Source: Pyrinomonadaceae bacterium (GTDB lineage: Bacteria; Acidobacteriota; Blastocatellia; Pyrinomonadales; Pyrinomonadaceae). From it: a stretch of 64,000 nt of DNA. Below, in pieces: positions 1-64,000 of the stretch; positions within the stretch are counted from its first letter, which is position 1, and each line of letters opens with the position of its first letter. The translations under genes and the position numbers were made by a program. The stretch lies in assembly GCA_037720205.1 (NCBI GenBank), contig JBBJMG010000015.1, positions 9,853 to 73,852 on the forward strand, read 5' to 3'. The notes below the pieces were generated by a model. It was given only the letters and a program-made list of their open reading frames with translations, had not been told where the DNA came from and did no database searches.

Positions 1-1371
1 GCGCTTAATTTATCTGATCCGGGGCAGGCCCAGACCGTGATCGACGAGGTAAAAAAGAAGGTCGATTTTACGAATTGGACTGAGAATACTAACGGAAGCG
101 TCGTAAGTTGGTCGATGCCGGCGGGAATACAGGGCCCTTTGAAATTGCAAGCGGTCGATCAGGCACTCAAGATCATCGAGAGCCGAATCAATAAGTTTGG
201 CGTTAAAGAGCCGACGCTTCAGAAGTACGGGGCCGAATCGTCTGGACAGATACTTCTTCAGATGCCCGGTGTCGATGACCCTGAACGTGTCAAAAAGCTG
301 GTTGGGGACAAGTCTGAACTCGCCCTCATGAAGGTCGTCAGCCCGCCAAACCCCGCGCCGGTTACCACATATCCGACGGAAGAAGCGGCGAAACTATCGC
401 TTGGGGCCACCATTCCCGCGAACCGCCGCGTTTTGGCCTACTCCGACCGCGACGAACCGACGGCTGCAACGGCTTCCGCAACGCCCGATCCAAACGCCCC
501 GAAGCAGTTCGTCGTTGTTGAATATCCTGCAATCGTCGACGGCAGCGAGCTGCGTGAGGCTAACGCGATCTCCCGGACCGGCAGCGACCGGGACTTTGAG
601 ATTGGATTTTCCCTAAAACCGGGTGGTGCGGCGAAATTTGGAGACTGGACCGGTAAGAATATAGGTAATTATATGGCGGTCGTCTTGAATAACGAGGTCA
701 AGTCGGCGGCCTATATCAAGAGTCAGATATTCGATTCCGGACAGATCTCGGGCCGATTTACAAAATCGTCTGCGGACGATCTTGCCCTGACCTTGAAATC
801 GGGAGCGCTGCCCGCAAAAATCGAGTTTCAAGAGGAACGCACAGTCGGGCCGAGTCTTGGTGCTGATTCTATACGGGCCGGGGTCCAGGCAGCCCTCGGT
901 GGACTCGTTTTCATCATCATATTCATGCTGTTTTATTACCGCGGCGCCGGTGTAAACGCGGTGATCGCTTTGCTGCTGAATATGCTGCTTACGCTCGCCG
1001 CCCTCGTGATGATCCAATCCACGCTCACGCTGCCGGGCATCGCCGGATTGATTCTCGGTATAGGAATGGCGGTCGACTCAAACGTGCTGATTTTTGAGCG
1101 AATCCGTGAAGAGCTGCGTGACGGAAAGTCAATACCGCAGGCAGTGGAGCTCGGTTTCGACCGTGCCTTCATCACTATCATCGATACGCACATCACAACC
1201 ATCCTTTCGTCAGTAATTTTGTATATGTATGGTTCAGGACCGATTCGCGGATTTGCCGTGACGCTGGTGTTGGGACTGCTGATAAACCTGTTCTCCGCGG
1301 TTTTTGTGTCTAGAACCATTTTCATGTGGCTGCTCCAGCGAAAGGCGAAGATGGAGACGCTAAGTATTTAG
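1..1371 (+). CDS. secD: Protein translocase subunit SecD (5' end lies outside the window)
   Basis: Frame 1 is open from nt 1 into the listed ORF 37..1371. C-terminal multi-TM module with GIGMAVDSNVLIFERIREE motif. secF follows directly. Confidence 0.9.
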   Translation, partial: ALNLSDPGQAQTVIDEVKKKVDFTNWTENTNGSVVSWSMPAGIQGPLKLQAVDQALKIIESRINKFGVKEPTLQKYGAESSGQILLQMPGVDDPERVKKLVGDKSELALMKVVSPPNPAPVTTYPTEEAAKLSLGATIPANRRVLAYSDRDEPTAATASATPDPNAPKQFVVVEYPAIVDGSELREANAISRTGSDRDFEIGFSLKPGGAAKFGDWTGKNIGNYMAVVLNNEVKSAAYIKSQIFDSGQISGRFTKSSADDLALTLKSGALPAKIEFQEERTVGPSLGADSIRAGVQAALGGLVFIIIFMLFYYRGAGVNAVIALLLNMLLTLAALVMIQSTLTLPGIAGLILGIGMAVDSNVLIFERIREELRDGKSIPQAVELGFDRAFITIIDTHITTILSSVILYMYGSGPIRGFAVTLVLGLLINLFSAVFVSRTIFMWLLQRKAKMETLSI

Positions 1372-1449
1372 TTTACGTTCAGAGGTTTACCTTTGGCTGG
1401 CTCATCGGGAGCGAAGGCTCATAGAAAGCTCGACTCCAAAGATTAAGAG

Positions 1450-2586
1450 ATGCTGGAAATTTTCAAGAATATTAACGTTGATTGGATGGGTGTCCGCAAG
1501 CCGCTGATCTTTGTTTCGATAGTGATTTTGCTCGCAGGCCTTGGTTCAGCCATTGGGCGTCAGTTTACCGAGGGTGGTACGAACGCATTTAACCTGGGCG
1601 TGGACTTTCAGGGCGGCACGGTGATCACCGCCAAATTTAAGCAAAAGCCGGCTGAGGATGATATCCGAGCCGCTTTGCAGACTCAGGGTGTCAATGACGC
1701 GGTGATTCAGGCGTCAACCGATAAAGCCGACGAGGTCTTAATCAAAGTGCCCCTGTTCGAAGGAACATCAAACGCCCCGGCCGCTCCGGTTCCGACGCCG
1801 GCCGCAGCAGCGCTCGATCCTAACGCTCCGCCCGCCGCGCTCCAAGAGGCCTCCCAGGTTAACCTCGGGCGTGAAAAGGTCAAAGAGGCCCTTAATAGCT
1901 TTGGAGCAGAGGCCGAGGCTACCACTGCCCTTGGCGATGACCCTGCCGCCGCCTACAAGATAGTAGGTACTGACTCGGTCGGCCCGGTTGCGGGTGCTCA
2001 GCTCCGTAATCAGGCGGTTATCGCAACGCTGCTCGGCCTCGTGGGCATCTTGTTATTTATCGCCTTCCGGTACGACTGGACCTATGCGGCTGGTGCCGTT
2101 ATTGCGGTGTTTCACGATGTGCTGATCACGCTCGCGTTTTTCTCCATATTTCAGTGGGAGGTCAGCCTAACCGTGCTCGCCGCCTTGTTGACCCTTGTCG
2201 GTTTCTCGGTCAACGATTCGATCGTAATCTTTGACCGTATTCGCGAGAATCTAACGCTCCACCGGGGCGAGTCGCTATACAAATTAACGAATCAGTCGAT
2301 CAATCAGACAATGTCGCGCACGATCGTCACAAACGGGCTTGTGTTCCTGGCTGTGTTGGCGTTAGTGCTATTTGGCGGCGATGTGCTCCGAGGGTTTTCG
2401 CTCGCCCTTTTTGTTGGTTCGATCACGGGTACTTATTCCACGATTGCCATTGCAAGCCCGATTGCCATTTGGTGGCAGAGCAAGCTTGGCGACAATCGCG
2501 TGAAAGAGATACTGGTACCACAAATCGGCGAGAAGCTGGCATCGACATCGCGCCGATCCGTTACGCGTCGACCCGTTACCCGCTGA
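1450..2586 (+). CDS. secF: Protein translocase subunit SecF
   Basis: VGFSVNDSIVIFDRIRENL motif, six-TM architecture, adjacent to secD. Carries an Ala/Pro-rich periplasmic insertion. Confidence 0.9.
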   Translation: MLEIFKNINVDWMGVRKPLIFVSIVILLAGLGSAIGRQFTEGGTNAFNLGVDFQGGTVITAKFKQKPAEDDIRAALQTQGVNDAVIQASTDKADEVLIKVPLFEGTSNAPAAPVPTPAAAALDPNAPPAALQEASQVNLGREKVKEALNSFGAEAEATTALGDDPAAAYKIVGTDSVGPVAGAQLRNQAVIATLLGLVGILLFIAFRYDWTYAAGAVIAVFHDVLITLAFFSIFQWEVSLTVLAALLTLVGFSVNDSIVIFDRIRENLTLHRGESLYKLTNQSINQTMSRTIVTNGLVFLAVLALVLFGGDVLRGFSLALFVGSITGTYSTIAIASPIAIWWQSKLGDNRVKEILVPQIGEKLASTSRRSVTRRPVTR

Positions 2587-2970
2587 TGGTGTCGGCCTAG
2601 TCGCAGATATCCCGCGATCCCTCAAGTTTCGCGGTAAACGGAGACATTATTCTTGACTTTCGAGTACCAGTCTTTTAGACTTCTTTTCGTTGCTGGTCAA
2701 TTAAACTCTTTGCGGAACTCTTTCGGCTCGATTTCGATTTTTTCGAGATGAGTTGGGATTAACGATACAGTTGCGTGCTCGGGCCGGTCGCTTACTTATC
2801 GACCGGGCATCTATGATCTCAAGTTTTGCAGGCATTCCATGTTGGATCCTCTCGGGGCCTCTGTTTCGGGTCTGAGGTGACAACGTGGAGTTTTGTTTAT
2901 AACATCTAAAGCTATATAAGGTTTCGTAACCCTTGACCTATCACGGCACCGGACAAACGGAGGAAATAAG

Positions 2971-3792
2971 ATGCTTGATCAATTAGTAGAATCCAAAAGT
3001 CATATGAACGAGGACAAACGGCGGAGCAGCTTTATGCTGGTTACGCTGATCATCGCTGTCCTCGGTGTGCTGACGGCATGGGGCGTCGATCTTTTTAACA
3101 AGGACTTCGGAATGGGCGGCGACGATCTTTCGCTGACCACCCTGGTCGCACCGGTTCCTGTCCCTGACGAGGAGCCGCCACCCGAGCCTGAAAAGAAGCC
3201 GGAACAGCAGAAGCAGCCTGACGTCGACGTGCGTAAGGAGCTTATTCAAAACATGATGCAAACGCCGGTCAAACCACCCGATGTGACCAGCGTCACCAAG
3301 AATCAGGTTAAGGAAATGCGTCTCGACCGGATGACGAAACTAGGTTCGAACGACTCGGACACTGGCGCCAAGGTCGACTCCGGAGCGGCTCGAGTTGTGG
3401 AGACCGGTGGAACGGCTGGCCTCTCCGCCAGCACAGGAACGGCTCCGACCGGCGGTGGTGAAGAAGAGGCTCCGCCTCCACCAGCGGCCAAAGCCACGCC
3501 GAAGCCGCAGCCAAAGACGATCTCCCAGGGCGTGCTTAACGGAAAGGCTACAAGCTTACCCAAACCTGCATATCCCGCCGCCGCTCGTGCGGTGCGTGCC
3601 GCCGGTTCGGTCAGCGTCCAGGTGCTTATCAACGAAAGCGGCAGCGTGATATCTGCTACAGCTGTCAGTGGGCACCCGTTGCTAAAAGCGGCGGCAGCGG
3701 CAGCCGCTCGCGGGGCGCGGTTCAGCCCGACCCTCTTATCCGGGCAGCCGGTCAAGGTGTCTGGCGTGATCACATATAATTTTGTTCCCTAG
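2971..3792 (+). CDS. TonB-family energy transducer
   Basis: N-terminal TM anchor, Pro/Glu/Lys-rich spacer (PVPDEEPPPEPEKKPEQQKQPD) and TonB C-terminal domain (GSVSVQVLINESGSV...GQPVKVSGVITYNF). GGAGGA RBS. exbB/exbD follow. Confidence 0.75.
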   Translation: MLDQLVESKSHMNEDKRRSSFMLVTLIIAVLGVLTAWGVDLFNKDFGMGGDDLSLTTLVAPVPVPDEEPPPEPEKKPEQQKQPDVDVRKELIQNMMQTPVKPPDVTSVTKNQVKEMRLDRMTKLGSNDSDTGAKVDSGAARVVETGGTAGLSASTGTAPTGGGEEEAPPPPAAKATPKPQPKTISQGVLNGKATSLPKPAYPAAARAVRAAGSVSVQVLINESGSVISATAVSGHPLLKAAAAAAARGARFSPTLLSGQPVKVSGVITYNFVP

Positions 3793-3894
3793 GGAACATT
3801 ATCTGCGGGAAATAGTCTAAAAGACTGTTTCCCGCATTTATCGCTTTTCTTTGCATCTTTTTTTAGAGTTTCTGATTTCACTGGAGGAAAAACC

Positions 3895-4644
3895 ATGACA
3901 TTTTTAGGCAGCCTGATCGTAACGGATTTTTCGCATCTCTTCATGATGCTAACCGGCGAGGGCGTTTCGTTCGGCATTTACGATATCGCGAAGAGTCTGA
4001 CCATTCCGGGTTGGGGCGTTATCATTACGCTCCTGATCCAGTCGGTATATTTGATTGCCGTGGGGATCGAACGCTGGCTGACATATAACAAGGCCAAGGC
4101 CCAGTCGCGTCAGTATGCGCCTAAGGTTGCCCAGGCGTTGAAGAACAGCAACATCGACGAGGCCATCAATATCGGCGACAAACACAAGGATTCGCACTTG
4201 GCGATGGTTGTGTCATCAGGCCTAAAAGAATTTGCGGCTCATCAGGGCAATGCCGACATTACGGCAGACGAGATGGAAGCTTCGAAGCGTGCTCTTGAGC
4301 GTGCGATTGCTGTCAAAACCGCCGAACTCAAGCGTGGCTTGGCTGGTCTCGCTACGGTTGGCTCGACGGCTCCTTTCGTCGGTTTGTTCGGTACGGTTGT
4401 TGGTATTATCGGTGCTTTCCAGGCCCTTCGTGCTAACGAGTCGGCCGGTATCGGCGCCGTTGGTGGTGCTATCGCCGAAGCCCTAGTTGCGACCGCATTC
4501 GGTATCCTCGTGGCTATTCCCGCCGTGTGGCTCTTCAATTACTTTACGAATAAGGTTACGAGCTTTGGCGTCGAGATGGAAAACTCCGCTTCCGAGTTGG
4601 TCGACTACTTTATCCGCCAGCGTGGAAAACAGATTCGCGGCTAG
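3895..4644 (+). CDS. MotA/TolQ/ExbB proton-channel protein
   Basis: Three TM segments and a GSTAPFVGLFGTVVGIIGAF motif typical of ExbB/TolQ. GGAGGA RBS. Confidence 0.85.
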   Translation: MTFLGSLIVTDFSHLFMMLTGEGVSFGIYDIAKSLTIPGWGVIITLLIQSVYLIAVGIERWLTYNKAKAQSRQYAPKVAQALKNSNIDEAINIGDKHKDSHLAMVVSSGLKEFAAHQGNADITADEMEASKRALERAIAVKTAELKRGLAGLATVGSTAPFVGLFGTVVGIIGAFQALRANESAGIGAVGGAIAEALVATAFGILVAIPAVWLFNYFTNKVTSFGVEMENSASELVDYFIRQRGKQIRG

Positions 4645-4668
4645 TTTCGATTTATAGGAGATAACGCT

Positions 4669-5112
4669 ATGGCTGTCAGTGTTGGCGGTTCAAGTGAGTA
4701 CAATTCGGATATCAACGTGACGCCGATGGTTGATGTGATGCTGGTGCTGCTGATCATCTTTATGATTGTCACGCCGCTCCTCCAGTCAGGTGTATCGGTC
4801 AACCTTCCGCGTGACATGATTAGCCCGGATGAGGATGGCGATATTGCGAAGGACACGTCAGTGATCATCGCAATTCCGGACAACAGCAACTTCTATATCG
4901 GGAAGGAACAGTTTCCGATCGACGCCCTGGGCGATGTCATTAAGCGGCGCATGGAAGGCAAGACGCCTGAGAAACGCATCGTCTATATCAAGAGTGGTGT
5001 TGACGTTGATTATGGACGAGTTGTTGCGGCAATCGAGACCATTCGCAAGCAGGATATCGATAAGATCGGACTCGTTGCGGACCGGAAAAAAGGTGTCGAG
5101 CAGCCCAAGTAA
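4669..5112 (+). CDS. ExbD/TolR biopolymer transport protein
   Basis: INVTPMVDVMLVLLIIFM N-terminal TM motif of ExbD/TolR. AGGAG RBS. Confidence 0.85.
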   Translation: MAVSVGGSSEYNSDINVTPMVDVMLVLLIIFMIVTPLLQSGVSVNLPRDMISPDEDGDIAKDTSVIIAIPDNSNFYIGKEQFPIDALGDVIKRRMEGKTPEKRIVYIKSGVDVDYGRVVAAIETIRKQDIDKIGLVADRKKGVEQPK

Positions 5113-5175
5113 TTAGCGCGGCAGGCGGCAAAATTTAGTGACCGGCTTCCGCGTCGTAAAGGCAGGTAACAAGCT

Positions 5176-5652
5176 ATGGGAATGAGTACAGGCGGCGGCG
5201 GTGACGGCGCTAAGCCACAAATTAACGTTACACCACTTATCGATGTGCTTCTCGTGCTGCTGATCATCTTTATGGTCATCACGCCGCTTAAGCCCAGCAA
5301 ATTTGAGGCTAAAGTGCCGGCTGAGCCGAAGGACGAGCAACAGGTCAACGTAAAGCCTAACCCCCTGACGCTCGTTGTGGCGATCAGCAAAGAGACGAAA
5401 GGTATCACGCTGAATAACGAGAACTTTGGTGATGTTTCCGATACTGAGAAACTCAGTAATCGGCTTCGCGAAATATTCAAAGAGCGAGAAAACAACGGCG
5501 TATTCCGCGAGGGCACGAATGAGGTCGAAAAGACGATCTTCTTGAAGTCGCCAAAATCGGTCCGCTACGGTGACGTGGTGCGTGTTATCGACGCTGCCAA
5601 AGCAGCGGGGGCATCGCCAATAGGGTTACAGATTGACGATCTAACGGATTAA
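5176..5652 (+). CDS. ExbD/TolR biopolymer transport protein (second paralogue)
   Basis: INVTPLIDVLLVLLIIFM motif. Tandem to the first exbD-like gene. Confidence 0.85.
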   Translation: MGMSTGGGGDGAKPQINVTPLIDVLLVLLIIFMVITPLKPSKFEAKVPAEPKDEQQVNVKPNPLTLVVAISKETKGITLNNENFGDVSDTEKLSNRLREIFKERENNGVFREGTNEVEKTIFLKSPKSVRYGDVVRVIDAAKAAGASPIGLQIDDLTD

Positions 5653-5735
5653 TTTTCGTCGCTACCGGCATTTCGATACGAGCTTTGTCGTCGTTCGTTC
5701 CCGGCCGTTCCGGCGACAGTAAATGGAGTCAAATA

Positions 5736-6713
5736 ATGAGATTCTCTCGTTTTGGGGTTTTTGTTTTACTGGCAATAACCGTATTTTTGGGTTCGAGTTG
5801 CGGGTATTACAACCGTATCATGGCCCGCAAGGATCTGGTAGACGGATCGAACGCCTACAAGGGCCGTAAATTTCCAGACGCGGAACAGTTATTCCGCAAC
5901 GCAGCCGCTCGTGACCCCAACGGCGAATCGATCGAGGGTAAAACTGCCCAATTATTTTTAGCCAGAACGCTCCATTCTAGATATATTGGTGACCGATCGA
6001 ACAGGGAATTGGCTGAGGAAGCCATTCGTGAGTACCAGAAAGCACTCGCGCTGAACACTAACGACCAAAGCTCGTACAAGGCGATCGCCAGCTTATACGA
6101 GAATCTGCAGCAGACTGATAAATGGCTGGACTGGGTCACTAAACGTTCGGCGAACACGTCGATTCCTAACGAGCAGCGTGCGGAGGCCCTTACTTCGCTT
6201 GCGGCGAAGAAGAACTCGTGTGCCAACGACATTACCGACACTGAGGCCACGAAAAAGACTGTAACCAAAGACGGAAAGCCATCGTTTCAGTTTGTAAAGC
6301 CGGCAAATATCGAGGAATTTGAGACCCTAAAAAAATGTATTGATGAGGGAACGGTTCTCTCGGACCAGGCGTTTGGCCTGGAGACGCCGGCCGTTAAAAG
6401 CGCTTCCACTCTGGATATCAAAGGGCTCTCGGATGCTGACCTCGTTAAAAATCTCGACCTCTTGAAGGTTTTTGAGTCGGCCCGGTCGTATAAGGCAAGC
6501 CTACTGGTGCAGTCAATGCGTCTCGCCGAGATGGACAATCGCATTCCGGACCGCGACCGGCTAAAGGTGGAGGCCGAGGCGGCGAGAAGGAGCTTTCTCG
6601 ATCTCAGCGATGTCGTAAAGAAAATCCAGACCGAAATAGATGATCGTAAGGCCAAGGCCGCGGCAGAAGCTCCTGGCGGCGGCGGCAGCTCAAATAAGAA
6701 CGCTAATAAATAG
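5736..6713 (+). CDS. TPR-like lipoprotein at the end of the TonB cluster
   Basis: ATG at 5736 preceded by GGAG. The ORF-track start at 5685 is TTG. Signal peptide with lipobox (FLGSSCG). Helical repeat-like sequence. Gly/Asn/Lys tail. Confidence 0.6.
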   Translation: MRFSRFGVFVLLAITVFLGSSCGYYNRIMARKDLVDGSNAYKGRKFPDAEQLFRNAAARDPNGESIEGKTAQLFLARTLHSRYIGDRSNRELAEEAIREYQKALALNTNDQSSYKAIASLYENLQQTDKWLDWVTKRSANTSIPNEQRAEALTSLAAKKNSCANDITDTEATKKTVTKDGKPSFQFVKPANIEEFETLKKCIDEGTVLSDQAFGLETPAVKSASTLDIKGLSDADLVKNLDLLKVFESARSYKASLLVQSMRLAEMDNRIPDRDRLKVEAEAARRSFLDLSDVVKKIQTEIDDRKAKAAAEAPGGGGSSNKNANK

Positions 6714-6736
6714 GATTCGGAGAGTTCTCTAAATCA

Positions 6737-6774
6737 AGCGATGCTCAATTTTTCGGTTGAGCATCGCTTTTTTT
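6737..6774 (+). terminator. Rho-independent terminator after the TonB/TPR cluster
   Basis: Perfect 12-bp stem (agcgatgctcaa / ttgagcatcgct), 8-nt loop, then a run of T residues. Confidence 0.65.
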
Positions 6775-6887
6775 GCCGACGGACGGCTGGTCGGCAGGCG
6801 CGGAAGCACTGGGGGTCCCCATAGGATTCAGCTTTACTCTTTAGAAATCCTTTATCCTTTGCCGGTTATCCATTATTCTTTCTATAG

Positions 6888-9095
6888 ATGATTAGAATTG
6901 AGGACGTGATCGATAAAGTACAGGCTAACCGACCGACGGCCGATGTCGGGTTGATTCGCCGTGCCTATCTGTTCTCAGCAATGCATCACAGGGGGCAGAC
7001 GCGTGCCTCGGGTGAGCCCTATCTCGTCCACCCGATCGAGGTTGCCGAGATCCTGGCGGACATGAGGCTGGACGAGGTCAGCGTGTCGACTGGGCTGCTC
7101 CACGATGTGGTCGAGGACACACTCGTCGATCTAGACACTATCAAATCCTATTTTGGCCCGGAGATCGCGCTTCTCGTGGATGGGCTCACCAAAATCGCAA
7201 ATATCAGCGATCTCTCCAAGGAAAAGCAGCAAGCGGAAAATGTCCGGAAAATGGTGCTCGCCATGATTACCGACGTCCGCGTGGTTCTGATTAAACTCGC
7301 CGACAGACTCCACAATATGCGGACGATGGAGTATCTGAAACCGGAGAAACGCGAGCGTATTTCGCAGGAAACACTGGACATTTACGCCCCAATCGCTCAT
7401 CGGCTCGGTATGGGAAAAATGCGAAGCGAGCTTGAAGACCTAAGCTTCCAGAACCTTTACCCCCAAGAATATAAGCGGCTTGCAAGTGAAGTCGATGCCC
7501 GTCGTCCAGAACTAGAAGCGGCGCTCGATCAGATCAAGGCGACTATCGCGGAGAGTCTGGTCGAGAACGAGGTGCCGTATGTGGAGATTCAGGGGCGAGT
7601 AAAACGATTATACTCCCTGTGGAAAAAGCTCAAGAAACAAAAGATCGTGATCGAGCAAGTCTATGACTTAATAGCTGCCAGGATCATCACGGAGAATGAC
7701 CGCAAGTACTGTTATCTCACCATGAGTGTCATACATGACCTCTGGACACCCATACCCGAGCGATTTAAGGATTGGATAGCCATTCCGCGCGATAACTTGT
7801 ACCAGTCGCTGCATACCTCTGTCATTGGCGATGGCGGCCAACCCTTTGAAGTACAGATTCGCACTCAAGAGATGCATCACATCGCAGAGGAAGGCGTTGC
7901 TGCCCATTGGAAGTATAAGGAGAGCAACCTAGGACAGCAGGCAGAAGACGATGCTCTCGACGTTCTCAGGAAAACGGTAGAGAAACTTTTGCTGCCGCTC
8001 GTCGAGGATACTAAGGAACAGGACGATTCCGTCGATTTCATTGAGACCTTAAAACTCGACTTGTATCCTAAGGATGTCTATGCCTTCACACCGATGGGCA
8101 AAGTTATTCAACTCCCGCGAGGCTCCACGCCGATTGATTTCGCCTATGCAATTCACTCGGCGGTCGGCGATACATGTACTGGCGCAAAGATCAATAGCCG
8201 CATCGTACCGTTACGGAGCGAGCTCCAGAATGGCGATGTGGTCGAGATACTCACCACTCAGAGTTCAAAACCGTCGGGTGATTGGCTCGGGTTCGTTATC
8301 ACCTCGCGTGCCAGAAATCGTATCAGACATCAGATCTCGCTCGAGCAGCGGACCGAGTCGATTGACCTAGGCCGCAAGCTCCTGGAAAAAGAGACGGAGC
8401 GTTTTCAAATTCCACCGAAAAAATTCTTCAACAACGAGACGGAGATGAAGCGTATTGCCAATGAGTACGGGCTCAGCCGCCGGGAGGATCTTTTTGCATC
8501 AGTGGGATACGGCAAGGTGATCGCACGCAACGTCGTCGCGAAGTTTCTCGGGGCCGAGAAGTTTAACGAGCTCGATCCCGATAAACAAAAAGAGACGCGA
8601 CTAAAGTCGGCGACCAAGGCGGTGAAGAAATTTATCGGGATGGGTGACGACGCGATAGTGGTGAAAGGCGTCGATAACCTCCTTATAAACCGTGCTCGGT
8701 GTTGTAATCCGTTGCGTGGCGAAGCGATAGTGGGCTACATCTCAGTCGAAAAGGGAATCGTGGTCCATAACAAGCGCTGCAAAAACATGTCGCAGCTGAT
8801 GGTCAACAAAGAGCGAATCGTCGAGGTCGAGTGGGCCCACACCGACGAGAACCAGAAACAGTCGGTGCAGCTTCTGGCCACCACCGAAAACCGCACAGGC
8901 ATGATCGCCGGCATCACAAATGCCATCGCCGATATTAAGACAGGCATTCGCGATGCGCGTGCAAGCATCTCAAAAGACGATCTGGGTATTATCGAAGTAA
9001 CGGTCGAAGTTTTCGACAAGAAACATCTCGACAAAGTTGTCGGTGCGATAGAGCATGTGCCGGGGGTTATCGCGGTTGAGCGGGTGAATGCCTAG
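6888..9095 (+). CDS. rel: Bifunctional (p)ppGpp synthetase/hydrolase (RelA/SpoT homologue)
   Basis: HD hydrolase region (HRGQTRASGEPYLVHPIEV...HD), RelA_SpoT synthetase region, TGS-like and C-terminal ACT-like regions. 735 aa. Confidence 0.92.
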   Translation: MIRIEDVIDKVQANRPTADVGLIRRAYLFSAMHHRGQTRASGEPYLVHPIEVAEILADMRLDEVSVSTGLLHDVVEDTLVDLDTIKSYFGPEIALLVDGLTKIANISDLSKEKQQAENVRKMVLAMITDVRVVLIKLADRLHNMRTMEYLKPEKRERISQETLDIYAPIAHRLGMGKMRSELEDLSFQNLYPQEYKRLASEVDARRPELEAALDQIKATIAESLVENEVPYVEIQGRVKRLYSLWKKLKKQKIVIEQVYDLIAARIITENDRKYCYLTMSVIHDLWTPIPERFKDWIAIPRDNLYQSLHTSVIGDGGQPFEVQIRTQEMHHIAEEGVAAHWKYKESNLGQQAEDDALDVLRKTVEKLLLPLVEDTKEQDDSVDFIETLKLDLYPKDVYAFTPMGKVIQLPRGSTPIDFAYAIHSAVGDTCTGAKINSRIVPLRSELQNGDVVEILTTQSSKPSGDWLGFVITSRARNRIRHQISLEQRTESIDLGRKLLEKETERFQIPPKKFFNNETEMKRIANEYGLSRREDLFASVGYGKVIARNVVAKFLGAEKFNELDPDKQKETRLKSATKAVKKFIGMGDDAIVVKGVDNLLINRARCCNPLRGEAIVGYISVEKGIVVHNKRCKNMSQLMVNKERIVEVEWAHTDENQKQSVQLLATTENRTGMIAGITNAIADIKTGIRDARASISKDDLGIIEVTVEVFDKKHLDKVVGAIEHVPGVIAVERVNA

Positions 9096-9194
9096 ATCAT
9101 AGGCCGTAGATGTGCACGGCATGAACTTTCCTTTTCCCCGATTCTTTGCTAAACTTCGCCTTTTGCTTGAGTTGGCCTTTACGCAGACTATATT

Positions 9195-9575
9195 ATGAAA
9201 GCTGTGGTTTCGACGGATTATGCGCCCGGCGCGATAGGCCCTTATTCGCAGGCGATCAAGGCGGGCGGATTTGTGTTTTGCTCAGGGCAGATTCCGATAG
9301 ATCCCACTACGGGAGAGTTCGTATCCGATGGAGTCGGAGAGCAGACGGAACAGGTGTTAAAGAATCTAGGTAAAGTTCTAGAGGCTGCCGGAACAAGTCT
9401 CTCCAATGTGGTGAAAACGACGGTTTTCTTGGCGGATATGAATGATTTTGTGGAGATGAATGAGGTCTATGGCCGTTTCTTTGATGCTAATGAACCAGCG
9501 CGGGCGACAGTGCAGGCGGCCAGGTTACCTCGCGATGCGCGAGTCGAAATCGATTGCATCGCGGTCGTCAATTAA
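9195..9575 (+). CDS. ridA: RidA/YjgF-family reactive enamine/imine deaminase
   Basis: 126 aa. GPYSQAIKAGGFVFCSGQIP and RVEIDCIAV motifs typical of RidA. Confidence 0.9.
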   Translation: MKAVVSTDYAPGAIGPYSQAIKAGGFVFCSGQIPIDPTTGEFVSDGVGEQTEQVLKNLGKVLEAAGTSLSNVVKTTVFLADMNDFVEMNEVYGRFFDANEPARATVQAARLPRDARVEIDCIAVVN

Positions 9576-9610
9576 CTTCGACAGTGTGAGATGGATCCCA
9601 GATCCGGCAC

Positions 9611-9650
9611 AAAACAAAAGCCAAACGCCCCATTTATGAGTACGTTTGGC
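9611..9650 (-). terminator. Probable terminator of rpmB
   Basis: 8-bp stem (gccaaacg / cgtttggc), followed on the minus strand by ttttgtttt. The loop is rather long (15 nt). Confidence 0.45.
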
Positions 9651-9682
9651 AACTAAAGCGAACGGCCGATTCTCAAATCAAG

Positions 9683-9877
9683 TTACGCGGCTTTGATAAT
9701 TTTTCCGCCTTTAATGCACCGAGTGCAGACCTTCTGGCGGGCATTACCACCGGCGGGCTGTTGGACGCGGACCGATTGCAGGTTAGGGTTAAAACGCCGT
9801 CGCGTTTTGTTGTTAGCGTGAGATACGTTGTTTCCAAACTGCGGGCCTTTCCCGCAAACTTCGCAGCGTTTTGCCAT
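9683..9877 (-). CDS. rpmB: 50S ribosomal protein L28
   Basis: [34 protein letters not shown] is the canonical L28 N-terminus. 64 aa. Confidence 0.95.
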
Positions 9878-9981
9878 ATTATTGCCTCGATTCGGCTCAG
9901 ACGAATAAGTCGAGCCTTTAAAAACTCAAAACAAGATTTATAACAAAAGCGATGCGTCGCGTCAAGTAAACGGGAATTATA

Positions 9982-11250
9982 ATGGATATGATCAAAGGAG
10001 CAGAAGCAACCGTGCAAATTCAAAGTAGAGGGTATTTCGCCTTAGTCGGCATAGTATTGATCGCCGCGTTCGTGTCGGCGTGCGGAGGTCCAACGGCAAC
10101 TTCGAACTCGTCGTCCGGCGGATCGGTGGATCCGAATGAGACTGCAGCCAAGGTCAACGGCAAGACGATAACCATGGAGCAGGTCGACCGGGTGGTGAAG
10201 CAGCAGGCGCAAGGCCAGGACGACAAACTCTCGCCCCTCGAACTCGCTGGAGCGCGGCTCCAGGTTCTGCAAAGCCTGGTCGAGCAGGAAGTGATGTTTC
10301 AAAAGGCCGAGAAAGAAGGCGTCGTAATTACCGACGAGGACGTTACGCTTGAACTTAATAAACGGAAGACGGAGAGTGGAAAGTCTGCCGATCAAATTGA
10401 TAAGGAAATGCGCGATTCGGGGGTTACTGAGGCCGTCCTACGTGACTCGCTCCGGAGAGAGATCGCCATCCGTCGTTTGACCGAGAGGACAACGGGTAAG
10501 ATTGAGCCGCCAAAGGACAGCGAAATCGAGGCGTTTTATAACGGGAATAAGGAAGCCTTCGTAAAGAAGAGAGGTGTCAAGCTCGCGGCGATTGTGGTTG
10601 ATCCGACAAATGGCGGCGAAGGTGACACGACCGTCGATGAGCAGTCTGCGGTGCTAAAGGGCAACGAGATTATAAAACGCCTTCAGACAGGAGCAGATTT
10701 TGCCTCGGTCGCGCGTGAGAGCAGCGAAGATCAGACCAAGTTCCAGGGCGGCGATATGGGCTATGTTTCCGAAGAAGAGATGAAGCAGGGTTTCCCGGCA
10801 AATGTCGCGGCAGCGTTGATGAGTCCAGAGTTCGGGATCGGTAAGATCACCACGGCGCAAATGCAGGGTAAATTTTACATTCTGAAGCTCCAGGATCGCA
10901 GTGACAAGGACGAGCCCGTGACGCTTGAGAGTCCTGGAATTCGTCAGCAGGTCACCGACCAGCTCATTAATTCGCGAAAGCAGATGTTGGTCGCGTCGTA
11001 TCAAGCTATCGCGATGAACGAGGCGAAGATTGAGAATTTTCTCGCTCAGAAGGTAGTTGCGAATCCGAACGAACTGAGCGGCGCTCGTCGCGCCGGAAGC
11101 TCGCCTTCGAACACGAATGGAAATACGGCCGCGGCATCGGCGAATCTCGGAAACACCGCGACGGGGACTAATAGTGCGAATTCGGCGAACCGGCCCGCTG
11201 TAAATACTAATACGGGGAACACCTCGACCAACGCTAACCGGCCACGGTAA
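9982..11250 (+). CDS. Parvulin-type peptidyl-prolyl isomerase (SurA/PrsA-like) lipoprotein
   Basis: Signal/lipobox (FVSACGG), SurA-N-like helical region, PPIC/rotamase region (FQGGDMGYVSEEEM), Asn/Thr-rich low-complexity tail. Exact start uncertain. Confidence 0.75.
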   Translation: MDMIKGAEATVQIQSRGYFALVGIVLIAAFVSACGGPTATSNSSSGGSVDPNETAAKVNGKTITMEQVDRVVKQQAQGQDDKLSPLELAGARLQVLQSLVEQEVMFQKAEKEGVVITDEDVTLELNKRKTESGKSADQIDKEMRDSGVTEAVLRDSLRREIAIRRLTERTTGKIEPPKDSEIEAFYNGNKEAFVKKRGVKLAAIVVDPTNGGEGDTTVDEQSAVLKGNEIIKRLQTGADFASVARESSEDQTKFQGGDMGYVSEEEMKQGFPANVAAALMSPEFGIGKITTAQMQGKFYILKLQDRSDKDEPVTLESPGIRQQVTDQLINSRKQMLVASYQAIAMNEAKIENFLAQKVVANPNELSGARRAGSSPSNTNGNTAAASANLGNTATGTNSANSANRPAVNTNTGNTSTNANRPR

Positions 11251-11332
11251 TTGAGAGGATCGGACAATTGATGTAGTCGGTTATTGGCCAAGGGTCTCTC
11301 GGACACCCGGCCGTAACCGGCTACTATTTTTT

Positions 11333-13237
11333 ATGTTATTCAGGCTACAGGAAGTTACAAAATCATATGGCGGAAACGAGATTCTAAAAGGCGTCTCTTT
11401 TCAGGTCAACCCTAATGAAAAAGTGGGCTTGGTCGGGCGTAACGGCGCCGGAAAAACTACGGTCTTCCGCATCATAACCGGCGAAGAGTCGGTCGACGAC
11501 GGGGATTTGATCAAGATTAACGGGTTAAAATTGGGCTTACTCAACCAGCACGTTGATTTTGAAACAGGCGAAACCGTCCACACCGCCGCCCTTTCGGCTT
11601 TCAAAGAAATTCACGATATCGAGGCCGAGATGCGTCGGCTTGAGAAGCAAATGGAGACCGACCATTCGGCGCCCGTGCTCGACCGGTACGCCGATCTCCA
11701 GATTTCATATGAGCAAGCTGACGGATTTTCTTACGCGGCGCGGGCGGAGTCCGTTTTACTGGGATTGGGTTTCCCGCCCGAAACGTGGACGTCGGATGTC
11801 GGTACGCTGTCCGGTGGGCAAAAGAATCGACTGGGAATGGCTCGACTCCTGTTATCGTCCGCCGATGTATTGCTGCTCGACGAGCCGACGAACCACCTCG
11901 ATGTGGACGCTGTCGAGTGGCTCGAGGAATTCCTAAAAGTTTACGAGAAAACCTATGTCGTGATCAGCCACGATAGGTATTTTCTCGACCGCACCACTAA
12001 CCGCGTGATTGAAATGGATCGCGGTTTGGCCGTCACCTACAAAGGCAATTACTCACAGTATCTAGACGAGAGAGAGCTTCGTCGTGAGCAGCAGCTGCGC
12101 GAGTACGAGAATCAGCAGGCGTTTATCAATAAAACGCAGGAATTCATTCGGCGGAATTTAGAAGGGCAAAAGACCAAGCAGGCGAAGTCGCGCCGCACCT
12201 TGCTCGCTCGCATGGATCGGATCGAAGCCGTGACGAGCGAAAAGTCCGGCGGCAACTTTGGTCTGAAACAAGTAGAGCGGACGGGCAACAACGTCCTGAC
12301 GGCCGAGGATCTGACTATCGGCTACGACACAAACGTCCTTGCGGCAGACCTTAACTTTTCTCTCCTTCGCGGCGACGCTCTGGGGATAATAGGCGGTAAC
12401 GGAACGGGGAAGACGACGTTGATTAAGACGTTGATGGGCAGCCTGCCCGAATTGGGGGGCAAGGTGCATTGGGGCACAAAGACGAATGTTGGCTACTACT
12501 CACAGAATCTCGAAGGACTCGAGCCCAGAAACGAAGTCGTGCAAGAGCTGCGCCGCGTCGCGCCTGGCGCGGACAACGTGACGCTGCGGGGATTCCTGGC
12601 GAAGTTTCTGTTTTACGGCGAGGATGTATTCAAACCCGTGTCCGCCCTTTCCGGTGGCGAAAAAGGTCGGCTGGCCCTGGCCAAGCTGATCTATTCGCAA
12701 AAGAATGTCCTAATCCTCGATGAGCCCACTAACCACCTCGACATTCCCAGCCGCGAGTCGCTCGAGAATGCACTTGATGAATACGATGGTACGATCATCG
12801 CGGTCAGCCACGATCGATTCTTTCTCGATAAGATAGCAAGCAAAATGCTTTCGTTCGAAAACGATGGGTCGGTTTTAATTCACAACGGCAATTATACGGA
12901 TTTCCATGACTGGAAGGCTGACCGTGAAGTCGTGGCTATACCATCGCTCCGTGGATCTAAAGAGCTTCCCAAAGGCGAGAAAGAGAGTAGCGGGAACGGA
13001 CGTGGAAACCTGTCTAAGAATCAACGACTTTCACTCGAAAGACGAATCAGGGAGCTCGAGATCGAGATTCCGAAGCTCGAAAATGAGGCCGCCCTTTTAT
13101 CCGAGGAAATGACGGATCCTAAAACCGCAGCCGACTTCCCTAAGTTGTCCAAACTGTCTGATAAGATGAAAAGTGTTGAGTCGCGAACCAAAACTCTTTA
13201 CGAGGAATGGGAAGACGCGTCCGCAGCACTCGGTTAG
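11333..13237 (+). CDS. ABC-F family ATPase (no membrane domain)
   Basis: Two cassettes: Walker A GRNGAGKTT and GGNGTGKTT, signatures LSGGQKNRL and LSGGEKGRL. Charged linker and coiled-coil tail. Confidence 0.9.
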   Translation: MLFRLQEVTKSYGGNEILKGVSFQVNPNEKVGLVGRNGAGKTTVFRIITGEESVDDGDLIKINGLKLGLLNQHVDFETGETVHTAALSAFKEIHDIEAEMRRLEKQMETDHSAPVLDRYADLQISYEQADGFSYAARAESVLLGLGFPPETWTSDVGTLSGGQKNRLGMARLLLSSADVLLLDEPTNHLDVDAVEWLEEFLKVYEKTYVVISHDRYFLDRTTNRVIEMDRGLAVTYKGNYSQYLDERELRREQQLREYENQQAFINKTQEFIRRNLEGQKTKQAKSRRTLLARMDRIEAVTSEKSGGNFGLKQVERTGNNVLTAEDLTIGYDTNVLAADLNFSLLRGDALGIIGGNGTGKTTLIKTLMGSLPELGGKVHWGTKTNVGYYSQNLEGLEPRNEVVQELRRVAPGADNVTLRGFLAKFLFYGEDVFKPVSALSGGEKGRLALAKLIYSQKNVLILDEPTNHLDIPSRESLENALDEYDGTIIAVSHDRFFLDKIASKMLSFENDGSVLIHNGNYTDFHDWKADREVVAIPSLRGSKELPKGEKESSGNGRGNLSKNQRLSLERRIRELEIEIPKLENEAALLSEEMTDPKTAADFPKLSKLSDKMKSVESRTKTLYEEWEDASAALG

Positions 13238-13296
13238 TCTCTCCTCCCGGCTTGGCGTAATGGCCCAAGACGATTCCGTCAGAATACAAGGGATTT

Positions 13297-14880
13297 ATGC
13301 ACGATCCGCTTCGACAGGGCTCTAGAGTGGTATGTTTATGCCTCGCCTTGCTATGCGTATTGCCGAGCCACCCATTCGGGAACGACATCGACGAGCGGCT
13401 CCTCACCTATCAGGAACTCACGAAACTTTATATAAACAGACCTCTTCCGGCCGATTTGGAGTCCCGCCTCGACAACCTGCTCTCGGTAGCATTTGTTACA
13501 AATAGGCCCAATACTAGCCTTCCGCCCTTGTCGAGCCAGGCATCCCTTGGGCAATACATTCGCGTGGCGCATTGGAATATCGAACGCGGAATAGAATACG
13601 ACGCTTTGGAGGCAGCACTTACGAGCGAGGCGAAGTTCGAAGCTTTGCTCAGAACGGACCGTTTTCCGTTGGGCAGGGAGGCCCGGAGGGAGATCCTGGA
13701 TCAGGCTAGTGCGTTGCGGGCGGCGGACGTGATCGTGCTGAACGAGGTCGACTGGGGGATGAAGCGATCTGGTTATCGAAATATTGCCGGCGACTTAGCC
13801 GCACGGCTAAATTTTCATTTTGCCTTCGGCGTTGAATTTGTTGAGCTCAGTCCTGTGTACCTCAACGACAATCCGGAAACCCACGACGAGTTATTCTCGC
13901 TCGATACCGATCGCTATCGGGGCCTGCACGGCACCGCGATTCTGAGCCGATTTCCGCTGGAAAATGTTCGTCTCATACCCTTTAAGAATCAGCCGTACGA
14001 CTGGTTCCGGGAAGAGAAACAAAATGTCAGCATGATCGAGAAGGCCCGTCGGAAATTAATCAAGACGGTGTTTCGAGAGGATGCCTTTCGCGAAGTCAGG
14101 CGTGGCGGGCGCACTGTGCTGCTGGCCGATATCATCGACCCGCGGTTTCCCTCCGGACGAGCGACGATTGCAGCCACCCACATCGAAATCAGGACAACGC
14201 CCAAGCTACGACAGGCCCAATTGGGTGAATTGCTCGACATAATCAAGCCGATCAAAAACCCAGTGATTATCGCTGGTGATATGAATACGTCGGGCCAGGA
14301 TATGACCCCGACTAATCTTAAGCGGGAGATCAGTAAGCGGTTCGGAAAGCCCGAGTATTGGCTGCGGACAGGTGTAAATACTCTGCTCGGACTAGGCCTG
14401 ATCGAGGACGTAATTTCAGCGAGTCTACAGTTCGGCCGCAATCACGGCGACCCGACGGTGAGGCATATTCCCGTAGTAATGCCGAACGAGGAGCGAAGGT
14501 TTTTCTCACAGCTAAAGGATTTCCGATTCGACGATGGCGGATCGATCGACTTTCGAGGGGAGGCAGCTCGCTCAACCAAGGGACGTAGCAATACATTTGC
14601 TAACTCTAACGAGCGTGACGAGAAAGGTTTCGTGACGACCTTCAGATTAAATCGGCCCGTCAAATTCCTCGGAAAGTTTAAGCTGGACTGGATCTTCGTT
14701 AAACCTGTCCACCTTTTTGATCCTTCGGATTATCAAGGTTCATATCTTTTCGCTCCTCATTTCGGCCGAACCCTGGATGCCGTGACTGGTGCTATCGAGA
14801 GCCGCATTTCCGACCATCATCCGATGATCGTGGATCTGCCGCTACTGGAGCCGTCGATCAAAAAAGTGAAGGGTAAATGA
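13297..14880 (+). CDS. Endonuclease/exonuclease/phosphatase (EEP) family protein, secreted
   Basis: N-terminal signal-like segment. EEP-type motifs (VAHWNIERG, VLNEVD, C-terminal SDHHP). Confidence 0.7.
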   Translation: MHDPLRQGSRVVCLCLALLCVLPSHPFGNDIDERLLTYQELTKLYINRPLPADLESRLDNLLSVAFVTNRPNTSLPPLSSQASLGQYIRVAHWNIERGIEYDALEAALTSEAKFEALLRTDRFPLGREARREILDQASALRAADVIVLNEVDWGMKRSGYRNIAGDLAARLNFHFAFGVEFVELSPVYLNDNPETHDELFSLDTDRYRGLHGTAILSRFPLENVRLIPFKNQPYDWFREEKQNVSMIEKARRKLIKTVFREDAFREVRRGGRTVLLADIIDPRFPSGRATIAATHIEIRTTPKLRQAQLGELLDIIKPIKNPVIIAGDMNTSGQDMTPTNLKREISKRFGKPEYWLRTGVNTLLGLGLIEDVISASLQFGRNHGDPTVRHIPVVMPNEERRFFSQLKDFRFDDGGSIDFRGEAARSTKGRSNTFANSNERDEKGFVTTFRLNRPVKFLGKFKLDWIFVKPVHLFDPSDYQGSYLFAPHFGRTLDAVTGAIESRISDHHPMIVDLPLLEPSIKKVKGK

Positions 14881-14887
14881 AGGGCAC

Positions 14888-16357
14888 CTAGGATTCGATC
14901 CTATAATTCGGAGCCTCTTTTGTGATGATGACGTCGTGGACATGAGATTCTCTCAGACCAGCCGACGTCATCCGTACAAATCGAGCGTTCTTTTGTAATT
15001 CGGCGATACTCCTGCAGCCCGTGTAACCCATTCCCGAACGCAGTCCACCGACGAGCTGGGTCACCATCTCAGCGACGGTCCCCTTGTACGCGACCCTACC
15101 CTCGATGCCTTCGGGGATGTACTTCGAGTCATGGGAAGTCTCTTCCTGCGAGTACCGGTCGCTCGAACCCCGTTTCATGGCCCCGATCGATCCCATACCT
15201 CGGTACGTCTTGAAATTTCGGCCCTGGAAAAGAATTACCTCGCCCGGGGCTTCCTCGGTACCGGCGAATAACGATCCAATCATGACGCTATCGGCTCCGG
15301 CGGCGATCGCCTTGGCCACGTCTCCGGAAAATTTTACCCCGCCATCCGCAATTATCGGCACGCCCGTGCCCGCGGCGGCGTTTACGCACTCGACTATTGC
15401 GGAAATCTGCGGCACTCCCGCGCCTGTGACCACCCTCGTCGTACATATCGAGCCAGGCCCTATACCGACCTTCACAGCGTCCACTCCGGCTGATATAAGC
15501 AGTTTGGCCGCCTCACCGGTCGCGACGTTTCCAGCGATGAGCTCAATACCCTCAAATTTGGCCCTAAGGTTTCTCACTGCATCGATGACCCGAGAGCTAT
15601 GCCCATGTGCGGTATCTACAACAATTGCGTCCACCCGGGCGTCAACCAGGGCTGCCGCGCGCTCCATGTAGTCGCCCGTCGCCCCAATGGCCGCTGCGCA
15701 TCTCAGTCGTCCGAGCTCATCCTTCGCGGCGGCCGGGAAGTTGATCGCTTTTTGAATGTCCTTGACCGTTATGAGGCCTTTCAAATGGCCGTTTTCATCG
15801 ACCACAAGTAATTTTTCGATTCGATGCTTCTGCAGTTTGACCTTTGCCTCGTCGAGCGTGGTACCAACCGGCACCGTTACGAGCGGCTGTGGCGTCATGA
15901 TTTCGGACACCGGAATGTCGAACCGAGTTTCGAATCGCAGGTCGCGATTTGTGATGATCCCGACTAGCCTTCCCTGGCCGTCCACAACGGGAACGCCGCT
16001 GATCTTGAACCGGCCCATGATCTCTAGTGCATCTGAAACCAAGCGGTTTTGATCGATGGTTACCGGATCTACGATCATTCCCGACTCACTTCGCTTTACC
16101 TTATCGACCTCCTCGGCCTGGCCCTCCACGCTAAAGTTCTTATGGATGACTCCGATTCCACCTTGTTGAGCGAGGGCGATCGCGAGCGCCGCTTCAGTAA
16201 CGGTATCCATGGCGGAAGAGCACAATGGAATATTTAATTCAATATTCCTCGAAAATCGGGTGAGTGTCTCGACCTCGCCGGGCAGAATCTCGGAGTAGGC
16301 AGGGACGAGCATCACGTCGTCAAATGTTAAACCTTCGCGAATAGTTTTAATGTCCAT
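14888..16357 (-). CDS. guaB: Inosine-5'-monophosphate dehydrogenase
   Basis: Starts [19 protein letters not shown] (ATG at 16357). CBS pair. Catalytic loop [11 protein letters not shown]. Confidence 0.95.
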
Positions 16358-16439
16358 AACGGCTATATAAGGATATAAAAAAAAGCCCGCAGCCAAACGC
16401 GCGGACAAAATGCTTCCTACCTCGCTACCGTCAAACCGC

Positions 16440-17444
16440 CTAAGGGCGATTGGTCGCTGCTGGCGGTGGCGTCGCCGCCGGGCGCGGCGTCTGTCGCGGT
16501 GCAGCTGCGGGCGTTGACCGCGGAGTCGGTTTTGGGGCCGTCGTCGGACGAACTGTCGGGGTAGAGGAGGTTCGGACCGGCGTTGCAGCCGCGCTAGGAG
16601 TTACTTCTCCCGTTGCGGTAGGACCACTAGAGCTAACCGCCGCTGGCGGAATCTCAGTTATAATCGATCCCTCACTCCAGATTCTGGCCAAGTTGTTTCT
16701 ATTGATTTCAAACTCAATTGCGTTTCGCCGACCGGCGGTCGGTGAGATCGGCAAACTGATGGCCCTGCCGTTAATAGTCATCTCGACAGCCTTCGCCAGC
16801 GACTTCGAATAGCTAAATTTCAACGTGTCCTTTGCGGAAAACTCCGCCGCGGTACCACGGACCACATTTCGGCCGACCGATTTACCATCTGCCGTAGCGA
16901 GGAGCGACACATCCGCCGACACCGCCCGAAATTCGACGGTGATTGTGGACATATCAGGAGCCTGGGGCTCCACGGGAGATGGCGATTCAACACCCGGCAT
17001 CTCCATCGCAGGGCGCCCGCTGTTCGAGTTGCTCGCGAGTTCCGCCGGTTCGCGGAGATATCTTACAAGAAACAGGATGCCTGCAGAGAAGATCGCGAGT
17101 ATAACGACCGCGAGAATAATCGTAGGCACCATCGACGACGATGATCGGTCGTCCGTCAGAACCTCGGGCCGATAAGTCCTCGGACCGTCCTCTTCCGACC
17201 CCTCGCCATCCGAAATCAGCTGAGTGTACTCTGCGATTGCCTCTTGCTCATTCAAGCCCACCAACTTGGCGAATGTTTTGACGAAACCCTTGTTGAAGAT
17301 GCCGCCGGGGAGTATCTTGTAGTCGTCGTTCTCAATCGACTGCAGATAAATTGACGAAATGCGCGTCTGCTCGGCGACCTCGCTGATCGTGAAGCCCTTC
17401 TCTTCACGGGCAAGCCGCAATTTTTCGCCTAAGGTAGAAGACAT
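16440..17444 (-). CDS. RodZ-like HTH/transmembrane protein
   Basis: N-terminal XRE-type HTH ([30 protein letters not shown]), single TM, Pro/Thr/Ala-rich C-terminus. Architecture of cytoskeleton protein RodZ. Confidence 0.65.
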
Positions 17445-17579
17445 TTGCCGCGGATCGAACGTGCTTTAGGAAACCTGAGTAACACCAACTTTGTCCCCAA
17501 ATATATCGTTCATTTACGGGCGTTGTCAATTGATTCTAAAGAATTTGCCGCTTGCACAGGCTTTCCGTGGATGATAGCT

Positions 17580-17608
17580 TTGAGCATTGTCGCCCGTGCA
17601 CTTATACT
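17580..17608 (+). promoter_or_regulatory. Candidate sigma70-like promoter of the BMC operon
   Basis: TTGAGC, 17-nt spacer, TATACT, 36 nt upstream of the BMC-H ATG. GAGGA RBS at 17632..17636. Acidobacterial promoter rules are poorly defined. Confidence 0.3.
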
Positions 17609-17643
17609 GAGTGGGAATCAACCTAAATAGTGAGGATTAATCA

Positions 17644-18039
17644 ATGAGTTTAGAGGCTCTCGGAATGGTGGAAACCAAGGGATTTGTGGGCGCGGTCGAG
17701 GCTGCGGACGCAATGGTGAAGGCCGCAAACGTTAAGCTGATCGGAAAAGAGTATATTGGGGCCGGGTACGTTACCGTATTCGTTCGCGGAGACGTCGGAG
17801 CCGTGAAAGCCGCAACAGATGCTGGCGCCGCGGCCGCTCGCAGGGTCGGCGAACTGATAAGCGTCCATGTCATCCCGCGTCCGCACGGCGAGGTGGAGCG
17901 CGTGTTGCCCCGGGGTGGCGCGGTCGGCCTGAGTCCTGACGAGAAGGCTCTGGAGGGTGGGGGCCGCCAGCTCGGAGCGGGAGCTGCGGATACGTCTATC
18001 GACGTTACACCCACGAGCCGAACCCGGAACAAAGCCTAG
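17644..18039 (+). CDS. BMC-H (Pfam00936-type) microcompartment shell protein with ~40-aa C-terminal extension
   Basis: [56 protein letters not shown]...VHVIPRPH is canonical PduA/EutM/CcmK-like. Confidence 0.9.
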
Positions 18040-18142
18040 GTTTCCACGGTGGATATGCAACGCGCGCCCGATTTTTAGCCGTTAGCGAAGTTGTTTTAGC
18101 CCAATGAGATGACTCTGTAGAGCGCATTGCCTAGTTGAAAAT

Positions 18143-19882
18143 ATGGGTGGCGACAAGGACCTGATCGGGCAGGAGGAAGCCCGCAACGCGGTTGAGGCCG
18201 CGTCGCTCGCATTTAAGGCTGTCTCCATCATGGGCCAGGCTCGGATCGATGCGATCTGTGAGGCTATGTCCGCTATAGCTCTTGCCAACGCGGAAAGTCT
18301 CGGTCGGATGGCGTGTGAGGAAACCGGTTTTGGGCGAGCCGAGGATAAACGCGAAAAGAACCGCTTCGCCGCCGTGGATGTCTGGAATTATTTCCGAGAT
18401 CTGAAGACGGTGGGTGTTGTCCGCGAAAGCAAGAGCGTCGTGGAAATCGCCAGTCCGCGGGGCGTAGTCGCCGCGATCATCCCCTCGACAAATCCTACCT
18501 CCACAGCTATCTACAAGATCATAATTGCGATCAAGTCTCGGAATACGATCGTTCTATCTCCGCATCCCTCGGCCGCAAGATGTATAGCGGAGACCGTCCG
18601 GATCATGCGTCAAGAGGGTGAGAAAGCGGGCCTTCCGGCAGACTCAATCATCTGCCTAACTACACCCACGATAGACGGCACCGAGACACTGATGAAGCAT
18701 CGCAAGACTGCCGTCATCCTCGCTACGGGCGGTATAGGGTTGGTACGGGCGGCGTATTCGTCGGGAAAGCCGGCCTTCGGTGTCGGGCCGGGAAATGTGC
18801 CGGTTTTTATCGAACGTACCGCGAATATCGAAAAAGCCGTGGCGGATATTTTGACGAGCACCTGTTTTGACAACGGGACGATCTGCGCCTCAGAGCAGTC
18901 CGTCGTGGTGGATCGTACGGTCGAATCACAGGTTCGAGATCAGTTCACGCTACAGGGCGGCCACTTCTTGGACGAGGCCGAGTCGGCCGCGGTCGGCAAG
19001 ATTCTGTTGACGCCGCAACGTACTTTGAATGCCGCCATCGTAGGGAAATCCGCAGCCTTCATTGCGAATCTTGCGGGCGTGCAAGTCCCCGACGGCACAC
19101 GATGCTTGCTCGCGGATTGTGCCGGCGTGGGGCGCGATTTTCCCTGGTCGATTGAAAAGCTCTCGCCTACCCTCGCGTTTTTTGTAGCTGACGGCATCGC
19201 AGCCGCGGCGGCCAGGTGTCAGGAAATTTTGCGATTTGGCGGCATGGGGCACACTGCGGGCATGCATACACAGGATCGAGGCGCGGCAATCGAGTATGGC
19301 CAGGCAATGCCGGTCGCCCGTGTAATCATTAATTCACCCACGACACACGGAGCCATTGGTTTCTCGACCGATCTCACGCCGTCAATGACTCTGGGTTGTG
19401 GATCGTGGGGCGGTAACGTAACCTCTGACAACATCTCGCCGATGCATCTGATGGATATCAAACGTGTCGCCTTTGAGACGAAACCGGTCAATGCCCCAGT
19501 CGCCAAGCCAAACGCGGAGATCCCATTGGGTCAAGGGAATAGGCCAAAACCGAATCGTGACGAAATCGCAGCGATCGTCGATAGTTTTCTTAGTAAAAAA
19601 CTGGCTGGAGCCCACCCGCCCGCGCCGGCGATAGTCAAACCGGACGTTCCGGCCGAACCGCTGCTCCAGCCGTCGGCGGCCGTCACAACCGTTGTCCACC
19701 CCATCACTCCGGAGAATTCCGCCCAAAAGCCAGTCCCAATCGCAACGGTCGACTTTGTGAGCGAGGACGACGTACGCCAAGCTATCGAAAAAGGCGAGAA
19801 AATTTACATCTCCAAGAAGACGATCCTTACGCCGTCCGCTCGTGATCTGGGCGACGAGAAATCCGTATTTGCCGTGATTTGA
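18143..19882 (+). CDS. CoA-acylating aldehyde dehydrogenase (EutE/PduP-like) with ~130-aa C-terminal extension
   Basis: [15 protein letters not shown] catalytic-Cys motif and overall EutE/PduP-like sequence. Pro-rich linkers, an amphipathic helix and a terminal module follow the catalytic domain. Confidence 0.85.
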
Positions 19883-19886
19883 AAGA

Positions 19887-20246
19887 ATGCCCGAGGCGAT
19901 TGCACAACAACTGGCGTGCGCAGCGTGCGCGGCCGAGGTCCGGGCGGGCACGGTCTTCTGCTATAACTGCGGTGCAAGCCTTATCGGGAGTAGGCCCGAC
20001 GGACCGCACGAGTCCGTCTCTGAACCCGAATTGGCAATTCCTTTGTCCAAGGTCGAACGCGACTCGACCGGCGGACGAAGGACGAAGGCGGCTACGGAAC
20101 GAAAGATATCGCGGGGAACTCCCCGCATGGCGAAAGAATTTAAATGGGAGCCGGTCGAAGATTCGTCCTGGTCCACAATTTTAATTTCTGTCGTGATTTT
20201 TGCGATTTCCGCTACCGTTGTGATGCTCGTGGTCATCTGGCGATAG
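19887..20246 (+). CDS. Zinc-ribbon protein with C-terminal transmembrane anchor (unknown function)
   Basis: CAAC-x10-CYNC zinc ribbon at the N-terminus and a hydrophobic C-terminal helix (WSTILISVVIFAISATVVMLVVIW). Starts 4 nt after the AldDH stop. Confidence 0.6.
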   Translation: MPEAIAQQLACAACAAEVRAGTVFCYNCGASLIGSRPDGPHESVSEPELAIPLSKVERDSTGGRRTKAATERKISRGTPRMAKEFKWEPVEDSSWSTILISVVIFAISATVVMLVVIWR

Positions 20247-20308
20247 AGAGGGAAGAGTTGTAGACCTAATTCTTTGCACCGGGCGTGAAAACGCGCTAAT
20301 TTCTAGTT

Positions 20309-20629
20309 ATGAATGCACTCGGTATGGTGGAATGTTTTGGCCTTGTCGCAATGATCGAGGCCGCCGATGCGATGGTTAAATCGGCAAACGTTCAATTGGT
20401 CGGCTACGAACGCATCGATGCGGGGCTAGTCACAGCTATCGTCCGAGGCGAGGTTGGGGCCGTGAAAGCCGCCGTGGATGCAGGCGCCGCGGCCGGCCGC
20501 CGCGTCGGTACGGTTGTCGGCACGCACGTCATTCCCCGCCCGCACGATGAAGTCGACGATGCGATTGAGGTGCTTAGGACGGGTAAAACCACTCGCAAGA
20601 AGATCTCCGGCAGCGTTCCGGAAAAATAG
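20309..20629 (+). CDS. BMC-H microcompartment shell protein (second paralogue) with basic C-terminal tail
   Basis: [56 protein letters not shown]...HVIPRPH. Ends [14 protein letters not shown]. Confidence 0.9.
20585..20623 (+). repeat. Copy A of the 39-nt segment encoding [13 protein letters not shown] (3' end of the second BMC-H gene)
   Basis: Hand alignment with 21176..21214: 34 of 39 nt identical. All 5 differences are synonymous (AAG/AAA, TCC/TCA, AGC/TCC, GTT/GTC). Confidence 0.9.
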
Positions 20630-20638
20630 GAGAGATTT

Positions 20639-21220
20639 ATGCGCAAGCTCAGTGTGCTGCTTTTTGTGATCGGCTCTGCGTCGATGCTCGTCGGCCAGGT
20701 TTCCTCGACCGATTTGGATGCGTCGAGCAGGGAGCTGAAGAAGCGGCTTCTCGGTGACGGTAAAAACATTTTTGCAGTAAAAATTACGGGCTGCCGGGTT
20801 TCGATCAAATCAAATCTCACGAGTTCGACCCAGGACCTGCAACGGGGCGATACGTCGAGCGTGGGACGGGTTATTCCGCCGGATGGCATGTCCGGATTTT
20901 TCTCGGCAGGACCGGATCGCCCTGCAAAGCCGACGATGTACAGCCGTTACGAGATCAATTTCTCCAAACTTGATGCGGGTAAGGTAAGAACGACGCCCGC
21001 CCGCAAGGGAACGGCCCGGCTTGCCATTGTCGATGATCCGAGCGGAGTCATCACAGCAATTACTTCAAACGAAATGCAGGTAAAGTTTTATCCTACGGAG
21101 TATCCGATCATCGTGAACGCGAAAAACGCGGACCGAGTAACGGCTGCGATCCGAAGTTTTGCCAATGCTTGCCATAAAACCACTCGCAAAAAGATCTCAG
21201 GCTCCGTCCCGGAAAACTAA
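20639..21220 (+). CDS. Hypothetical protein with signal-peptide-like N-terminus, last gene of the BMC operon
   Basis: AGGAGA RBS, 9-nt gap after the shell gene. N-terminus MRKLSVLLFVIGSASMLVGQ. No family recognised. Ends [14 protein letters not shown]. Confidence 0.6.
   Translation: MRKLSVLLFVIGSASMLVGQVSSTDLDASSRELKKRLLGDGKNIFAVKITGCRVSIKSNLTSSTQDLQRGDTSSVGRVIPPDGMSGFFSAGPDRPAKPTMYSRYEINFSKLDAGKVRTTPARKGTARLAIVDDPSGVITAITSNEMQVKFYPTEYPIIVNAKNADRVTAAIRSFANACHKTTRKKISGSVPEN
21176..21214 (+). repeat. Copy B of the 39-nt segment encoding [13 protein letters not shown] (3' end of the hypothetical gene)
   Basis: See copy A. The peptide is identical, the DNA diverges only at synonymous positions. 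Confidence 0.9.
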
Positions 21221-21258
21221 TCTCGACGTGCGAAACTCGTAAAGGCGTGCAAAACGAG

Positions 21259-21290
21259 AAAGCCGGCAGTCCGAGGAGGACGCCGGCTTT
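21259..21290. terminator. Hairpin between the convergent BMC operon and VWA genes
   Basis: 9-bp stem (aaagccggc / gccggcttt), 14-nt loop. T-rich tract on the minus strand, weaker on the plus strand. Confidence 0.4.
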
Positions 21291-21306
21291 GCTAATTTGT
21301 GAATGA

Positions 21307-22389
21307 TTACGGCTTACGCGGCGTCGGAACAGGCGATGGCTTCTGAGGTGTGGGAGCCTTTCCTTCGGCCGTTCTCCCTGCCCGCGCGACTGCGATCCGC
21401 TTTTCCTTGTTAGGCCCGTCATCGACCTGGACTTTAATCGTCCGGTAACTTCCGTCAGTTCGGTCATTCGACGGTACATAACCGATGGAGTATTGCGTTC
21501 TCAACTCGCTTGAAATTTCCCGAGCCAAGTTGGGAAGCTCGGCGCCACTCTTTGGAAAGTAGGCCTTCCCGCCCGAATCGGCGGCGATCTTCTCTAAAAA
21601 CGCTTTTGCTTTGGCCTGCGGACTCTTGCTGATAAAACCGCCTTCCTTGCTTAGATCGTCCACGAATCCAATAACGTAAATCTGGACTTCCGACTCGCTC
21701 AGCAGCTCAGATAGCTGTTTCTCGTTGTAGTAGCTATTACGGTCCTCACCATCGCTAACCAAAATGAGGGCGCGACGCTTTCCCGATTCAGATTTCTTGC
21801 CTCGCTCGTAGTCGTCAACGTTTTCGACGGCAAGGTAAAGAGCGTCGATTACAGCAGTCTGGCCGCCCTCGATATACAAATTGTCGAGAGCGTCAATCAA
21901 ATCCGTCTTGTTGTTCGTGAACGGCTGCTCGATCTCGATCTTGTCACGTCCGACAAAACGGATTATCAACGTTTCATCCTCAGCTTTATTCAAGTTCACC
22001 AGCACCTTACCGGCCTCGACGACCTTATCGAGTTGCTGTCGCATCGAACCGGAATTATCAATCACAAGGCCATAATTCGTCGGGACTTCGGATTTGTCAA
22101 AGAAATCAATCTGCTGGACTACACCATCCTCATAAATCTTAAACTCGCGCTGCTGGATGTTATTTATCGGACGGCCATTACGATCTAAAACGCGGACGTT
22201 CAAGTTGACCAACTCGGCGTCTACCTTGATTACCTCATCATCCACTATCGGCGTGGGAGCCACCGTGGGCGTCGGCCGCACCAGAGGTGGCGAGGGCGAC
22301 GCGGACTGTGCTACTAGAAGCGGAGTTGCTGTGGCAATCAATACCGCCGTCATCAGAATTGCAAAAATTCTATTCATGTGTGTGGCCAT
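21307..22389 (-). CDS. Secreted von Willebrand factor A (VWA) domain protein
   Basis: Signal peptide, Pro-rich linker, MIDAS motif IDNSGSM, VWA fold signature (LILVSDGEDRNS). Resembles the acidobacterial VWFA-related family (from memory). Confidence 0.8.
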   Translation of the reverse strand: MATHMNRIFAILMTAVLIATATPLLVAQSASPSPPLVRPTPTVAPTPIVDDEVIKVDAELVNLNVRVLDRNGRPINNIQQREFKIYEDGVVQQIDFFDKSEVPTNYGLVIDNSGSMRQQLDKVVEAGKVLVNLNKAEDETLIIRFVGRDKIEIEQPFTNNKTDLIDALDNLYIEGGQTAVIDALYLAVENVDDYERGKKSESGKRRALILVSDGEDRNSYYNEKQLSELLSESEVQIYVIGFVDDLSKEGGFISKSPQAKAKAFLEKIAADSGGKAYFPKSGAELPNLAREISSELRTQYSIGYVPSNDRTDGSYRTIKVQVDDGPNKEKRIAVARAGRTAEGKAPTPQKPSPVPTPRKP

Positions 22390-22397
22390 GGCGTGTG

Positions 22398-23435
22398 TCA
22401 GCGAAAAAGTGGATTCGGCGTCGCGTAATAGCCCTCACGAGCTCGGACGGTTAGACGCGGTAACCCGCGAGGAGGTTTTATCTTAGTTTTTACCTTTCGC
22501 CATTTACCGTCAATCTTAAAATCCTTGGGCGTATAGCCAATTGAATATTGATGTCGGAGCTCCAGGGCGATCCGCTCAAAAATCTCATCCATCTCAATAT
22601 CCGTCTGCGGATAGAATGATTTGCCGCCCGAGACCGAGCTAAGTTCGTCGAGGAAGGCCTGGCCCTGCATACCGTTGGCACTTGCCGAGTCGCCGCGGTC
22701 CATAATGCCTACCGAGTAGGTTACGACATCCGACTCCTTCATAATGCGGCGAACTTCGCCGAAATTATATCGTGAAGCATTATCTTGCCCGTCACTGATC
22801 ACGAGCATGGCCCGCTTTTGATGGGTACCGCGCGTGACTCGCTCGACTCCCAGGTAGACTGCGTCATAAAGGGCCGTATTATTTTTCGGCTGAACCAACG
22901 TAAGCTTCCTCAAAATCGCCTCGCCGTCGCGCGTCCGATCCATAAGCAATTGAGCTCGGTTGTTGAAGGCAATCAGAAAGTACTCATCCGAGGGATGACT
23001 CGTGTTGATAAACCGTTCAAGAGCCTTCTTAGCCTTTCTAATTTTCTCTCCGTTCATTGAACCAGAGACATCGAATAGTATTCCTACCGAAACCGGTGCG
23101 TCGGCGTCGCTAAAATACGATATCTCCTGCTCGACCCCGTTATCAAAAACTGTGAATGCATTCTTATTCAGCCCGGACACATATCGGCCGTACGGGTCCG
23201 TGACCGTGAGCGTTAGCGTGACAAGATCAGTCTTTATCCGCAACGGCCCTTCGTCGTCTGGCGACGGGACCGGTGTCGGGGTGGCCTCCTGTGCCGCGGC
23301 CGCGACGACGGCCATGAATACGAACAACGATGCTACCGCGAAACGATTCAGCATAAGTAAGAAACCGAAACGAGTCGCTGACAAAGAAACCATTATTAAC
23401 CCCTTATATCCACTTTTCTGCTTCCCAAGGCACAA
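22398..23435 (-). CDS. Secreted VWA domain protein (tandem paralogue)
   Basis: MIDAS FDVSGSM, LVISDGQDNAS. Same architecture as its neighbour. The true start may be an internal Met (MVSLSATRF...). Confidence 0.8.
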   Translation of the reverse strand: MCLGKQKSGYKGLIMVSLSATRFGFLLMLNRFAVASLFVFMAVVAAAAQEATPTPVPSPDDEGPLRIKTDLVTLTLTVTDPYGRYVSGLNKNAFTVFDNGVEQEISYFSDADAPVSVGILFDVSGSMNGEKIRKAKKALERFINTSHPSDEYFLIAFNNRAQLLMDRTRDGEAILRKLTLVQPKNNTALYDAVYLGVERVTRGTHQKRAMLVISDGQDNASRYNFGEVRRIMKESDVVTYSVGIMDRGDSASANGMQGQAFLDELSSVSGGKSFYPQTDIEMDEIFERIALELRHQYSIGYTPKDFKIDGKWRKVKTKIKPPRGLPRLTVRAREGYYATPNPLFR

Positions 23436-23604
23436 GTCGTCCCAGATAAATTTTCGATGTCGAGACCGGCCTCAACGTTGTTTGGACCGCGGCCGATTCG
23501 CTACATTATTTCGTCGCAACATTTAGCTACGAGCTGCGTGATATAATTCGGAGAGTTTTCTTTCTCGGATGCGGAGCCTTTGCGTCCGCAAAATGGCCTA
23601 GTTT

Positions 23605-24834
23605 ATGACCGAATACATCTGCCGTTTGGGAACGCCCTCGGGGGACATTGTAACCCGCGTTATCGAGGCAGCTGGGGTTGCGGAGGCGCGTGCGCGACTG
23701 GAGAGCGAAGGCTTTCGGGTTTTCGCCGTTTCGAGCGGTCAGGAAGGCCTTTCTGCCGTGCTCTCCATGGGCGGGTCGAAACGGAAAGTAAAACAGGCCG
23801 ATTTCCTTTTATTCAATCAACAGCTTTCTGCACTGCTCAGGGCCGGAATCCCTGTCCTGCAGGCGATTGGCCTGCTCAAGAGTCGTTCTGCATCGGCAAA
23901 TCTGCGGCTGGTACTTGCCGATGTCGAGGAAAAGATTAAAAGCGGTATTCCGTTGTCGGACGCATTTGAGGCCCAGGGGATTTTTCCGCGGATCTACACC
24001 GCTTCCATTCTCGCGGGCGAAAAGAGCGGCGCACTCGATGACGTACTGTCTCGGTTCGTTACGTACCTGAAAAGGAGCGTCGGCGTATCCCGGAAGCTGC
24101 GCGGAGCGTTGGCCTATCCCGCGTTCCTGCTGCTGGCGGCCTTGATAATGGTCGCGTTCCTGACACTTTATATCGTGCCGCGGATGTCTGATCTCTTCAA
24201 GAGTCTCAGCGCCAATCGATCTTTGCCCACTGTGACTCTGGTTGTGCTGTGGCTCTCCAATACAGTCATCAACAATATCTTCTGGCTCGCTCCGCTTACT
24301 CTGGTCGTCGTTTTAGGACTTGTATTCTGGTTGAGGACGACGGGCGGCAAGCTGTTACTGCACAAATTTCTCCTGAAACTCCCGATTGCGGGCAAACTTA
24401 TCCGCAATATGGCGACCGCCCAGTTGTCGCGTTCGCTCTCGACGCTTTTATCTGGGGGAATCACTGTCCCGGATGCCTGGGATATCTCGTCGCAGGCGAT
24501 CAATAATCTTGAGCTACGTCGACGGAGTCAGGGCGTGCTGCCGATGATCCGCGAGGGTCGTGGGTTTACCGAGGCTCTTGATCAGGCCAACTGGGTGCCC
24601 GAGCTCGGGCTCGATATGATTGGAATCGGCGAAAAATCAGGCAGTCTGCGCGAGATGCTGGATGAGGTCGCCACATTTTATGATGCTGAGGCGGAGGTGC
24701 GATTGGAGCAGTTTACGACCCTGCTCGAGCCTCTCATACTCTTATTTATGGCGGCTATCGTGGTGACGATCCTCCTCGCGATTTACCTGCCGATCATTCA
24801 GATGATATCTTCCGGCCCGAGCGGAAAACGATAA
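23605..24834 (+). CDS. Type II secretion / type IV pilus platform protein (GspF/PilC family)
   Basis: Two GspF-type repeats, three TM segments, about 400 aa. The cognate ATPase follows directly. Confidence 0.9.
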   Translation: MTEYICRLGTPSGDIVTRVIEAAGVAEARARLESEGFRVFAVSSGQEGLSAVLSMGGSKRKVKQADFLLFNQQLSALLRAGIPVLQAIGLLKSRSASANLRLVLADVEEKIKSGIPLSDAFEAQGIFPRIYTASILAGEKSGALDDVLSRFVTYLKRSVGVSRKLRGALAYPAFLLLAALIMVAFLTLYIVPRMSDLFKSLSANRSLPTVTLVVLWLSNTVINNIFWLAPLTLVVVLGLVFWLRTTGGKLLLHKFLLKLPIAGKLIRNMATAQLSRSLSTLLSGGITVPDAWDISSQAINNLELRRRSQGVLPMIREGRGFTEALDQANWVPELGLDMIGIGEKSGSLREMLDEVATFYDAEAEVRLEQFTTLLEPLILLFMAAIVVTILLAIYLPIIQMISSGPSGKR

Positions 24835-24839
24835 CCGAA

Positions 24840-26522
24840 ATGGATAACGTTGTTGCCGATACTGTCACGCCGCCGACGATCGATGTCGCGGAGTTTCTCG
24901 ATAAAGAACCGCCCGAGGTTGTAAACGCCAAAAATCTTGCCCGGCGTTATCGCATGCCTTTCATTGATTTGCTGCCGCCCGAACAGGCGTCACCGGTCGA
25001 TCAGGACGAGCTATCACGAATCTCGGTCGACCTGATGCTGCGAAATCAGTTTGTTCCGCTGCGTCGCGAAGGAAACAACCTGCACGCTGCGATGGCAGAT
25101 CCGACGAATCTCGAACGCCTCGACGAGCTGGAGAATGTTCTCAATGTCAGGATAGTTCCGTATGTCGCCACGGCGGGCGCGATCGACGTCGTACTGCGCA
25201 AAGGCGAGCAGACCCAACGCGTGCTTCAGGAGGCCGCTTCGGGATTTAAGATTTCGATCCTCAAAGAGACCGAACAGGGCGAAGAGGTGCTCGATTTGGA
25301 TCGGCTTGCTTCTGACAGCGAGATGTCGCCGATCATTAAGCTCGTCGATACCATTCTTTACAACGCAATGGAATCGCGGTCCTCAGACATCCACATCGAG
25401 ACCCGCGAACGCGACGTGCAGGTGAAGTTCCGGATCGACGGAGCCCTTTACGCCAAAGTTGATCCAATTGACATTTCTTTTCACCAGACACTGATCTCGC
25501 GTATTAAGGTAATGTCTGAACTCGACATCGCGGAGCGGCGAATCCCACAGGACGGCCGTTTTCGCGTACGGTACAAGGGGCGCACGGTGGATTTCCGTGT
25601 CTCCATCATGCCTACGATTTACGGTGAGGACGCGGTTATTCGTATCCTCGATAAAGAACAGATCAATGAGAGTTTTAAGAATCTTGATCTTGATGTAGTC
25701 GGCTTTGACCCGGAGGATGTCTCGCGTTTCCGCATTTACATTAAGGAGCCGTACGGAATGGTACTTGTGACCGGCCCCACGGGTTCAGGAAAAACGACCA
25801 CTCTTTATGCTGCTCTTAATGAAATCAAGAATGACGAAGACAAGATAATCACTATCGAAGATCCCGTCGAGTATCAGCTGCATAATATTGTCCAGATTCC
25901 GGTCAATGAAAAGAAAGGTCTGACGTTCGCTCGGGGGCTGCGTTCTATTTTGCGTCACGATCCGGACAAGATCATGGTCGGCGAGATTCGCGACGAAGAG
26001 ACGGCCCAGATCGCGATTCAGTCCGCACTGACGGGCCATCTTGTCTTTACAACCGTCCATGCCAACAACGTGATTGACGTTATCGGCCGCTTTCTAAACA
26101 TGGGCGTTGAGCCATACAATTTCGTCTCCTCACTCAACTGCGTACTCGCCCAGCGGCTCGTCAGACTGCTCTGTCCGACATGTAAACGCCCATATACGCC
26201 GACGGAAGAAGAACTTACGGAATCCGGAATGCGTAGCGAAGAATTGCCCAGCGGGCAGGTGTTTTTCCGCAGCGTCGGATGCGATTCGTGTAATCATACC
26301 GGGTACCGCGGACGAACCGCGATCCACGAGTTGTTGGACATGTCAGACACCATTCGCGAAATGATAATCGAGCGCCGACCAGGTTCAGAGATCCGTCGAC
26401 AGGCGGAGAAGGAAGGCCTCTCTTCGCTGCGCGAATCCGCCGTCAAGAAGGTTTTCCTCGGTATGAGCACGCTCCACGAGATCAACCGGGTGACGTTTGT
26501 GGAGGAGATCGGCAAGGTCTAG
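24840..26522 (+). CDS. Type II secretion / type IV pilus assembly ATPase (GspE/PilB family)
   Basis: T2SSE N-terminal domain, Walker A GPTGSGKTT, Asp/His boxes, tetracysteine motif CPTC...CDSC. Confidence 0.92.
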   Translation: MDNVVADTVTPPTIDVAEFLDKEPPEVVNAKNLARRYRMPFIDLLPPEQASPVDQDELSRISVDLMLRNQFVPLRREGNNLHAAMADPTNLERLDELENVLNVRIVPYVATAGAIDVVLRKGEQTQRVLQEAASGFKISILKETEQGEEVLDLDRLASDSEMSPIIKLVDTILYNAMESRSSDIHIETRERDVQVKFRIDGALYAKVDPIDISFHQTLISRIKVMSELDIAERRIPQDGRFRVRYKGRTVDFRVSIMPTIYGEDAVIRILDKEQINESFKNLDLDVVGFDPEDVSRFRIYIKEPYGMVLVTGPTGSGKTTTLYAALNEIKNDEDKIITIEDPVEYQLHNIVQIPVNEKKGLTFARGLRSILRHDPDKIMVGEIRDEETAQIAIQSALTGHLVFTTVHANNVIDVIGRFLNMGVEPYNFVSSLNCVLAQRLVRLLCPTCKRPYTPTEEELTESGMRSEELPSGQVFFRSVGCDSCNHTGYRGRTAIHELLDMSDTIREMIIERRPGSEIRRQAEKEGLSSLRESAVKKVFLGMSTLHEINRVTFVEEIGKV

Positions 26523-26532
26523 TCAGTTGTAA

Positions 26533-27456
26533 TTAACTATCATTCCGATCAGCGATTATTGAGGCAAAAATAGTTGGATCGACATTCCCTCCGCTTACGA
26601 CAAGACAGATTTTCTTTTCTTTAAATCTCTCTTTATTTTCCAGCAGGGCACCCAGCGATAATGCACCCGTGGGCTCGCACTTGAGATTGGCGAGCGTGAA
26701 ATATAAACAGGTGGCTTTGGCGATATTCCTCTCGCTCACCTCGATGATAAGCTTGACGCCGTCGCGTATGATGGGCCAGTTAAGCGTACCAAGCGAGAGC
26801 GTCCGTGTGCCGTCGGCGATGGTTTGCGGCTCGAACTCATTCGCTATCAGCTTACCCGCCCTCAATGATCGAGCGGCATCGTTGGCCATCTGCGGCTCGG
26901 CGCCAACAATCTCTGCGAGGCAGTCCTTTCTCGCAAAACTCTGAATCGTGCCCGAGATCAATCCGCCGCCGCCAATTGGGATTATCACCGCGTCGAAATC
27001 GTGTTGAGCCAACTCGTCACCGAGCGTCGCGTTGCCGTCGATGACGAATTGATCGTCGAATGCACTCGCGAGATAGGCGTCGGGCCGCTCGTTGGCTAAA
27101 TCAGCGAGGCGTTGACTGCGGCTAACGGAATTTACGTCGATAAGATCTACCGAGGCCCCGAACGCGGCAACCGCATCGACTTTCACGCGGGCCGAGTTGT
27201 GCGGCATGATCACCGTGCATTTCCGCCCCAGCAGTCTGCACGCGTACGCGAGAGCCTGCCCGAAATTCCCGGACGATACCCCGATAAATTCGTCGTTCGG
27301 ATTCTGAATCACAACATTTAACGCCGCCCGGAACTTAAAGCTACCGGTGTGTTGAAAGGTCTCGCTAGCGATTGTAACGTCCAGACCGAGACGATCGAGA
27401 AGTTTCGCTGATCTGATAAGTGTCGTCGGGCGAATGGCGTCGCGGAGTGCTAACAT
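26533..27456 (-). CDS. PLP-dependent serine/threonine dehydratase-like enzyme (Trp-synthase beta superfamily)
   Basis: PLP-lysine motif GSFKFR, SSGNFGQALA and glycine loop IGGGGLISG. ATG at 27456 preferred over GTG at 27483. Confidence 0.75.
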   Translation of the reverse strand: MLALRDAIRPTTLIRSAKLLDRLGLDVTIASETFQHTGSFKFRAALNVVIQNPNDEFIGVSSGNFGQALAYACRLLGRKCTVIMPHNSARVKVDAVAAFGASVDLIDVNSVSRSQRLADLANERPDAYLASAFDDQFVIDGNATLGDELAQHDFDAVIIPIGGGGLISGTIQSFARKDCLAEIVGAEPQMANDAARSLRAGKLIANEFEPQTIADGTRTLSLGTLNWPIIRDGVKLIIEVSERNIAKATCLYFTLANLKCEPTGALSLGALLENKERFKEKKICLVVSGGNVDPTIFASIIADRNDS

Positions 27457-27604
27457 AAGATTCCAAATGCAGTCTAGTATCACAGATTCCGCCGGGCAAG
27501 TTCACGCCTACACTCGGCCCATTCATGTCCACATTGTGCAGGATGTCGCAGAATGAAGGCCATGACCTATACGAGCAGCTTTACCGCTTAGGGAATTGAA
27601 AAGA

Positions 27605-29017
27605 ATGTCAAAAGCTCAATTTGGAATGATCGGCCTCGGAACCATGGGCAGGAATTTTCTCCTCAATGTCGGCGAACAGGGGTTTGTCGGGTTGGGATAC
27701 GATCATGATGTCGAAAAGACCAAGCTTTTAACCGACGACGCCCGCGACCTAAATGCTTCTGCTGTCGCGACGCTGCCCGAGTTTATTGCCGGCCTGGATC
27801 TGCCACGGCGCATCATGATGCTTGTGCCTGCGGGGCCGATAGTCGATTCCGTAATCGAGGAGCTTTTGCCCAGCCTCGGATACGGCGATGTCATCATCGA
27901 CGGGGGCAATTCGCATTTCACCGATACAGAACGCCGCGAAGCATTTCTCGCAGAAAAAGGCATCAGTTTCCTTGGCGTCGGGGTCTCGGGCGGGGAGGAA
28001 GGTGCACGCCATGGAGCGAGTATTATGGCGGGCGGAAACGAAGCGGCCTATGAGCAGGTTCGCAACATTTTCGAGGCCGCCTCTGCAAAAGTACTTGGCG
28101 AACCGTGTGCGGCTCATGTTGGGAAGAGCTCCGCCGGACACTTTGTCAAGATGGTGCACAACGGCATCGAGTACGCCATGATGCAGCTCATTGCTGAAAC
28201 TTATGATTATTTGAGGACTAAACTTGCGCTCAGCTCTGACGAAATTAGTAAGGTATTTGCTGCTTGGAACGAGGGCCCGCTAAATTCTTTCCTCGTAGAA
28301 ATAACCGCCGTTGTCCTGGCCAAAAAAGATAGTGAGTCGGGAAATCCTCTCGCAGACATGCTGCTGGACACAGCCGGGCAAAAGGGAACTGGCAAATGGA
28401 CGTCGCAGGCCGCAACGGACCTGGGAGTGCCGATTCCCACAATTGATTCGGCAGTGTCGATGCGACAAATTTCTGGACGAAAAGTGCTTCGAACACAGCT
28501 GGCGTCGCAAATAAAGGAAGACGCAAACCCTACCCGTGAGGCGGCCATCGAATTGACGATCGAAGATCTCGCCGCGGCGCTTGAATGTGCATTTCTGATC
28601 ACGTACACGCAGGGGATGTCACTGCTGCAAACCGCATCCGATGAGAGAGAGTACGATCTGGATCTGGTCGAGATCGCGAAGATATGGCGCGGCGGATGCA
28701 TAATCAGATCTAGGATGCTCGAGGATGCAAGGGCGGCGTTCGCTGACGACGCAAAACTGGAGAGCCTTTTGCTTAACGCCCGGTTCGCGGCTCTGGTCTC
28801 CGCCGGTGAACAAGCGCTTCGGTCAACGGTCATTGCCTTTACCACGCAGAAAATACCTTCGCTTTGTTTCGCGTCGGCATTGAACTACCTCGACGCAATA
28901 CGCAGCGAACGGCTGCCCGCTAACCTCATTCAAGCCCAGCGAGATCATTTCGGAGCCCATACATACCAACGCATCGACGCAGATGGATTTTTTCATACGC
29001 CGGATTGGGATAAGTAG
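27605..29017 (+). CDS. gnd: 6-phosphogluconate dehydrogenase (decarboxylating)
   Basis: GLGTMGRN dinucleotide-binding motif, GGNSHF and the 6PGD C-terminal domain. ATG at 27605 (TTG at 27596 is also possible). Confidence 0.9.
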   Translation: MSKAQFGMIGLGTMGRNFLLNVGEQGFVGLGYDHDVEKTKLLTDDARDLNASAVATLPEFIAGLDLPRRIMMLVPAGPIVDSVIEELLPSLGYGDVIIDGGNSHFTDTERREAFLAEKGISFLGVGVSGGEEGARHGASIMAGGNEAAYEQVRNIFEAASAKVLGEPCAAHVGKSSAGHFVKMVHNGIEYAMMQLIAETYDYLRTKLALSSDEISKVFAAWNEGPLNSFLVEITAVVLAKKDSESGNPLADMLLDTAGQKGTGKWTSQAATDLGVPIPTIDSAVSMRQISGRKVLRTQLASQIKEDANPTREAAIELTIEDLAAALECAFLITYTQGMSLLQTASDEREYDLDLVEIAKIWRGGCIIRSRMLEDARAAFADDAKLESLLLNARFAALVSAGEQALRSTVIAFTTQKIPSLCFASALNYLDAIRSERLPANLIQAQRDHFGAHTYQRIDADGFFHTPDWDK

Positions 29018-29037
29018 GGTGAGCCGCGGCCCCGATA

Positions 29038-29880
29038 TCAAATAATTTCCCAGGCGGTTTGCGTTTTCAGAAGCTTGCTCATGAGTGACGCGTGCACGGA
29101 ATGTCCGCTCTTCTCGGCCGTAATTTTTCCGGCGATAGACATTCCAAGCAGGGCAAAATCGCCGATGATGTCGAGGATCTTGTGACGTACAAACTCGTCA
29201 CTGTATCTCAGGGGTGTTACGTTCAGCATGCCCTCGGGTGTCAGCACGATCGCGTTTTCGAGTGAGCCGCCAAGTGCCAGATTTGCTTTGCGGAGCTTTT
29301 CGATCTCGTGGGTGAAGCCGAATGTCCGCGCCGACGCGATCTGTTCACCAAATGACGCGTTGTTGAGCTTGAAGTTAAATGACTGCCGCTCGACAAGAGG
29401 ATGCCGGAAGTCGATCGTGCACTCTATTTCGTAATCGTCCGCGGGTTCGATGGACATCCTCCGATCACCTTGCGAGACATCCACGCGCTCGGTAATACGT
29501 AGGGTACGTCGAGGCGAAGATTGCTCGATAACGCCGGCTTGCGAAATAAGGCCTATAAATTCTTCGCTCGAGCCGTCCATGATGGGCAGCTCGATGTTGT
29601 CGAGATCGATAAAGCAATTATCCACGCCTGACCCTCGCAAGGCGGCAAGCAGATGTTCACACGTCGAGAGCACAACTCCTCGCCGCATCAGAGTGGTCGC
29701 GTATGCACAGTGTGAGATGTACTCGACCGACGCTGGAATCTCAAAATTCTCGAGGTCCGTCCGCACAAAAATGTAACCCGTATTCTCAGGGGCCGGTCGC
29801 AAGGTTAAGTTGACCTCAGCGCCCGTATGAAGACCTACGCCGCTTGCCGAAATAGATCTTCGAAGTGTTCTCTGGTTCAT
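29038..29880 (-). CDS. lpxC: UDP-3-O-acyl-N-acetylglucosamine deacetylase
   Basis: MNQRTLRRSISASGVGLHTG N-terminus and HEIEKL/HKILD motifs typical of LpxC. Confidence 0.9.
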   Translation of the reverse strand: MNQRTLRRSISASGVGLHTGAEVNLTLRPAPENTGYIFVRTDLENFEIPASVEYISHCAYATTLMRRGVVLSTCEHLLAALRGSGVDNCFIDLDNIELPIMDGSSEEFIGLISQAGVIEQSSPRRTLRITERVDVSQGDRRMSIEPADDYEIECTIDFRHPLVERQSFNFKLNNASFGEQIASARTFGFTHEIEKLRKANLALGGSLENAIVLTPEGMLNVTPLRYSDEFVRHKILDIIGDFALLGMSIAGKITAEKSGHSVHASLMSKLLKTQTAWEII

Positions 29881-30053
29881 ACACACCCGGACTGCATCCC
29901 AACCTATATCAAGCGGCGTGCCACCTTTTCAATAGCCCGTTGCCAGCGTTATTCGGGTTTTTAACGCAGAATTTGATCTTTGTGTTGCGTTTTCGCTACG
30001 CGGGTGTGGCCCGATTTACTATTCGCGCGTGACGATTTACAATTTACCAGCAT

Positions 30054-30641
30054 ATGGCAATTGAGACGGCCGGTCAGAAGTCGGTGAAAATAACCAGGGT
30101 AAAGATCGAAAATAGTTCATCGATTGCCCTGCCTAAGGATACCGAAGCAAATATTCGCGGGATTCTCGACTATTTGCCATCGGAACAGGTGCGCGGGGTC
30201 GAGCGGATAAAGTTGGTAGATTTTATCAACGATCCTAGACTCAAGAGCATGGACATTCCGGTCACGGGTGACCTGCCCGGCCTGTACCACCCGCGGTTGC
30301 AAAGCCAGGCGCCGTGGTTTGAAATGTCGATGGGCGCCTTGCTGCAGCCGACCGAGGGTTTCATGAAGAAATTCATGGCAAAGAGTGCCTTCAAGGGTAA
30401 TCTCGCAGGCCTATTGTTCTCTCTTGTGGGCCAGCACTACTATCTGACCCAAAAGCACTCGGTCAAACGAACAAGCCTGGAGCCCCAAATACGCCAGTAC
30501 GCGGAGAAGAACTTGAGATTGTGGAGTGCAAAGCAGTCAGAGGGGAGCATGCGGGCAAAGATATTTAAGCCGTTTCGCCCGGCGCTTGAACGATGGGCCA
30601 AGTGGCTAAACAAGAAGGCCGCGGCAGCACAGAAGGGCTAG
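30054..30641 (+). CDS. Hypothetical protein
   Basis: Only an open frame with plausible composition. No family recognised. Confidence 0.4.
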   Translation: MAIETAGQKSVKITRVKIENSSSIALPKDTEANIRGILDYLPSEQVRGVERIKLVDFINDPRLKSMDIPVTGDLPGLYHPRLQSQAPWFEMSMGALLQPTEGFMKKFMAKSAFKGNLAGLLFSLVGQHYYLTQKHSVKRTSLEPQIRQYAEKNLRLWSAKQSEGSMRAKIFKPFRPALERWAKWLNKKAAAAQKG

Positions 30642-30685
30642 CTCAACGTCGCACGCCGATCGCGGTCATCAACGGATAATCATTT

Positions 30686-31084
30686 ATGAACTACTGGATG
30701 GTCAAACAAGAGCCGACCGACTATTCATGGGACGACCTCGTGAAGGACGGAAAAACCGACTGGACCGGCGTTCGAAATTTCAAGGCCCGGAGTTTCCTCA
30801 AAGGGATGAAGGTCGGCGACAAAGTATATTTTTACCACTCGGTCGTTGGGAAGGAGGTCGTCGGACTAGCCGAGGTTTCGAAGTCTGCGTTTCCTGATCC
30901 GACGGACGAGGCCTGGCATGCGGTCGAGATCACACCTGTCAAGCCCTTAAAAAAGCCCGTGACGCTCGCCGAAATTAAGGCAAATAAGGCCTTGGCAAAT
31001 ATCTATCTTGTCCGCCAGCCGCGCTTCTCTGTAATGCCGCTGAATAAAGACGAGTTTGACGAGATAATGAGCATGTCAAAATAG
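30686..31084 (+). CDS. EVE (PUA-like) domain protein
   Basis: MNYWMVKQEP...WTGVRNFKARSFLKGMKVGDKVYFYHS matches the EVE-domain N-terminal pattern. 132 aa. Confidence 0.75.
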   Translation: MNYWMVKQEPTDYSWDDLVKDGKTDWTGVRNFKARSFLKGMKVGDKVYFYHSVVGKEVVGLAEVSKSAFPDPTDEAWHAVEITPVKPLKKPVTLAEIKANKALANIYLVRQPRFSVMPLNKDEFDEIMSMSK

Positions 31085-31183
31085 TGGCGATCCTCATGAG
31101 AGCGGCGCGATCAAAACTCGAAAGAATTCGCCGAACTGCGAGATGCCTTTGACCGAATGTGGGCAGCAACTTATAACTAGTAC

Positions 31184-32542
31184 ATGCTCAAAGACGCCGT
31201 CGCACTCTACCACGATCTTCTCAACGACAGCGAACTCGCGTCATCGTCGCAGCAGATGCTTGACGCAGAGCTGGAAAGCTCGAAGCTGATCTTCGGGAGC
31301 CGACGGTTATCGCCATACCTGCGGCCGCACTTTGTCACCGACGTCGATTGGTCTCGAATTACGGAAACCTGCGCTACTGTGTTCGGAGCACTTCAGAAGG
31401 TGAAGGACGCTGCCGTCGAAGATGACAACAACCTGCTGGACGAACTCGGCGTCACCGATATCGAGCGCGATCTGATCAAGATCGACCCGGGTTACACCCA
31501 CGTTTCTCCTACCTCGCGGCTCGATTCGTTTCTCACGGACGACAGCTATTCGTATGTCGAGTTGAATGGCGAGAGTCCAGCAGGTGTCGCCTTCGCTGAC
31601 TCTGCCACCGAGATTTTTGGCGAGCTTCCTGTGATGAAGAAATTTGCTGAGAGTTACACGCTCGGCCGGCTTGAGGGCCGTTCAAAAATGCTTGGCGTCC
31701 TTCTCGACTGTTACGAAGAGTTCCTGGGCCGGCGGCCGGAGCGGAATCCGACAATTGCGATCGTCGATCTACCCAACCTGCCGACGATCAAGGAGTTTGA
31801 GCTGTTCAAAGAATATTTCGAGGCGAATGGCCATCAGGCAATTATCTGTTCGCCCGACGCCCTCGAGTTTGACGGCAACTTTCTTAAACACGAAGGCACC
31901 GTAATCGATATCGTTTACAAACGCCTGCTCGTAAACGAGTATTTGCCCATCATGAAGGCACAGCCCGCTTTGCTCGACGCCTACCGCGCCGGTGCGGTCT
32001 GCATGGTCAACAGTTTTCGCGGAAAACTGGTCCACAAAAAGGCGATCTTTGCCGTGCTGACGAATGAAAAGTACGCTCATCTTTTTGATGAATCCGAGCT
32101 GAGAGCGATCAAGAACCACATTCCATGGACCCGAGTTTTTCGCGATGAGAAAACCGAAAACGCTGGGAACCACGTCGATTTGGTGGAGTGGACCCGTGCA
32201 AATCCCGGCAGACTCGTATTGAAACCAAACGATGATTACGGCGGTCATGGAATTTATATCGGATGGAACTCGACCACCTCAGAATGGGATGACGCCATTT
32301 CTGCGGCTCTCGCGGACGGTGACTACCTAATCCAAGAGCGAGTGAAAACCGCGCGCGAAGTTTTTCCGATGATTACCGATGATGAGGGAAACTGGGAAAT
32401 GGTAGAGCAGTTAGTCGACCTTGATCCTCTGCTATTCATGGGCAAGGTGGGTTCGGCGTTTACGCGGCTATCTTCGACCGAACTCGCGAACGTTTCCTCA
32501 GGCGGCGGCATGGTTCCCACGTTTATCATCAGCCAGAAGTAG
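31184..32542 (+). CDS. Circularly permuted ATP-grasp / glutathionylspermidine-synthase-like protein
   Basis: Recalled resemblance to the CP ATP-grasp type 2 family (NSFRGKLVHKKAIFAVL..., LVLKPNDDYGGHGIYIGW). Not verifiable here. Confidence 0.55.
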   Translation: MLKDAVALYHDLLNDSELASSSQQMLDAELESSKLIFGSRRLSPYLRPHFVTDVDWSRITETCATVFGALQKVKDAAVEDDNNLLDELGVTDIERDLIKIDPGYTHVSPTSRLDSFLTDDSYSYVELNGESPAGVAFADSATEIFGELPVMKKFAESYTLGRLEGRSKMLGVLLDCYEEFLGRRPERNPTIAIVDLPNLPTIKEFELFKEYFEANGHQAIICSPDALEFDGNFLKHEGTVIDIVYKRLLVNEYLPIMKAQPALLDAYRAGAVCMVNSFRGKLVHKKAIFAVLTNEKYAHLFDESELRAIKNHIPWTRVFRDEKTENAGNHVDLVEWTRANPGRLVLKPNDDYGGHGIYIGWNSTTSEWDDAISAALADGDYLIQERVKTAREVFPMITDDEGNWEMVEQLVDLDPLLFMGKVGSAFTRLSSTELANVSSGGGMVPTFIISQK

Positions 32543-32554
32543 ATTTGCCCCAAA

Positions 32555-34231
32555 ATGAAAATCACCGCGAAGAGTCGGCTTCAGAAGCTGACAGACGATT
32601 ACAACGAGCTGGCCGCGAAGCTTCGTCTAGGAGGCGGTTCGGCAAAAGCAGAGAAAATTCATGCCCAAGGTAAACTGACGGCCCGCGAGCGTATTTCCTT
32701 GCTTCTCGACCCGGACGCTTATTCACAGGAAATAGGGCTGCTCGTGGCCTATGACCGATATGAGAGCCTAGCCCCAGCGGCCGCCGTGGTTACGATGATC
32801 GGGAAGATACAGGGGCGTGAATGCGTTATTGTCGCAAACGACGCCACTATCAAGGCCGGTGCGTGGTACCCCGAGACGATCAAAAAGATCCTGCGTGCGC
32901 AAGAGATTGCGATGCGCAATCGCGTGCCGATCATCTATCTCGTTGACAGTGCGGGAGTTAACTTGCCGTATCAAGGCGGCGTTTTCCCAGGCCAGTACGG
33001 AGCCGCCCGCATCTTCTACTACAACTCGATAATGCGTCGCTATCTGAAGGTCCCGCAGATCGCCGCCGTCATGGGAATGTGCGTTGCCGGCGGGGCCTAT
33101 CTGCCTGCGCTCTCCGATGTAATTTTAATGGTCGAGGGAACTTCGTTCATGGGCCTCGGCGGTGCGAATCTAGTAAAAGGCGCCACCGGCCAAACCATCG
33201 ACAACGAAACCCTCGGTGGCGCGATGACTCACAATACCATATCGGGCGTCGCCCATTTTCGGACAAAAGACGAGCAGGAATGCCTTGCAAAAATACGCGA
33301 TCTGGTCTCTGAACTCCCGGAAAAGGAGAGGACGCGAGTGTCGATAACCGTGTCCAGAAGTCCACGGGCGAGCGAGGGCGTAACATCCAACCCGAAAACC
33401 GAAGATGTCGGTTTGAGACCCAACTCTATAACTCCCCACTCAGAACTCTACAAACTGCTGCCCGACGATCACCGTGCGCCGTACGATATGCGTGCCGTGC
33501 TCGACACATTTCTGGATGAGGGCGGCATCGACGAATTTCAGGCCGATTTTGCAAAAGAGATGATCTGCGGAACGGCTAGGATCAATGGAATCCTGGTCGG
33601 GATAATCGCTAATTCTCGCGGGATGTCGAAAGGGAAACCGGGTACGCCGCCGCGGTTTGGCGGTATCGTTTACACAGAATCGGCGGAGAAAACGGCCTAT
33701 TTTATCGAGAACTGTGACCGCCACTCGACGCCGCTCCTGTTTGTCCAGGATGTCTCGGGCTTCATGGTCGGGGCCGAGGCTGAGCACAGCGGTATCATCC
33801 GGGCCGGGGCCCGATTTGTCGAGGCGATGGCGACCGCGAGCGTGCCTAAAATCGTCCTCACAATTAATCACGCGAGCGGTGCGGGCTATTACGCTATGGC
33901 CGGGCAGGGTTTTGATCCCGACTTCATCTTCTCGCTTCCGACCGGTCGGATGGGCGTGATGGAGGGCGATTCGGCCGCCGCCGCGATCTACGGCACCCAG
34001 ATCGAGAAATTAAAAAAAGAGGGCAAAGAGCCTCCGCCGGAGATGCTCGCGGAGATGCAAAACGTCCGCGAAACCTACGACAAAGAGCTGGATGCCAAAC
34101 ACGCAGCCGCCAGAGGCCTGGTCGATGCGATAGTTACTCCAGAAACGTTACGCGACTCTCTTATTCTCGCGCTTGAGACGTGCCTGAATACATCTACGCC
34201 TCATATAGGGCCCTTCGTTCTGCCACGTTGA
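32555..34231 (+). CDS. Acyl-CoA carboxylase carboxyltransferase (beta) subunit, methylcrotonyl-/propionyl-CoA type
   Basis: Carboxyl-transferase N and C domains (IVANDATIKAGAW, GMCVAGGAYLPA, NHASGAGYYAMAG). About 40-aa low-complexity insertion between the halves. Confidence 0.88.
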   Translation: MKITAKSRLQKLTDDYNELAAKLRLGGGSAKAEKIHAQGKLTARERISLLLDPDAYSQEIGLLVAYDRYESLAPAAAVVTMIGKIQGRECVIVANDATIKAGAWYPETIKKILRAQEIAMRNRVPIIYLVDSAGVNLPYQGGVFPGQYGAARIFYYNSIMRRYLKVPQIAAVMGMCVAGGAYLPALSDVILMVEGTSFMGLGGANLVKGATGQTIDNETLGGAMTHNTISGVAHFRTKDEQECLAKIRDLVSELPEKERTRVSITVSRSPRASEGVTSNPKTEDVGLRPNSITPHSELYKLLPDDHRAPYDMRAVLDTFLDEGGIDEFQADFAKEMICGTARINGILVGIIANSRGMSKGKPGTPPRFGGIVYTESAEKTAYFIENCDRHSTPLLFVQDVSGFMVGAEAEHSGIIRAGARFVEAMATASVPKIVLTINHASGAGYYAMAGQGFDPDFIFSLPTGRMGVMEGDSAAAAIYGTQIEKLKKEGKEPPPEMLAEMQNVRETYDKELDAKHAAARGLVDAIVTPETLRDSLILALETCLNTSTPHIGPFVLPR

Positions 34232-34327
34232 GGGCGAAGACCGGGAACGCATATACTCTTATCTGCACGGGTAAATGGATTTTGACCAGCCCTTAACCTC
34301 AGCTATTCTGATCGCACAGGAGAAATT

Positions 34328-35215
34328 ATGGAACGCAAAACCGCCGAAGAATATCCGCAGGAGCTATTGGACCTATTTCACGAATACCAGCACGGAGATA
34401 TGGACCGGCGGTCATTTCTGAACAGCATTGGTAGGTTTACAGTCGGCGGCCTGACGGCGGCTGCGATCTTTCAGAGTCTGCAGCCGAATTACGCATGGGC
34501 GCAGACGGTGATGGCGGACGACAAAGACCTGAAGGTTGGATACGAGACCGTATCATCGCCAGCCGGCAACGGTTCGATTAAGGGTTATCTTGCTCGCCCC
34601 GTCAGGGGCAAGAAACTGCCCGTTGTGCTCGTCATTCATGAGAATCGCGGACTCAACCCATATATCGAGGATGTAGCACGCCGCCTCGCTAAATCAGGCT
34701 ACATGGCGTTTGCTCCTGACGGATTGACCTCGGTCGGCGGCTACCCCGGCGATGACCAAAAAGGTGCAGCGGCATTTCGCACCGTTGACGGCAAAAAGAT
34801 GACCGAGGATTTTGTCGCCGCGGCGATGTGGCTAAAAAAACGCCCCGACAGCAAGGCCAAACTCGGAGCGGTCGGCTTCTGCTTTGGCGGCGGAATGGTC
34901 AATCAGCTCGCCGTCCGTCTCGGCAAAGACCTCAACGCCGGCGTAGCCTTCTACGGCCGCCAAGCCGGCATCGCCGACGTGCCAAAGATCCAGGCGCCGC
35001 TGGTGTTCCACTACGCTGGCAATGACGCCGGCGTCAACGCCGGAATCGCCGCCTACGAGGCTTCCCTTAAAGAAAACAAGAAGAAATTCGAAACTTACAC
35101 CTACGAAGGCAAACAACACGGTTTCCACAACGACTCCACCCCACGCTATGACGCCGAAGCCGCCAAACTTGCGTGGCAGCGGACGCTGGATTTTTTTAAG
35201 AAGAATCTCAAGTGA
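34328..35215 (+). CDS. Dienelactone hydrolase family protein with Tat-like signal
   Basis: RRSFLN twin-arginine-like motif, then VGFCFGGG nucleophile-Cys motif and the conserved HGF near the C-terminus. Confidence 0.85.
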   Translation: MERKTAEEYPQELLDLFHEYQHGDMDRRSFLNSIGRFTVGGLTAAAIFQSLQPNYAWAQTVMADDKDLKVGYETVSSPAGNGSIKGYLARPVRGKKLPVVLVIHENRGLNPYIEDVARRLAKSGYMAFAPDGLTSVGGYPGDDQKGAAAFRTVDGKKMTEDFVAAAMWLKKRPDSKAKLGAVGFCFGGGMVNQLAVRLGKDLNAGVAFYGRQAGIADVPKIQAPLVFHYAGNDAGVNAGIAAYEASLKENKKKFETYTYEGKQHGFHNDSTPRYDAEAAKLAWQRTLDFFKKNLK

Positions 35216-35385
35216 TGGGCCTTTTTGTAAGATATCACGAAGAATAAATTGAAATTTCGCAATGTCGGACTACACCGCGAGTTCCGCCATCTTAAGTATA
35301 CCTTTCGATAAAAGATCGAAAACCGCCCGTCCAAAACCTTACTCGGGTTTATGAGATTCTCTGGCTCTCACGCGGAGCCGGTAAC

Positions 35386-36720
35386 CTATGATTGCCGATT
35401 CTGCAGAATCTTCTTAAACGACCCGGAGCGCAGCTCTTCCAGCGAAAGACTGGTCAGCTGCAGTGCTTCCTGCTCTGTCAAAGCTCCGCAATTGATGGCG
35501 CGCAGGAAATAATTGAGCAAACCCTGCCCGGTCGCCGCATCGTCGAAAACATCGCCGACGAGCGTTGCCTGCGCGGCCTTTGCAACAAAGTTGCTCAACC
35601 GCTCGGAAGCCGTGTCTAAACTCTCGAGAAAAAATGTGTAAACCGCCGCATAGCGGGTGGGCAGTTGGGCCGGATGCAGATCCCAGCCTTGATAGAAGGC
35701 ATTGGTCAGCGAATGCCGAATATGTTCGTAATGCAATTTCCAGGCACGATGAACAACGGTTCGGTTCTCAGTTTCTTGTTCTGCGGTGAGTTCTCCGCGA
35801 TGCGGAGCAACCGGCATAATGTTGGTGGCACCGTCCGACAGCCAAATGCCCGTACCGCCAAAGGATACCTGCATCATATGGCGGGCAAAATCGCACGCCG
35901 GGTGCAGCATATCCTGATAGGCGGCGGTGATACTGCAGCTCGCCGTGTAATCGTAAGTGCCGAAATGCGCCGCCAGACAACGCCCACGGGCGGCATCGAG
36001 CAATAGCGGAAGATTCGCTTCGCCGCGGTCGTTGATGAGCGACTGCGTGGTTTCGATCATCATCTCCATTTTGAGCGAATTTGCCGACAAATTCAGTTGC
36101 GGTTCAAGCAGATCAAAAATGTCAGCCAGCGTTGAAACCTGGGCGGGCGAAACGATCTTCGGCAGCGTCACGACAAAATTTTTCGGAATGCGTCCCTTCG
36201 TAGCCTCGACGAGTGTTGAAAGAAACAGATCAAGCGTGCGAATGCTGCGGGCGTGCAATTCTTCGGAAAGGGTTTTGATGCGGATACCAATAAACGGCGG
36301 CAAGGTGCCGACTTCAAGGCCTTTGGCAACTTCCTCGGCGGCGATAGCTGCGTGCCCGTCTTCTTCTTCGTCGGGACGCGTGCCGTAGCCGTCTTCAAAA
36401 TCAATACGGAAATCTTCGATTGCTTCCCGATTAAGTTTTTCCAAAACCCTTTCGTAAATTGTATCGGCCAGTGCGGGCGGCAGTTCGAGAGCTTCGGCAA
36501 AAGTCTTCGCGTCCGGCGCGTAAGTTTCTAAAGAACGCAGAGCCAGCGAGCCGAGCCGCATAGCAGTGTCCGATTTGAACAAATGGGCACCGCCATAAAC
36601 AGTATGCACCGGCTGCCGGCGGCCCGATTCGCCCGGATAACGCGCGGCAAAAGCGTCGTGCGCCGGTTTCAGCGATTGCGTGATCTTCTGCATTGATGCT
36701 TCGGAAAGTGTTGTTCTCAT
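35386..36720 (-). CDS. Uncharacterised CitE/HpcH (citrate-lyase beta / malyl-CoA lyase)-like TIM-barrel protein
   Basis: RIDFEDGYG and EMMIETTQS resemble the DLEDAV and IE(T/S) motifs of CitE/HpcH enzymes. ATG at 36720 has an AGGAAG RBS. Last gene of the uricolytic operon. Confidence 0.5.
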   Translation of the reverse strand: MRTTLSEASMQKITQSLKPAHDAFAARYPGESGRRQPVHTVYGGAHLFKSDTAMRLGSLALRSLETYAPDAKTFAEALELPPALADTIYERVLEKLNREAIEDFRIDFEDGYGTRPDEEEDGHAAIAAEEVAKGLEVGTLPPFIGIRIKTLSEELHARSIRTLDLFLSTLVEATKGRIPKNFVVTLPKIVSPAQVSTLADIFDLLEPQLNLSANSLKMEMMIETTQSLINDRGEANLPLLLDAARGRCLAAHFGTYDYTASCSITAAYQDMLHPACDFARHMMQVSFGGTGIWLSDGATNIMPVAPHRGELTAEQETENRTVVHRAWKLHYEHIRHSLTNAFYQGWDLHPAQLPTRYAAVYTFFLESLDTASERLSNFVAKAAQATLVGDVFDDAATGQGLLNYFLRAINCGALTEQEALQLTSLSLEELRSGSFKKILQNRQS

Positions 36721-36802
36721 AGGGTCTTCCTGCAGAAACACGCACGCAGTAAGTGTGTCATTTCGCCCTTACTTCGTGCGGGCTTCCGCACTCCTCGTAT
36801 TT

Positions 36803-37648
36803 TTACCGCCGTAATCGAGCTTCGATCAAGCCGTGCGGCTCGTCCGTCGGCAAGAATATCCGATTGTCGTTCTCCAGGCCGAAGCGCGAAAAGTCTATCG
36901 GCAAATAATGGATATTCGGGAGCGAAAACGATATTTCTACGATCTCGGGAAAGTTTTCCAAAACCGCTTTGCCCATTGCGTAGAGCGTGTGTTGGACCGA
37001 AAGACTGTCGTGTTCGGAGAAGGTTTCGATAATTGTTTTTCGCACGCGGTGCCAAACATTGCCGGCCGCTGCTTCGGGATCTTCATAGAGCCAGTTCGCT
37101 TTGACGGAAGTAGCAAAAATTCTGTCCGTTGTTTCCGGCAAAGTGGTGTATTGGTCTTTGATAAAACCGGCAAAACCCGATCTGGTCGTTTTCAAAACAA
37201 TTAAATCTACAACGCCCGATTCAATCGATGTGCCGTCGTGTGTTGCGTTGACTTTTGTCGTGCGTTGTTCGTTACTGCCTTTGATGAAAGAATGCGGATG
37301 AGGTTCGGAAGGTTTCTCCATTCGCGTCCAGCCGTGTTCGACAATTTCGATAATAACTCTCGTAACTTGCTGGTTATTTGCCAAAAAATGTTTCGCCAAC
37401 CGCGTCGCAAAACTTTCGATCTCTTCGATCTCCTGCGTCTGATGCGCCAGCACATAAACAGTATTTTTCATTGTATCGGTTGGCAAACACTGACTGTTGT
37501 CGCCGACCGTATGAATTTCCGTAAAATCGCCTTCAAGCGCGATACTCACGGTCACTTCCTGGATCTCCTGCTTGTCGCCGTGCCGGGCGACCTTCATTAA
37601 GCGAACACGCTTTTTTCCGTAATTGTCGTGAACTATAGTAATCGACAT
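36803..37648 (-). CDS. Cofactor-independent urate oxidase (uricase)
   Basis: NYGKKRVRLMKV...LEGDF...DNSQCLPTDTMKNTVYVLA is the uricase tunnelling-fold signature. 281 aa. Confidence 0.9.
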   Translation of the reverse strand: MSITIVHDNYGKKRVRLMKVARHGDKQEIQEVTVSIALEGDFTEIHTVGDNSQCLPTDTMKNTVYVLAHQTQEIEEIESFATRLAKHFLANNQQVTRVIIEIVEHGWTRMEKPSEPHPHSFIKGSNEQRTTKVNATHDGTSIESGVVDLIVLKTTRSGFAGFIKDQYTTLPETTDRIFATSVKANWLYEDPEAAAGNVWHRVRKTIIETFSEHDSLSVQHTLYAMGKAVLENFPEIVEISFSLPNIHYLPIDFSRFGLENDNRIFLPTDEPHGLIEARLRR

Positions 37649-37651
37649 AAT

Positions 37652-37993
37652 TTAGCTTCCGCGATAGGTTGAATAACCAAACGGGCTGAGCAACAACGGA
37701 ACATGATAATGCTGCCCTGTGTCGTGCACGGTAAACGCAACCGTGACCTGCGGATAGAATCCTTCGATCTGTTGTTCTGCAAAATAAATTCCCGTGTCAA
37801 ACGTCAGCCGATAATTTCCCGTTTGCAAAATTGCGTCAGGATCAAGCAAATCGCGCAATCGTCCGTCTTCATCCGTGACGCCTTTGCCGATAGTTTCCCA
37901 GTCCGTTTCCGTCTGCCGCTCCAATGTAACGGCAACGCCGCGCGCCGGAGAACCCGATGAAATATCTAAGATATGCGTAGTGATTGCGCTCAT
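37652..37993 (-). CDS. uraH: 5-hydroxyisourate hydrolase (transthyretin-like)
   Basis: THILD N-terminal motif and the diagnostic C-terminal YRGS tetrapeptide. 113 aa. Confidence 0.92.
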   Translation of the reverse strand: MSAITTHILDISSGSPARGVAVTLERQTETDWETIGKGVTDEDGRLRDLLDPDAILQTGNYRLTFDTGIYFAEQQIEGFYPQVTVAFTVHDTGQHYHVPLLLSPFGYSTYRGS

Positions 37994-38511
37994 TCAGATT
38001 CCCGATCTAACAATTTCTTCAACCTGATCTCCGTGATCCTTCTCTGTTCATCTGCCGCGATGAGAATTTCTGCGTCAATGGCATTGTCTAAACGATGACG
38101 GCAAATTTCGAGCATTTCTTCCGCGCTCTTGCCCGTCGCACAAACAATAAATATGAATCCGAACTTATCTTCAAATAAACGGTTAGCTTCAGCTAATGCG
38201 TTGCGAACCGGGTCGGCGGCGGTTTGTGTGCCGGATTGTTCCGCGTGCGACCACTCAGCCGATTGCGCCGTTGCTTGCGGAACGGCTTGGCGAGCCCCGA
38301 TTTTGGGATGAGCGGCAAATGCTTCGAGCCAATCCTCGGTTTCGAGATTATGCCAGATTTCCTCTGCTTGATTTAGTAACCCGGAAATATCATCAAAAGG
38401 TCGCGCCTGAGCCATCTTTTGCGCCCAACGGCGCGAACCACAACAACTTAGAAATACAGATACCGCCTTTACTTGCGAAGCGCGATTTAATTGTTCTAAT
38501 CCTTCGCTCAT
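37990..38511 (-). CDS. uraD: 2-oxo-4-hydroxy-4-carboxy-5-ureidoimidazoline (OHCU) decarboxylase
   Basis: AHPKIG motif, about 170 aa. 4-nt overlaps with both neighbours. Confidence 0.85.
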   Translation of the reverse strand: MSEGLEQLNRASQVKAVSVFLSCCGSRRWAQKMAQARPFDDISGLLNQAEEIWHNLETEDWLEAFAAHPKIGARQAVPQATAQSAEWSHAEQSGTQTAADPVRNALAEANRLFEDKFGFIFIVCATGKSAEEMLEICRHRLDNAIDAEILIAADEQRRITEIRLKKLLDRESE

Positions 38512-39512
38512 TCCGCAATTTTCCCGTAAAGCCGCAGACGGCTCACACCGCCATCAGGAAAAATATTGAATCGAACATGTGTAACTATGCCGCTGTCACC
38601 GATCTCATCGGCAAAACTATGCAAAGTATGAGCTTGAAGTTTCATGTTCGGCAGTAGTTCCTGCCAGGCAATGTTGTCTAGATTCGCATCATCGGCTGCG
38701 CTGCAAACCTCGATCCAACAACTCTCCGGATAATTTCCCTTGAACCATAAAGTATCGACTTCGACGCGCTTGATCGTACCCGGCGCTCCCAGTTTGATGA
38801 CACACCAATCGTAACCAGGGTCGCGCCGCCGTTTGGTTTCCCATCCGTAGCTCATATCCGAGGCGCGTCCGGGCATTATCAGGTTATGGCGATGCCCGAA
38901 AAACATATCGCTCGCCGTCAAAACCGTTCCGCCGTGTTCCGCGGCAGCCAGATCGATCTCACTCCCACGCCGTCGCAGAGACGCCCAATCCGGCAGGACT
39001 TCACCAAAAACTCGCATCCGCGCAACGCCGCCGTCAGGATAAATTTTCAGACGTAAATGCGTTACGCGCGGCGGGGAGTTTATCGTAAACCGATTTGGCG
39101 AATCGCCCTGCAATTCCGATTGCGGCAAAATTTCATTCCATTCCGCGCTCATCAGCTGCTCAAGCCGGGGCTGAGAATCAATCGTGCAAACTTCGATCGA
39201 GCAATGCGAAGGAAAATTGCCGCGAAAAAAACTCGTGTCGACGACAACGCCGCGAATGATGCCCGCCAGGCCCAAACGTATGATGCACCAATCAAAATTC
39301 TCTTCCAGACGCGGCGAACGTCGACGGCGCGTTTCCCAACCGTCCATCCATTTGCCCAGATCAGTGTATTTGCCCTCGATAAAGATCGCCGCCGCGGGTT
39401 TCAGCAAATTCTCTTTCGGCGCGAAAAATTCGTCATTCGCGTATAAAACCGCGCCGCCCAGCTTCTCGGAAGCCAGATCAATTAGTTCGGTAAAATCCAC
39501 CATAAGGTCCAA
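38508..39512 (-). CDS. alc: Allantoicase
   Basis: Two allantoicase repeats (GKWMDGWETRRRR and YGWETKRRR). Confidence 0.88.
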   Translation of the reverse strand: MDLMVDFTELIDLASEKLGGAVLYANDEFFAPKENLLKPAAAIFIEGKYTDLGKWMDGWETRRRRSPRLEENFDWCIIRLGLAGIIRGVVVDTSFFRGNFPSHCSIEVCTIDSQPRLEQLMSAEWNEILPQSELQGDSPNRFTINSPPRVTHLRLKIYPDGGVARMRVFGEVLPDWASLRRRGSEIDLAAAEHGGTVLTASDMFFGHRHNLIMPGRASDMSYGWETKRRRDPGYDWCVIKLGAPGTIKRVEVDTLWFKGNYPESCWIEVCSAADDANLDNIAWQELLPNMKLQAHTLHSFADEIGDSGIVTHVRFNIFPDGGVSRLRLYGKIAE

Positions 39513-39525
39513 GTTTTGACTATCA

Positions 39526-40884
39526 CTATTTTAACAGCAATCTGCCATTTGCCTTGGCGGCAAACGATCCTTGCTCATAAACTTTTGCGCCGCGTAGGTA
39601 GGTAGCTTCCACGACGCCGCGCAAATTCATTCCCGCATACGGTGTGACCTTATTCTTAAAATGAATGATCTCCGGCACAACTTTGAACTCTTTTTCGGGA
39701 CTCCAGACAACAATGTCCGCATCGTAGCCGATTTCAAGACGACCTTTTCGTTTGTCCAATTCAGCTAATCTGGCGGGCGCCACCGACATCCATTGCGTCA
39801 GGTGGCGCAAACCAAAACCCCGTTTTTCAATTTGCGTCCACATCACTGGCAAACTGAACTGCAAAGCCGCGATCCCGCCCCAAGCCTCAAGAAAATTCCC
39901 CTCTTCCATCAATTTCAGATCCGGAGTGCAGGGCGAATGGTCGGAGACAACCATATCGATCACACCGTCGGCGAGAGCCGCCCAAAGCAGTTCACGATTC
40001 TCGCGCTCGCGCACGGGTGGGCAACATTTAAAATGAGTTGCGCCCTCGGGAATTTCTTCCGCCGCAAAAGTCAGATAATGCGGACAGGTTTCAACCGTCA
40101 GCGGCAAACCTTCGTCACGAGCTGCTTTTAGCATCGGCAGAACATCCGAAGATGAATGATGCACAATGTGAACCCGCGCCCCGCTGGCACGGCAGAGGCG
40201 GATCATCAATTCAACTGCCTTATTTTCTGATTCTCGCGGACGCGATCGTAGAAATGTTTGATAATCCTGCGCGCTGGCACCGCTTAATTCCGCGGCGGCA
40301 TTTTCGATCGGTGCGGGCAATTCGGCATGGACCAGCAAAACAGAATTGTGTTTGGCCAGTTGCGGCATTGCTTCAAGCAAGTTTGTTTCGGTAACGTGGG
40401 GAAATTCATCAACTCCGGAATGCACTAAAAAGCATTTGAAGCCGCGTACGCCTGCGTTTAAAAGCGGTTTTAATTCATTCGTGTTGCCCGGAATGACGCC
40501 GCCCCAGAACGCCACGTCGATCCAGCATTGCCCTTTTGCCGCGGCGAGTTTTTGAGCAAACCCATCCGTCGTTGTAGTCGGCGGTATACTGTTGAGCGGC
40601 ATATCAACAAGCGTCGTAACACCGCCCGCCGCGCCGGCGCGCGTCGCCGTCGCAAAGCCTTCCCATTGTGTGCGTCCCGGTTCGTTGACGTGAACGTGCG
40701 AATCAATCAATCCCGCCATTATTACTGCATCGCCTGCATCGACCAACGGAACCGCCGGTTCTAATACTTGATCCCATTCGCCCAGTGCCACAATAACGCC
40801 GCTGCGAACATGCACAGAAGCCGGACCGATAATTTCCGGCATAACCACTCTCCGACTGCGAATAATTAGATCCAGCCTTTTCAT
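39526..40884 (-). CDS. allB: Allantoinase (cyclic amidohydrolase)
   Basis: DSHVHVNEPGRTQWEGFATATRAGAAGGVTTLVDMP metal-binding N-terminal signature. ATG at 40884 preferred to the upstream alternative start. Confidence 0.88.
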   Translation of the reverse strand: MKRLDLIIRSRRVVMPEIIGPASVHVRSGVIVALGEWDQVLEPAVPLVDAGDAVIMAGLIDSHVHVNEPGRTQWEGFATATRAGAAGGVTTLVDMPLNSIPPTTTTDGFAQKLAAAKGQCWIDVAFWGGVIPGNTNELKPLLNAGVRGFKCFLVHSGVDEFPHVTETNLLEAMPQLAKHNSVLLVHAELPAPIENAAAELSGASAQDYQTFLRSRPRESENKAVELMIRLCRASGARVHIVHHSSSDVLPMLKAARDEGLPLTVETCPHYLTFAAEEIPEGATHFKCCPPVRERENRELLWAALADGVIDMVVSDHSPCTPDLKLMEEGNFLEAWGGIAALQFSLPVMWTQIEKRGFGLRHLTQWMSVAPARLAELDKRKGRLEIGYDADIVVWSPEKEFKVVPEIIHFKNKVTPYAGMNLRGVVEATYLRGAKVYEQGSFAAKANGRLLLK

Positions 40885-41164
40885 ATTCAATCTATATAGA
40901 CGTGAACATATTGGGCAACCTGTCCCTTTCACCACCAGTATTAATTAAATGAGAAAGTCAATATTGACGAGAGATACTGTTCGATTCTGTCGGGGCGGAT
41001 TCATCACTGCAGTACATCACAATGTTCGCTCGACGGCAACCGGCTTCTGACCGTCAAAGCGATCATCGCAGCCCCTCCGGGCCTTATTATCTTTTTCGAT
41101 GTTGTGGGCGGTGGCTAGGCTAAGTCTAAAGTCTTAAGTCCTAAGTTCAGGATTAAAATGGCCG

Positions 41165-41290
41165 TTACTTTGGACGTACCTCCTCAGGCTCGAATGTCAC
41201 CTTGACTCGTGCGTTGAGCGCTTTGGCTAGGCGACGCAGGTTGGAAAGAGAATGCCCTGCGTAGGCCGGCGACTCGAGACGGCTGATTTG
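41165..41290 (-). pseudogene. 3' remnant of an XRE-family HTH (antitoxin-like) gene
   Basis: Minus-strand translation QISRLESPAYAGHSLSNLRRLAKALNARVKVTFEPEEVRPK* matches the recognition helix plus C-terminal part of XRE HTH proteins. A stop codon lies directly upstream and there is no N-terminal half. Confidence 0.4.
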
Positions 41291-41293
41291 CTA

Positions 41294-42010
41294 TCAAATG
41301 TCCATGCTTTGGGCTACGTAGACGGAATTGACGGATGTTGAGTTCGTGTACGGGTTGGGAAATTCAACGTTGTGGGCAGTGGCGGTGGCGAATGTTTGTC
41401 TTAGGTGAGCGGTGAATTCATCGCTGGCGGGGTCGTTGGACCATAAGGCGAAGGTGCCGTTTGGGTTTAGTTGGTTATGGATGGCGGTAAGGCCCTCCTG
41501 TGTGTAGAAGGACTTGTTTGATTGGTCGAGGTAGTGTTCGGGCGAGTGATCGATATCTAGCAGAACAGCGTCAAACTTTCGCTCTGGCGAATTGACCTCA
41601 AAGCCGGTGCGGGCCAGTTCGAAGAAATCGCCTTGGCGGAGCTCGCATCTAGGGTCGTTTGTGAGGATGGGGCCGAGCGGGACTAGGCCGGCTTGGTGCC
41701 AATCTATTACGGCTTGGAAGAGGTCGAGTACCAGCAGGCTGCGGACGCTTTTGTTTTTTAAGGCTTCGGCGGCGGTGTAGCCGAGGCCCAGGCCGCCGAT
41801 CACTACGTCGAGGTCGCCAGTGAGTGGGGCGAGGCCTAGGGTTGCTAGTTGTTGTTCGGCTTCGGTGAAGAGGCTCGACATCAGATACTCATCGCCGAGC
41901 TTGACCTCGAAAACTTCCTGGTTCTGCAAGAGCGGCTCCGGCCGCCGGCGAAGCGTCAGCTCACCAAGCGGCGTCATTTGATACCCGAGTTCCTCTACTT
42001 TTACAATCAC
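41294..42010 (-). CDS. Spermidine-synthase-like SAM-dependent transferase
   Basis: GGLGLGYTA SAM-binding motif and DAVLLDIDHSP motif typical of spermine/spermidine synthase-like proteins. Confidence 0.7.
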   Translation of the reverse strand: MIVKVEELGYQMTPLGELTLRRRPEPLLQNQEVFEVKLGDEYLMSSLFTEAEQQLATLGLAPLTGDLDVVIGGLGLGYTAAEALKNKSVRSLLVLDLFQAVIDWHQAGLVPLGPILTNDPRCELRQGDFFELARTGFEVNSPERKFDAVLLDIDHSPEHYLDQSNKSFYTQEGLTAIHNQLNPNGTFALWSNDPASDEFTAHLRQTFATATAHNVEFPNPYTNSTSVNSVYVAQSMDI

Positions 42011-42115
42011 CGCAAATCCCGGATCTTATTCAATGTTCACGTTTATACCCTCAACCGGGAACTAATCATTGATATCTTACGTTTAGATAGCTGAATCCGC
42101 CATTCAATAAAAGCT

Positions 42116-43645
42116 ATGAAAAGTTTACTTATAACGACTCTCGTCAGTCTCGTCCTTTGTCCGCTATCAGCTCTTGCTCAGCGAGCGGCTCCGATTTCGG
42201 AGAAAGAATTTGCGAGTGATCTCGATACGTTCATTCAGCGGACGATGCTCACCATGCCCGAGCTGCCGAGCGTCGCTATGGTCGTCGTCAAGGACGACAA
42301 GCCGATATTTATTAAGGCGTACGGGCTGGCAAGCAAAGAGACGGGCACCAAGGCCGACGCCAATACCTTGTATTACATAGCTTCGTCGACCAAATCGTAC
42401 ATGGCGCTCGCCGCGACACTCCTCGACCGCGAGGGCAAGATCAAGCTCAGCGACCCGGTCACGAAATACGCCAAAGGCGTGACGTTTAAATCGCCGATTC
42501 CGGACAAAGTCACCGTCCGCGATCTGCTGACGCACACCACCGGTCTGCGGAACAGTCCGCTAGTCTGGCGCACGGCGTACTCAGGTGATATCGACGATAA
42601 AGAGATACTGCGGATCTTTGGCGAGGGCACGACATACACCGAACAAAACTACGGGAAGTACGCGTACACCAACGTCGGATACAACATTTACTCACTGCTG
42701 GTCCAGCAGTCGCTCGGCAAGAAATGGCAGGATGTGCTGCAGGATAGAGTATTCAAGCCACTTGGCATGAAGCAGACGACTGCATACGTCTCGAAGGCCC
42801 GTGCGGCCAAGCTCGCGTTGGCCGATTCCTATTTATTCAGCGGCGACGCAAATGCGATCGTCCGGTCGCCTATCGACAAACAGGACAACAATATGCAGGC
42901 CGCCGGTGGCATCTTAACCAGCCTCAACGATCTCAGTCGCTGGCTGAGCGTCAATATGAACAACGGCAAGCTCGATGGCAAGCAGGTGATTCCGGCAGAT
43001 GTGATGCAGATGGTACACACCGGTTACACCGACGTGCTGCGCGAGGAAGGGCCGTTCACCGGAAACGGTAAATACGGACTCGGGTGGCAGATCGGCAAAT
43101 ATCGCGACGAGAATGTGGTCTCGCACCATGGGGGATATTCGGGATGGAGCAGCCACATCTCGTACATGCCCGACAAGAAGATCGGCGTTGCGGTGATGAT
43201 AAATGAGAGCACCGCGGGCGGCCGTATCGGTCACCTGCTCGCGACCTACGCCTACGACAGGTGGCTCGGCACGGACACCAACGAGAGCTACGCCAAACAG
43301 CTCGATGCCATCACCACGCAGTACGGCAAGATGAAACAGGGTTATGTAGACTCGGTCCGCAGTCGGGCGAGCCGGGCATCGCAACTCTCGAAACCACTTG
43401 CCGAATACACCGGGAGATACACGAGCGACATGCTCGGCACCATTGATGTCGCAGTTGAAAAAGAAACGCTCGGGATACGGATGGGATATGTGCGGGTTGT
43501 ATCCACGCCCTTCACCGAAAAGGAAACGATACGGGTGGAAATGACTCCGGGGCAGGGCGAAACCATCAGATTTGGAATGGGTGCTGACGGTAAGGTCGAT
43601 TCTTTGACGTATGCGGGGATGAAATTTACAAGGGTCATTCGCTAA
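42116..43645 (+). CDS. Serine hydrolase of the beta-lactamase/PBP4* family (secreted)
   Basis: Signal peptide. SxxK motif (ASSTKSY). YxN-like YTNVGYN. 509 aa with a C-terminal lipocalin-like extension. Confidence 0.85.
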   Translation: MKSLLITTLVSLVLCPLSALAQRAAPISEKEFASDLDTFIQRTMLTMPELPSVAMVVVKDDKPIFIKAYGLASKETGTKADANTLYYIASSTKSYMALAATLLDREGKIKLSDPVTKYAKGVTFKSPIPDKVTVRDLLTHTTGLRNSPLVWRTAYSGDIDDKEILRIFGEGTTYTEQNYGKYAYTNVGYNIYSLLVQQSLGKKWQDVLQDRVFKPLGMKQTTAYVSKARAAKLALADSYLFSGDANAIVRSPIDKQDNNMQAAGGILTSLNDLSRWLSVNMNNGKLDGKQVIPADVMQMVHTGYTDVLREEGPFTGNGKYGLGWQIGKYRDENVVSHHGGYSGWSSHISYMPDKKIGVAVMINESTAGGRIGHLLATYAYDRWLGTDTNESYAKQLDAITTQYGKMKQGYVDSVRSRASRASQLSKPLAEYTGRYTSDMLGTIDVAVEKETLGIRMGYVRVVSTPFTEKETIRVEMTPGQGETIRFGMGADGKVDSLTYAGMKFTRVIR

Positions 43646-43699
43646 AACCATAGACTAATGGCGGGGCCGACGGCATTCTGCTAACGTTTAATCAACGTT

Positions 43700-45679
43700 A
43701 TGAATATCGTCTCGCTCGAAAATGTTTCGAAGAACTACGGTTTTCGGCCGCTCTTTGAGCGTGTTACCCTCGGCCTGGAGGACCGCGACAAGATCGGAAT
43801 AATCGGGGCAAACGGCTCGGGCAAAACGACGCTTTTACGCATCATCGCAGGTATCGAGGAGCCCGATACGGGCCGGGTCGTTCGTGCAAAAGGCAAATCA
43901 CTCGCCTATCTCTCCCAGAATCCACCGTACGATGAAAAGCTGACCGTCCTCGAGACGATCTTTGCGTCGAGCAGCGGCGTGATGCAGACGATCCGCGATT
44001 ATGAGGACGTTTGTCATGATCTGGCCGGCGGGAAGAACGACACGGCGACTCTCGAGCGGATGTCCGAGCTCCAGCACGAACTAGAAATGAGCGGCGGATG
44101 GGAGATCGAGGCAAACGCCCGTGCTGTCTTGACACGTCTCGACATCACGGACACTCACGCTAAGATGGGCACGCTTTCGGGCGGCCAGCGAAAGCGCGTC
44201 GCCCTCGCCCACGAGCTGATCTTCAAACCTGACATCCTAATCCTCGACGAGCCGACTAACCATCTCGACGCGGACACGATCGAGTGGCTCGAATCCTATC
44301 TCGCACGCTACACCGGCGTGCTGCTGCTCGTCACACACGACCGCTATTTCCTTGATCGTGTGACTGATCGTATCTTCGAGGTCGACCGCGGGACCGTACA
44401 GAATTTCAGTGGAAACTACGCCTACTATCTCGAGAAAAAAACAGAACAGGAAACGCTCCGTGAGGTTGAGGGCCACAAACGCGACCAGCTCATAAAAAAG
44501 GAGCTTGCATGGCTGCGTCGCGGTGCCAAGGCACGCACGCGTAAATCCAAACATCGTATCGAGGCGGCCCACACGCTGATGGCTCTGCCTAGGGAACAGG
44601 CGAAAGGCGAGGTCGATATCGCCATCGGTTCGAAACGCCTTGGCTCAAAGGTCATCGAATTGAGCGGCGTCTCGAAATCGTACGGCCAGAATAAGCTGAT
44701 CAACGATTTCACCTACCTGGTAAAGCGCGACGACCGCATCGGTGTCATTGGTGCGAACGGCAGCGGTAAAACGACTATGCTTGATATGATCACGGGCCGA
44801 GTTGCTCCTGACGCGGGGGAGATCGAAATCGGCCAGACGGTACACATCGGATATTACGATCAGGAAAGCCGTGCCCTGAATGATGAGCAACGCGTCATCG
44901 ACTATATCCGCGATGTCGCCGAATACGTCACTACCAACGAGGGCGTGCAGATAACAGCGGGCAAGATGCTCGAACGATTTCTCTTTACGCCCGCGGCCCA
45001 ATACGCCGTCATCGGCAATCTCTCGGGCGGCGAGCGGCGAAGGTTATATTTGTTAAGAATTCTGATGGGCTCGCCCAACGTACTGCTGCTCGATGAGCCC
45101 ACGAACGATCTCGACATCCCCACACTCATCGCCCTCGAAGAATACCTGGACGAGTTTGCGGGTGCGCTCATCGTCGTGAGCCATGACCGCTACTTTCTAG
45201 ATCGCACAATCGAAAACATATTCAAATTCGAGCCCGGCGGCGAAGTCCGCGAATACCCCGGCGATTACACCGCCTATCTCGAAGCCCAAGCCCGTGTCAA
45301 CACCGCAGGCCCGGGCGGCTCGGTCAGTCAAGCGGCGCCGGCTGGTCTTGTAAAAACCGGTAACGATAGTAACCGGAGCAATTCCTCGACGCCCGCTCCT
45401 GTCCGTGTTGCGAGCGTTGGCGAGCGGGTTATTCAAACCGTGGCGGCTCCTAAGCCAAAACAAAAAAAACTAACCTTTAAAGAGCAGCGCGAGTTCGAGG
45501 CCCTCGAACAGCGAATCGCAAAAGCAGAGATACGCTTGCCTAAGATCGAGAATGAGTTGGCCGTCGCCGCGAGTGACGCCGGCCGGGTTCATGAACTATT
45601 TGTTGAACAACAAAACCTTATAGGAACGTTAGACAATGATATGAATCGATGGTCCGAGTTGGCGGAGCGGGCCGAATAG
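43700..45679 (+). CDS. ABC-F family ATPase (Uup-like)
   Basis: Two cassettes (GANGSGKTT twice; LSGGQRKRV and LSGGERRRL) and a C-terminal coiled coil. Confidence 0.9.
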   Translation: MNIVSLENVSKNYGFRPLFERVTLGLEDRDKIGIIGANGSGKTTLLRIIAGIEEPDTGRVVRAKGKSLAYLSQNPPYDEKLTVLETIFASSSGVMQTIRDYEDVCHDLAGGKNDTATLERMSELQHELEMSGGWEIEANARAVLTRLDITDTHAKMGTLSGGQRKRVALAHELIFKPDILILDEPTNHLDADTIEWLESYLARYTGVLLLVTHDRYFLDRVTDRIFEVDRGTVQNFSGNYAYYLEKKTEQETLREVEGHKRDQLIKKELAWLRRGAKARTRKSKHRIEAAHTLMALPREQAKGEVDIAIGSKRLGSKVIELSGVSKSYGQNKLINDFTYLVKRDDRIGVIGANGSGKTTMLDMITGRVAPDAGEIEIGQTVHIGYYDQESRALNDEQRVIDYIRDVAEYVTTNEGVQITAGKMLERFLFTPAAQYAVIGNLSGGERRRLYLLRILMGSPNVLLLDEPTNDLDIPTLIALEEYLDEFAGALIVVSHDRYFLDRTIENIFKFEPGGEVREYPGDYTAYLEAQARVNTAGPGGSVSQAAPAGLVKTGNDSNRSNSSTPAPVRVASVGERVIQTVAAPKPKQKKLTFKEQREFEALEQRIAKAEIRLPKIENELAVAASDAGRVHELFVEQQNLIGTLDNDMNRWSELAERAE

Positions 45680-45786
45680 TAAGAGAACACGCACGCCGGT
45701 GAGTTACGATCGAGCTTCTAGAGATGCCGCCCTTCTCCATGGCAGTTACCCGATCAATCAAGCAGAGTCGGCGCGTCTGGCAAACA

Positions 45787-46359
45787 CTATACTCTTAGCG
45801 AACCACGAAACGCTCTTGCTCCATAATACGATTCTGCACCGTTGTGATAGATGAACACACGGCCGAAGCGGTAATCGCCGAAGATGGCTCCGCCGAGTTC
45901 TCTGATTTCAGGCGGCGTTCGGAGCCAGCTTGAGGTTTTTGTATCGAAATCTCCGAGTTTTTGCAGCTCCTGATACTCCTCCTCAGTTAATAGCTCGATA
46001 CCCATTTCGGCAGCCATTCCCGTGGCGCTGTGTTTCGGCTTATGCTCTTTCCGCGATTCCAGCGCAGCAACGTCATAGCAAAAGCTTCTGCGGCCTTTGG
46101 GACTTTCCGCTGAACAATCGACGAAGCGGTATTCGCCGGTCTTCTTGTCAAACTCAACAACATCCGGTTCGCCCCCCGTCCTCTCCATTTCGCCGAGCGC
46201 CCACAGTTTCTCAGCTTCTGGTTCCAGCCTTGCCTGAACTTTCGCCCACTCTAGACCTTTATGGCGGTGTTCATTTTCCTCAAAACGCGCCTTCAGCTCT
46301 CTGAGTAGTTCGTCACGGTGTTCGGGTGGTAACTCGTTTCTAATGCTCGAAGTTTTCAT
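45787..46359 (-). CDS. DUF4256-like protein
   Basis: Recalled similarity to the DUF4256 family (MKTSSIRNELPPEHRDELLRELKARFE...). ATG at 46359. Confidence 0.55.
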   Translation of the reverse strand: MKTSSIRNELPPEHRDELLRELKARFEENEHRHKGLEWAKVQARLEPEAEKLWALGEMERTGGEPDVVEFDKKTGEYRFVDCSAESPKGRRSFCYDVAALESRKEHKPKHSATGMAAEMGIELLTEEEYQELQKLGDFDTKTSSWLRTPPEIRELGGAIFGDYRFGRVFIYHNGAESYYGARAFRGSLRV

Positions 46360-46633
46360 ATATTCATAGATTATTAGAGGTGCGTGCAACCACCTCTGAA
46401 TGGTTTGATCTTACTACGAAACCGAATTGATGCGAATGGAGTCGGCGATACTAAGGGAGGCGGCTGCGGTCGTTTTAGGGTCAGAAGTTTTTGTGGCTCT
46501 CGGAGCCGGGCAGCTGATGTAATCAAAAACGATGGCCCTTTTGCGGCCGGCTGAGCCTCGCTCATTCCCGCCTGACGCGTAATTATCTATTCCCACGATA
46601 TTTCTGCTCCTGCTTAGGCGGCCCCCCAATTCG

Positions 46634-46957
46634 ATGAAACAAATATTGTTCGGATCGCTGGTCTTGTGCGTCGCTATTCTCTTAAGCAGCACCCCTGGCA
46701 GGGCTCAGGATCGCGGAGTACTTCACTCGGTCGCCGCCGGTAGCAGCAAAGTCGCGGTGGTGGTCGTATCATCCGCCGCGAAATCGGTGTGGGTCGTTAC
46801 TAAATTCTCGGCAAGGCACATTGCGCGGCCGGTTGCCAGGGCTGTTTTATTGAGAGCACCCGAGTATGTATTACGAACCGCTGGATATAGCCTGCGAAAA
46901 GGCATTCCGGCAGCGGGTAAGATTGGGCTGATCTATTTGAAAACCAAGCTGCCGTAA
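46634..46957 (+). CDS. Small hypothetical secreted protein
   Basis: Signal peptide ending GRAQD. No family recognised. Confidence 0.35.
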   Translation: MKQILFGSLVLCVAILLSSTPGRAQDRGVLHSVAAGSSKVAVVVVSSAAKSVWVVTKFSARHIARPVARAVLLRAPEYVLRTAGYSLRKGIPAAGKIGLIYLKTKLP

Positions 46958-46984
46958 AACTGCCAAAGCCAGCGCCTATCAATT

Positions 46985-47596
46985 TTAGGCGGCTACGAAC
47001 GTATTGTAGTCTGCTATGGCGGAATTGATTATTTGATAGCTTTCTTCGCGGCCGTACGTGGAAGCGATTTCGCAGACGCTTGGCTCGCCCGGCAGTGTTT
47101 TGTAAGTAAGAAAATAGTGTTCGAATCGCCTGAGGATGCCGGTGGGCAGCTCGGCGATTTCTTTGTATTGCTCGAATACCTTGTCGCCCTTGAGTACGGC
47201 AATGATTTTGTCGTCGGCCTCGCCAGCGTCGAGAAGGCAGAATCCGCCGATCGGGCGCGCCTTTAGAATTATGTCCCCGCGAGGGATGTGGTGCTCGCTG
47301 AGGACGAGGATATCGAGCGGATCGCCATCGCCATCGGAAATAGTTTTGTCCGTTTTTGTTCGTGCGATCCTGGCGATATTCTCGCCGCAATACGTGCGTG
47401 GGATGAAGCCGTAATTCGCCGGAACCACATTGGAGTATTGCTGCGGTCGGTCGATCTTCAGATATCCCGTCTCTTTATCAACCTCATATTTGACAGTGTC
47501 CTGCGGCACGATCTCGACGAATACCGTCACCGTCTCAGGAGACTCGTCAGCGATCGCGATACCGTGCCACGGGTGGGCTTTGTTTGTACGAAACAT
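46985..47596 (-). CDS. ppa: Inorganic pyrophosphatase (family I)
   Basis: DGDGDPLDILVL and the Y/K/E active-site pattern of family I PPases. Confidence 0.9.
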   Translation of the reverse strand: MFRTNKAHPWHGIAIADESPETVTVFVEIVPQDTVKYEVDKETGYLKIDRPQQYSNVVPANYGFIPRTYCGENIARIARTKTDKTISDGDGDPLDILVLSEHHIPRGDIILKARPIGGFCLLDAGEADDKIIAVLKGDKVFEQYKEIAELPTGILRRFEHYFLTYKTLPGEPSVCEIASTYGREESYQIINSAIADYNTFVAA

Positions 47597-47625
47597 ACCG
47601 CATATTATTAGGTTGGTCCCGAGAA

Positions 47626-48213
47626 ATGTCGAATTCCATTCAAAATGAAACCATCGGTACGGCCCTGGTCATTCGGTTTTGCCGACCGGAGATTCGTAAT
47701 CCATTGTCGGTTGAAGTACTTGGCGAATTGACGGTGATTCTGGCGTCTTTGGGAGCAATCGAAAAGGTAGTTTTCACGGGCAAGGACGGCGTTTTCGCGT
47801 CGGGAGCTAATCTTAAAGAAATAGCTGCAGTTTCGCCAGCCGAGGCCCATGCCTTTGCTATTCGGGGCCAGAAACTGATGAAAATGGTATCCGATTTGAC
47901 CGTGACGACGGTCGCGGCGGTGAATGGTGTCTGCTTTGGCGGGGCACTTGATCTGGCGATTTCTTGTGACCGACGGGTTGCCTCGTCCGATGCGGAATTC
48001 GGTCATCCGGGTGTCGGGCTCGGGATTATTACGGGCTGGGGCGGAACGCAGCGACTGCCGCGACTAATCGGCGAGGCCGCCACCCTTGAGATGTTTTTGA
48101 CGGCGGAACGAATTAACGCGGCCGAAGCTCTGAGGCTGGGGTTGATCGATAAGGTCTGCGAAGATCCCGTCCGTGATTCGCTGGCAGACTCAGACCCAAC
48201 ACCTGCATCATAA
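47626..48213 (+). CDS. Short enoyl-CoA hydratase/isomerase (crotonase) family protein
   Basis: Crotonase core (FASGANLKE, CFGGALDLAISCD). Only about 196 aa, so the usual C-terminal helical region appears absent. ATG at 47626. Confidence 0.7.
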   Translation: MSNSIQNETIGTALVIRFCRPEIRNPLSVEVLGELTVILASLGAIEKVVFTGKDGVFASGANLKEIAAVSPAEAHAFAIRGQKLMKMVSDLTVTTVAAVNGVCFGGALDLAISCDRRVASSDAEFGHPGVGLGIITGWGGTQRLPRLIGEAATLEMFLTAERINAAEALRLGLIDKVCEDPVRDSLADSDPTPAS

Positions 48214-48917
48214 TGTGGATGAGAAATTACATTTTGCTGATGGCTCTGGTTTTGGCGACGGCCCTGTCCGGATGCCGGTTCGCCGAGATGTCATCGGCCG
48301 AACCCCCGATCGAGGCAACGCCGACTCCCGCCGACAGCGTCGACCGGAGAACAAGCGAGCCGTATACCGGCGACCTTTCTATTTTTGAAGATACAGACCG
48401 CGAGAAAAACCTTCAGATCGATCGTGTGATGGATATTTTGAAGATCGGTGACGGCCAGGGTGTTGCCGATATTGGTGCCGGGTCTGGCTGGTTTACGGTC
48501 AGGGCCGCTCGCCGCGCAGGCCCCAAAGGTAAAGTATTTGCCGTGGAGATAAATCAGGAATACATCAACCACATTAGCGAACGGGCGAAGGCTGAGGGTC
48601 TAACGAACATCCAGACTGTGCTTGGAAAATTTGATGATCCGATGCTGCCTAAAAGCTCCGTCGAAGCGGTCTTGATTTTGAAAACGTATCATGAGATCGG
48701 CGAGCCGATTAGATTTCTCAAGGCTCTCAGGCCGGCGGTAAAGAAGGGCGGCCTGGTCGGAATCATCGACCGAAATGGCACGGGCGACGATCACGGTATC
48801 GAAAAGGAACAGGTAATCGGCGAGGCCAAGCGTGCTGGTTTCAAGCTCAAAGAAGAGTTCGATTTTGTGAAACCAGACGGGATGGACTATTTTTTAGTTT
48901 TCACTGTCAGCAAATAG
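48213..48917 (+). CDS. Class I SAM-dependent methyltransferase lipoprotein
   Basis: Lipobox LSGC. Motif I VADIGAGSGWF. Start overlaps the stop of the upstream gene (TAATG). Confidence 0.8.
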   Translation: MWMRNYILLMALVLATALSGCRFAEMSSAEPPIEATPTPADSVDRRTSEPYTGDLSIFEDTDREKNLQIDRVMDILKIGDGQGVADIGAGSGWFTVRAARRAGPKGKVFAVEINQEYINHISERAKAEGLTNIQTVLGKFDDPMLPKSSVEAVLILKTYHEIGEPIRFLKALRPAVKKGGLVGIIDRNGTGDDHGIEKEQVIGEAKRAGFKLKEEFDFVKPDGMDYFLVFTVSK

Positions 48918-48919
48918 AT

Positions 48920-49264
48920 ATGAAAGTTTCGCTGCTCAAACTTGCTCATGCCCGTTCGGGTGATAAAGGCGATACGGCAAATGTCGGTTTGATCGCACTC
49001 AATGACGATTACTATCCGCTGTTGGTTCGCGAGGTCACGGCTGAGAACGTCAAAAAGCATTTCGGTCCGATTGTTAGGGGCGGCGTAGAACGTTTTGAGC
49101 TGCCAAACCTCAAGGCCCTGAATTTTCTTCTGCACGAATCCCTCGGCGGCGGCGGCACGCGGTCGCTTATGACGGACGCTCAGGGTAAGACGTTCTCAAC
49201 CGCACTTCTCCGAATGAATATTGAGATTTCGCCTGAAGAGGCTTCGGCCCTGGGCCTTGCTTAG
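48920..49264 (+). CDS. AtuA C-terminal (ferredoxin-fold)-like domain protein, stand-alone
   Basis: LAHARSGDKGDTANVG motif, recalled from the C-terminal domain of AtuA-family proteins. 114 aa. Confidence 0.5.
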   Translation: MKVSLLKLAHARSGDKGDTANVGLIALNDDYYPLLVREVTAENVKKHFGPIVRGGVERFELPNLKALNFLLHESLGGGGTRSLMTDAQGKTFSTALLRMNIEISPEEASALGLA

Positions 49265-49359
49265 CGTTACCGTCCGAGACATGTCCACGCCCTCGCGATA
49301 ATCGGCCATTCTGATTTACAATAATCGTGATTTCTCGATCAGATTATTTGGAGGGCTGC

Positions 49360-51600
49360 ATGTTCACGCAATTTTCTCGTTATCTCCTTGTTTCAGTGTT
49401 GACGGTCTCGGTGGTTGCACAGTCTTCAGGGCCAACGCGCGAGATGATGGGCTTTTCCACCTCCTCGGCCGCAAGTCAGCGCGCTCTCGAAGCGAAATTT
49501 GATTCCTATTTGAACCCTGGCAGTCAGCGAGACTGGATGAAACGACTGTCCGCCCGCCCGCACTATCTCGGTTCACCGTACAACAAGACGAATGCGGAAT
49601 TCATTGCGGCCCAATTCAAATCTTGGGGATACGACACGGAGATCGAGCAGTTTGAGGTCCTATTCCCTTCGCCTAAGACAAGGATCGTGCAGATGACCGC
49701 GCCAACTAGGTTCACCTTGAAGTTGCGCGAGCCCGCGCTCAAAGAGGACGCAACGTCTTCGCAGCAGCTCGAACAGCTGCCAACCTACAACGCCTATTCG
49801 GCAGAAGGTGATGTGACCGGAGCCCTTGTGTATGTAAATTACGGTACGCCTGCTGATTATGATGAACTCGAGAAACGCGGCATCGATGTGAGAGGCAAGA
49901 TTGTCATTTCGCGCTATGGCGGCTCATGGCGGGGAATTAAGCCTAAGGTTGCCGCCGAGCATGGAGCTGTCGGATGTCTGATCTATTCAGACCCGCGTGA
50001 CGACGGATATTTCCAAGGCGACGTTTATCCAAAAGGAGCTTATAGAAACGAGAATGGGGCTCAACGCGGCTCGGTTATGGATATGCCGACGCATCCCGGC
50101 GACCCGCTCACCAAGGGAATCGGTGCGGTCAAGGGTGCCAAACGCATTGATATTCGAACTGCCCCAACGCTGACAAAGATTCCTGTTCTCCCTATTTCAT
50201 ACGGCGACGCCCTGCCGCTGCTCAAAAATCTCGATGGAGCGGTCGTCCCTCAGGCGTGGCGTGGAGCTCTTCCGATCACGTATCACTTTGGCGGCAAGAC
50301 TCCGACCGTGCGGATTAAGCTCGAATTTAACTGGGACATGAAGACGATCTACAACGTGATCGCAAAAATGCCCGGTCGCGAGCTGCCTGACCAGTGGATA
50401 ATTCGCGGCAATCACCATGACGCCTGGGTCAACGGCGCCGCCGATCCGATTAGCGGGATGGTCGCAGAAATGGATGAGGCTCGGGCGATCGGCGAACTAG
50501 CGAAAACCGGTTGGCGGCCAAAGCGGACTATCGTTTATGCAGCGTGGGATGCCGAAGAACAGGGGCTCATCGGCTCGACCGAGTGGGTCGAGACACACGC
50601 CGAGCAGCTACGCCAGAAGGCGGCTGTTTACATTAACACCGACGCCAATGGCCGCGGGTTTCTCGGCATCGGCGGCTCGCACACCCTCGAAAAGTTTATT
50701 AATGATGTAGGGCGCGATGTGCCGGACCCGCAGACAACAATGTCGGTCTGGGAACGTGCTCGGGCGGAAGAAATTGTGAATGGGCCAGCCTCAGCACGTG
50801 CCGAAACGATGTCTCGCCACGACCTAAGGATCTCGGCCCTCGGGTCGGGCTCCGATTACACGCCGTTCCTACAGCATCTCGGCATCGCCTCGCTGAACAT
50901 CGGATTTGGCGGCGAGAATGGGGGTGGCTCTTACCATTCGATCTACGATTCGTTTGATCATTACGCTCGGTTTGGTGATCCGGGATTTGCTTACGGCGTT
51001 GCGTTGTCGAAAGTCTGCGGTCACGCCGTACTTCGCTTGGCAAACGCGGAGACGCTGCCATTCGAATTCACCAATTTTGCCGACACGATTTCAGTGTATG
51101 TGAACGAATTGGCAAAACTCACCGACCAGATGCGCGAGGATACAAAGAACACAAACCTCGCGATCTCAAGCGGGATGTGGATGGCGGTGCAGGATCCCAC
51201 GAAGACCTACATCGTTCCGAAACCGAAGGAGCTGGTACCTGCCGTAGATTTCGCACCGCTTCAAAAGGCCTTGAAAACTCTGCAAAACAGTGCGAAAGGT
51301 TTTGAGAAAGCCTCTGCCGGAAAAGCGGTCGCGGAACGTTCCCGAAAAACCCTCGACGAAATAATTTTCAGAACGGAGCGAGCGCTCACGCGTACCGAGG
51401 GTCTGCCGCGACGCGATTGGTTTCGTCATCAGGTTTACGCACCTGGATTCTACACGGGCTACGGCGTTAAAACGCTGCCGGGAATTCGCGAGGCCGTCGA
51501 GCAGCGAAACTGGCAAGAGGCCCGCGAGCAAATCGCAATCGTCTCACGCACTCTGGAGAATTTTGCGGCAGAAATCGATAGGGCGGCAAAGCTTTACTAG
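49360..51600 (+). CDS. M28-family metallopeptidase, glutamate carboxypeptidase II / transferrin-receptor-like
   Basis: Signal peptide, PA domain, M28 zinc-ligand region (GNHHDAW, WDAEEQGLIGS), TfR-like dimerisation domain. GGAGGG RBS before the ATG at 49360. Confidence 0.85.
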   Translation: MFTQFSRYLLVSVLTVSVVAQSSGPTREMMGFSTSSAASQRALEAKFDSYLNPGSQRDWMKRLSARPHYLGSPYNKTNAEFIAAQFKSWGYDTEIEQFEVLFPSPKTRIVQMTAPTRFTLKLREPALKEDATSSQQLEQLPTYNAYSAEGDVTGALVYVNYGTPADYDELEKRGIDVRGKIVISRYGGSWRGIKPKVAAEHGAVGCLIYSDPRDDGYFQGDVYPKGAYRNENGAQRGSVMDMPTHPGDPLTKGIGAVKGAKRIDIRTAPTLTKIPVLPISYGDALPLLKNLDGAVVPQAWRGALPITYHFGGKTPTVRIKLEFNWDMKTIYNVIAKMPGRELPDQWIIRGNHHDAWVNGAADPISGMVAEMDEARAIGELAKTGWRPKRTIVYAAWDAEEQGLIGSTEWVETHAEQLRQKAAVYINTDANGRGFLGIGGSHTLEKFINDVGRDVPDPQTTMSVWERARAEEIVNGPASARAETMSRHDLRISALGSGSDYTPFLQHLGIASLNIGFGGENGGGSYHSIYDSFDHYARFGDPGFAYGVALSKVCGHAVLRLANAETLPFEFTNFADTISVYVNELAKLTDQMREDTKNTNLAISSGMWMAVQDPTKTYIVPKPKELVPAVDFAPLQKALKTLQNSAKGFEKASAGKAVAERSRKTLDEIIFRTERALTRTEGLPRRDWFRHQVYAPGFYTGYGVKTLPGIREAVEQRNWQEAREQIAIVSRTLENFAAEIDRAAKLY

Positions 51601-51605
51601 CCAAT

Positions 51606-52361
51606 ATGCCGCTCGTAAACATCATCAATCACGGCTCGACCCGTATCATCGAGCTAAACCGGCCGGATAAACGCAATGCGCTGAATGACGAGCTGATCGC
51701 GTCGTTAAAAAGCGCACTCGCCGACGCCGAGACGGACGACACGCTATCAGCAATCATTATTCGCGGCGCGGGAAAAGATTTTTGCTCGGGCGCCGATCTT
51801 GCGTCGATACACAAAATTGCGGGCGCGACATACGAGGAGAATGTCGAGGACGCTCGCTCACTGGCTGACCTCTTCGAACTGATTCGAAAGGTTCGCGTCC
51901 CCGTGATCGCGGCGGTTCACGGGCGGGCCCTTGCGGGCGGGTGCGGCCTTGCGACGGCTTGCGATCTGGTTGTCGCGGCGCGTTCGGCGAGTTTCGGGTA
52001 TCCGGAGGTCAAGATCGGGTTTGTTCCCGCGATGGTGGCGGCAATCCTAAGGCGTAATCTTGGCGAAAAGAAAAGCTTTGAGCTGCTGACACAGGGTTTT
52101 GAGTTCTCGGCCGAAGACGCTCTGCATTTCGGCCTAGTCAACGCCGTTTTCGACGACGAAGCCTTCGACACCGCCGCGGTTCGTTACGCCGGCGTTTACG
52201 CCATCGTCAGCCGCTCGGCCGTTGCGATGACAAAACGCCTACTCTACGACATCGACGCCCTGCCTCTAGCCGAAGCGGTCCAGCTCGGCGTCGAGACCAA
52301 CGCCCGTGCCCGCATGACCGACGATTGTAAGAAGGGAATTGCTAAGTTTCTGGATAAGTAA
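51606..52361 (+). CDS. Enoyl-CoA hydratase/isomerase family protein
   Basis: Full-length crotonase fold (GAGKDFCSGADL, GRALAGGCGLATACD). Confidence 0.85.
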   Translation: MPLVNIINHGSTRIIELNRPDKRNALNDELIASLKSALADAETDDTLSAIIIRGAGKDFCSGADLASIHKIAGATYEENVEDARSLADLFELIRKVRVPVIAAVHGRALAGGCGLATACDLVVAARSASFGYPEVKIGFVPAMVAAILRRNLGEKKSFELLTQGFEFSAEDALHFGLVNAVFDDEAFDTAAVRYAGVYAIVSRSAVAMTKRLLYDIDALPLAEAVQLGVETNARARMTDDCKKGIAKFLDK

Positions 52362-52404
52362 TTGGTGTTAGCGGCTATGCTATTATCTGCAAGAGAGTTT
52401 AGAT

Positions 52405-52617
52405 ATGAACACAAATTTTGCAAGCGTGGTTGATGAGGTTCGAGAACTTTCCGTTGAAGAGAGACGGGAGTTAATCGACGTGCTTGAACAATCGCTTATC
52501 GACGAACGTCGAGACGAAATATTTGATACTGGCGAAGGAGCTAGGCGCAAATTTAGTAACGGCGAGTTAAAGACTTACTCAAATATTGATGAGATGATGC
52601 GATCCCTGAATGATTAA
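52405..52617 (+). CDS. Putative type II antitoxin
   Basis: 70-aa acidic protein. 8-nt overlap with the downstream RelE/YafQ-like toxin gene. Confidence 0.6.
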   Translation: MNTNFASVVDEVRELSVEERRELIDVLEQSLIDERRDEIFDTGEGARRKFSNGELKTYSNIDEMMRSLND

Positions 52618-52879
52618 GGTCGCCTACAGCTCATCGTTCAAGCGATCCTACAAACGAAAGGTCGCGACCGGTTCGGACGGCGAAGCGAAATTCCGATCTA
52701 AACTTGAAGCGTTCATGAACGATCCCTTCGACCAGACGCTCAGAACCCACAAACTTTCCGGCAAGTTGAAGAATTATTGGAGTTTCAGCATTGAATATGA
52801 CCTGCGGGTCATTTTCTATTTTGAAGATGCCAAAACCGTAGTCTTTGTCGATCTCGGCACACACAAGGAAGTTTACTAG
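52610..52879 (+). CDS. RelE/StbE/YafQ-family type II toxin (mRNA interferase)
   Basis: 89 aa. FKRSYKRK...LRTHKLSGKLKNYWSFSIEYDLRVIF...VVFVDLGTHKEVY fits the RelE/YafQ pattern. Confidence 0.8.
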   Translation: MIKVAYSSSFKRSYKRKVATGSDGEAKFRSKLEAFMNDPFDQTLRTHKLSGKLKNYWSFSIEYDLRVIFYFEDAKTVVFVDLGTHKEVY

Positions 52880-52899
52880 CCGTTGCGAGGATAAAATGC

Positions 52900-53022
52900 A
52901 TGCTCGCGCGAATAGACGCCCTGCCTCTAGCCGACGCGATGCAGCTCGGCGTCCAAACCAAAGCCCGCGCCCGCATGACCGACGATTGTAAGAAAGGAAT
53001 CTCTAAGTTTTTGGGGAAGTAA
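52900..53022 (+). pseudogene. Orphan duplicate of the 3' end of the enoyl-CoA hydratase gene
   Basis: 52912..53022 aligns without gaps to 52251..52361 (97 of 111 nt by hand). It encodes MLARIDALPLADAMQLGVQTKARARMTDDCKKGISKFLGK, against ...DIDALPLAEAVQLGVETNARARMTDDCKKGIAKFLDK in the intact gene. Confidence 0.75.
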
Positions 53023-53026
53023 CGCC

Positions 53027-53359
53027 TTAGAGATCGTCGGGAATTCTGATCAGCGGGCTGAAGTCGACTTTCCAGCTATCAATTTCGAATAACTTTCCGT
53101 CTTTATCAAGATTGAGAGTGACCAGGACGTCAGTTCCGTCCTGATCTTTAAACTCTATCCTGCTAGCGACACCACCGAACACACGCTCCTCCTGCTCGCA
53201 GCCATCAGGAAACAACAGGAGACCTCCCATCTCCCCGTCATCCATCGTTTCGACGGAAAGTGTATTCTTCCACTCCGGCGGAAGCGCCAGATTTGACCGT
53301 TGTACCAACGCTTCGATTAGGCGTCGTTCGCTCGTTGATGGTCTACGAAAGCTATCCAC
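53027..53359 (-). CDS. Hypothetical protein, possibly an orphan immunity-type protein
   Basis: 110 aa. DGEMGGLLLF and LFEIDSWKVDFSPL recall small immunity-protein families of polymorphic toxin systems. From memory only. Confidence 0.4.
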   Translation of the reverse strand: MDSFRRPSTSERRLIEALVQRSNLALPPEWKNTLSVETMDDGEMGGLLLFPDGCEQEERVFGGVASRIEFKDQDGTDVLVTLNLDKDGKLFEIDSWKVDFSPLIRIPDDL

Positions 53360-53507
53360 GACACCATCATCTCAAAGGGAACCCGTATTCGCCGACTCAG
53401 GCGCACGCAAATGCATTACGGCTTGGCGGGGCATTAACGCCACTGGCGCGGGTTCGAGAGACACACACACGTCGTTTCAGAAGGCGGGTGCTGGGCTTCG
53501 GATGGGA

Positions 53508-53653
53508 TTTACACCGCTTCACTGGCACGTATATCACTTTGAGAGGCACTTGCGCGGCGTCGAATGGCACTTACTCAGTCTCGGAGGCGTTTACATCGCT
53601 TCGGGAGGAACTTACGCGGCGTTGACTGGAATCTTCAGGGCTTCGGCTGCGAC
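53508..53653. repeat. Degenerate ~21-bp tandem repeat array (about 7 units)
   Basis: Units start at 53508, 53529, 53550, 53571, 53592, 53612 and 53634. Approximate consensus TTaCnCnGCnTCnnnnGGcAC. GGCAC ends at 53528, 53549 and 53570 are exactly 21 nt apart. Confidence 0.55.
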
Positions 53654-54069
53654 TTCTGTGTCCTCGCTAAGTTTCGACGGCCAAGTTTTGTGTAGCCGTG
53701 CGTCTCTGCGACCCAAGGTCGTTGAGCGGGACCTTCATTATCAATCACGTCAAATTCAGCACCCCGTTCCCTCAGTAGTCGACGGAACCGCGAAACATTC
53801 CTTTTTCCCCAAACGCCGATGGTTTCGTCAATTTCCTCTGTAGGGTGCCAAGTTACATATCCACCGAATAGTGTTTGGAATTCAGCCAGGGGAATGAATT
53901 GTTCAATCCATTTTCTTTCACCCTTTATCACCGCAGGCACAGAACGCGTGTACCCCAGAAGCGGAGCATCGAACGAATAAAGCTTGCCCTTCGTACGGCC
54001 TGCCGAGCCGCGCCGAAAGTATGAGGCGATCGAGGCCCATAATTCGCTTGTTAGCCGTCCAACTTTCAC
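53635..54069 (-). CDS. Hypothetical protein downstream of the AtuA-like gene
   Basis: GTG start 3 nt after the AtuA-like stop. No family recognised. The 3' end runs into the repeat array, so the C-terminus is uncertain. Confidence 0.4.
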   Translation of the reverse strand: MKVGRLTSELWASIASYFRRGSAGRTKGKLYSFDAPLLGYTRSVPAVIKGERKWIEQFIPLAEFQTLFGGYVTWHPTEEIDETIGVWGKRNVSRFRRLLRERGAEFDVIDNEGPAQRPWVAETHGYTKLGRRNLARTQKSQPKP

Positions 54070-54072
54070 ACT

Positions 54073-55554
54073 TTACGTCTCGACGATATCGACCTTTGTT
54101 TCGATCAGGGACTTCGGGATAAGGGCGGGGAAGTAGGCCATGATTTCTTCGACTTTGGGGCGGCCACCGGCGAAGCCTGTGACGGATGGCGGGCCGGTGA
54201 GGATTAACGGGGCGATCTCTTTGGTGAAGCGTTCGACGTCGGCCTTGTTTGGACCGCGGACGCCCACTCTTAGCTGAACTTCTGGAATATCTGCAAGGTT
54301 GTTCGCCGCAAGCGGCGATGCAGGCAAGGGTGCCTGCGTTCCGACGGGAGAGGCGGCTGCTCCCACCACCCCGTCAGCCGAAGCGGCGGCCTCCCCTCCT
54401 CGGGCAGGAGGGGAGCTTAGAGCGAGGTGGCCGTGGGTTGCGTTTACGCCTACGTATTCGGTTAGGATGACATCGAATTTTAAGCCAAGATTGTCGAGGC
54501 GCTGGCGGAGGATTCTGTCTGCGGCCTGAGCTTTCTCGTAGGCGTCGGGCCATGAATAGACGAGAGTTCCGACCGCTTTGAAACCGTCAGCGTAGGCGAT
54601 CGAGACCTTGTAAGAATCGGTGCTTCGGTTTCCTTTTATTCCGTAGACTCGCACACGGTTTTCGCCCGCGTCTTCTAATTGAATCGTCGTGAAATCCGCG
54701 ACGACATCCGGCGTGATGTATTCGTGCGGGTCGCCCATTTCATAAAGCAGTTGCTCTTTTATGCCCGGAATATTTACGCGGCCGCCTGTTCCATCGTGTT
54801 TGGTGACGATAAAGGTGCCGTCGGGGCTGGCCTCGACTATGGGAAAGCCGACGTTTGCCATATCGGGGATCGACTGCCAGTCGTATTGGCAATTACCACC
54901 GCTCGATTGGGCTCCGCATTCGATAATGTGTCCGGCGATGGTACCGGCCGAGACGCGGTCCCAATCGTCAAACTTCCATCGGAATTCGTGCATCAGCGGA
55001 GCGAGTGTCAGGCCTGTGTCCGTCAAACGCCCGCCGACTATTATATTGGCACCCTTGCCCAAGGCTTCGACCAATGGAGCTGCGCCGAGATAGACGTTGG
55101 CTGACTGAACCTTGTCGCGAATCGCGGCGAGCGGCTCGCCCGTGTCCATGCTGTTGATCTCGACGCCGTCTCTTATAAATTCGTCGAGACGATCAAGGAT
55201 GTCATCGCCCGTCACCACGCCGATTTTTACCTTGCCGCCAAGCCCGAGTTCGACGGCGACATCTTTGATCGCCTCGGCACAGCCCTTTACATTGACGCCG
55301 CCAGCGTTGGAGAGGACTTTGATATCTTTCTCAACACAGTCGGGCAGGATTTCTCGCATCAGTGTGACGAAGTCGCGAGCAAAACCGGCTTTCGGGTCAC
55401 GCTGCTTCTGCTTTTGAACGATCGACATCGTTACCTCGGCTAAGTAGTCGAGCATGAGGTAATCGATGGGGCCTTTGCGAACCTGATCGACGGGCGCCGT
55501 GAGCAGATCTCCCCAAAAACCCTGGCCGCCCGCAACTCTGACCTTCTCTTTCAT
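54073..55554 (-). CDS. AtuA-family (DUF1446) acyclic terpene utilisation-like protein
   Basis: [16 protein letters not shown]...[15 protein letters not shown]-terminal signature of DUF1446/AtuA. Contains an Ala/Pro/Gly-rich insertion. Confidence 0.8.
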
Positions 55555-55570
55555 ATCGTCAAGTTAAACA

Positions 55571-55610
55571 AAAGAAAAAACGGCGGTCAACATTACTGCT
55601 GTACCGCCGT
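55571..55610 (-). terminator. Rho-independent terminator of the small secreted-protein gene
   Basis: 8-bp stem (acggcggt / accgccgt), followed on the minus strand by ttttttcttttg. Confidence 0.5.
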
Positions 55611-55632
55611 CGTGTTCCGCTGCTTCTGGAGC

Positions 55633-55950
55633 CTAGACAATTTTTTTGCCTGTGCCGCGGGCTTTGTAGTAAACCCACTTCGTTCCGTTAACCGTTTTCC
55701 GGGCGACCCATTTGCCGCCTCGCCATGAGCTGCTTCCAACCCATTTCGTGCCGTTCCAGGTCTTGCCGCCTACCGTATGGCCGACCCTATAGCCTTTGTT
55801 TACGCCCTTTTTAGAAACGCTATAAGTTTTCTTTGCGGCATCGCTCATGGCATCGCCGGCCTTTTTCATCATCGTTTCCTGCGCACTCGCAGCGACGACA
55901 GCCAACATCGAGAAAACAATAGCAATGATTATCGAATTTACTTTTTTCAT
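55633..55950 (-). CDS. Small basic secreted protein with Trp-containing repeats
   Basis: Signal peptide (AASAQE), then GKTWNGTKWVGSSSWRGGKWVARKTVNGTKWVYYK. Confidence 0.5.
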   Translation of the reverse strand: MKKVNSIIIAIVFSMLAVVAASAQETMMKKAGDAMSDAAKKTYSVSKKGVNKGYRVGHTVGGKTWNGTKWVGSSSWRGGKWVARKTVNGTKWVYYKARGTGKKIV

Positions 55951-56037
55951 AATTTCTCCCCTATTTTGAAGTACTAATTTACCTATAGCTTACCATGATC
56001 ACCGGGCGATTCACTGTATTCTGGAATTCATATACAG

Positions 56038-56442
56038 TTAACGTCCACGGACGTTTGCGTTGATGTAAGTCACGATGTCCTCGGTTGAGGTACCCGGCAA
56101 AAAGATCTCTGAAACGCCTATAGCCTTGAGCTTAGCGATATCTTCCTGGGGTACGATGCCGCCGACGAGTATTAAGGTGTCATCCATTCCATTCTCTTTC
56201 ATTAGGTTGACGATGCGGGGACAAAGCGTATTGTGAGCGCCACTCAGGATTGAAATGCCGACGGCATCGACATCCTCTTGCAGCGCCGCCGTCGCGATCA
56301 TCTCGGGTGTTTGCCGCAGGCCAGTGTAAATGACCTCCATACCCGCGTCGCGCAGTGCCCGGGCGATAATTTTGGCGCCGCGATCATGGCCGTCGAGGCC
56401 CGGTTTCGCGACTAGAACTCTAATCTTTCTATCATTTATCAT
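56038..56442 (-). CDS. Cobalamin-binding domain protein (methylmalonyl-CoA-mutase-type small subunit)
   Basis: [15 protein letters not shown] (DxHxxG B12-binding motif) and GGIVP motif. 134 aa. Confidence 0.85.
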
Positions 56443-56486
56443 CGTTATTGATTAACAATTTATAATTCCGATTGATATTTAACAAT

Positions 56487-57320
56487 TCAGTCCTTGAGAT
56501 AATCCATATTGGGCGAGGCGAATATGCAGCGAAGTTTAGCTCCGAGCGTTGGATGCTGCTTTAGCGCATCCCACATTTCGAGCCAGCCATGGGTATTTAT
56601 CCAGAGCGGATTATAGCTTCTAAGGGGCGTGATGATGCCGTACCGGGCCGTTTCCGTTTCCTCGGCATATGAGCCGAAAATACGATCCCAGACTATCAGC
56701 ACACCGGCATAATTCTTGTCGAGATAGGGATTGTTGACGCCGTGGTGCACCCTATGATGCGACGGGGTATTGAAAATGTATTCCAGCGGTCCGAGTCTGT
56801 CTATCAGTTTGGTATGGATCCAAAACTGATAGATTAAATTAAACCCATGCATTACGGCGAACATCCAGGGAGCAAACCCAAGCAACATGATTGGAGCGTA
56901 AAATACCCAATGCAGAGTTCCCGAAAACCAACTCTGGCGAACCGCCACGCTCAGATTGTATTGCTCGCTGGAATGGTGAACTACGTGAAAGTTCCAAAAG
57001 AGACGGGATTCGTGGCTGATGCGGTGGAAAATGTAGTAGGCAAAGTCGTCGATGAAGAACAGGATTGCCCATGTCCACCAGGCATCCGCGGGGAACTTGT
57101 ACGGAGCTAATTCGTATGTATATAAATAGATGAAGGCCGTACCGACGCCAAACAAAGTCCCCCAAGCAACGCTCGCAAAACCGAGGAATATATTGTTCCA
57201 GGTATCCCGGCGGTCGGCGTATTCATCGCTTTTCCGGCGATACGCGATATATCGCTCGCCGGCGATGAGCATTGCGAATATCGGTATGGCGATAACGGTC
57301 GGTTTTAGGAGCGATTCCAT
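56487..57320 (-). CDS. Fatty acid hydroxylase / sterol desaturase family membrane protein
   Basis: Histidine boxes HRISH, HVVHH and HHRVHH. Multiple TM segments. Confidence 0.85.
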   Translation of the reverse strand: MESLLKPTVIAIPIFAMLIAGERYIAYRRKSDEYADRRDTWNNIFLGFASVAWGTLFGVGTAFIYLYTYELAPYKFPADAWWTWAILFFIDDFAYYIFHRISHESRLFWNFHVVHHSSEQYNLSVAVRQSWFSGTLHWVFYAPIMLLGFAPWMFAVMHGFNLIYQFWIHTKLIDRLGPLEYIFNTPSHHRVHHGVNNPYLDKNYAGVLIVWDRIFGSYAEETETARYGIITPLRSYNPLWINTHGWLEMWDALKQHPTLGAKLRCIFASPNMDYLKD

Positions 57321-57391
57321 CTCGAGGCGGATTTGATTATATACTCAGCGGCCGCGTTTGCCAGTATCGCATTGCGTCCGGAGATATTCGC

Positions 57392-57862
57392 ATGATCAAA
57401 AGAATCTTAAAAATCGTGGCTGTGATTCTGGCCGTTGGATTCGTTGCCATGCAGTTTGTACGTATCGATCGCACAAATCCTCCCATCGTATCCAGCGAAA
57501 CCTTGGAATCAGCCGTAACCGTCCCGGCCGATGTATCTCTGGTGTTGTCGCGCTCGTGCAACGACTGCCACTCGCACAAAACGACGTTCCCATGGTATGC
57601 CCAGATCCAGCCAGCGGCGTTTTTTCTTGACGACCATATTCTCGAAGGGCGGCATGAACTGAATTTTAGTAAGTTTAATACTTACGAGCCAAAGAAAAAG
57701 GCGCGGAAACTCGAAGAAATCTGCGAAGAAGTCACAAGCGCCGCAATGCCATTGCCTTCATACTTGTGGATCCACGGCGACGCTATCTTAACGCAGAGTG
57801 AATCAAAGCTGTTGTGCGATTGGACCAACGATGAGCGTGCGAAAATGGGAACTGTGGAGTGA
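57392..57862 (+). CDS. Haem-binding-domain protein (single CxxCH)
   Basis: N-terminal TM anchor and CNDCH motif. Resembles the Haem_bd family (from memory). Confidence 0.6.
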   Translation: MIKRILKIVAVILAVGFVAMQFVRIDRTNPPIVSSETLESAVTVPADVSLVLSRSCNDCHSHKTTFPWYAQIQPAAFFLDDHILEGRHELNFSKFNTYEPKKKARKLEEICEEVTSAAMPLPSYLWIHGDAILTQSESKLLCDWTNDERAKMGTVE

Positions 57863-57894
57863 GCGAAGGTTTAAGATACAAGCGGAAACTTAGA

Positions 57895-58377
57895 ATGTAT
57901 TGCCCGTCCTGTGCAAAAGAGAACGAGCTGGACCAGAAATTTTGTCGCGCCTGTGGGATGAATCTCGAGCAGACAGGTTTGTCATTGCGTGAGCAATTTC
58001 CAGACGGGAATCAGACCACATTCGACCGCGAACAAAAATTGCTGGAGAAATTCGGTAACTTGGCAATGACGGGTTTCGCAGTCGTTTTGGCAGTCGCCAT
58101 CTTGTCGCTTATTTACGTAATCTTCGGGAAGATGATCTGGAGTGGCACCCAACCTTATTACGGACTGTTGCTGGTCGCGTTTATCACCTTTGCCGGCCTC
58201 GCCCTCGCCTACGTCGCCTGGAACGAATCATTAAAGGAGAAACGTCAGATGGCGGGACGCCAATCCGACAATGACGCGAGGGCGCGAGAAAAGTCTCTGT
58301 TGGGAGATAAACCAATTGAACCAGTCCCAAGCGTTACGGAGCGTACGACCTCAAAACTGCGAGCACCGAGGAATTAA
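57895..58377 (+). CDS. Zinc-ribbon membrane protein
   Basis: MYCPSCAKEN...CRACG zinc ribbon followed by two hydrophobic helices. The alternative GTG start at 57859 overlaps the upstream stop. Confidence 0.55.
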   Translation: MYCPSCAKENELDQKFCRACGMNLEQTGLSLREQFPDGNQTTFDREQKLLEKFGNLAMTGFAVVLAVAILSLIYVIFGKMIWSGTQPYYGLLLVAFITFAGLALAYVAWNESLKEKRQMAGRQSDNDARAREKSLLGDKPIEPVPSVTERTTSKLRAPRN

Positions 58378-58480
58378 ACTTTCAAACCGGTGCGTACCAA
58401 GTGTCGAAAATCCGCATTCCATCACCCGGTCATGAGAAGATTCGCTTCCCATTATCGACTATTCGCCGTAAAATGGTTTA

Positions 58481-59008
58481 ATGTCGCCGCTTGAGATTGT
58501 CCATTACCCTGACCCGGTGCTGCTCAGGATAGGCGAGCCGGTTGGTGAAGGCGAGTTTGGAGAGGATCTTGAGGTTTTTGCGGCGAATATGTTCGAGACG
58601 ATGGAGAAAGCGGGCGGTGTCGGTTTGGCTGCACCGCAGGTGGGAGTTTCGAAGCGGATTTTCGTCATGGACGTGGCTGTCGAGGGAGCGGAAAGGCAGC
58701 GTCACGTTCTAGTCAACCCGGAAATCATACGCATAGAGGGCGAGCAGATCGGGGACGAAGGATGCCTGTCATTTCCAGGCCTTTATCAAACCGTAAAACG
58801 GGAGATGCGTGTCATCGCGAGAGCCCAGGATGCGACCGGTGAGATGTTTGAGCTCGATGTGAGCGATCTTGCAGCTCGATGCATCCTACATGAGACCGAC
58901 CATTGCGACGGGATCGTATTTATAGACCGGGTGACCCCGCTCAAGCGGCAGTTGGCGAAACGAAAAATCAAGACACTACAGAAAACAGGAAAGTGGAACC
59001 AGAATTGA
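58481..59008 (+). CDS. def: Peptide deformylase
   Basis: All three motifs present: GVGLAAPQ, EGCLSFPG and HETDH. Confidence 0.95.
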   Translation: MSPLEIVHYPDPVLLRIGEPVGEGEFGEDLEVFAANMFETMEKAGGVGLAAPQVGVSKRIFVMDVAVEGAERQRHVLVNPEIIRIEGEQIGDEGCLSFPGLYQTVKREMRVIARAQDATGEMFELDVSDLAARCILHETDHCDGIVFIDRVTPLKRQLAKRKIKTLQKTGKWNQN

Positions 59009-59232
59009 ACAACATAAAAGAAACCCGGCTGACCGCTGAAATCGGATCGAGCGGTGAGCTTAACAAATATCTTAGCGAGGGTTGGGTGCTGCTTCTCGCT
59101 TACGTAAAGCATAAGAACGACGGCCAGCGACCACGGTTCGTGGTGGCTTGGCAGCAGGACGGGCCACCGATCTTTCCGGAAACACTGGACGAGTGGGAAC
59201 AGAGGGAGATGCGGCGCCAGCAAAAGATATAA
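59005..59232 (+). CDS. Possible small ORF (75 aa) overlapping the def stop
   Basis: TTG at 59005 overlaps the def TGA (TTGA). Open to 59232. No family recognised, so weak support. Confidence 0.25.
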   Translation: MNNIKETRLTAEIGSSGELNKYLSEGWVLLLAYVKHKNDGQRPRFVVAWQQDGPPIFPETLDEWEQREMRRQQKI

Positions 59233-59240
59233 TTGATTTT

Positions 59241-60809
59241 ATGCAGACAGAGAGAAAACTGAACGAATTCAAGAACGAACCATTCACTGACTACTCGACG
59301 CCCGAGAATGCCGCCGCTATGCGCGAGGCGATCGAGAAGGTGCGGTCCGAGCTCGGGCGCGAGTACCCCATCATCATCAACGGCGAGAAGGTCTCGCTGG
59401 ACGCGAAATTCGAAAGCATTAACCCAGCCAAGAAGTCAGAGGTCGTCGGTGTATTTTCCGAAGGTGACAGCGACGTCTCGCTTGTCGAGCAAGCGATCGC
59501 GGCTGCGACGGAGTCATTTAAGACCTGGAGGAACGTCCCGGCGTCTGAACGCGCGAATTATCTTTTCAAGATTGCCGACATAATGCGTCAGAGAAAGCAT
59601 GAGTTGTCGGCGTGGATGGTCTTCGAAGTTTCCAAAACGTGGGCCGAGGCCGATGGCGACACGGCGGAGGCAATTGATTTCTGTGAGTTTTACGGCCGTG
59701 AGATGCTGCGTTGGTCGCAGGAACAGCCGGTGACGCCGGCGGCCGGTGAGAACAATAGCTTCGAATATATTCCGCTTGGGGTTGCTGCTGTGATTCCTCC
59801 CTGGAACTTCCCACTAGCGATCATGGCCGGAATGACGCTCGCGGCTGTCGTCACGGGAAACACTGTGGTCCTAAAACCGTCGTCAGATTCCCCGACCATT
59901 GCGGCGAAATTTATGGAAATCGTGGCGGATGCCGGCTTGCCCGCCGGTGTGGTCAATTTTATATCCGGCAGTGTTAAGACTGGCGAGGCAATGGTCACCC
60001 ATCCAAAGACCCGTTTCATTTCATTTACCGGCTCAAAAGGCGTTGGCCTTCATATTAATGAACAGGCAGCCAAGGCCCGCGATGGCCAGATCTGGATCAA
60101 ACGCGTGGTCGCCGAGATGGGCGGAAAGGATGCGATTGTCGTCGCCGATGACGGCGATTTAGAGGCTGCAGCACTAGGTGTGGTACAGGCGGCGTTCGGG
60201 TTTCAGGGTCAAAAATGTTCAGCCTGCTCGCGGCTGATCGTAGACGAGAAGGTCCATGCCGAGCTAATTGGCAAGATTTTGGAGCAAACCAGAAAACTGA
60301 AGGTCGGGTTGCCGACCGAAATAGAAACGAATGTTGCCGCCGTCATAAACCAACGTTCTTTTGACAAGACGCTTGAATATATTGATAAGGGGGTCGCCGA
60401 CGGCGGCAAGATCGTGGCCGGCGGAACGGGGAACGATTCCAGCGGCTTCTACATTGAGCCCACCATTATCGACGACGTAAAGCCCCGCGATACTATTGAG
60501 CAGGAAGAGGTTTTTGCTCCCGTGTTGGCGGTAATAAAAGCGAGAGATTTTGATCACGCACTCGAGATCGCAAATGATACCGAGTTTGGTTTGACCGGCG
60601 CTCTTTACTCGGCCTCGGAAGAGCGTCTCGAGCGTGCGCGGCGCGAATTTCACGTCGGCAACCTCTATCTTAATCGGAAATGCACGGGCGCGTTGGTTGG
60701 CGTCCATCCGTTCGGCGGATTCAATATGTCCGGCACGGATTCGAAGGCGGGCGGACGCGAATACTTACTTCAGTTCATGCAGGGTAAGTCGATCGCGCAA
60801 AAAATTTAG
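59241..60809 (+). CDS. pruA: L-glutamate gamma-semialdehyde (1-pyrroline-5-carboxylate) dehydrogenase
   Basis: NEFKNEPFTDYS N-terminus typical of RocA/PruA. ALDH catalytic residues (EMGGKD, GQKCSACSR). ATG at 59241. Confidence 0.88.
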   Translation: MQTERKLNEFKNEPFTDYSTPENAAAMREAIEKVRSELGREYPIIINGEKVSLDAKFESINPAKKSEVVGVFSEGDSDVSLVEQAIAAATESFKTWRNVPASERANYLFKIADIMRQRKHELSAWMVFEVSKTWAEADGDTAEAIDFCEFYGREMLRWSQEQPVTPAAGENNSFEYIPLGVAAVIPPWNFPLAIMAGMTLAAVVTGNTVVLKPSSDSPTIAAKFMEIVADAGLPAGVVNFISGSVKTGEAMVTHPKTRFISFTGSKGVGLHINEQAAKARDGQIWIKRVVAEMGGKDAIVVADDGDLEAAALGVVQAAFGFQGQKCSACSRLIVDEKVHAELIGKILEQTRKLKVGLPTEIETNVAAVINQRSFDKTLEYIDKGVADGGKIVAGGTGNDSSGFYIEPTIIDDVKPRDTIEQEEVFAPVLAVIKARDFDHALEIANDTEFGLTGALYSASEERLERARREFHVGNLYLNRKCTGALVGVHPFGGFNMSGTDSKAGGREYLLQFMQGKSIAQKI

Positions 60810-60827
60810 GCACTCAGGTTGCTATCT

Positions 60828-61736
60828 ATGAAGCTCATCAGATTTAGAAAGTCCTTTGCGTTTTTATTTGTCGCGGCGTCATGCTCGATAGTTGGATTTG
60901 CCCAGCGGGCAAAGCCGCCACAGCCGGTGAAAAAGGCGGTAATTTTTGCCGTGTTGGGTGATGGCGGCCTGTTGGAGCCTATTGCCTACGTAAGCAAAGG
61001 TAAACTCGAAGCGACCGTCAATGGGTCAGACAGCCCGAGTTTACTCGCCGCCTTCAATCGTAATTATTATAAACCAGGTACATCCTATCGCCTGATTTTT
61101 GGCGGCGGCGATGCGGGTAGTGTCAGCGTCAAGAGCGCGAATCCTCAGTCAGACTGCTCCAAAAATATCGCGATCTCGGTGACGAAAGCCGCTAAAACGC
61201 CGCTCAAAGGGCTGGTTATGGGTCTGGCGACTAATGCTCCGGGCAAGATTTCGACCTCCGTTCGGAGAAAGCCGACAGCCGAGGAGAAAGACGAGATTGA
61301 GGCTTTGGTTCTGGAAGAATACGCTAAGCAAAAGCTGACGCCCAAGGTGCTGCGCTATCACAACCTAACCGCACTCGACATTGAGAACGACGGCAAGGTA
61401 GAGTTTGTCGGATCTTACTGGATGGAGATCGACCGTTTAACGCGCGGGCTCCTCTTTTTTATCGCGGGCAAGGGGAGCAATGACAAATACTCGGTCGGTT
61501 ATCGTGAGTACAAAGAGATCGACCAATCAAAGGTGATGAGCGGGGAAATCAAGTCGATCGATGAGGGGGTCGGACACGAGCTGTTACTCGATGCGTTCGA
61601 CTTTGACGGCGACGGGACGAGCAATATATTCACGTACATCCAGTCCTTCGAAGGAGCGGGTTTCGCCGCCTATCGCAAGAGCGGCGGCAAGTGGTCTAAG
61701 ACGTACGAAGGTTCAAACTATCACTGCGGGTACTAG
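60828..61736 (+). CDS. Hypothetical secreted protein with FG-GAP/VCBS-like motif
   Basis: Signal peptide (VGFAQ). FDFDGDGTSNIF motif near the C-terminus. Confidence 0.5.
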   Translation: MKLIRFRKSFAFLFVAASCSIVGFAQRAKPPQPVKKAVIFAVLGDGGLLEPIAYVSKGKLEATVNGSDSPSLLAAFNRNYYKPGTSYRLIFGGGDAGSVSVKSANPQSDCSKNIAISVTKAAKTPLKGLVMGLATNAPGKISTSVRRKPTAEEKDEIEALVLEEYAKQKLTPKVLRYHNLTALDIENDGKVEFVGSYWMEIDRLTRGLLFFIAGKGSNDKYSVGYREYKEIDQSKVMSGEIKSIDEGVGHELLLDAFDFDGDGTSNIFTYIQSFEGAGFAAYRKSGGKWSKTYEGSNYHCGY

Positions 61737-61847
61737 CCAGTGATGCTGAGGTGGCACGACTGACCGTTCGTTCAGATTTTAGTAGGCGTATCCAAGGTGT
61801 TAAATTCTTATTGGAATTTAACACTTTTTTGCGCCCGCGTGTTTATC

Positions 61848-63386
61848 ATGACTCTCATGCAAAAATTATTTCTGACCGCGGCCATATTTGCTCTCAACAT
61901 GTCACCGTTTGCACAGACATTGCCCGATTTTCCGGTTAAACGCCCGGAGAACGTTGATACTTGGCGGCGAGATGGGTGGGCGGCCATAGAGAAGGCGAAG
62001 AATCTACGGCCGCGTACTGGCAAAGCCAAGAATGTGATCCTGTTCGTCGGCGACGGAATGGGGATCTCCACGCTCACAGCGGCCCGAATCTTTGAAGGGC
62101 AACAGAAAGGAGAGAGCGGCGAGGAAAATCAGCTCAGCTTTGAGCAGTTTCCTTACACGGCACTTTCCAAAACTTATAGCGTGAATCAGCAGACCTCCGA
62201 TTCGGCTCCGACGATGAGCGCAATTGTCTCCGGAGTAAAAACCGACGAGGGGGTCATCTCGGTCAATCAAAACGTGCGTCACGCCGATTATCGGACCGTT
62301 GCGGGGAATGAGACAAAAACGATTCTCGCGCACGCTGAGGAATCAGGCCGGTCAACGGGCCTCGTGTCGACGGCCAGATTAACGCACGCGACGCCTGCCG
62401 CTTGTTACGCGCATTCACCGGCTCGCGATTGGGAATCGGATGCCGACATCGCGCGGCTTAGAAAAGACGCACACGACGTGCGGTTTCCCGATCTTGCCCG
62501 GCAGTTGATCGAGTTTCCCCACGGCGACGGGATCGAAGTGGCTCTTGGCGGCGGACGCTCGAAATTTATGCCGAAAGAAGCCGTTGATCCTGAGTACCCT
62601 ACTCGAACCGGCGAGCGCACCGATAAGCGCGATCTCACTCGCGAGTGGATTGTCAAATACAAAAGTTCGGCATTCGTTTGGAATAAGGAGCAGTTTGACG
62701 CTGCGGACCCGCGTAAAGTCAAGCACTTGTTTGGACTATTTGAGCCGTCACACATGAACTATGAGCACGACCGGGCCAAGGACGCGGGCGGGGAGCCGTC
62801 GTTGTCTGAAATGACTTCAAAGGCAATAGATGTCCTCTCTAATAATAAGAAGGGGTACTTTCTGATGGTCGAGGGCGGTAGAATTGACCACGCCCATCAC
62901 GATGGAAATGCGTTTCGTGCCCTAAAAGATACCGTTGCGTTTTCCGACGCCGTTCGGGCAGCAACGGCGAAGGTTAACATGGAAGAAACGCTCATAATCG
63001 TTACTGCCGATCACAGCCACACTCTGTTTATCCAAGGCTATCCGGCCCGCGGAAATAACATTCTCGGCCTTGTCCGGGAGATTGGCCCCGACGGCGAAGT
63101 CGAAGCGAATCACGCAATTGACGCGGATAAGAAGCCATTCACGACCCTTGGTTATGCAAATGGCAGGGCAGCCCGCGGCGCCGAGCGTCCTGTCCTCAAG
63201 ACTGAGACCGTGCTCGCTCCCGATTATAGACAGGAAGTAAACATTCCTCTCATTGCTGAAACTCATGCCGGAGAAGATGTAGCGATTTACGCAATCGGTG
63301 CCGGCGCCCATCTGATTCGCGGCTCAATGGAGCAGAACTGGATTTTCTACGTCATGGCCGACGCGATGCGCCTCCCGCGCCGATGA
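61848..63386 (+). CDS. phoA: Alkaline phosphatase (PhoA family)
   Basis: Signal peptide. VGDGMG, nucleophile motif DSAPTMSA, metal ligands DHAHH and ADHSH. Confidence 0.88.
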   Translation: MTLMQKLFLTAAIFALNMSPFAQTLPDFPVKRPENVDTWRRDGWAAIEKAKNLRPRTGKAKNVILFVGDGMGISTLTAARIFEGQQKGESGEENQLSFEQFPYTALSKTYSVNQQTSDSAPTMSAIVSGVKTDEGVISVNQNVRHADYRTVAGNETKTILAHAEESGRSTGLVSTARLTHATPAACYAHSPARDWESDADIARLRKDAHDVRFPDLARQLIEFPHGDGIEVALGGGRSKFMPKEAVDPEYPTRTGERTDKRDLTREWIVKYKSSAFVWNKEQFDAADPRKVKHLFGLFEPSHMNYEHDRAKDAGGEPSLSEMTSKAIDVLSNNKKGYFLMVEGGRIDHAHHDGNAFRALKDTVAFSDAVRAATAKVNMEETLIIVTADHSHTLFIQGYPARGNNILGLVREIGPDGEVEANHAIDADKKPFTTLGYANGRAARGAERPVLKTETVLAPDYRQEVNIPLIAETHAGEDVAIYAIGAGAHLIRGSMEQNWIFYVMADAMRLPRR

Positions 63387-64000
63387 AAATTGTCTTCATG
63401 GGTACGCCGCAGGTCGCCGTTCCGGCGCTGGAGCGGCTCAAGGCGGATGGTCATGAGGTCGTATGTGTCTACACTCAGCCCGATCGTCCGGCAGGCCGTG
63501 GGAACAAGATCAGTTTCTCGCCCGTAAAGGCGGCAGCGTTGACTCACAGTTTGAAGGTTCTACAACCTGAGAAGGTACGGACCGATGAAGCACGCGAGGT
63601 ATTCGCGTCGCACGCCGCTGAGGTGGCGGTAGTCGTCGCATACGGGCGAATCCTACCTGAGTCTTTTCTGTCGGTCTATCCACATGGAGCGATCAATGCC
63701 CACTTTTCGCTGCTACCTAAATATAGAGGGGCGGCACCTGTGAATTGGGCAGTTGCTCACGGCGAAATCGAGACCGGTGTTACAACGATGAGAATGGATG
63801 CGGGACTCGATACCGGCAACATTCTGCTCCAGCAGCGAATACGAATCAAACCGAACGAAACGGCCCCGGAATTGCTGACACGGCTGTCGTTAGTGGGTGC
63901 CGATCTGCTTTCCGAGACGCTGGCAAAGCTGCCCGTCATTCGCGACGTCGTCCAGGACCACGCTAGTGCAACACTCGCGCGGATGTTATCCCGCGGCGAT
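63383..64000 (+). CDS. fmt: Methionyl-tRNA formyltransferase (3' end outside the window)
   Basis: My own translation: MKIVFMGTPQVAVPALERL...QPDRPAGRG...HFSLLPKYRGAAPVNWA. The ATG overlaps the phoA stop (ATGA). Open to the window end. Confidence 0.9.
   Translation, partial: MKIVFMGTPQVAVPALERLKADGHEVVCVYTQPDRPAGRGNKISFSPVKAAALTHSLKVLQPEKVRTDEAREVFASHAAEVAVVVAYGRILPESFLSVYPHGAINAHFSLLPKYRGAAPVNWAVAHGEIETGVTTMRMDAGLDTGNILLQQRIRIKPNETAPELLTRLSLVGADLLSETLAKLPVIRDVVQDHASATLARMLSRGD

Follow-up and report, generated by a model that had tools for sequence, protein, structure and literature searches.

A five-gene microcompartment cluster of a Pyrinomonadaceae bacterium as a probable aldehyde dehydrogenase satellite locus of the ACI type

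The + strand of a 64-kb window (the whole stretch of DNA analyzed, 64,000 nucleotides) from a Pyrinomonadaceae MAG (Acidobacteriota; Blastocatellia) carries a cluster of five genes encoding, in order, a hexameric bacterial microcompartment (BMC) shell protein (BMC-H1), a CoA-acylating aldehyde dehydrogenase (AldDH), a small Zn-ribbon/transmembrane protein (ZnTM), a second BMC-H (BMC-H2) and a protein without family assignment (ORF5). Matched against the published description of the class, this cluster is probably (at roughly 85%) the AldDh satellite locus of an ACI-type metabolosome. What looks like an incomplete acidobacterial metabolosome operon would then be the expected satellite of a split system and not a new minimal BMC.

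Results

Gene content and surroundings

The following features were located in the window.

17580..17608, + strand: candidate sigma-70-like promoter TTGAGC-17-TATACT upstream of BMC-H1, 9/12 consensus matches
17644..18039, + strand: BMC-H1, 131 aa, hexameric shell protein (PF00936, E = 4e-29)
18143..19882, + strand: CoA-acylating AldDH, 579 aa, with C-terminal extension (PF00171; TIGR02518)
19556..19609, + strand: amphipathic helix of AldDH resembling an encapsulation peptide (EP), residues 472-489, R(E/D)xIAAiVDxFLsxKlae in 80 orthologues
19748..19879, + strand: C-terminal domain of AldDH, ~45 aa, residues 536-579, highly conserved in orthologues
19887..20246, + strand: ZnTM, 119 aa, Zn-ribbon/TM protein, CxxC...CxxC, weak Zn-ribbon Pfam matches below cut-offs
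20309..20629, + strand: BMC-H2, 106 aa, second hexamer paralogue (PF00936, E = 7.8e-30)
20639..21220, + strand: ORF5, 193 aa, lineage-specific accessory gene, no family match
about 21257..21292, no strand assigned: stable hairpin, -26.7 kcal/mol, z = -3.9 versus shuffles

The ORF list agrees with the five + strand ORFs given in the preliminary description of this DNA. Intergenic gaps along the cluster are 103, 4, 62 and 9 nt, and the AGGAGA ribosome binding site reported for ORF5 is present 6 nt 5′ of its ATG. The promoter proposed at 17580 exists as a site, but shuffling the sequence predicts just as many such sites (2 observed versus 2.0 expected), so that it stays a candidate. The hairpin, previously placed at 21259..21290, is real and lies between the convergent ORF5 and VWA genes; a simple terminator scan found no canonical T-run there, and the element is a probable bidirectional terminator. 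Family matches also agree with the neighbours named earlier (guaB and a rodZ-like gene on one side; VWA, gspEF and gnd on the other), identifying an IMPDH-like ORF and a RodZ-like HTH_25 protein, and two acidobacterial VWA proteins, T2SS F/E and 6PGD.

In Pfam scans of about 50 further ORFs spread over the whole 64-kb window, no member of the families EutN_CcmL, Aldolase_II, 2-Hacid_dh, PTAC and Fe-ADH turned up, and tblastn with verified BMC-P probes gave nothing significant in the window. These searches agree with the earlier description, in which BMC-P, BMC-T, PTAC, an alcohol dehydrogenase and a signature enzyme had not been recognized; within the window, AldDH and BMC-H are the sole members of the canonical metabolosome core. 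The lack of a vertex protein, a signature enzyme and a cofactor-recycling enzyme could suggest a decaying, non-functional remnant of a formerly complete BMC locus. We regard this as extremely improbable, as the core ORFs are intact and conserved over 80 species-level genomes, catalytic and shell motifs are kept, and ACI systems are as a rule split in this way.

The aldehyde dehydrogenase and its C-terminal extension

Residues 4-449 of AldDH matched TIGR02518 (acetylating acetaldehyde dehydrogenase) with E = 1.9e-171, at 571 bits against a cut-off of 620. The nearest solved structure was 5J78, an acetylating ACDH (E = 3e-141), and comparison with it indicated that the catalytic Cys in GTICASEQ is conserved. 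The best 80 genomic relatives all came from Pyrinomonadaceae, Blastocatellia or Acidobacteriota MAGs, and identity to related genomes was 68-77%.

Beyond the catalytic domain, helix 472-489 is bordered on both sides by variable Pro-rich linkers across the 80 orthologues; it corresponds to the EP close to the C-terminus in the ACI description and may act as an encapsulation peptide. The C-terminal domain produced 516 matches among 1.84 billion representatives, and all 24 of those inspected were AldDH C-terminal fragments. Its AF2 model (pLDDT 87.9) has a beta-alpha-beta-alpha-beta fold. Comparison with the PDB gave neither a sequence nor a fold match, and in sequence and fold searches no relatives were known outside AldDHs of this kind.

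The two BMC-H proteins

Both BMC-H proteins scored highest against EutM and contain standard PRPH motifs. BMC-H1 has an IGAG pore loop, found in 80/80 related loci, and a semi-conserved C-terminal extension of ~40 aa; it clusters with the BMC-H preceding AldDH in three distant Acidobacteria (L082, L085, L086). BMC-H2 carries an Asp in its pore loop (IDAG; [IV]DAG in 68/68 orthologues) and a basic C-terminal tail kept in all orthologues, and its core is similar to the BMC-H of the main locus described below. The exact BMC-H2 protein is NCBI MEJ7624752.1, labelled as a MAG, Pyrinomonadaceae bacterium.

Conservation of the cluster across relatives

A comparison of synteny, as the preliminary description had proposed, found the four-gene core BMC-H1-AldDH-ZnTM-BMC-H2 in 68 of 81 Pyrinomonadaceae loci, within the conserved order guaB / rodZ-like / four-gene core / VWA-VWA. 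Identities in relatives were about 80-96% for the BMC-H1 core and 78-90% for BMC-H2. Neither BMC-P nor Aldolase_II was found within ±10 kb of the satellite in about 80 related loci. Terriglobia and other contigs contained minimal satellites of BMC-H and AldDH with the same C-terminal domain; ZnTM and BMC-H2 were absent from these distant acidobacterial satellites and are family-specific additions.

A matching main locus in the same family

A main locus was recovered from metagenome contigs (L144, L145), and the gene tables of six Pyrinomonadaceae main loci (L167, L169, L179, L181, L183, L186) confirm its arrangement, which starts with Rex and continues with Aldolase_II, BMC, three EutN_CcmL and a protein without assignment. 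The three EutN/CcmL-family genes encode BMC-P, the class II aldolase ends in an EP-like helix, and the last protein combines an EP-like N-terminus with a Cys-rich C-terminus. As the shell caps and the aldehyde-making enzyme would sit in such a separate main locus, the incompleteness of the satellite would be expected and not new. The best 120 homologues of the aldolase were 87-100% identical, and those with names belonged to Pyrinomonadaceae, Blastocatellia or Acidobacteriota. Its top NCBIfam match was 3-oxo-tetronate-4-phosphate decarboxylase (145 bits, cut-off 250) and not FucA, and it scored nearer to the OtnC model than to the FucA models. As the best match is below cut-off and is not FucA, the aldehyde-producing step is uncertain.

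In the six Pyrinomonadaceae main loci, no gene for a hydroxyacid dehydrogenase (pfam00389/02826) was present over flanks of ±4-10 kb, and this enzyme may be located elsewhere or missing in the family. PTAC, Fe-ADH and BMC-T were found neither in the 64-kb window nor in the Pyrinomonadaceae main loci. The six main-locus records and the 86 satellite-bearing assemblies shared no assembly, and their protein accession blocks did not overlap; as main locus and satellite were not found in the same genome, a main locus is assumed for this MAG from the catalogue and from prevalence at the family level. At that level, the occurrence of a matching main locus in many Pyrinomonadaceae MAGs supports the first of two alternatives raised previously, that the cluster is a satellite of a locus elsewhere.

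Assignment to the ACI type

The Acidobacteria-restricted BMC class mentioned in the preliminary description does exist, catalogued as ACI. We take Blastocatellia to be Acidobacteria subdivision 4. The catalogue describes ACI as a type of Acidobacteria only, mainly subdivisions 4 and 6, in which the gene for the AldDh (pfam00171) is consistently separated from the main genes, on a satellite (Sutter et al. 2021, Nat Commun 12:3809; PMC8217296 and its Supplementary Data 2). This AldDh has an EP near its C-terminus followed by a domain of unknown function of ~50 aa, and is sometimes accompanied by a BMC-H of class H_fuchsia or H_royalpurple (PMC8217296). The ACI main locus encodes a BMC-H, a BMC-P triplet and an aldolase (pfam00596) bearing an EP at its C-terminus; a hydroxyacid dehydrogenase (pfam00389/02826) is also listed for it (PMC8217296). 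Blastocatellia MAGs are entered in the catalogue as 'ACI (main)'.

The cluster resembles ACI in several of these respects. Its relatives and the exact BMC-H2 protein belong to Pyrinomonadaceae/Blastocatellia, agreeing in phylum and class; neither BMC-P nor aldolase genes accompany AldDH (64-kb window; ±10 kb in 80 related loci); its C-terminus shows the putative EP helix 472-489, a linker and a 44-aa domain (536-579); and a BMC-H with PRPH adjoins it. The main locus of the family likewise encodes a PF00596 aldolase ending in an EP, a BMC-H and a BMC-P triplet, together with the EP/Cys-rich protein. There are also differences. Pyrinomonadaceae satellites have two flanking BMC-H, ZnTM and sometimes a VWA gene, on which the catalogue text is silent; their main loci start with Rex and have no adjacent hydroxyacid dehydrogenase; and ORF5 is added in this organism.

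ZnTM and ORF5

From N- to C-terminus, ZnTM consists of a Zn ribbon, a variable acidic linker, a basic motif and a TM helix, an arrangement suggesting a tail-anchored protein. The architecture CxxCG..VR....FCYNCG / AAxERRKARV..RK..E..WE / TM is kept in 67 of the 68 loci having AldDH and BMC-H2. Orthologues are 106-179 aa long, no enzyme-like domain was recognized in ZnTM, and in 16 loci a VWA-domain ORF is inserted beside it. Another small Zn-ribbon/TM protein is encoded in the window at 57859-58377, and such proteins are common in Acidobacteria.

ORF5 had no match in Pfam, NCBIfam or PHROG, and its AF2 model was uninformative (pLDDT 33). It occurs in 3 of 82 related loci, with one homologue of 31% identity in L003, a truncated one in L005 and no others. 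Its N-terminus is signal-peptide-like and its C-terminus is a copy of the BMC-H2 tail, reflecting a 45-nt direct repeat (20584-20628 in BMC-H2 and 21175-21219 in ORF5, 87% identity) in which the copies differ by 5 synonymous codon changes and 1 terminal replacement. Only a single organism showed the duplication. ORF5 is an accessory gene of recent insertion and lies outside the satellite core.

These properties bear on the second alternative raised previously, a self-sufficient minimal microcompartment in which ZnTM and ORF5 stand in for the vertex protein, the cofactor-recycling enzymes or the signature enzyme. Conservation of the four-gene core is tight and its layout operon-like, and both proteins lack a family assignment, which leaves room for such roles. 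Nevertheless, we consider this reading very unlikely. The rarity and signal-peptide-like N-terminus of ORF5, and the small size, predicted tail anchor, variable linker and missing enzyme-like domain of ZnTM, argue against such roles. BMC shells need pentamers to close, and with the pentamer absent from the cluster, closed shells are not expected. Moreover, genomes of the same family encode a BMC-P triplet and an EP-bearing aldolase at a separate locus, and the satellite of distant Acidobacteria is BMC-H and AldDH alone.

Discussion

As a satellite of an ACI system, the cluster would work together with the main locus. The main-locus shell (BMC-H and the BMC-P triplet) would assemble jointly with BMC-H1 and BMC-H2, and the amphipathic helices would bring the aldolase and AldDH into the lumen. 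There, the aldolase-family enzyme might free an aldehyde, with lactaldehyde or glycolaldehyde the likeliest candidates, from a phosphorylated sugar or sugar acid, and AldDH would convert it to acyl-CoA inside the shell, reducing NAD+. The Rex repressor adjoining the main locus could couple expression to NADH/NAD+ status. No cofactor-recycling enzyme (PTAC or alcohol dehydrogenase) was seen in either the satellite or the main locus.

The model for this chemistry is PVM/GRM5 (fucose/rhamnose catabolism), which similarly places a class II aldolase and a CoA-acylating AldDH in one shell and converts ketose-1-phosphate to DHAP and lactaldehyde, and the latter to lactyl-CoA. In contrast, PVM and GRM5 keep PTAC and an alcohol dehydrogenase, or else other enzymes for recycling, within a single locus; none of these were found here, and the Pyrinomonadaceae aldolase is no clear FucA or RhaD equivalog. 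EUT/PDU systems share an AldDH catalytic domain of the acetylating EutE/AdhE-N type, and EutM is the best match of the cluster BMC-H, with main-locus BMC-P in the EutN/CcmL family. However, ethanolamine ammonia-lyase, diol dehydratase, PTAC and alcohol dehydrogenase are missing here, the predicted targeting helix is inside the C-terminal extension and not N-terminal, and the genes are divided between two loci. No AldDh other than that of MIC3 (metabolosome with incomplete core 3) falls phylogenetically close to the AldDh of ACI, and the aldolases of the two are similar (PMC8217296). MIC3 is functionally uncharacterized, like ACI, but is another locus type from other taxa.

Both this class of locus and its division into two parts had been catalogued before, and the cluster probably adds another ACI satellite. 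ACI is among the most widespread BMC types of soil bacteria, and no functional study of it was found in the literature searched. The comparison yields a compact parts list: Rex, aldolase, BMC-H, three BMC-P and the EP/Cys protein in the main locus, and BMC-H1, AldDH, ZnTM and BMC-H2 in the satellite. Together with the lack of a recognized cofactor-recycling enzyme in both loci and the OtnC-like score of the aldolase, this list narrows the search for the ACI substrate.

The family-specific extras, namely ZnTM with its predicted tail anchor, the [IV]DAG loop and basic tail of BMC-H2, and the tail copy on ORF5, are mildly interesting. An extension compatible with the ACI-satellite assignment is that the Pyrinomonadaceae satellite has evolved a membrane-tethering or gating module from ZnTM and BMC-H2 (acidic [IV]DAG pore, basic tag). 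ZnTM, optionally with a VWA protein, would tether shells or facets containing BMC-H2 to the cytoplasmic membrane via the basic BMC-H2 tail, and so link the compartment with a transporter or with its placement in the cell. We hold this to be unlikely. The joint presence of ZnTM and BMC-H2 in 68/81 loci and their absence from distant satellites, the invariance of the BMC-H2 tail and pore loop, the VWA ORF beside ZnTM in 16 loci and the near-synonymous divergence of the tail copies all point towards it. On the other hand, the TM topology of ZnTM is a by-eye prediction, a signal peptide would place the ORF5 tail outside the cytoplasm, proteins of the ZnTM kind are common in the phylum, and the tail duplication is known from a single organism. 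Were the tethering to hold, the BMC would be physically joined to the cell membrane via a defined peptide tag. The basic C-terminal tag of BMC-H2 could also be a portable interaction peptide, since a diverged copy preserving its amino acids has been grafted onto ORF5, an unrelated signal-peptide protein.

The operon is a satellite locus of the ACI type

The operon comprises five plus-strand ORFs with exactly the coordinates of the preliminary description, and Pfam and NCBIfam searches confirmed that two of them encode BMC-H shell proteins and one a CoA-acylating aldehyde dehydrogenase (AldDH).

Features of the satellite operon (positions in the window)
17580-17608: promoter-like hexamers, candidate only
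17644-18039, + strand: BMC-H1, single-domain BMC-H (PF00936, E = 4e-29)
18143-19882, + strand: CoA-acylating AldDH (TIGR02518, E = 1.9e-171 over residues 4-449)
19887-20246, + strand: ORF3 (ZnTM), Zn-ribbon matches, all sub-threshold
20309-20629, + strand: BMC-H2, single-domain BMC-H (PF00936, E = 7.8e-30)
20639-21220, + strand: ORF5, no family match
about 21257-21292: hairpin (-26.7 kcal/mol, z = -3.9)

The hairpin reported earlier is clearly stable. Hexamers are indeed present at the promoter proposed at 17580, but such sites are not commoner than in shuffled sequences. A scan of positions 16400-22400 with Rfam detected neither a riboswitch nor any other RNA family, and searches of Pfam, NCBIfam and PHROGs with ORF5 returned zero matches.

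The operon is the AldDh satellite locus of the ACI microcompartment type catalogued by Sutter et al. 2021 (PMC8217296). This type is found exclusively in Acidobacteria, mainly in subdivisions 4 and 6; its AldDh is sometimes accompanied by BMC-H proteins, and one of its unknown proteins is short, with an N-terminal encapsulation peptide (EP) and conserved cysteines (PMC8217296). Judged from sequence, the predicted C-terminal architecture of the window AldDH matches the ACI definition precisely. The supplement of EP HMMs to the catalogue has no models named ACI, and no later functional work on ACI was found in the literature searched. The original observation is real and its gene-level reading correct; since the locus class was already known, the incompleteness of the operon is no discovery in itself.

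The preliminary description had found no BMC-P vertex protein, phosphotransacylase or alcohol dehydrogenase near the operon. A Pfam scan of virtually every other ORF in the window bears this out (including for Fe-ADH), and it also found no class II aldolase or 2-hydroxyacid dehydrogenase. Among their products are SecDF, TonB/ExbB, RelA/SpoT, a RodZ-like protein, acidobacterial VWA proteins, T2SS F/E, Gnd, LpxC, a urate-degradation cluster, AtuA and an ordinary ALDH. Similarly, tblastn of the window gave no significant match to four BMC-P probes, namely H. ochraceum (HO) BMC-P, E. coli EutN and Synechocystis CcmL, each checked against PDB chains (HO against 5V74), and PduN, confirmed by a 100% match. 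The urate/allantoin degradation genes form a compact minus-strand cluster at 35386-40935 (DUF6986, uricase, HIU hydrolase, OHCU decarboxylase, allantoicase and an amidohydrolase). Besides ORF3, the window encodes at 57859-58377 a small Zn-ribbon membrane protein with a different layout (Zn_Ribbon_1, E = 3.8e-6); such proteins seem to be common in the genome of this organism.

The locus is conserved across Pyrinomonadaceae

BMC-H2 is identical to NCBI MEJ7624752.1, which is encoded on a 79.6-kb contig and annotated as 'MAG: BMC domain-containing protein [Pyrinomonadaceae bacterium]'; this family belongs to the Acidobacteriota, class Blastocatellia. Searching a single genome for each GTDB species identified at least 492 relatives of the AldDH, the best 80 of which share 68-77% identity and all come from Pyrinomonadaceae, Blastocatellia or Acidobacteriota MAGs. 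Complete Pyrinomonadaceae chromosomes with the satellite include OZ244558.1, OZ244585.1, OZ244151.1 and CAVTYF010000001.1. Gene order in the related loci is strikingly conserved: minus-strand guaB and rodZ-like genes are followed by H1-AldDH-ZnTM-H2 on the plus strand and then by two VWA genes (TIGR03436; window copies at 21307-23435) that are always convergent downstream of the satellite. H1, ZnTM and H2 were all present in 68 of 81 loci; about half of the other 13 end at a contig edge, and the rest have no detectable H2 though downstream sequence exists. In 16 of the 81 loci AldDH and ZnTM are separated by a further ORF of 213-231 aa with a VWA domain (e.g. L055:11718-12407 and L079:11738-12379, where L-numbers denote loci of related genomes or contigs).

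ZnTM evolves rapidly (25-38% identity), yet its architecture is fixed in 67/68 loci, where the ribbon (CxxCG..VR....FCYNCG) is followed by an acidic linker that varies, a basic motif (AAxERRKARV..RK..E..WE) and, at the C-terminus, a TM helix. In Pyrinomonadaceae a RodZ-like HTH_25 gene (window 16440-17444) is located just 5' of the BMC-H/AldDH pair, and on a distant ENA contig such a gene (L085:6115-6905) is also found 5' of BMC-H/AldDH, with a GGDEF gene between. This arrangement may represent old synteny.

The AldDH carries a conserved C-terminal extension

The AldDH scores 571 bits against TIGR02518, slightly below the 620-bit equivalog cut-off. Among solved structures it is closest to 5J78, an acetylating acetaldehyde dehydrogenase (E = 3e-141), and the catalytic cysteine context GTICASEQ is retained. 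The catalytic domain is followed by a variable linker, a helix, a Pro-rich linker, a short VKTIxHE motif and a terminal domain of 44 residues. The helix, R(E/D)xIAAiVDxFLsxKlae at residues 472-489, is conserved in 80/80 orthologues, and the terminal domain (residues 536-579) is highly conserved in the same set. A confident model (pLDDT 87.9) shows this domain as a small unit with beta-alpha-beta-alpha-beta topology, and comparison with the PDB revealed no significant sequence or fold relative. Among 1.84 billion cluster representatives it produced 516 matches; when these were searched for other cargo, all 24 inspected were C-terminal fragments of AldDH. A minimal satellite was found in distant Acidobacteria, for example in one Terriglobia MAG and on two contigs from ENA; there a BMC-H gene precedes an AldDH gene whose product shares this C-terminal domain. 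These loci consist of BMC-H and AldDH only, and no adjacent BMC-P was seen.

ORF5 is an accessory insertion

It had been proposed as an alternative to the satellite reading that the operon is a minimal microcompartment in which ORFs of unknown function supply the missing activities. For ORF5 this is rejected, as 79 of the 82 loci lack the gene; the same slot elsewhere holds a transposase or BrnT/BrnA. Apart from the window organism, only L003 (31% identity, likewise with a signal peptide) and L005 (a truncated form of 67 aa) have a homolog. Because the slot is otherwise empty or occupied by other inserts, we conclude that ORF5 is an accessory insertion and not a core component. In most genomes a VWA gene ends within about 80-100 nt after BMC-H2. 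The slot contains an IS200-like transposase in L016 (12432-13004) and a BrnT toxin with a small ORF (a BrnT/BrnA pair) in L026 (3919-4393), and longer unannotated inserts follow BMC-H2 in L008, L034 and L037; the short spacer is an insertion hot spot. A single-sequence AF2 model of ORF5 was unusable (pLDDT 33).

ORF5 ends in 14 residues that match the BMC-H2 tail apart from the terminal residue (K/N). They are encoded by a 45-nt direct repeat (20584-20628 and 21175-21219, 87% identical), a duplication found in the window organism alone among the loci compared. A lineage-specific E-to-K change is common to the two copies, which differ in the stop codon, the terminal residue and five synonymous codons (one AGC to TCC). 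The pattern suggests either that both copies are constrained or that a diverged allele was imported. ORF5, which carries the BMC-H2-like tail, has a signal peptide; that the tail serves as a 'portable tag' or membrane tether is improbable.

A main locus is present in relatives

The main locus was sought in relatives, starting from a BMC-P alignment that was scanned against metagenomes. Two contigs were recovered (L144 and L145, GC 0.55), each encoding in order a Rex-like regulator, a class II aldolase, a 95-aa BMC-H, three consecutive EutN_CcmL proteins (BMC-P) and a protein of ~153 aa. The aldolase (PF00596, E = 1.8e-45) ends in an amphipathic helix, LTREELVELLSQAVDSNS, and the ~153-aa protein combines an N-terminus resembling an EP, TELEQARVIAERIARRV, with a C-terminus rich in Cys. 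The best 120 homologs of the aldolase (87-100% identity, about 272 aa) come, where named by source, from Pyrinomonadaceae, Blastocatellia or Acidobacteriota. A homolog search with H. ochraceum BMC-P gave only HO-type proteins among the best 120.

Six main-locus records with gene tables (JBPCIQ, CAYLJO, JANNON, JAPPSA, JBGSWR and a 2.0-Mb ENA contig) share the order Rex, Aldolase_II, BMC and three EutN_CcmL, with ruvB/ruvA upstream on the opposite strand and, on the longer records, queA and brkB beyond. In most of them a gene for an unknown protein of 144-160 aa follows the BMC-P genes, and then a convergent LemA gene. The Rex redox-sensing repressor gene is positioned just 5' of the aldolase in loci L167, L169, L179, L181, L183 and L186, with a small TonB_C ORF between the two in L169, L181 and L186. 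The best NCBIfam model for the aldolase (P0505, from L183) was 3-oxo-tetronate-4-phosphate decarboxylase (OtnC; 2.9e-42, 145 bits), ahead of FucA-type models, all scores being well below curated cut-offs. No hydroxyacid dehydrogenase, phosphotransacylase or alcohol dehydrogenase was seen in the flanks of the six records; the catalogue description of ACI, in contrast, includes a hydroxyacid dehydrogenase.

The recovery of this locus from records of Pyrinomonadaceae relatives, together with the fit of the AldDH to the ACI satellite, supports the earlier proposal that the operon is a satellite of a main locus elsewhere. When assembly accessions, GenBank blocks of protein accessions and Logan run ids were compared, main-locus records overlapped neither with satellite records nor with the MAG of the window; several pairs share a sequencing project (JANN*, JBGS*, MBA26/27), but no pair shares a genome. 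Co-occurrence within a genome is inferred because the catalogue states it and because both loci are widespread in Pyrinomonadaceae. Two Blastocatellia MAGs are entered in the catalogue BMC-P tree as 'ACI (main)' (PMC8217296).

Three classes of BMC-H and a proposed pathway

The two loci encode three BMC-H classes. The main-locus protein (92-95 aa; five sequences aligned) has an IGAG pore loop. H1 (about 130 aa) has IGAG in 80/80 sequences and is orthologous to the BMC-H preceding AldDH in distant lineages. H2 (106 aa) has a core like that of the main-locus protein, a conserved tail and the pore loop [IV]DAG in 68/68 orthologues, the Asp of which suggests a hexamer with a different pore charge. 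When main-locus paralogues were sought with BMC-H2, every one of the best 120 homologs listed was an H2 orthologue.

By analogy with metabolosomes of the PVM/GRM5 kind, the amphipathic helices of the aldolase-family enzyme and of the AldDH would recruit both into a shell to which the main locus would contribute its BMC-H and the BMC-P triplet, and the satellite H1 and H2. A phosphorylated sugar or sugar acid would be converted to an aldehyde, which inside the shell would be oxidized to an acyl-CoA. No enzyme for recycling CoA or NAD+ is visible in the satellite or the main locus; Rex would tie expression to the NADH/NAD+ ratio.

Follow-up and report, generated by a model that had tools for sequence, protein, structure and literature searches.

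In one Pyrinomonadaceae genome, a short basic peptide that closes the microcompartment shell protein BMC-H2 is found a second time, at the C-terminus of the product of the next gene, ORF193. The native tail is a near-invariant, hallmark C-terminal extension of this one shell paralogue. The second copy (T2) appears, with a probability that we put at about 0.55, to be a lineage-specific, one-off graft of a gene end onto ORF193 and not an element of general microcompartment (BMC) design. ORF193 Cys178 and the codon after it are now followed by the terminal 45 nt of a BMC-H2 gene, which hold the 13 tail codons, one further codon and the stop, and T2 was unique to this one genome among the family members and related loci compared.

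The satellite locus and its genes

The window, i.e. the whole stretch of DNA analysed, comprises 64 kb of a Pyrinomonadaceae metagenome-assembled genome (MAG) from the subdivision 4 lineage of the Acidobacteria. The locus under study (Table 1) is the aldehyde dehydrogenase (AldDH) satellite locus of the Acidobacteria-specific ACI microcompartment. As described in the part of the BMC catalogue available to us, ACI BMCs are confined to Acidobacteria, chiefly subdivisions 4 and 6; their main locus encodes a class II aldolase with an encapsulation peptide (EP), a hydroxyacid dehydrogenase and a BMC-P triplet, and the AldDH lies with shell genes on a satellite locus apart from the main one, its constant presence there being stated as a hallmark of the type (Sutter et al. 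2021, PMC8217296). The locus resembles this description in its subdivision 4 host, in the clustering of BMC-H, AldDH, Zn-ribbon and BMC-H genes, and in that no BMC-P was detected at the satellite locus. BMC-H1 and BMC-H2 are the only BMC-H genes in the 64 kb, within which the ACI main locus was not evident. Bar two chance matches, the genomes matched by the tail pattern were likewise acidobacterial (labelled Acidobacteriota, Blastocatellia or Pyrinomonadaceae; one record only 'bacterium').

Table 1. Features of the satellite locus, in window coordinates.
Feature	Position	Strand	Remarks
BMC-H1, shell hexamer protein, 131 aa	17644..18039	+	PF00936, E=4e-29; first gene of the satellite operon
Aldehyde dehydrogenase, 579 aa	18143..19882	+	PF00171, E=4e-25
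Zn-ribbon protein, 119 aa	19887..20246	+	Weak Zn-ribbon Pfam matches; C-terminal transmembrane helix (tail-anchored)
BMC-H2, shell hexamer protein, 106 aa, with conserved tail	20309..20629	+	PF00936, E=8e-30
Tail copy 1 (T1), native BMC-H2 C-terminus, 14 residues + stop	20585..20629	+	
Spacer GAGAGATTT, 9 nt	20630..20638	+	Between BMC-H2 stop and ORF193
ORF193, 193 aa, of a family of ~180-aa proteins with predicted Sec signal peptide	20639..21220	+	
Tail copy 2 (T2), 14 residues + stop, starting two residues after Cys178	21176..21220	+	
GC-rich hairpin, A-run before and U-run after	21259..21290	.	RNA fold of 21215-21310
VWA-domain protein, 360 aa, convergent	21307..22389	-	Conserved right-hand neighbour of BMC-H2; VWA Pfam domains on orthologues

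The cores of the two BMC-H proteins are 67% identical, and BMC-H1 has a Gly/Ala-rich C-terminal extension of ~50 aa. The AldDH carries a C-terminal extension of ~130 aa and is 62-78% identical to the product of the same-position gene in nearly all related loci covering that position. Zn-ribbon orthologues occupy the same position in 67 loci and display a CxxC...CxxC arrangement, a patch of basic residues beside the membrane segment and a hydrophobic C-terminal end. TERKISRGTP of the Zn-ribbon protein, considered as a third motif resembling the tail, was rejected, as it proved to be a generic basic juxtamembrane patch in an alignment of 68 orthologues, 3/68 of which contain [RK][RK]I[ST].

The BMC-H2/ORF193 junction has no clear terminator, weak matches being no commoner than in shuffled sequence, and ORF193 is co-transcribed with BMC-H2. 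A Shine-Dalgarno-like GGAG upstream of ORF193 overlaps the BMC-H2 stop codon, and the 9-nt spacing from this stop to the ATG recurs in four related loci (L124, L107, L094 and L128); we infer from the sequence that ORF193 is translationally coupled to BMC-H2. Downstream, the region 21215-21310 folds with -32.6 kcal/mol (z=-3.2; 0/200 shuffles fold as well), and its strong hairpin probably terminates transcription in both directions, between the ORF193 and VWA genes that converge on it.

The tail as the C-terminus of BMC-H2

BMC-H2 is a BMC-H protein, scoring 103.1 bits against PF00936 (cut-off 24.5) over residues 3-78 and matching PduA, EutM and HO BMC-H in the PDB with E=1e-29 to 1e-32. The tail is present on the 120 closest database homologues having a complete C-terminus; the 120 homologues listed are 82-91% identical to BMC-H2, and nearly all of them end in TG[EK] followed by 12 further residues. 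In a set of 48 homologues, K97, K98, I99, G101 and V103 are invariant, and T94, R96, S100, S102 and P104 are at least 90% conserved, the conservation of the tail being at the level of the BMC fold itself. Its codons vary freely across 119 loci, where every synonymous codon is used and both Ser codon families occur together with Thr/Cys intermediates. The original prediction that the tail is a functional module thus stands for BMC-H2, where conserved residues are encoded by scrambled codons and the tail is clearly such a module, but not in the form of a tag shared by shell and cargo.

When the tail pattern was sought in species-representative genomes, a BMC-H domain preceded 117/120 matches. 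Two of the other three were chance matches, and the third (L082) is cut at the block edge, its context being uncheckable. The tail is single-copy in 119/120 8-kb genome blocks, the remaining block (L001) ending inside its only copy, and no further non-BMC-H protein carrying the tail was found among the 120 genome matches.

No counterpart of the tail was found in any solved chain, and the solved BMC-H structures align only to residues 1-93. The closest solved relative, the HO BMC-H tandem fusion 6ner, aligns up to BMC-H2 residue 93 and has its own short tail (LGRTPG... in Haliangium HO BMC-H, 5djb / 6ner). C-terminal extensions of BMC-H proteins are known, such as the C-terminal helices of CcmK1/2 and the extension of PduK, and like these, the BMC-H2 tail is a short stretch added to a hexamer subunit behind its PF00936 fold. 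It differs in being basic and rich in Gly, Ser and Pro, in its fold-level conservation, and in belonging to one paralogue of one satellite locus. Both BMC-H termini lie on the concave face in solved shells; by analogy, the tail would be placed on the concave face of the hexamer, towards the cytosol, where as a short linear motif it might bind a partner or an anionic surface. An AF2 model of BMC-H2 was unusable for the conformation of the tail (pLDDT 52.6, wrong all-helical topology, shallow alignment).

The tail had also been set apart at the outset from encapsulation peptides, and this distinction was upheld. EPs are described, in the available part of the catalogue, as amphipathic helices of ~15-20 residues borne on cargo via a flexible linker (PMC8217296), and they resemble the tail as short terminal peptides recurring on unrelated BMC-locus proteins. 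In contrast, the tail is a basic 13-residue peptide (four basic residues and one acidic) that contains Gly and Pro, has Ile and Val as its only two hydrophobic residues and is carried by a shell protein; the other protein that bears it has a signal peptide, and its sharing was seen in one genome only. A hydrophobic-moment calculation on the tail did not discriminate.

ORF193 and the second copy of the tail

The same 13-residue peptide is encoded at 20585-20623 (BMC-H2) and 21176-21214 (ORF193). As originally reported, the two 39-nt copies differ at five positions, all of them synonymous (T1/T2: AAG/AAA, TCC/TCA, AGC/TCC with two bases changed, and GTT/GTC), and the proteins share nothing upstream, a BLASTP alignment of BMC-H2 with ORF193 being limited to the 13 tail residues. 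The copies are identical over their first 14 nt, which is the longest run of identical bases between them, and have in common a rare Lys first codon (Lys at this place in 5/119 loci). The codon after the shared peptide is AAA (Lys) in BMC-H2 and AAC (Asn) in ORF193, followed by TAG and TAA stops, respectively. Beyond the 45 nt there is no DNA similarity on either side, and a six-frame fuzzy search of the window returned these two copies only. Given 13/13 identical residues 591 nt apart, a chance match was rejected.

Since the copies differ at synonymous positions only, the peptide was constrained while they diverged, as had been proposed: five random nucleotide differences would keep the peptide with P = 5e-4 to 1.1e-3, depending on the assumed transition bias. 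The same synonymous-only divergence bears out that no recent DNA duplication is involved. Constraint during this divergence is certain for the BMC-H2 copy and may extend to the ORF193 copy. T1 and T2 are separated by a pS of 0.31 plus the two-step Ser switch; among 75 orthologous tails with the identical peptide, the mean pairwise distance is 8.65/36 nt, with 8.6% of pairs differing by ≤5. Synonymous sites are saturated in all of the relatives available (pS 0.55-0.86). Due to this saturation, the time for which the graft has persisted in its lineage is unreadable, and selection on the ORF193 copy is inseparable from the alternative that ORF193 was recently fused to the 3' end of a BMC-H2 gene that had diverged beforehand; we regard such selection as conceivable, at odds somewhat below even.

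ORF193 begins with MRK, then LSVLLFVIGSASMLVG, then Q, giving a signal peptide of residues 1-19 followed by Gln20. Called from sequence features, it has the positively charged n-region, the hydrophobic core of 10-15 residues (Kyte-Doolittle 11-residue mean peaking at 2.45) and the small -1 residue of a typical Sec signal peptide, and nearly all full-length members of the family share this layout with its A/G-Q ending. ORF193, which also has two conserved cysteines, is thus probably exported, and its predicted secretion makes it implausible in the role of cargo first suggested for it.

Word-indexed protein searches with ORF193 alone or with the family profile found almost nothing, and it was an exhaustive HMMER scan that revealed the family, in the form of 25 distant homologues with 23-40% identity. 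Gln20, Cys52 and Cys178 are near-invariant, and every member examined sits between BMC-H2 and the VWA gene. All other family representatives (25/25) end 0-5 residues past the conserved Cys178, without the tail, and in nine ORF-bearing related loci a second tail is absent even as a decayed remnant, none scoring above shuffled controls. A shared tail on a shell subunit and a cargo or accessory protein, which the original prediction had put forward as a BMC organisation, therefore does not hold as a general principle. Orthologues lacking one tail, which it had itself named as contrary evidence, were found, and the two tails did not co-occur in orthologous loci (one copy in 119/120 blocks of synonymously saturated relatives).

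An AF2 model of ORF193 (pLDDT 83) has an alpha/beta fold, for which a search of the PDB gave no match with E<0.06 and TM scores of ≤0.25. The GC content of the gene (0.53; GC3 0.61) is unremarkable beside its neighbours. Family members are frameshifted or truncated in L014, L094, L127 and L128, that is in 4 of ~10 relatives, while ORF193 is intact; the family is fast-evolving, often decaying and frequently lost.

The VWA gene starts <250 nt after the BMC-H2 stop in 75/83 related loci where this is visible, so that the slot between the two is gene-free in most relatives; insertions into it include a transposase, a toxin-antitoxin pair and others. Across ~130 loci we saw neither a second BMC-H2 paralogue nor an alignable counterpart of the ORF193 3' end and the DNA flanking T2 downstream. 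The nearest relatives of the window on both flanks are ORF-bearing loci, which argues for a graft within the lineage and against a mismatch of flanks. Two metagenome scans, for Cys followed by the tail and for the tail not preceded by a G-initial codon, each gave 0 matches, which are weak negatives as the scans had no positive control.

Origin and significance of the graft

The graft may have arisen by a microhomology-mediated rearrangement with its junction at AAAACC; related ORFs end K/T-rich, e.g. in ...SGSVKTH* and ...CKTTK*. Chimeric gene ends formed by microhomology-mediated or homology-facilitated illegitimate recombination have been described in transformation experiments with Acinetobacter, Pseudomonas stutzeri and pneumococcus. 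The present case resembles them in its short ectopic segment, few-base microhomology, conserved anchor gene and in-frame C-terminal replacement, and differs in that the mechanism is deduced from sequence without a donor or intermediate. We slightly favour a graft that is tolerated as a by-product over one that serves as a second functional tag, because export, as predicted for its carrier, would take it away from the shell and because the tail is missing from all relatives. This leaning is weakened in that export is itself predicted from sequence features only, and it is also countered by the close translational coupling between ORF193 and BMC-H2, a hint that the two are linked in function. 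Moreover, a neutral T2 scar as old as the T1-T2 split would have been expected to collect ~8 non-synonymous changes (an estimate), and 0 were seen (P ~3e-4 to 1e-3). Neutrality thus needs an extra assumption: for most of the time since the split, T2 may have been the tail of a BMC-H2 paralogue or of BMC-H2 in a related donor, or a diverged allele may later have taken the place of BMC-H2. Against the one-off graft stands that no such paralogue is present in ~130 loci, and allelic replacement would need a crossover in the poorly conserved sequence right of the tail.

The strongest alternative, which we consider a serious contender though short of probable, is a portable functional tag under purifying selection on both proteins, acquired by ORF193 and now required by it. 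It might serve both proteins as a docking site, be recognised by a partner encoded at the locus, or mark them for modification or degradation. All five differences preserve the peptide, and T1 and T2 are nearly as diverged as tails from different genera, so that the copy would be old, yet intact. ORF193 itself is intact beside its disrupted relatives and appears translationally coupled to BMC-H2, and one rearrangement followed by ordinary constraint (omega ~0.2 or less, an estimate) would be enough. However, the tail is present on 0/25 family representatives and in 0 related loci, no other carrier emerged from the 120 genome matches or the two metagenome scans, and the ORF193 family evolves fast and is frequently lost. 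Furthermore, the predicted export would place the ORF193 tail in another compartment than the shell tail, which makes a shared partner hard to picture. A factor encoded at the locus might, for example, read such a portable motif in the cytosol as a handle common to both proteins, before the shell is assembled or ORF193 exported; that selection maintains a recognition motif both on a shell hexamer and on an unrelated signal-peptide protein translationally coupled to it seems to us rather unlikely.

We rate as unlikely a neutral chimeric scar, left when the ORF was fused, in one recombination event, to the 3' end of another BMC-H2 copy. Homology-facilitated illegitimate recombination may have brought in BMC-H2-ORF DNA of a related lineage, with BMC-H2/AldDH as the homologous anchor and an illegitimate join to the tail of the resident BMC-H2 at the AAAACC microhomology; by another route, a deletion may have brought the ORF up to a downstream BMC-H2 paralogue that has since been lost. 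By both routes the tails would be orthologous or paralogous BMC-H2 tails, their differences being synonymous without selection on ORF193. The context of T2 fits this scenario, as it is the ancestral and commonest order of BMC-H2 tail, terminator and VWA (75/83 loci), and so does the T1-spacer-ORF junction, which matches ORF-bearing relatives. The slot is an insertion hot spot, related ORFs end in K-T codons that offer microhomology (AAAACC in L127), and the codon states at the differing sites, including both Ser families and Thr intermediates, all occur among orthologous BMC-H2 tails. Yet the nearest relatives on both flanks carry the ORF, which makes its vertical inheritance simpler, and no locus has a second BMC-H2. 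The rare Lys codon and the identical first 14 nt are somewhat unexpected for tails of two lineages, and the intergenic DNA, from which flank homology would have to be read to tell which tail is the resident one, is unalignable.

An artefact, be it a metagenome assembly that is chimeric or an intergenic repeat that was taken for the end of both ORFs, is very improbable: although the source is a MAG and the arrangement was found in no second genome, the independent Logan assembly of SRR28324394 has the same 193-aa product on a contig identical to the window, misassembly through a repeat is not credible for copies sharing at most 14 consecutive identical bases and no flanking similarity, which leaves no k-mer misjoin path, and the supposed element, raised in the original prediction, is coding, forming the BMC-H2 C-terminus in >100 species and never being intergenic.

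To our knowledge, the ACI type of BMC has not been characterised experimentally. If the one-off graft that we favour is selected, it would amount to a natural tail-swap experiment. The outside of an uncharacterised microcompartment of soil bacteria would then be known to bear a short handle that is sequence-specific and transferable, and a search for its partner would be worthwhile. Were the portable motif true, an uncharacterised microcompartment of Acidobacteria would be linked to the cell envelope. Even if T2 is a scar, three features of the ACI satellite locus stand out that go unmentioned in the available part of the ACI catalogue (PMC8217296): the basic tail, strictly conserved on one BMC-H paralogue; the Zn-ribbon membrane protein, which is tail-anchored and likewise conserved; and a facultative, seemingly translationally coupled family of signal-peptide proteins. 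These three features are concrete targets for the first experiments on the ACI microcompartment.

Two copies of one tail and the extension of BMC-H2

BMC-H2, one of the two shell hexamer proteins of the aldehyde dehydrogenase (AldDH) satellite locus, and ORF193, the reading frame directly 3' of it, were noted to end in the same basic 13-residue tail with synonymous-only differences, and this was seen again in the sequence. The copies ending BMC-H2 (T1) and ORF193 (T2) differ at five bases of 39 nt (AAG/AAA, TCC/TCA, AGC/TCC, GTT/GTC), none of which changes the peptide; when five random differences were simulated, a fraction of 5e-4 to 1.1e-3 of the trials left the peptide unchanged. BLASTP of BMC-H2 against ORF193 aligned only the 13 tail residues, confirming that the two proteins are alike nowhere upstream, and the DNA similarity ends abruptly on both sides of the tails. 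The window holds just these two tail copies. The longest run of identical bases common to T1 and T2 is at most 14, which makes an assembly artefact very unlikely. The independent Logan assembly of SRR28324394 contains the same ORF193 gene on a contig identical to the window.

Nearly all of the best 120 BMC-H2 homologues (82-91% identity, mostly 104-110 aa) have as their C-terminus a tail starting with TG[EK], plus 0-2 residues. Alignment of 48 homologues revealed invariant K97, K98, I99, G101 and V103, conservation of T94, R96, S100, S102 and P104 at 90% or above, and a conservation of the tail equal to that of the BMC fold. A degenerate DNA pattern for the tail, applied to one genome per species, gave at least 120 matches. 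Among the 120 matches listed, 117 are in acidobacterial genomes, 3' of a BMC-H domain, and one (L082) is cut at the edge of its block; the other two were rejected as chance matches that read Trp or Cys where the tail has Ser. Across the pattern-matched loci all synonymous codons are used, and the second Ser is encoded by TCN in 104 loci and AGY in 11; some loci have Thr (ACC) or Cys (TGC) there, intermediates one step away from either family. Solved BMC-H structures align to residues 1-93 only. Given this conservation, the scrambled codons and the limit of the structural alignment, the tail is, as judged from sequence comparison, a strongly selected and previously undescribed C-terminal extension of this paralogue alone. 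BMC-H1 has a different extension; thus both paralogues are tailed, with unrelated tails.

Features of the microcompartment locus, with positions counted within the window
Feature	Position	Strand	Description
BMC-H1 residues 82-131	17887-18039		~50-aa C-terminal extension, Gly/Ala-rich, end ...TSRTRNKA
AldDH residues 472-487	19556-19603		helix-like segment resembling an encapsulation peptide (judged by eye)
AldDH residues 534-579	19742-19879		compact terminal module, no Pfam match (picked out by eye)
Zn-ribbon protein	19887-20246		N-terminal CxxC...CxxC zinc ribbon, hypervariable middle, basic patch, C-terminal TM helix (tail-anchored topology)
BMC-H2	20309-20629		C-terminus is the 13-residue tail
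T1	20585-20629		tail copy ending BMC-H2
ORF193	20639-21220		193 aa, C-terminus is the identical 13-residue tail
ORF193 up to T2	20639-21175		
ORF193 signal peptide	20639-20700		predicted, A/G-Q end
T2	21176-21220		tail copy ending ORF193
Hairpin	21259-21290		strong and GC-rich, stem of ~13 bp (z=-3.2), A-run before it, U-run after it
VWA protein signal peptide	22300-22389	-	predicted, A/G-Q end
VWA protein signal peptide	23300-23435	-	predicted, A/G-Q end

ORF193, its family and the distribution of the second tail

Word-indexed protein searches with ORF193 returned as sole match the ORF itself (exact), a hypothetical protein of a Pyrinomonadaceae MAG (Acidobacteriota). HMMER, run exhaustively over 1.84 billion cluster representatives, recovered 25 distant relatives, mostly ~170-190 aa, whose 23-40% identity, compared with 82-91% for BMC-H2, marks a very fast-evolving, uncharacterised family of ~180 aa (loci L047, L107, L121-L125, L127 and L128; proteins P0122-P0146). 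In the family alignment a K/R-containing start is followed by a hydrophobic core of 12-15 residues and then A/G-Q, a signal-peptide layout with which the hydrophobicity profile of ORF193 agrees; Gln20, Cys52 and Cys178 are near-invariant. The AF2 model of ORF193 (pLDDT 83) comprises an alpha/beta domain and a long C-terminal helix, and has no fold match in the PDB. ORF193 had been put forward as a putative cargo or accessory protein; it is probably not cargo, as this second carrier of the tail has a predicted signal peptide. Similar ends (LVGQ, LVAQ, AAAQ) are predicted for the signal peptides of ORF193 and of both VWA proteins. This pattern, with its Gln near-invariant across the ORF193 family, resembles the 'Q-rule' described for proteins secreted by Bacteroidetes, whose N-terminal Gln undergoes cyclisation to pyroglutamate.

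Wherever the context was readable (L047, L014, L094, L107, L121-L124, L127, L128), family genes lie immediately 3' of BMC-H2 and before the convergent VWA gene. Five of nine ORF-bearing loci, including the window, have exactly 9 nt between the BMC-H2 stop and the ATG, and a GGAG that overlaps the stop, which indicates putative translational coupling of ORF193 to BMC-H2. The gene is nevertheless dispensable: in 75 of 83 loci BMC-H2 is followed by VWA within 250 nt, unrelated insertions occupy the slot between BMC-H2 and VWA in other lineages, and four members are frameshifted or truncated (L014, L094, L127, L128). A hot spot for insertions, this short intergenic stretch beyond the BMC-H2 tail is occupied, on our reading of translations, by a putative IS200/RAYT-like transposase (L118), two small genes that look like a toxin-antitoxin system (L085), a putative cyclic-nucleotide-binding membrane protein (L008), a putative protein of beta-barrel type (L066) and, in L071, larger inserts.

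In each of the 25 relatives the protein stops 0-5 residues past Cys178, and only in the window's protein does the sequence continue into the tail. A six-frame fuzzy search of 120 genome blocks, allowing up to 4 substitutions per 12 residues, found exactly one tail copy in 119, the L001 block being cut inside its single copy. In ORF-bearing relatives no score for a decayed second tail exceeded shuffled controls, and two metagenome scans, run without a positive control, gave 0 matches to the tail outside the BMC-H2 context. The tails thus do not co-occur in orthologous loci as the original prediction would have it, among loci that include no close relative of the window (pS 0.55-0.86, with saturation at synonymous sites in comparison with every other locus). 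Carried by ORF193 in one lineage only, the tail gives no support to a microcompartment organisation with a tag shared by shell and cargo. The relatives without a second tail show, on this sequence distribution, that the graft is derived; their lacking it says nothing of a short life.

Age of the ORF193 copy and routes to it

The three simple synonymous changes between T1 and T2 amount to a pS of 0.31; to these is added the switch between Ser codon families, which needs two steps. Pairs among 75 orthologous tails with identical peptide differ on average at 8.65 of 36 nt, and 8.6% of them lie as close together as T1/T2; by this measure the two copies have diverged almost as far as tails of separate genera. 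They share their first 14 nt, including a rare first codon, Lys occurring there in only 5 of 119 loci. For a T2 neutral over the whole divergence we estimated ~8 non-synonymous changes, whereas none was observed, so that T2 has either been constrained on ORF193 or was fused to it recently, after most of that time as a BMC-H2 tail.

We lean towards the latter, at a probability of roughly 0.45-0.5: T2 would long have been a BMC-H2 tail and, once fused, a tolerated by-product that inherited its synonymous-only divergence. The main ground is the predicted location of ORF193, since a signal-peptide protein would take its tail away from the shell tail's place of action; moreover, the tail is absent from all other members of this locus-tied family. 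That selection has kept the copy on ORF193, with at least ordinary protein-level constraint, seems to us only somewhat less likely, the missing non-synonymous changes speaking for it. Of the predicted purifying selection, constraint on the peptide stands, as the differences are synonymous only, but a conserved shared tag does not, the relatives being tailless.

In our preferred account the ORF193 copy is a lineage-specific graft of 45 nt, probably made through microhomology. Three routes to a recent fusion were considered. In homology-facilitated illegitimate recombination, BMC-H2-ORF DNA of a related lineage would enter a genome with the common order tail-terminator-VWA and join at the microhomology AAAACC, consistent with related ORFs that end in K/T codons (e.g. 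...TCTGGATCCGTAAAAACCCACTAA in L127). However, the nearest relatives on both flanks (AldDH: L107, L094 and L128 at 77%; VWA1, one of the convergent VWA genes: L128 at 80.6%) all carry the ORF, which therefore looks vertically inherited. A young local tail copy followed by allelic replacement of BMC-H2 would require a crossover in the poorly conserved sequence right of the tail, and a deletion between the ORF and a since-lost downstream BMC-H2 paralogue presupposes a gene found in no locus.

Locus type and placing of the tail

The gene order is HTH regulator (-), BMC-H1, AldDH, Zn-ribbon protein with a C-terminal TM helix, BMC-H2, ORF193 and two convergent VWA genes; the window contains no further BMC-H gene. 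Sutter et al. (PMC8217296) define ACI as a microcompartment type confined to Acidobacteria, chiefly to subdivisions 4 and 6, whose AldDH is always encoded on a satellite locus, and the locus fits the type as defined there. The literature searched yielded no experimental work on ACI compartments. AldDH extends ~130 aa past its Pfam Aldedh match, and both the helix-like segment and the compact terminal module lie in this extension. The hairpin separating ORF193 from the convergent VWA gene probably terminates transcription from both sides; a consensus terminator scan gave no match at it, probably because its U-tract is shorter than the scan requires. The small Zn-ribbon protein, encoded between AldDH and BMC-H2, has orthologues in 67 related loci. 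The presence of a membrane protein in a microcompartment satellite operon suggests that the ACI compartment may be tethered to the membrane.

The termini of BMC-H proteins in solved shells lie on the concave, cytosol-facing side, and by analogy the BMC-H2 tail would be expected to face outward from the compartment. As predicted, the tail is unlike encapsulation peptides: it has the wrong carrier and chemistry and lacks an amphipathic helix, and is thus not one of them. We class the end of ORF193 as a one-off chimera and the tail as a new C-terminal BMC-H extension, specific to its clade, within the ACI satellite locus. Its strict conservation, its basic and flexible make-up and the way BMC-H is known to be oriented lead us to infer that the tail may act as a short linear motif on the shell's outer face, which would dock a partner or an anionic surface.
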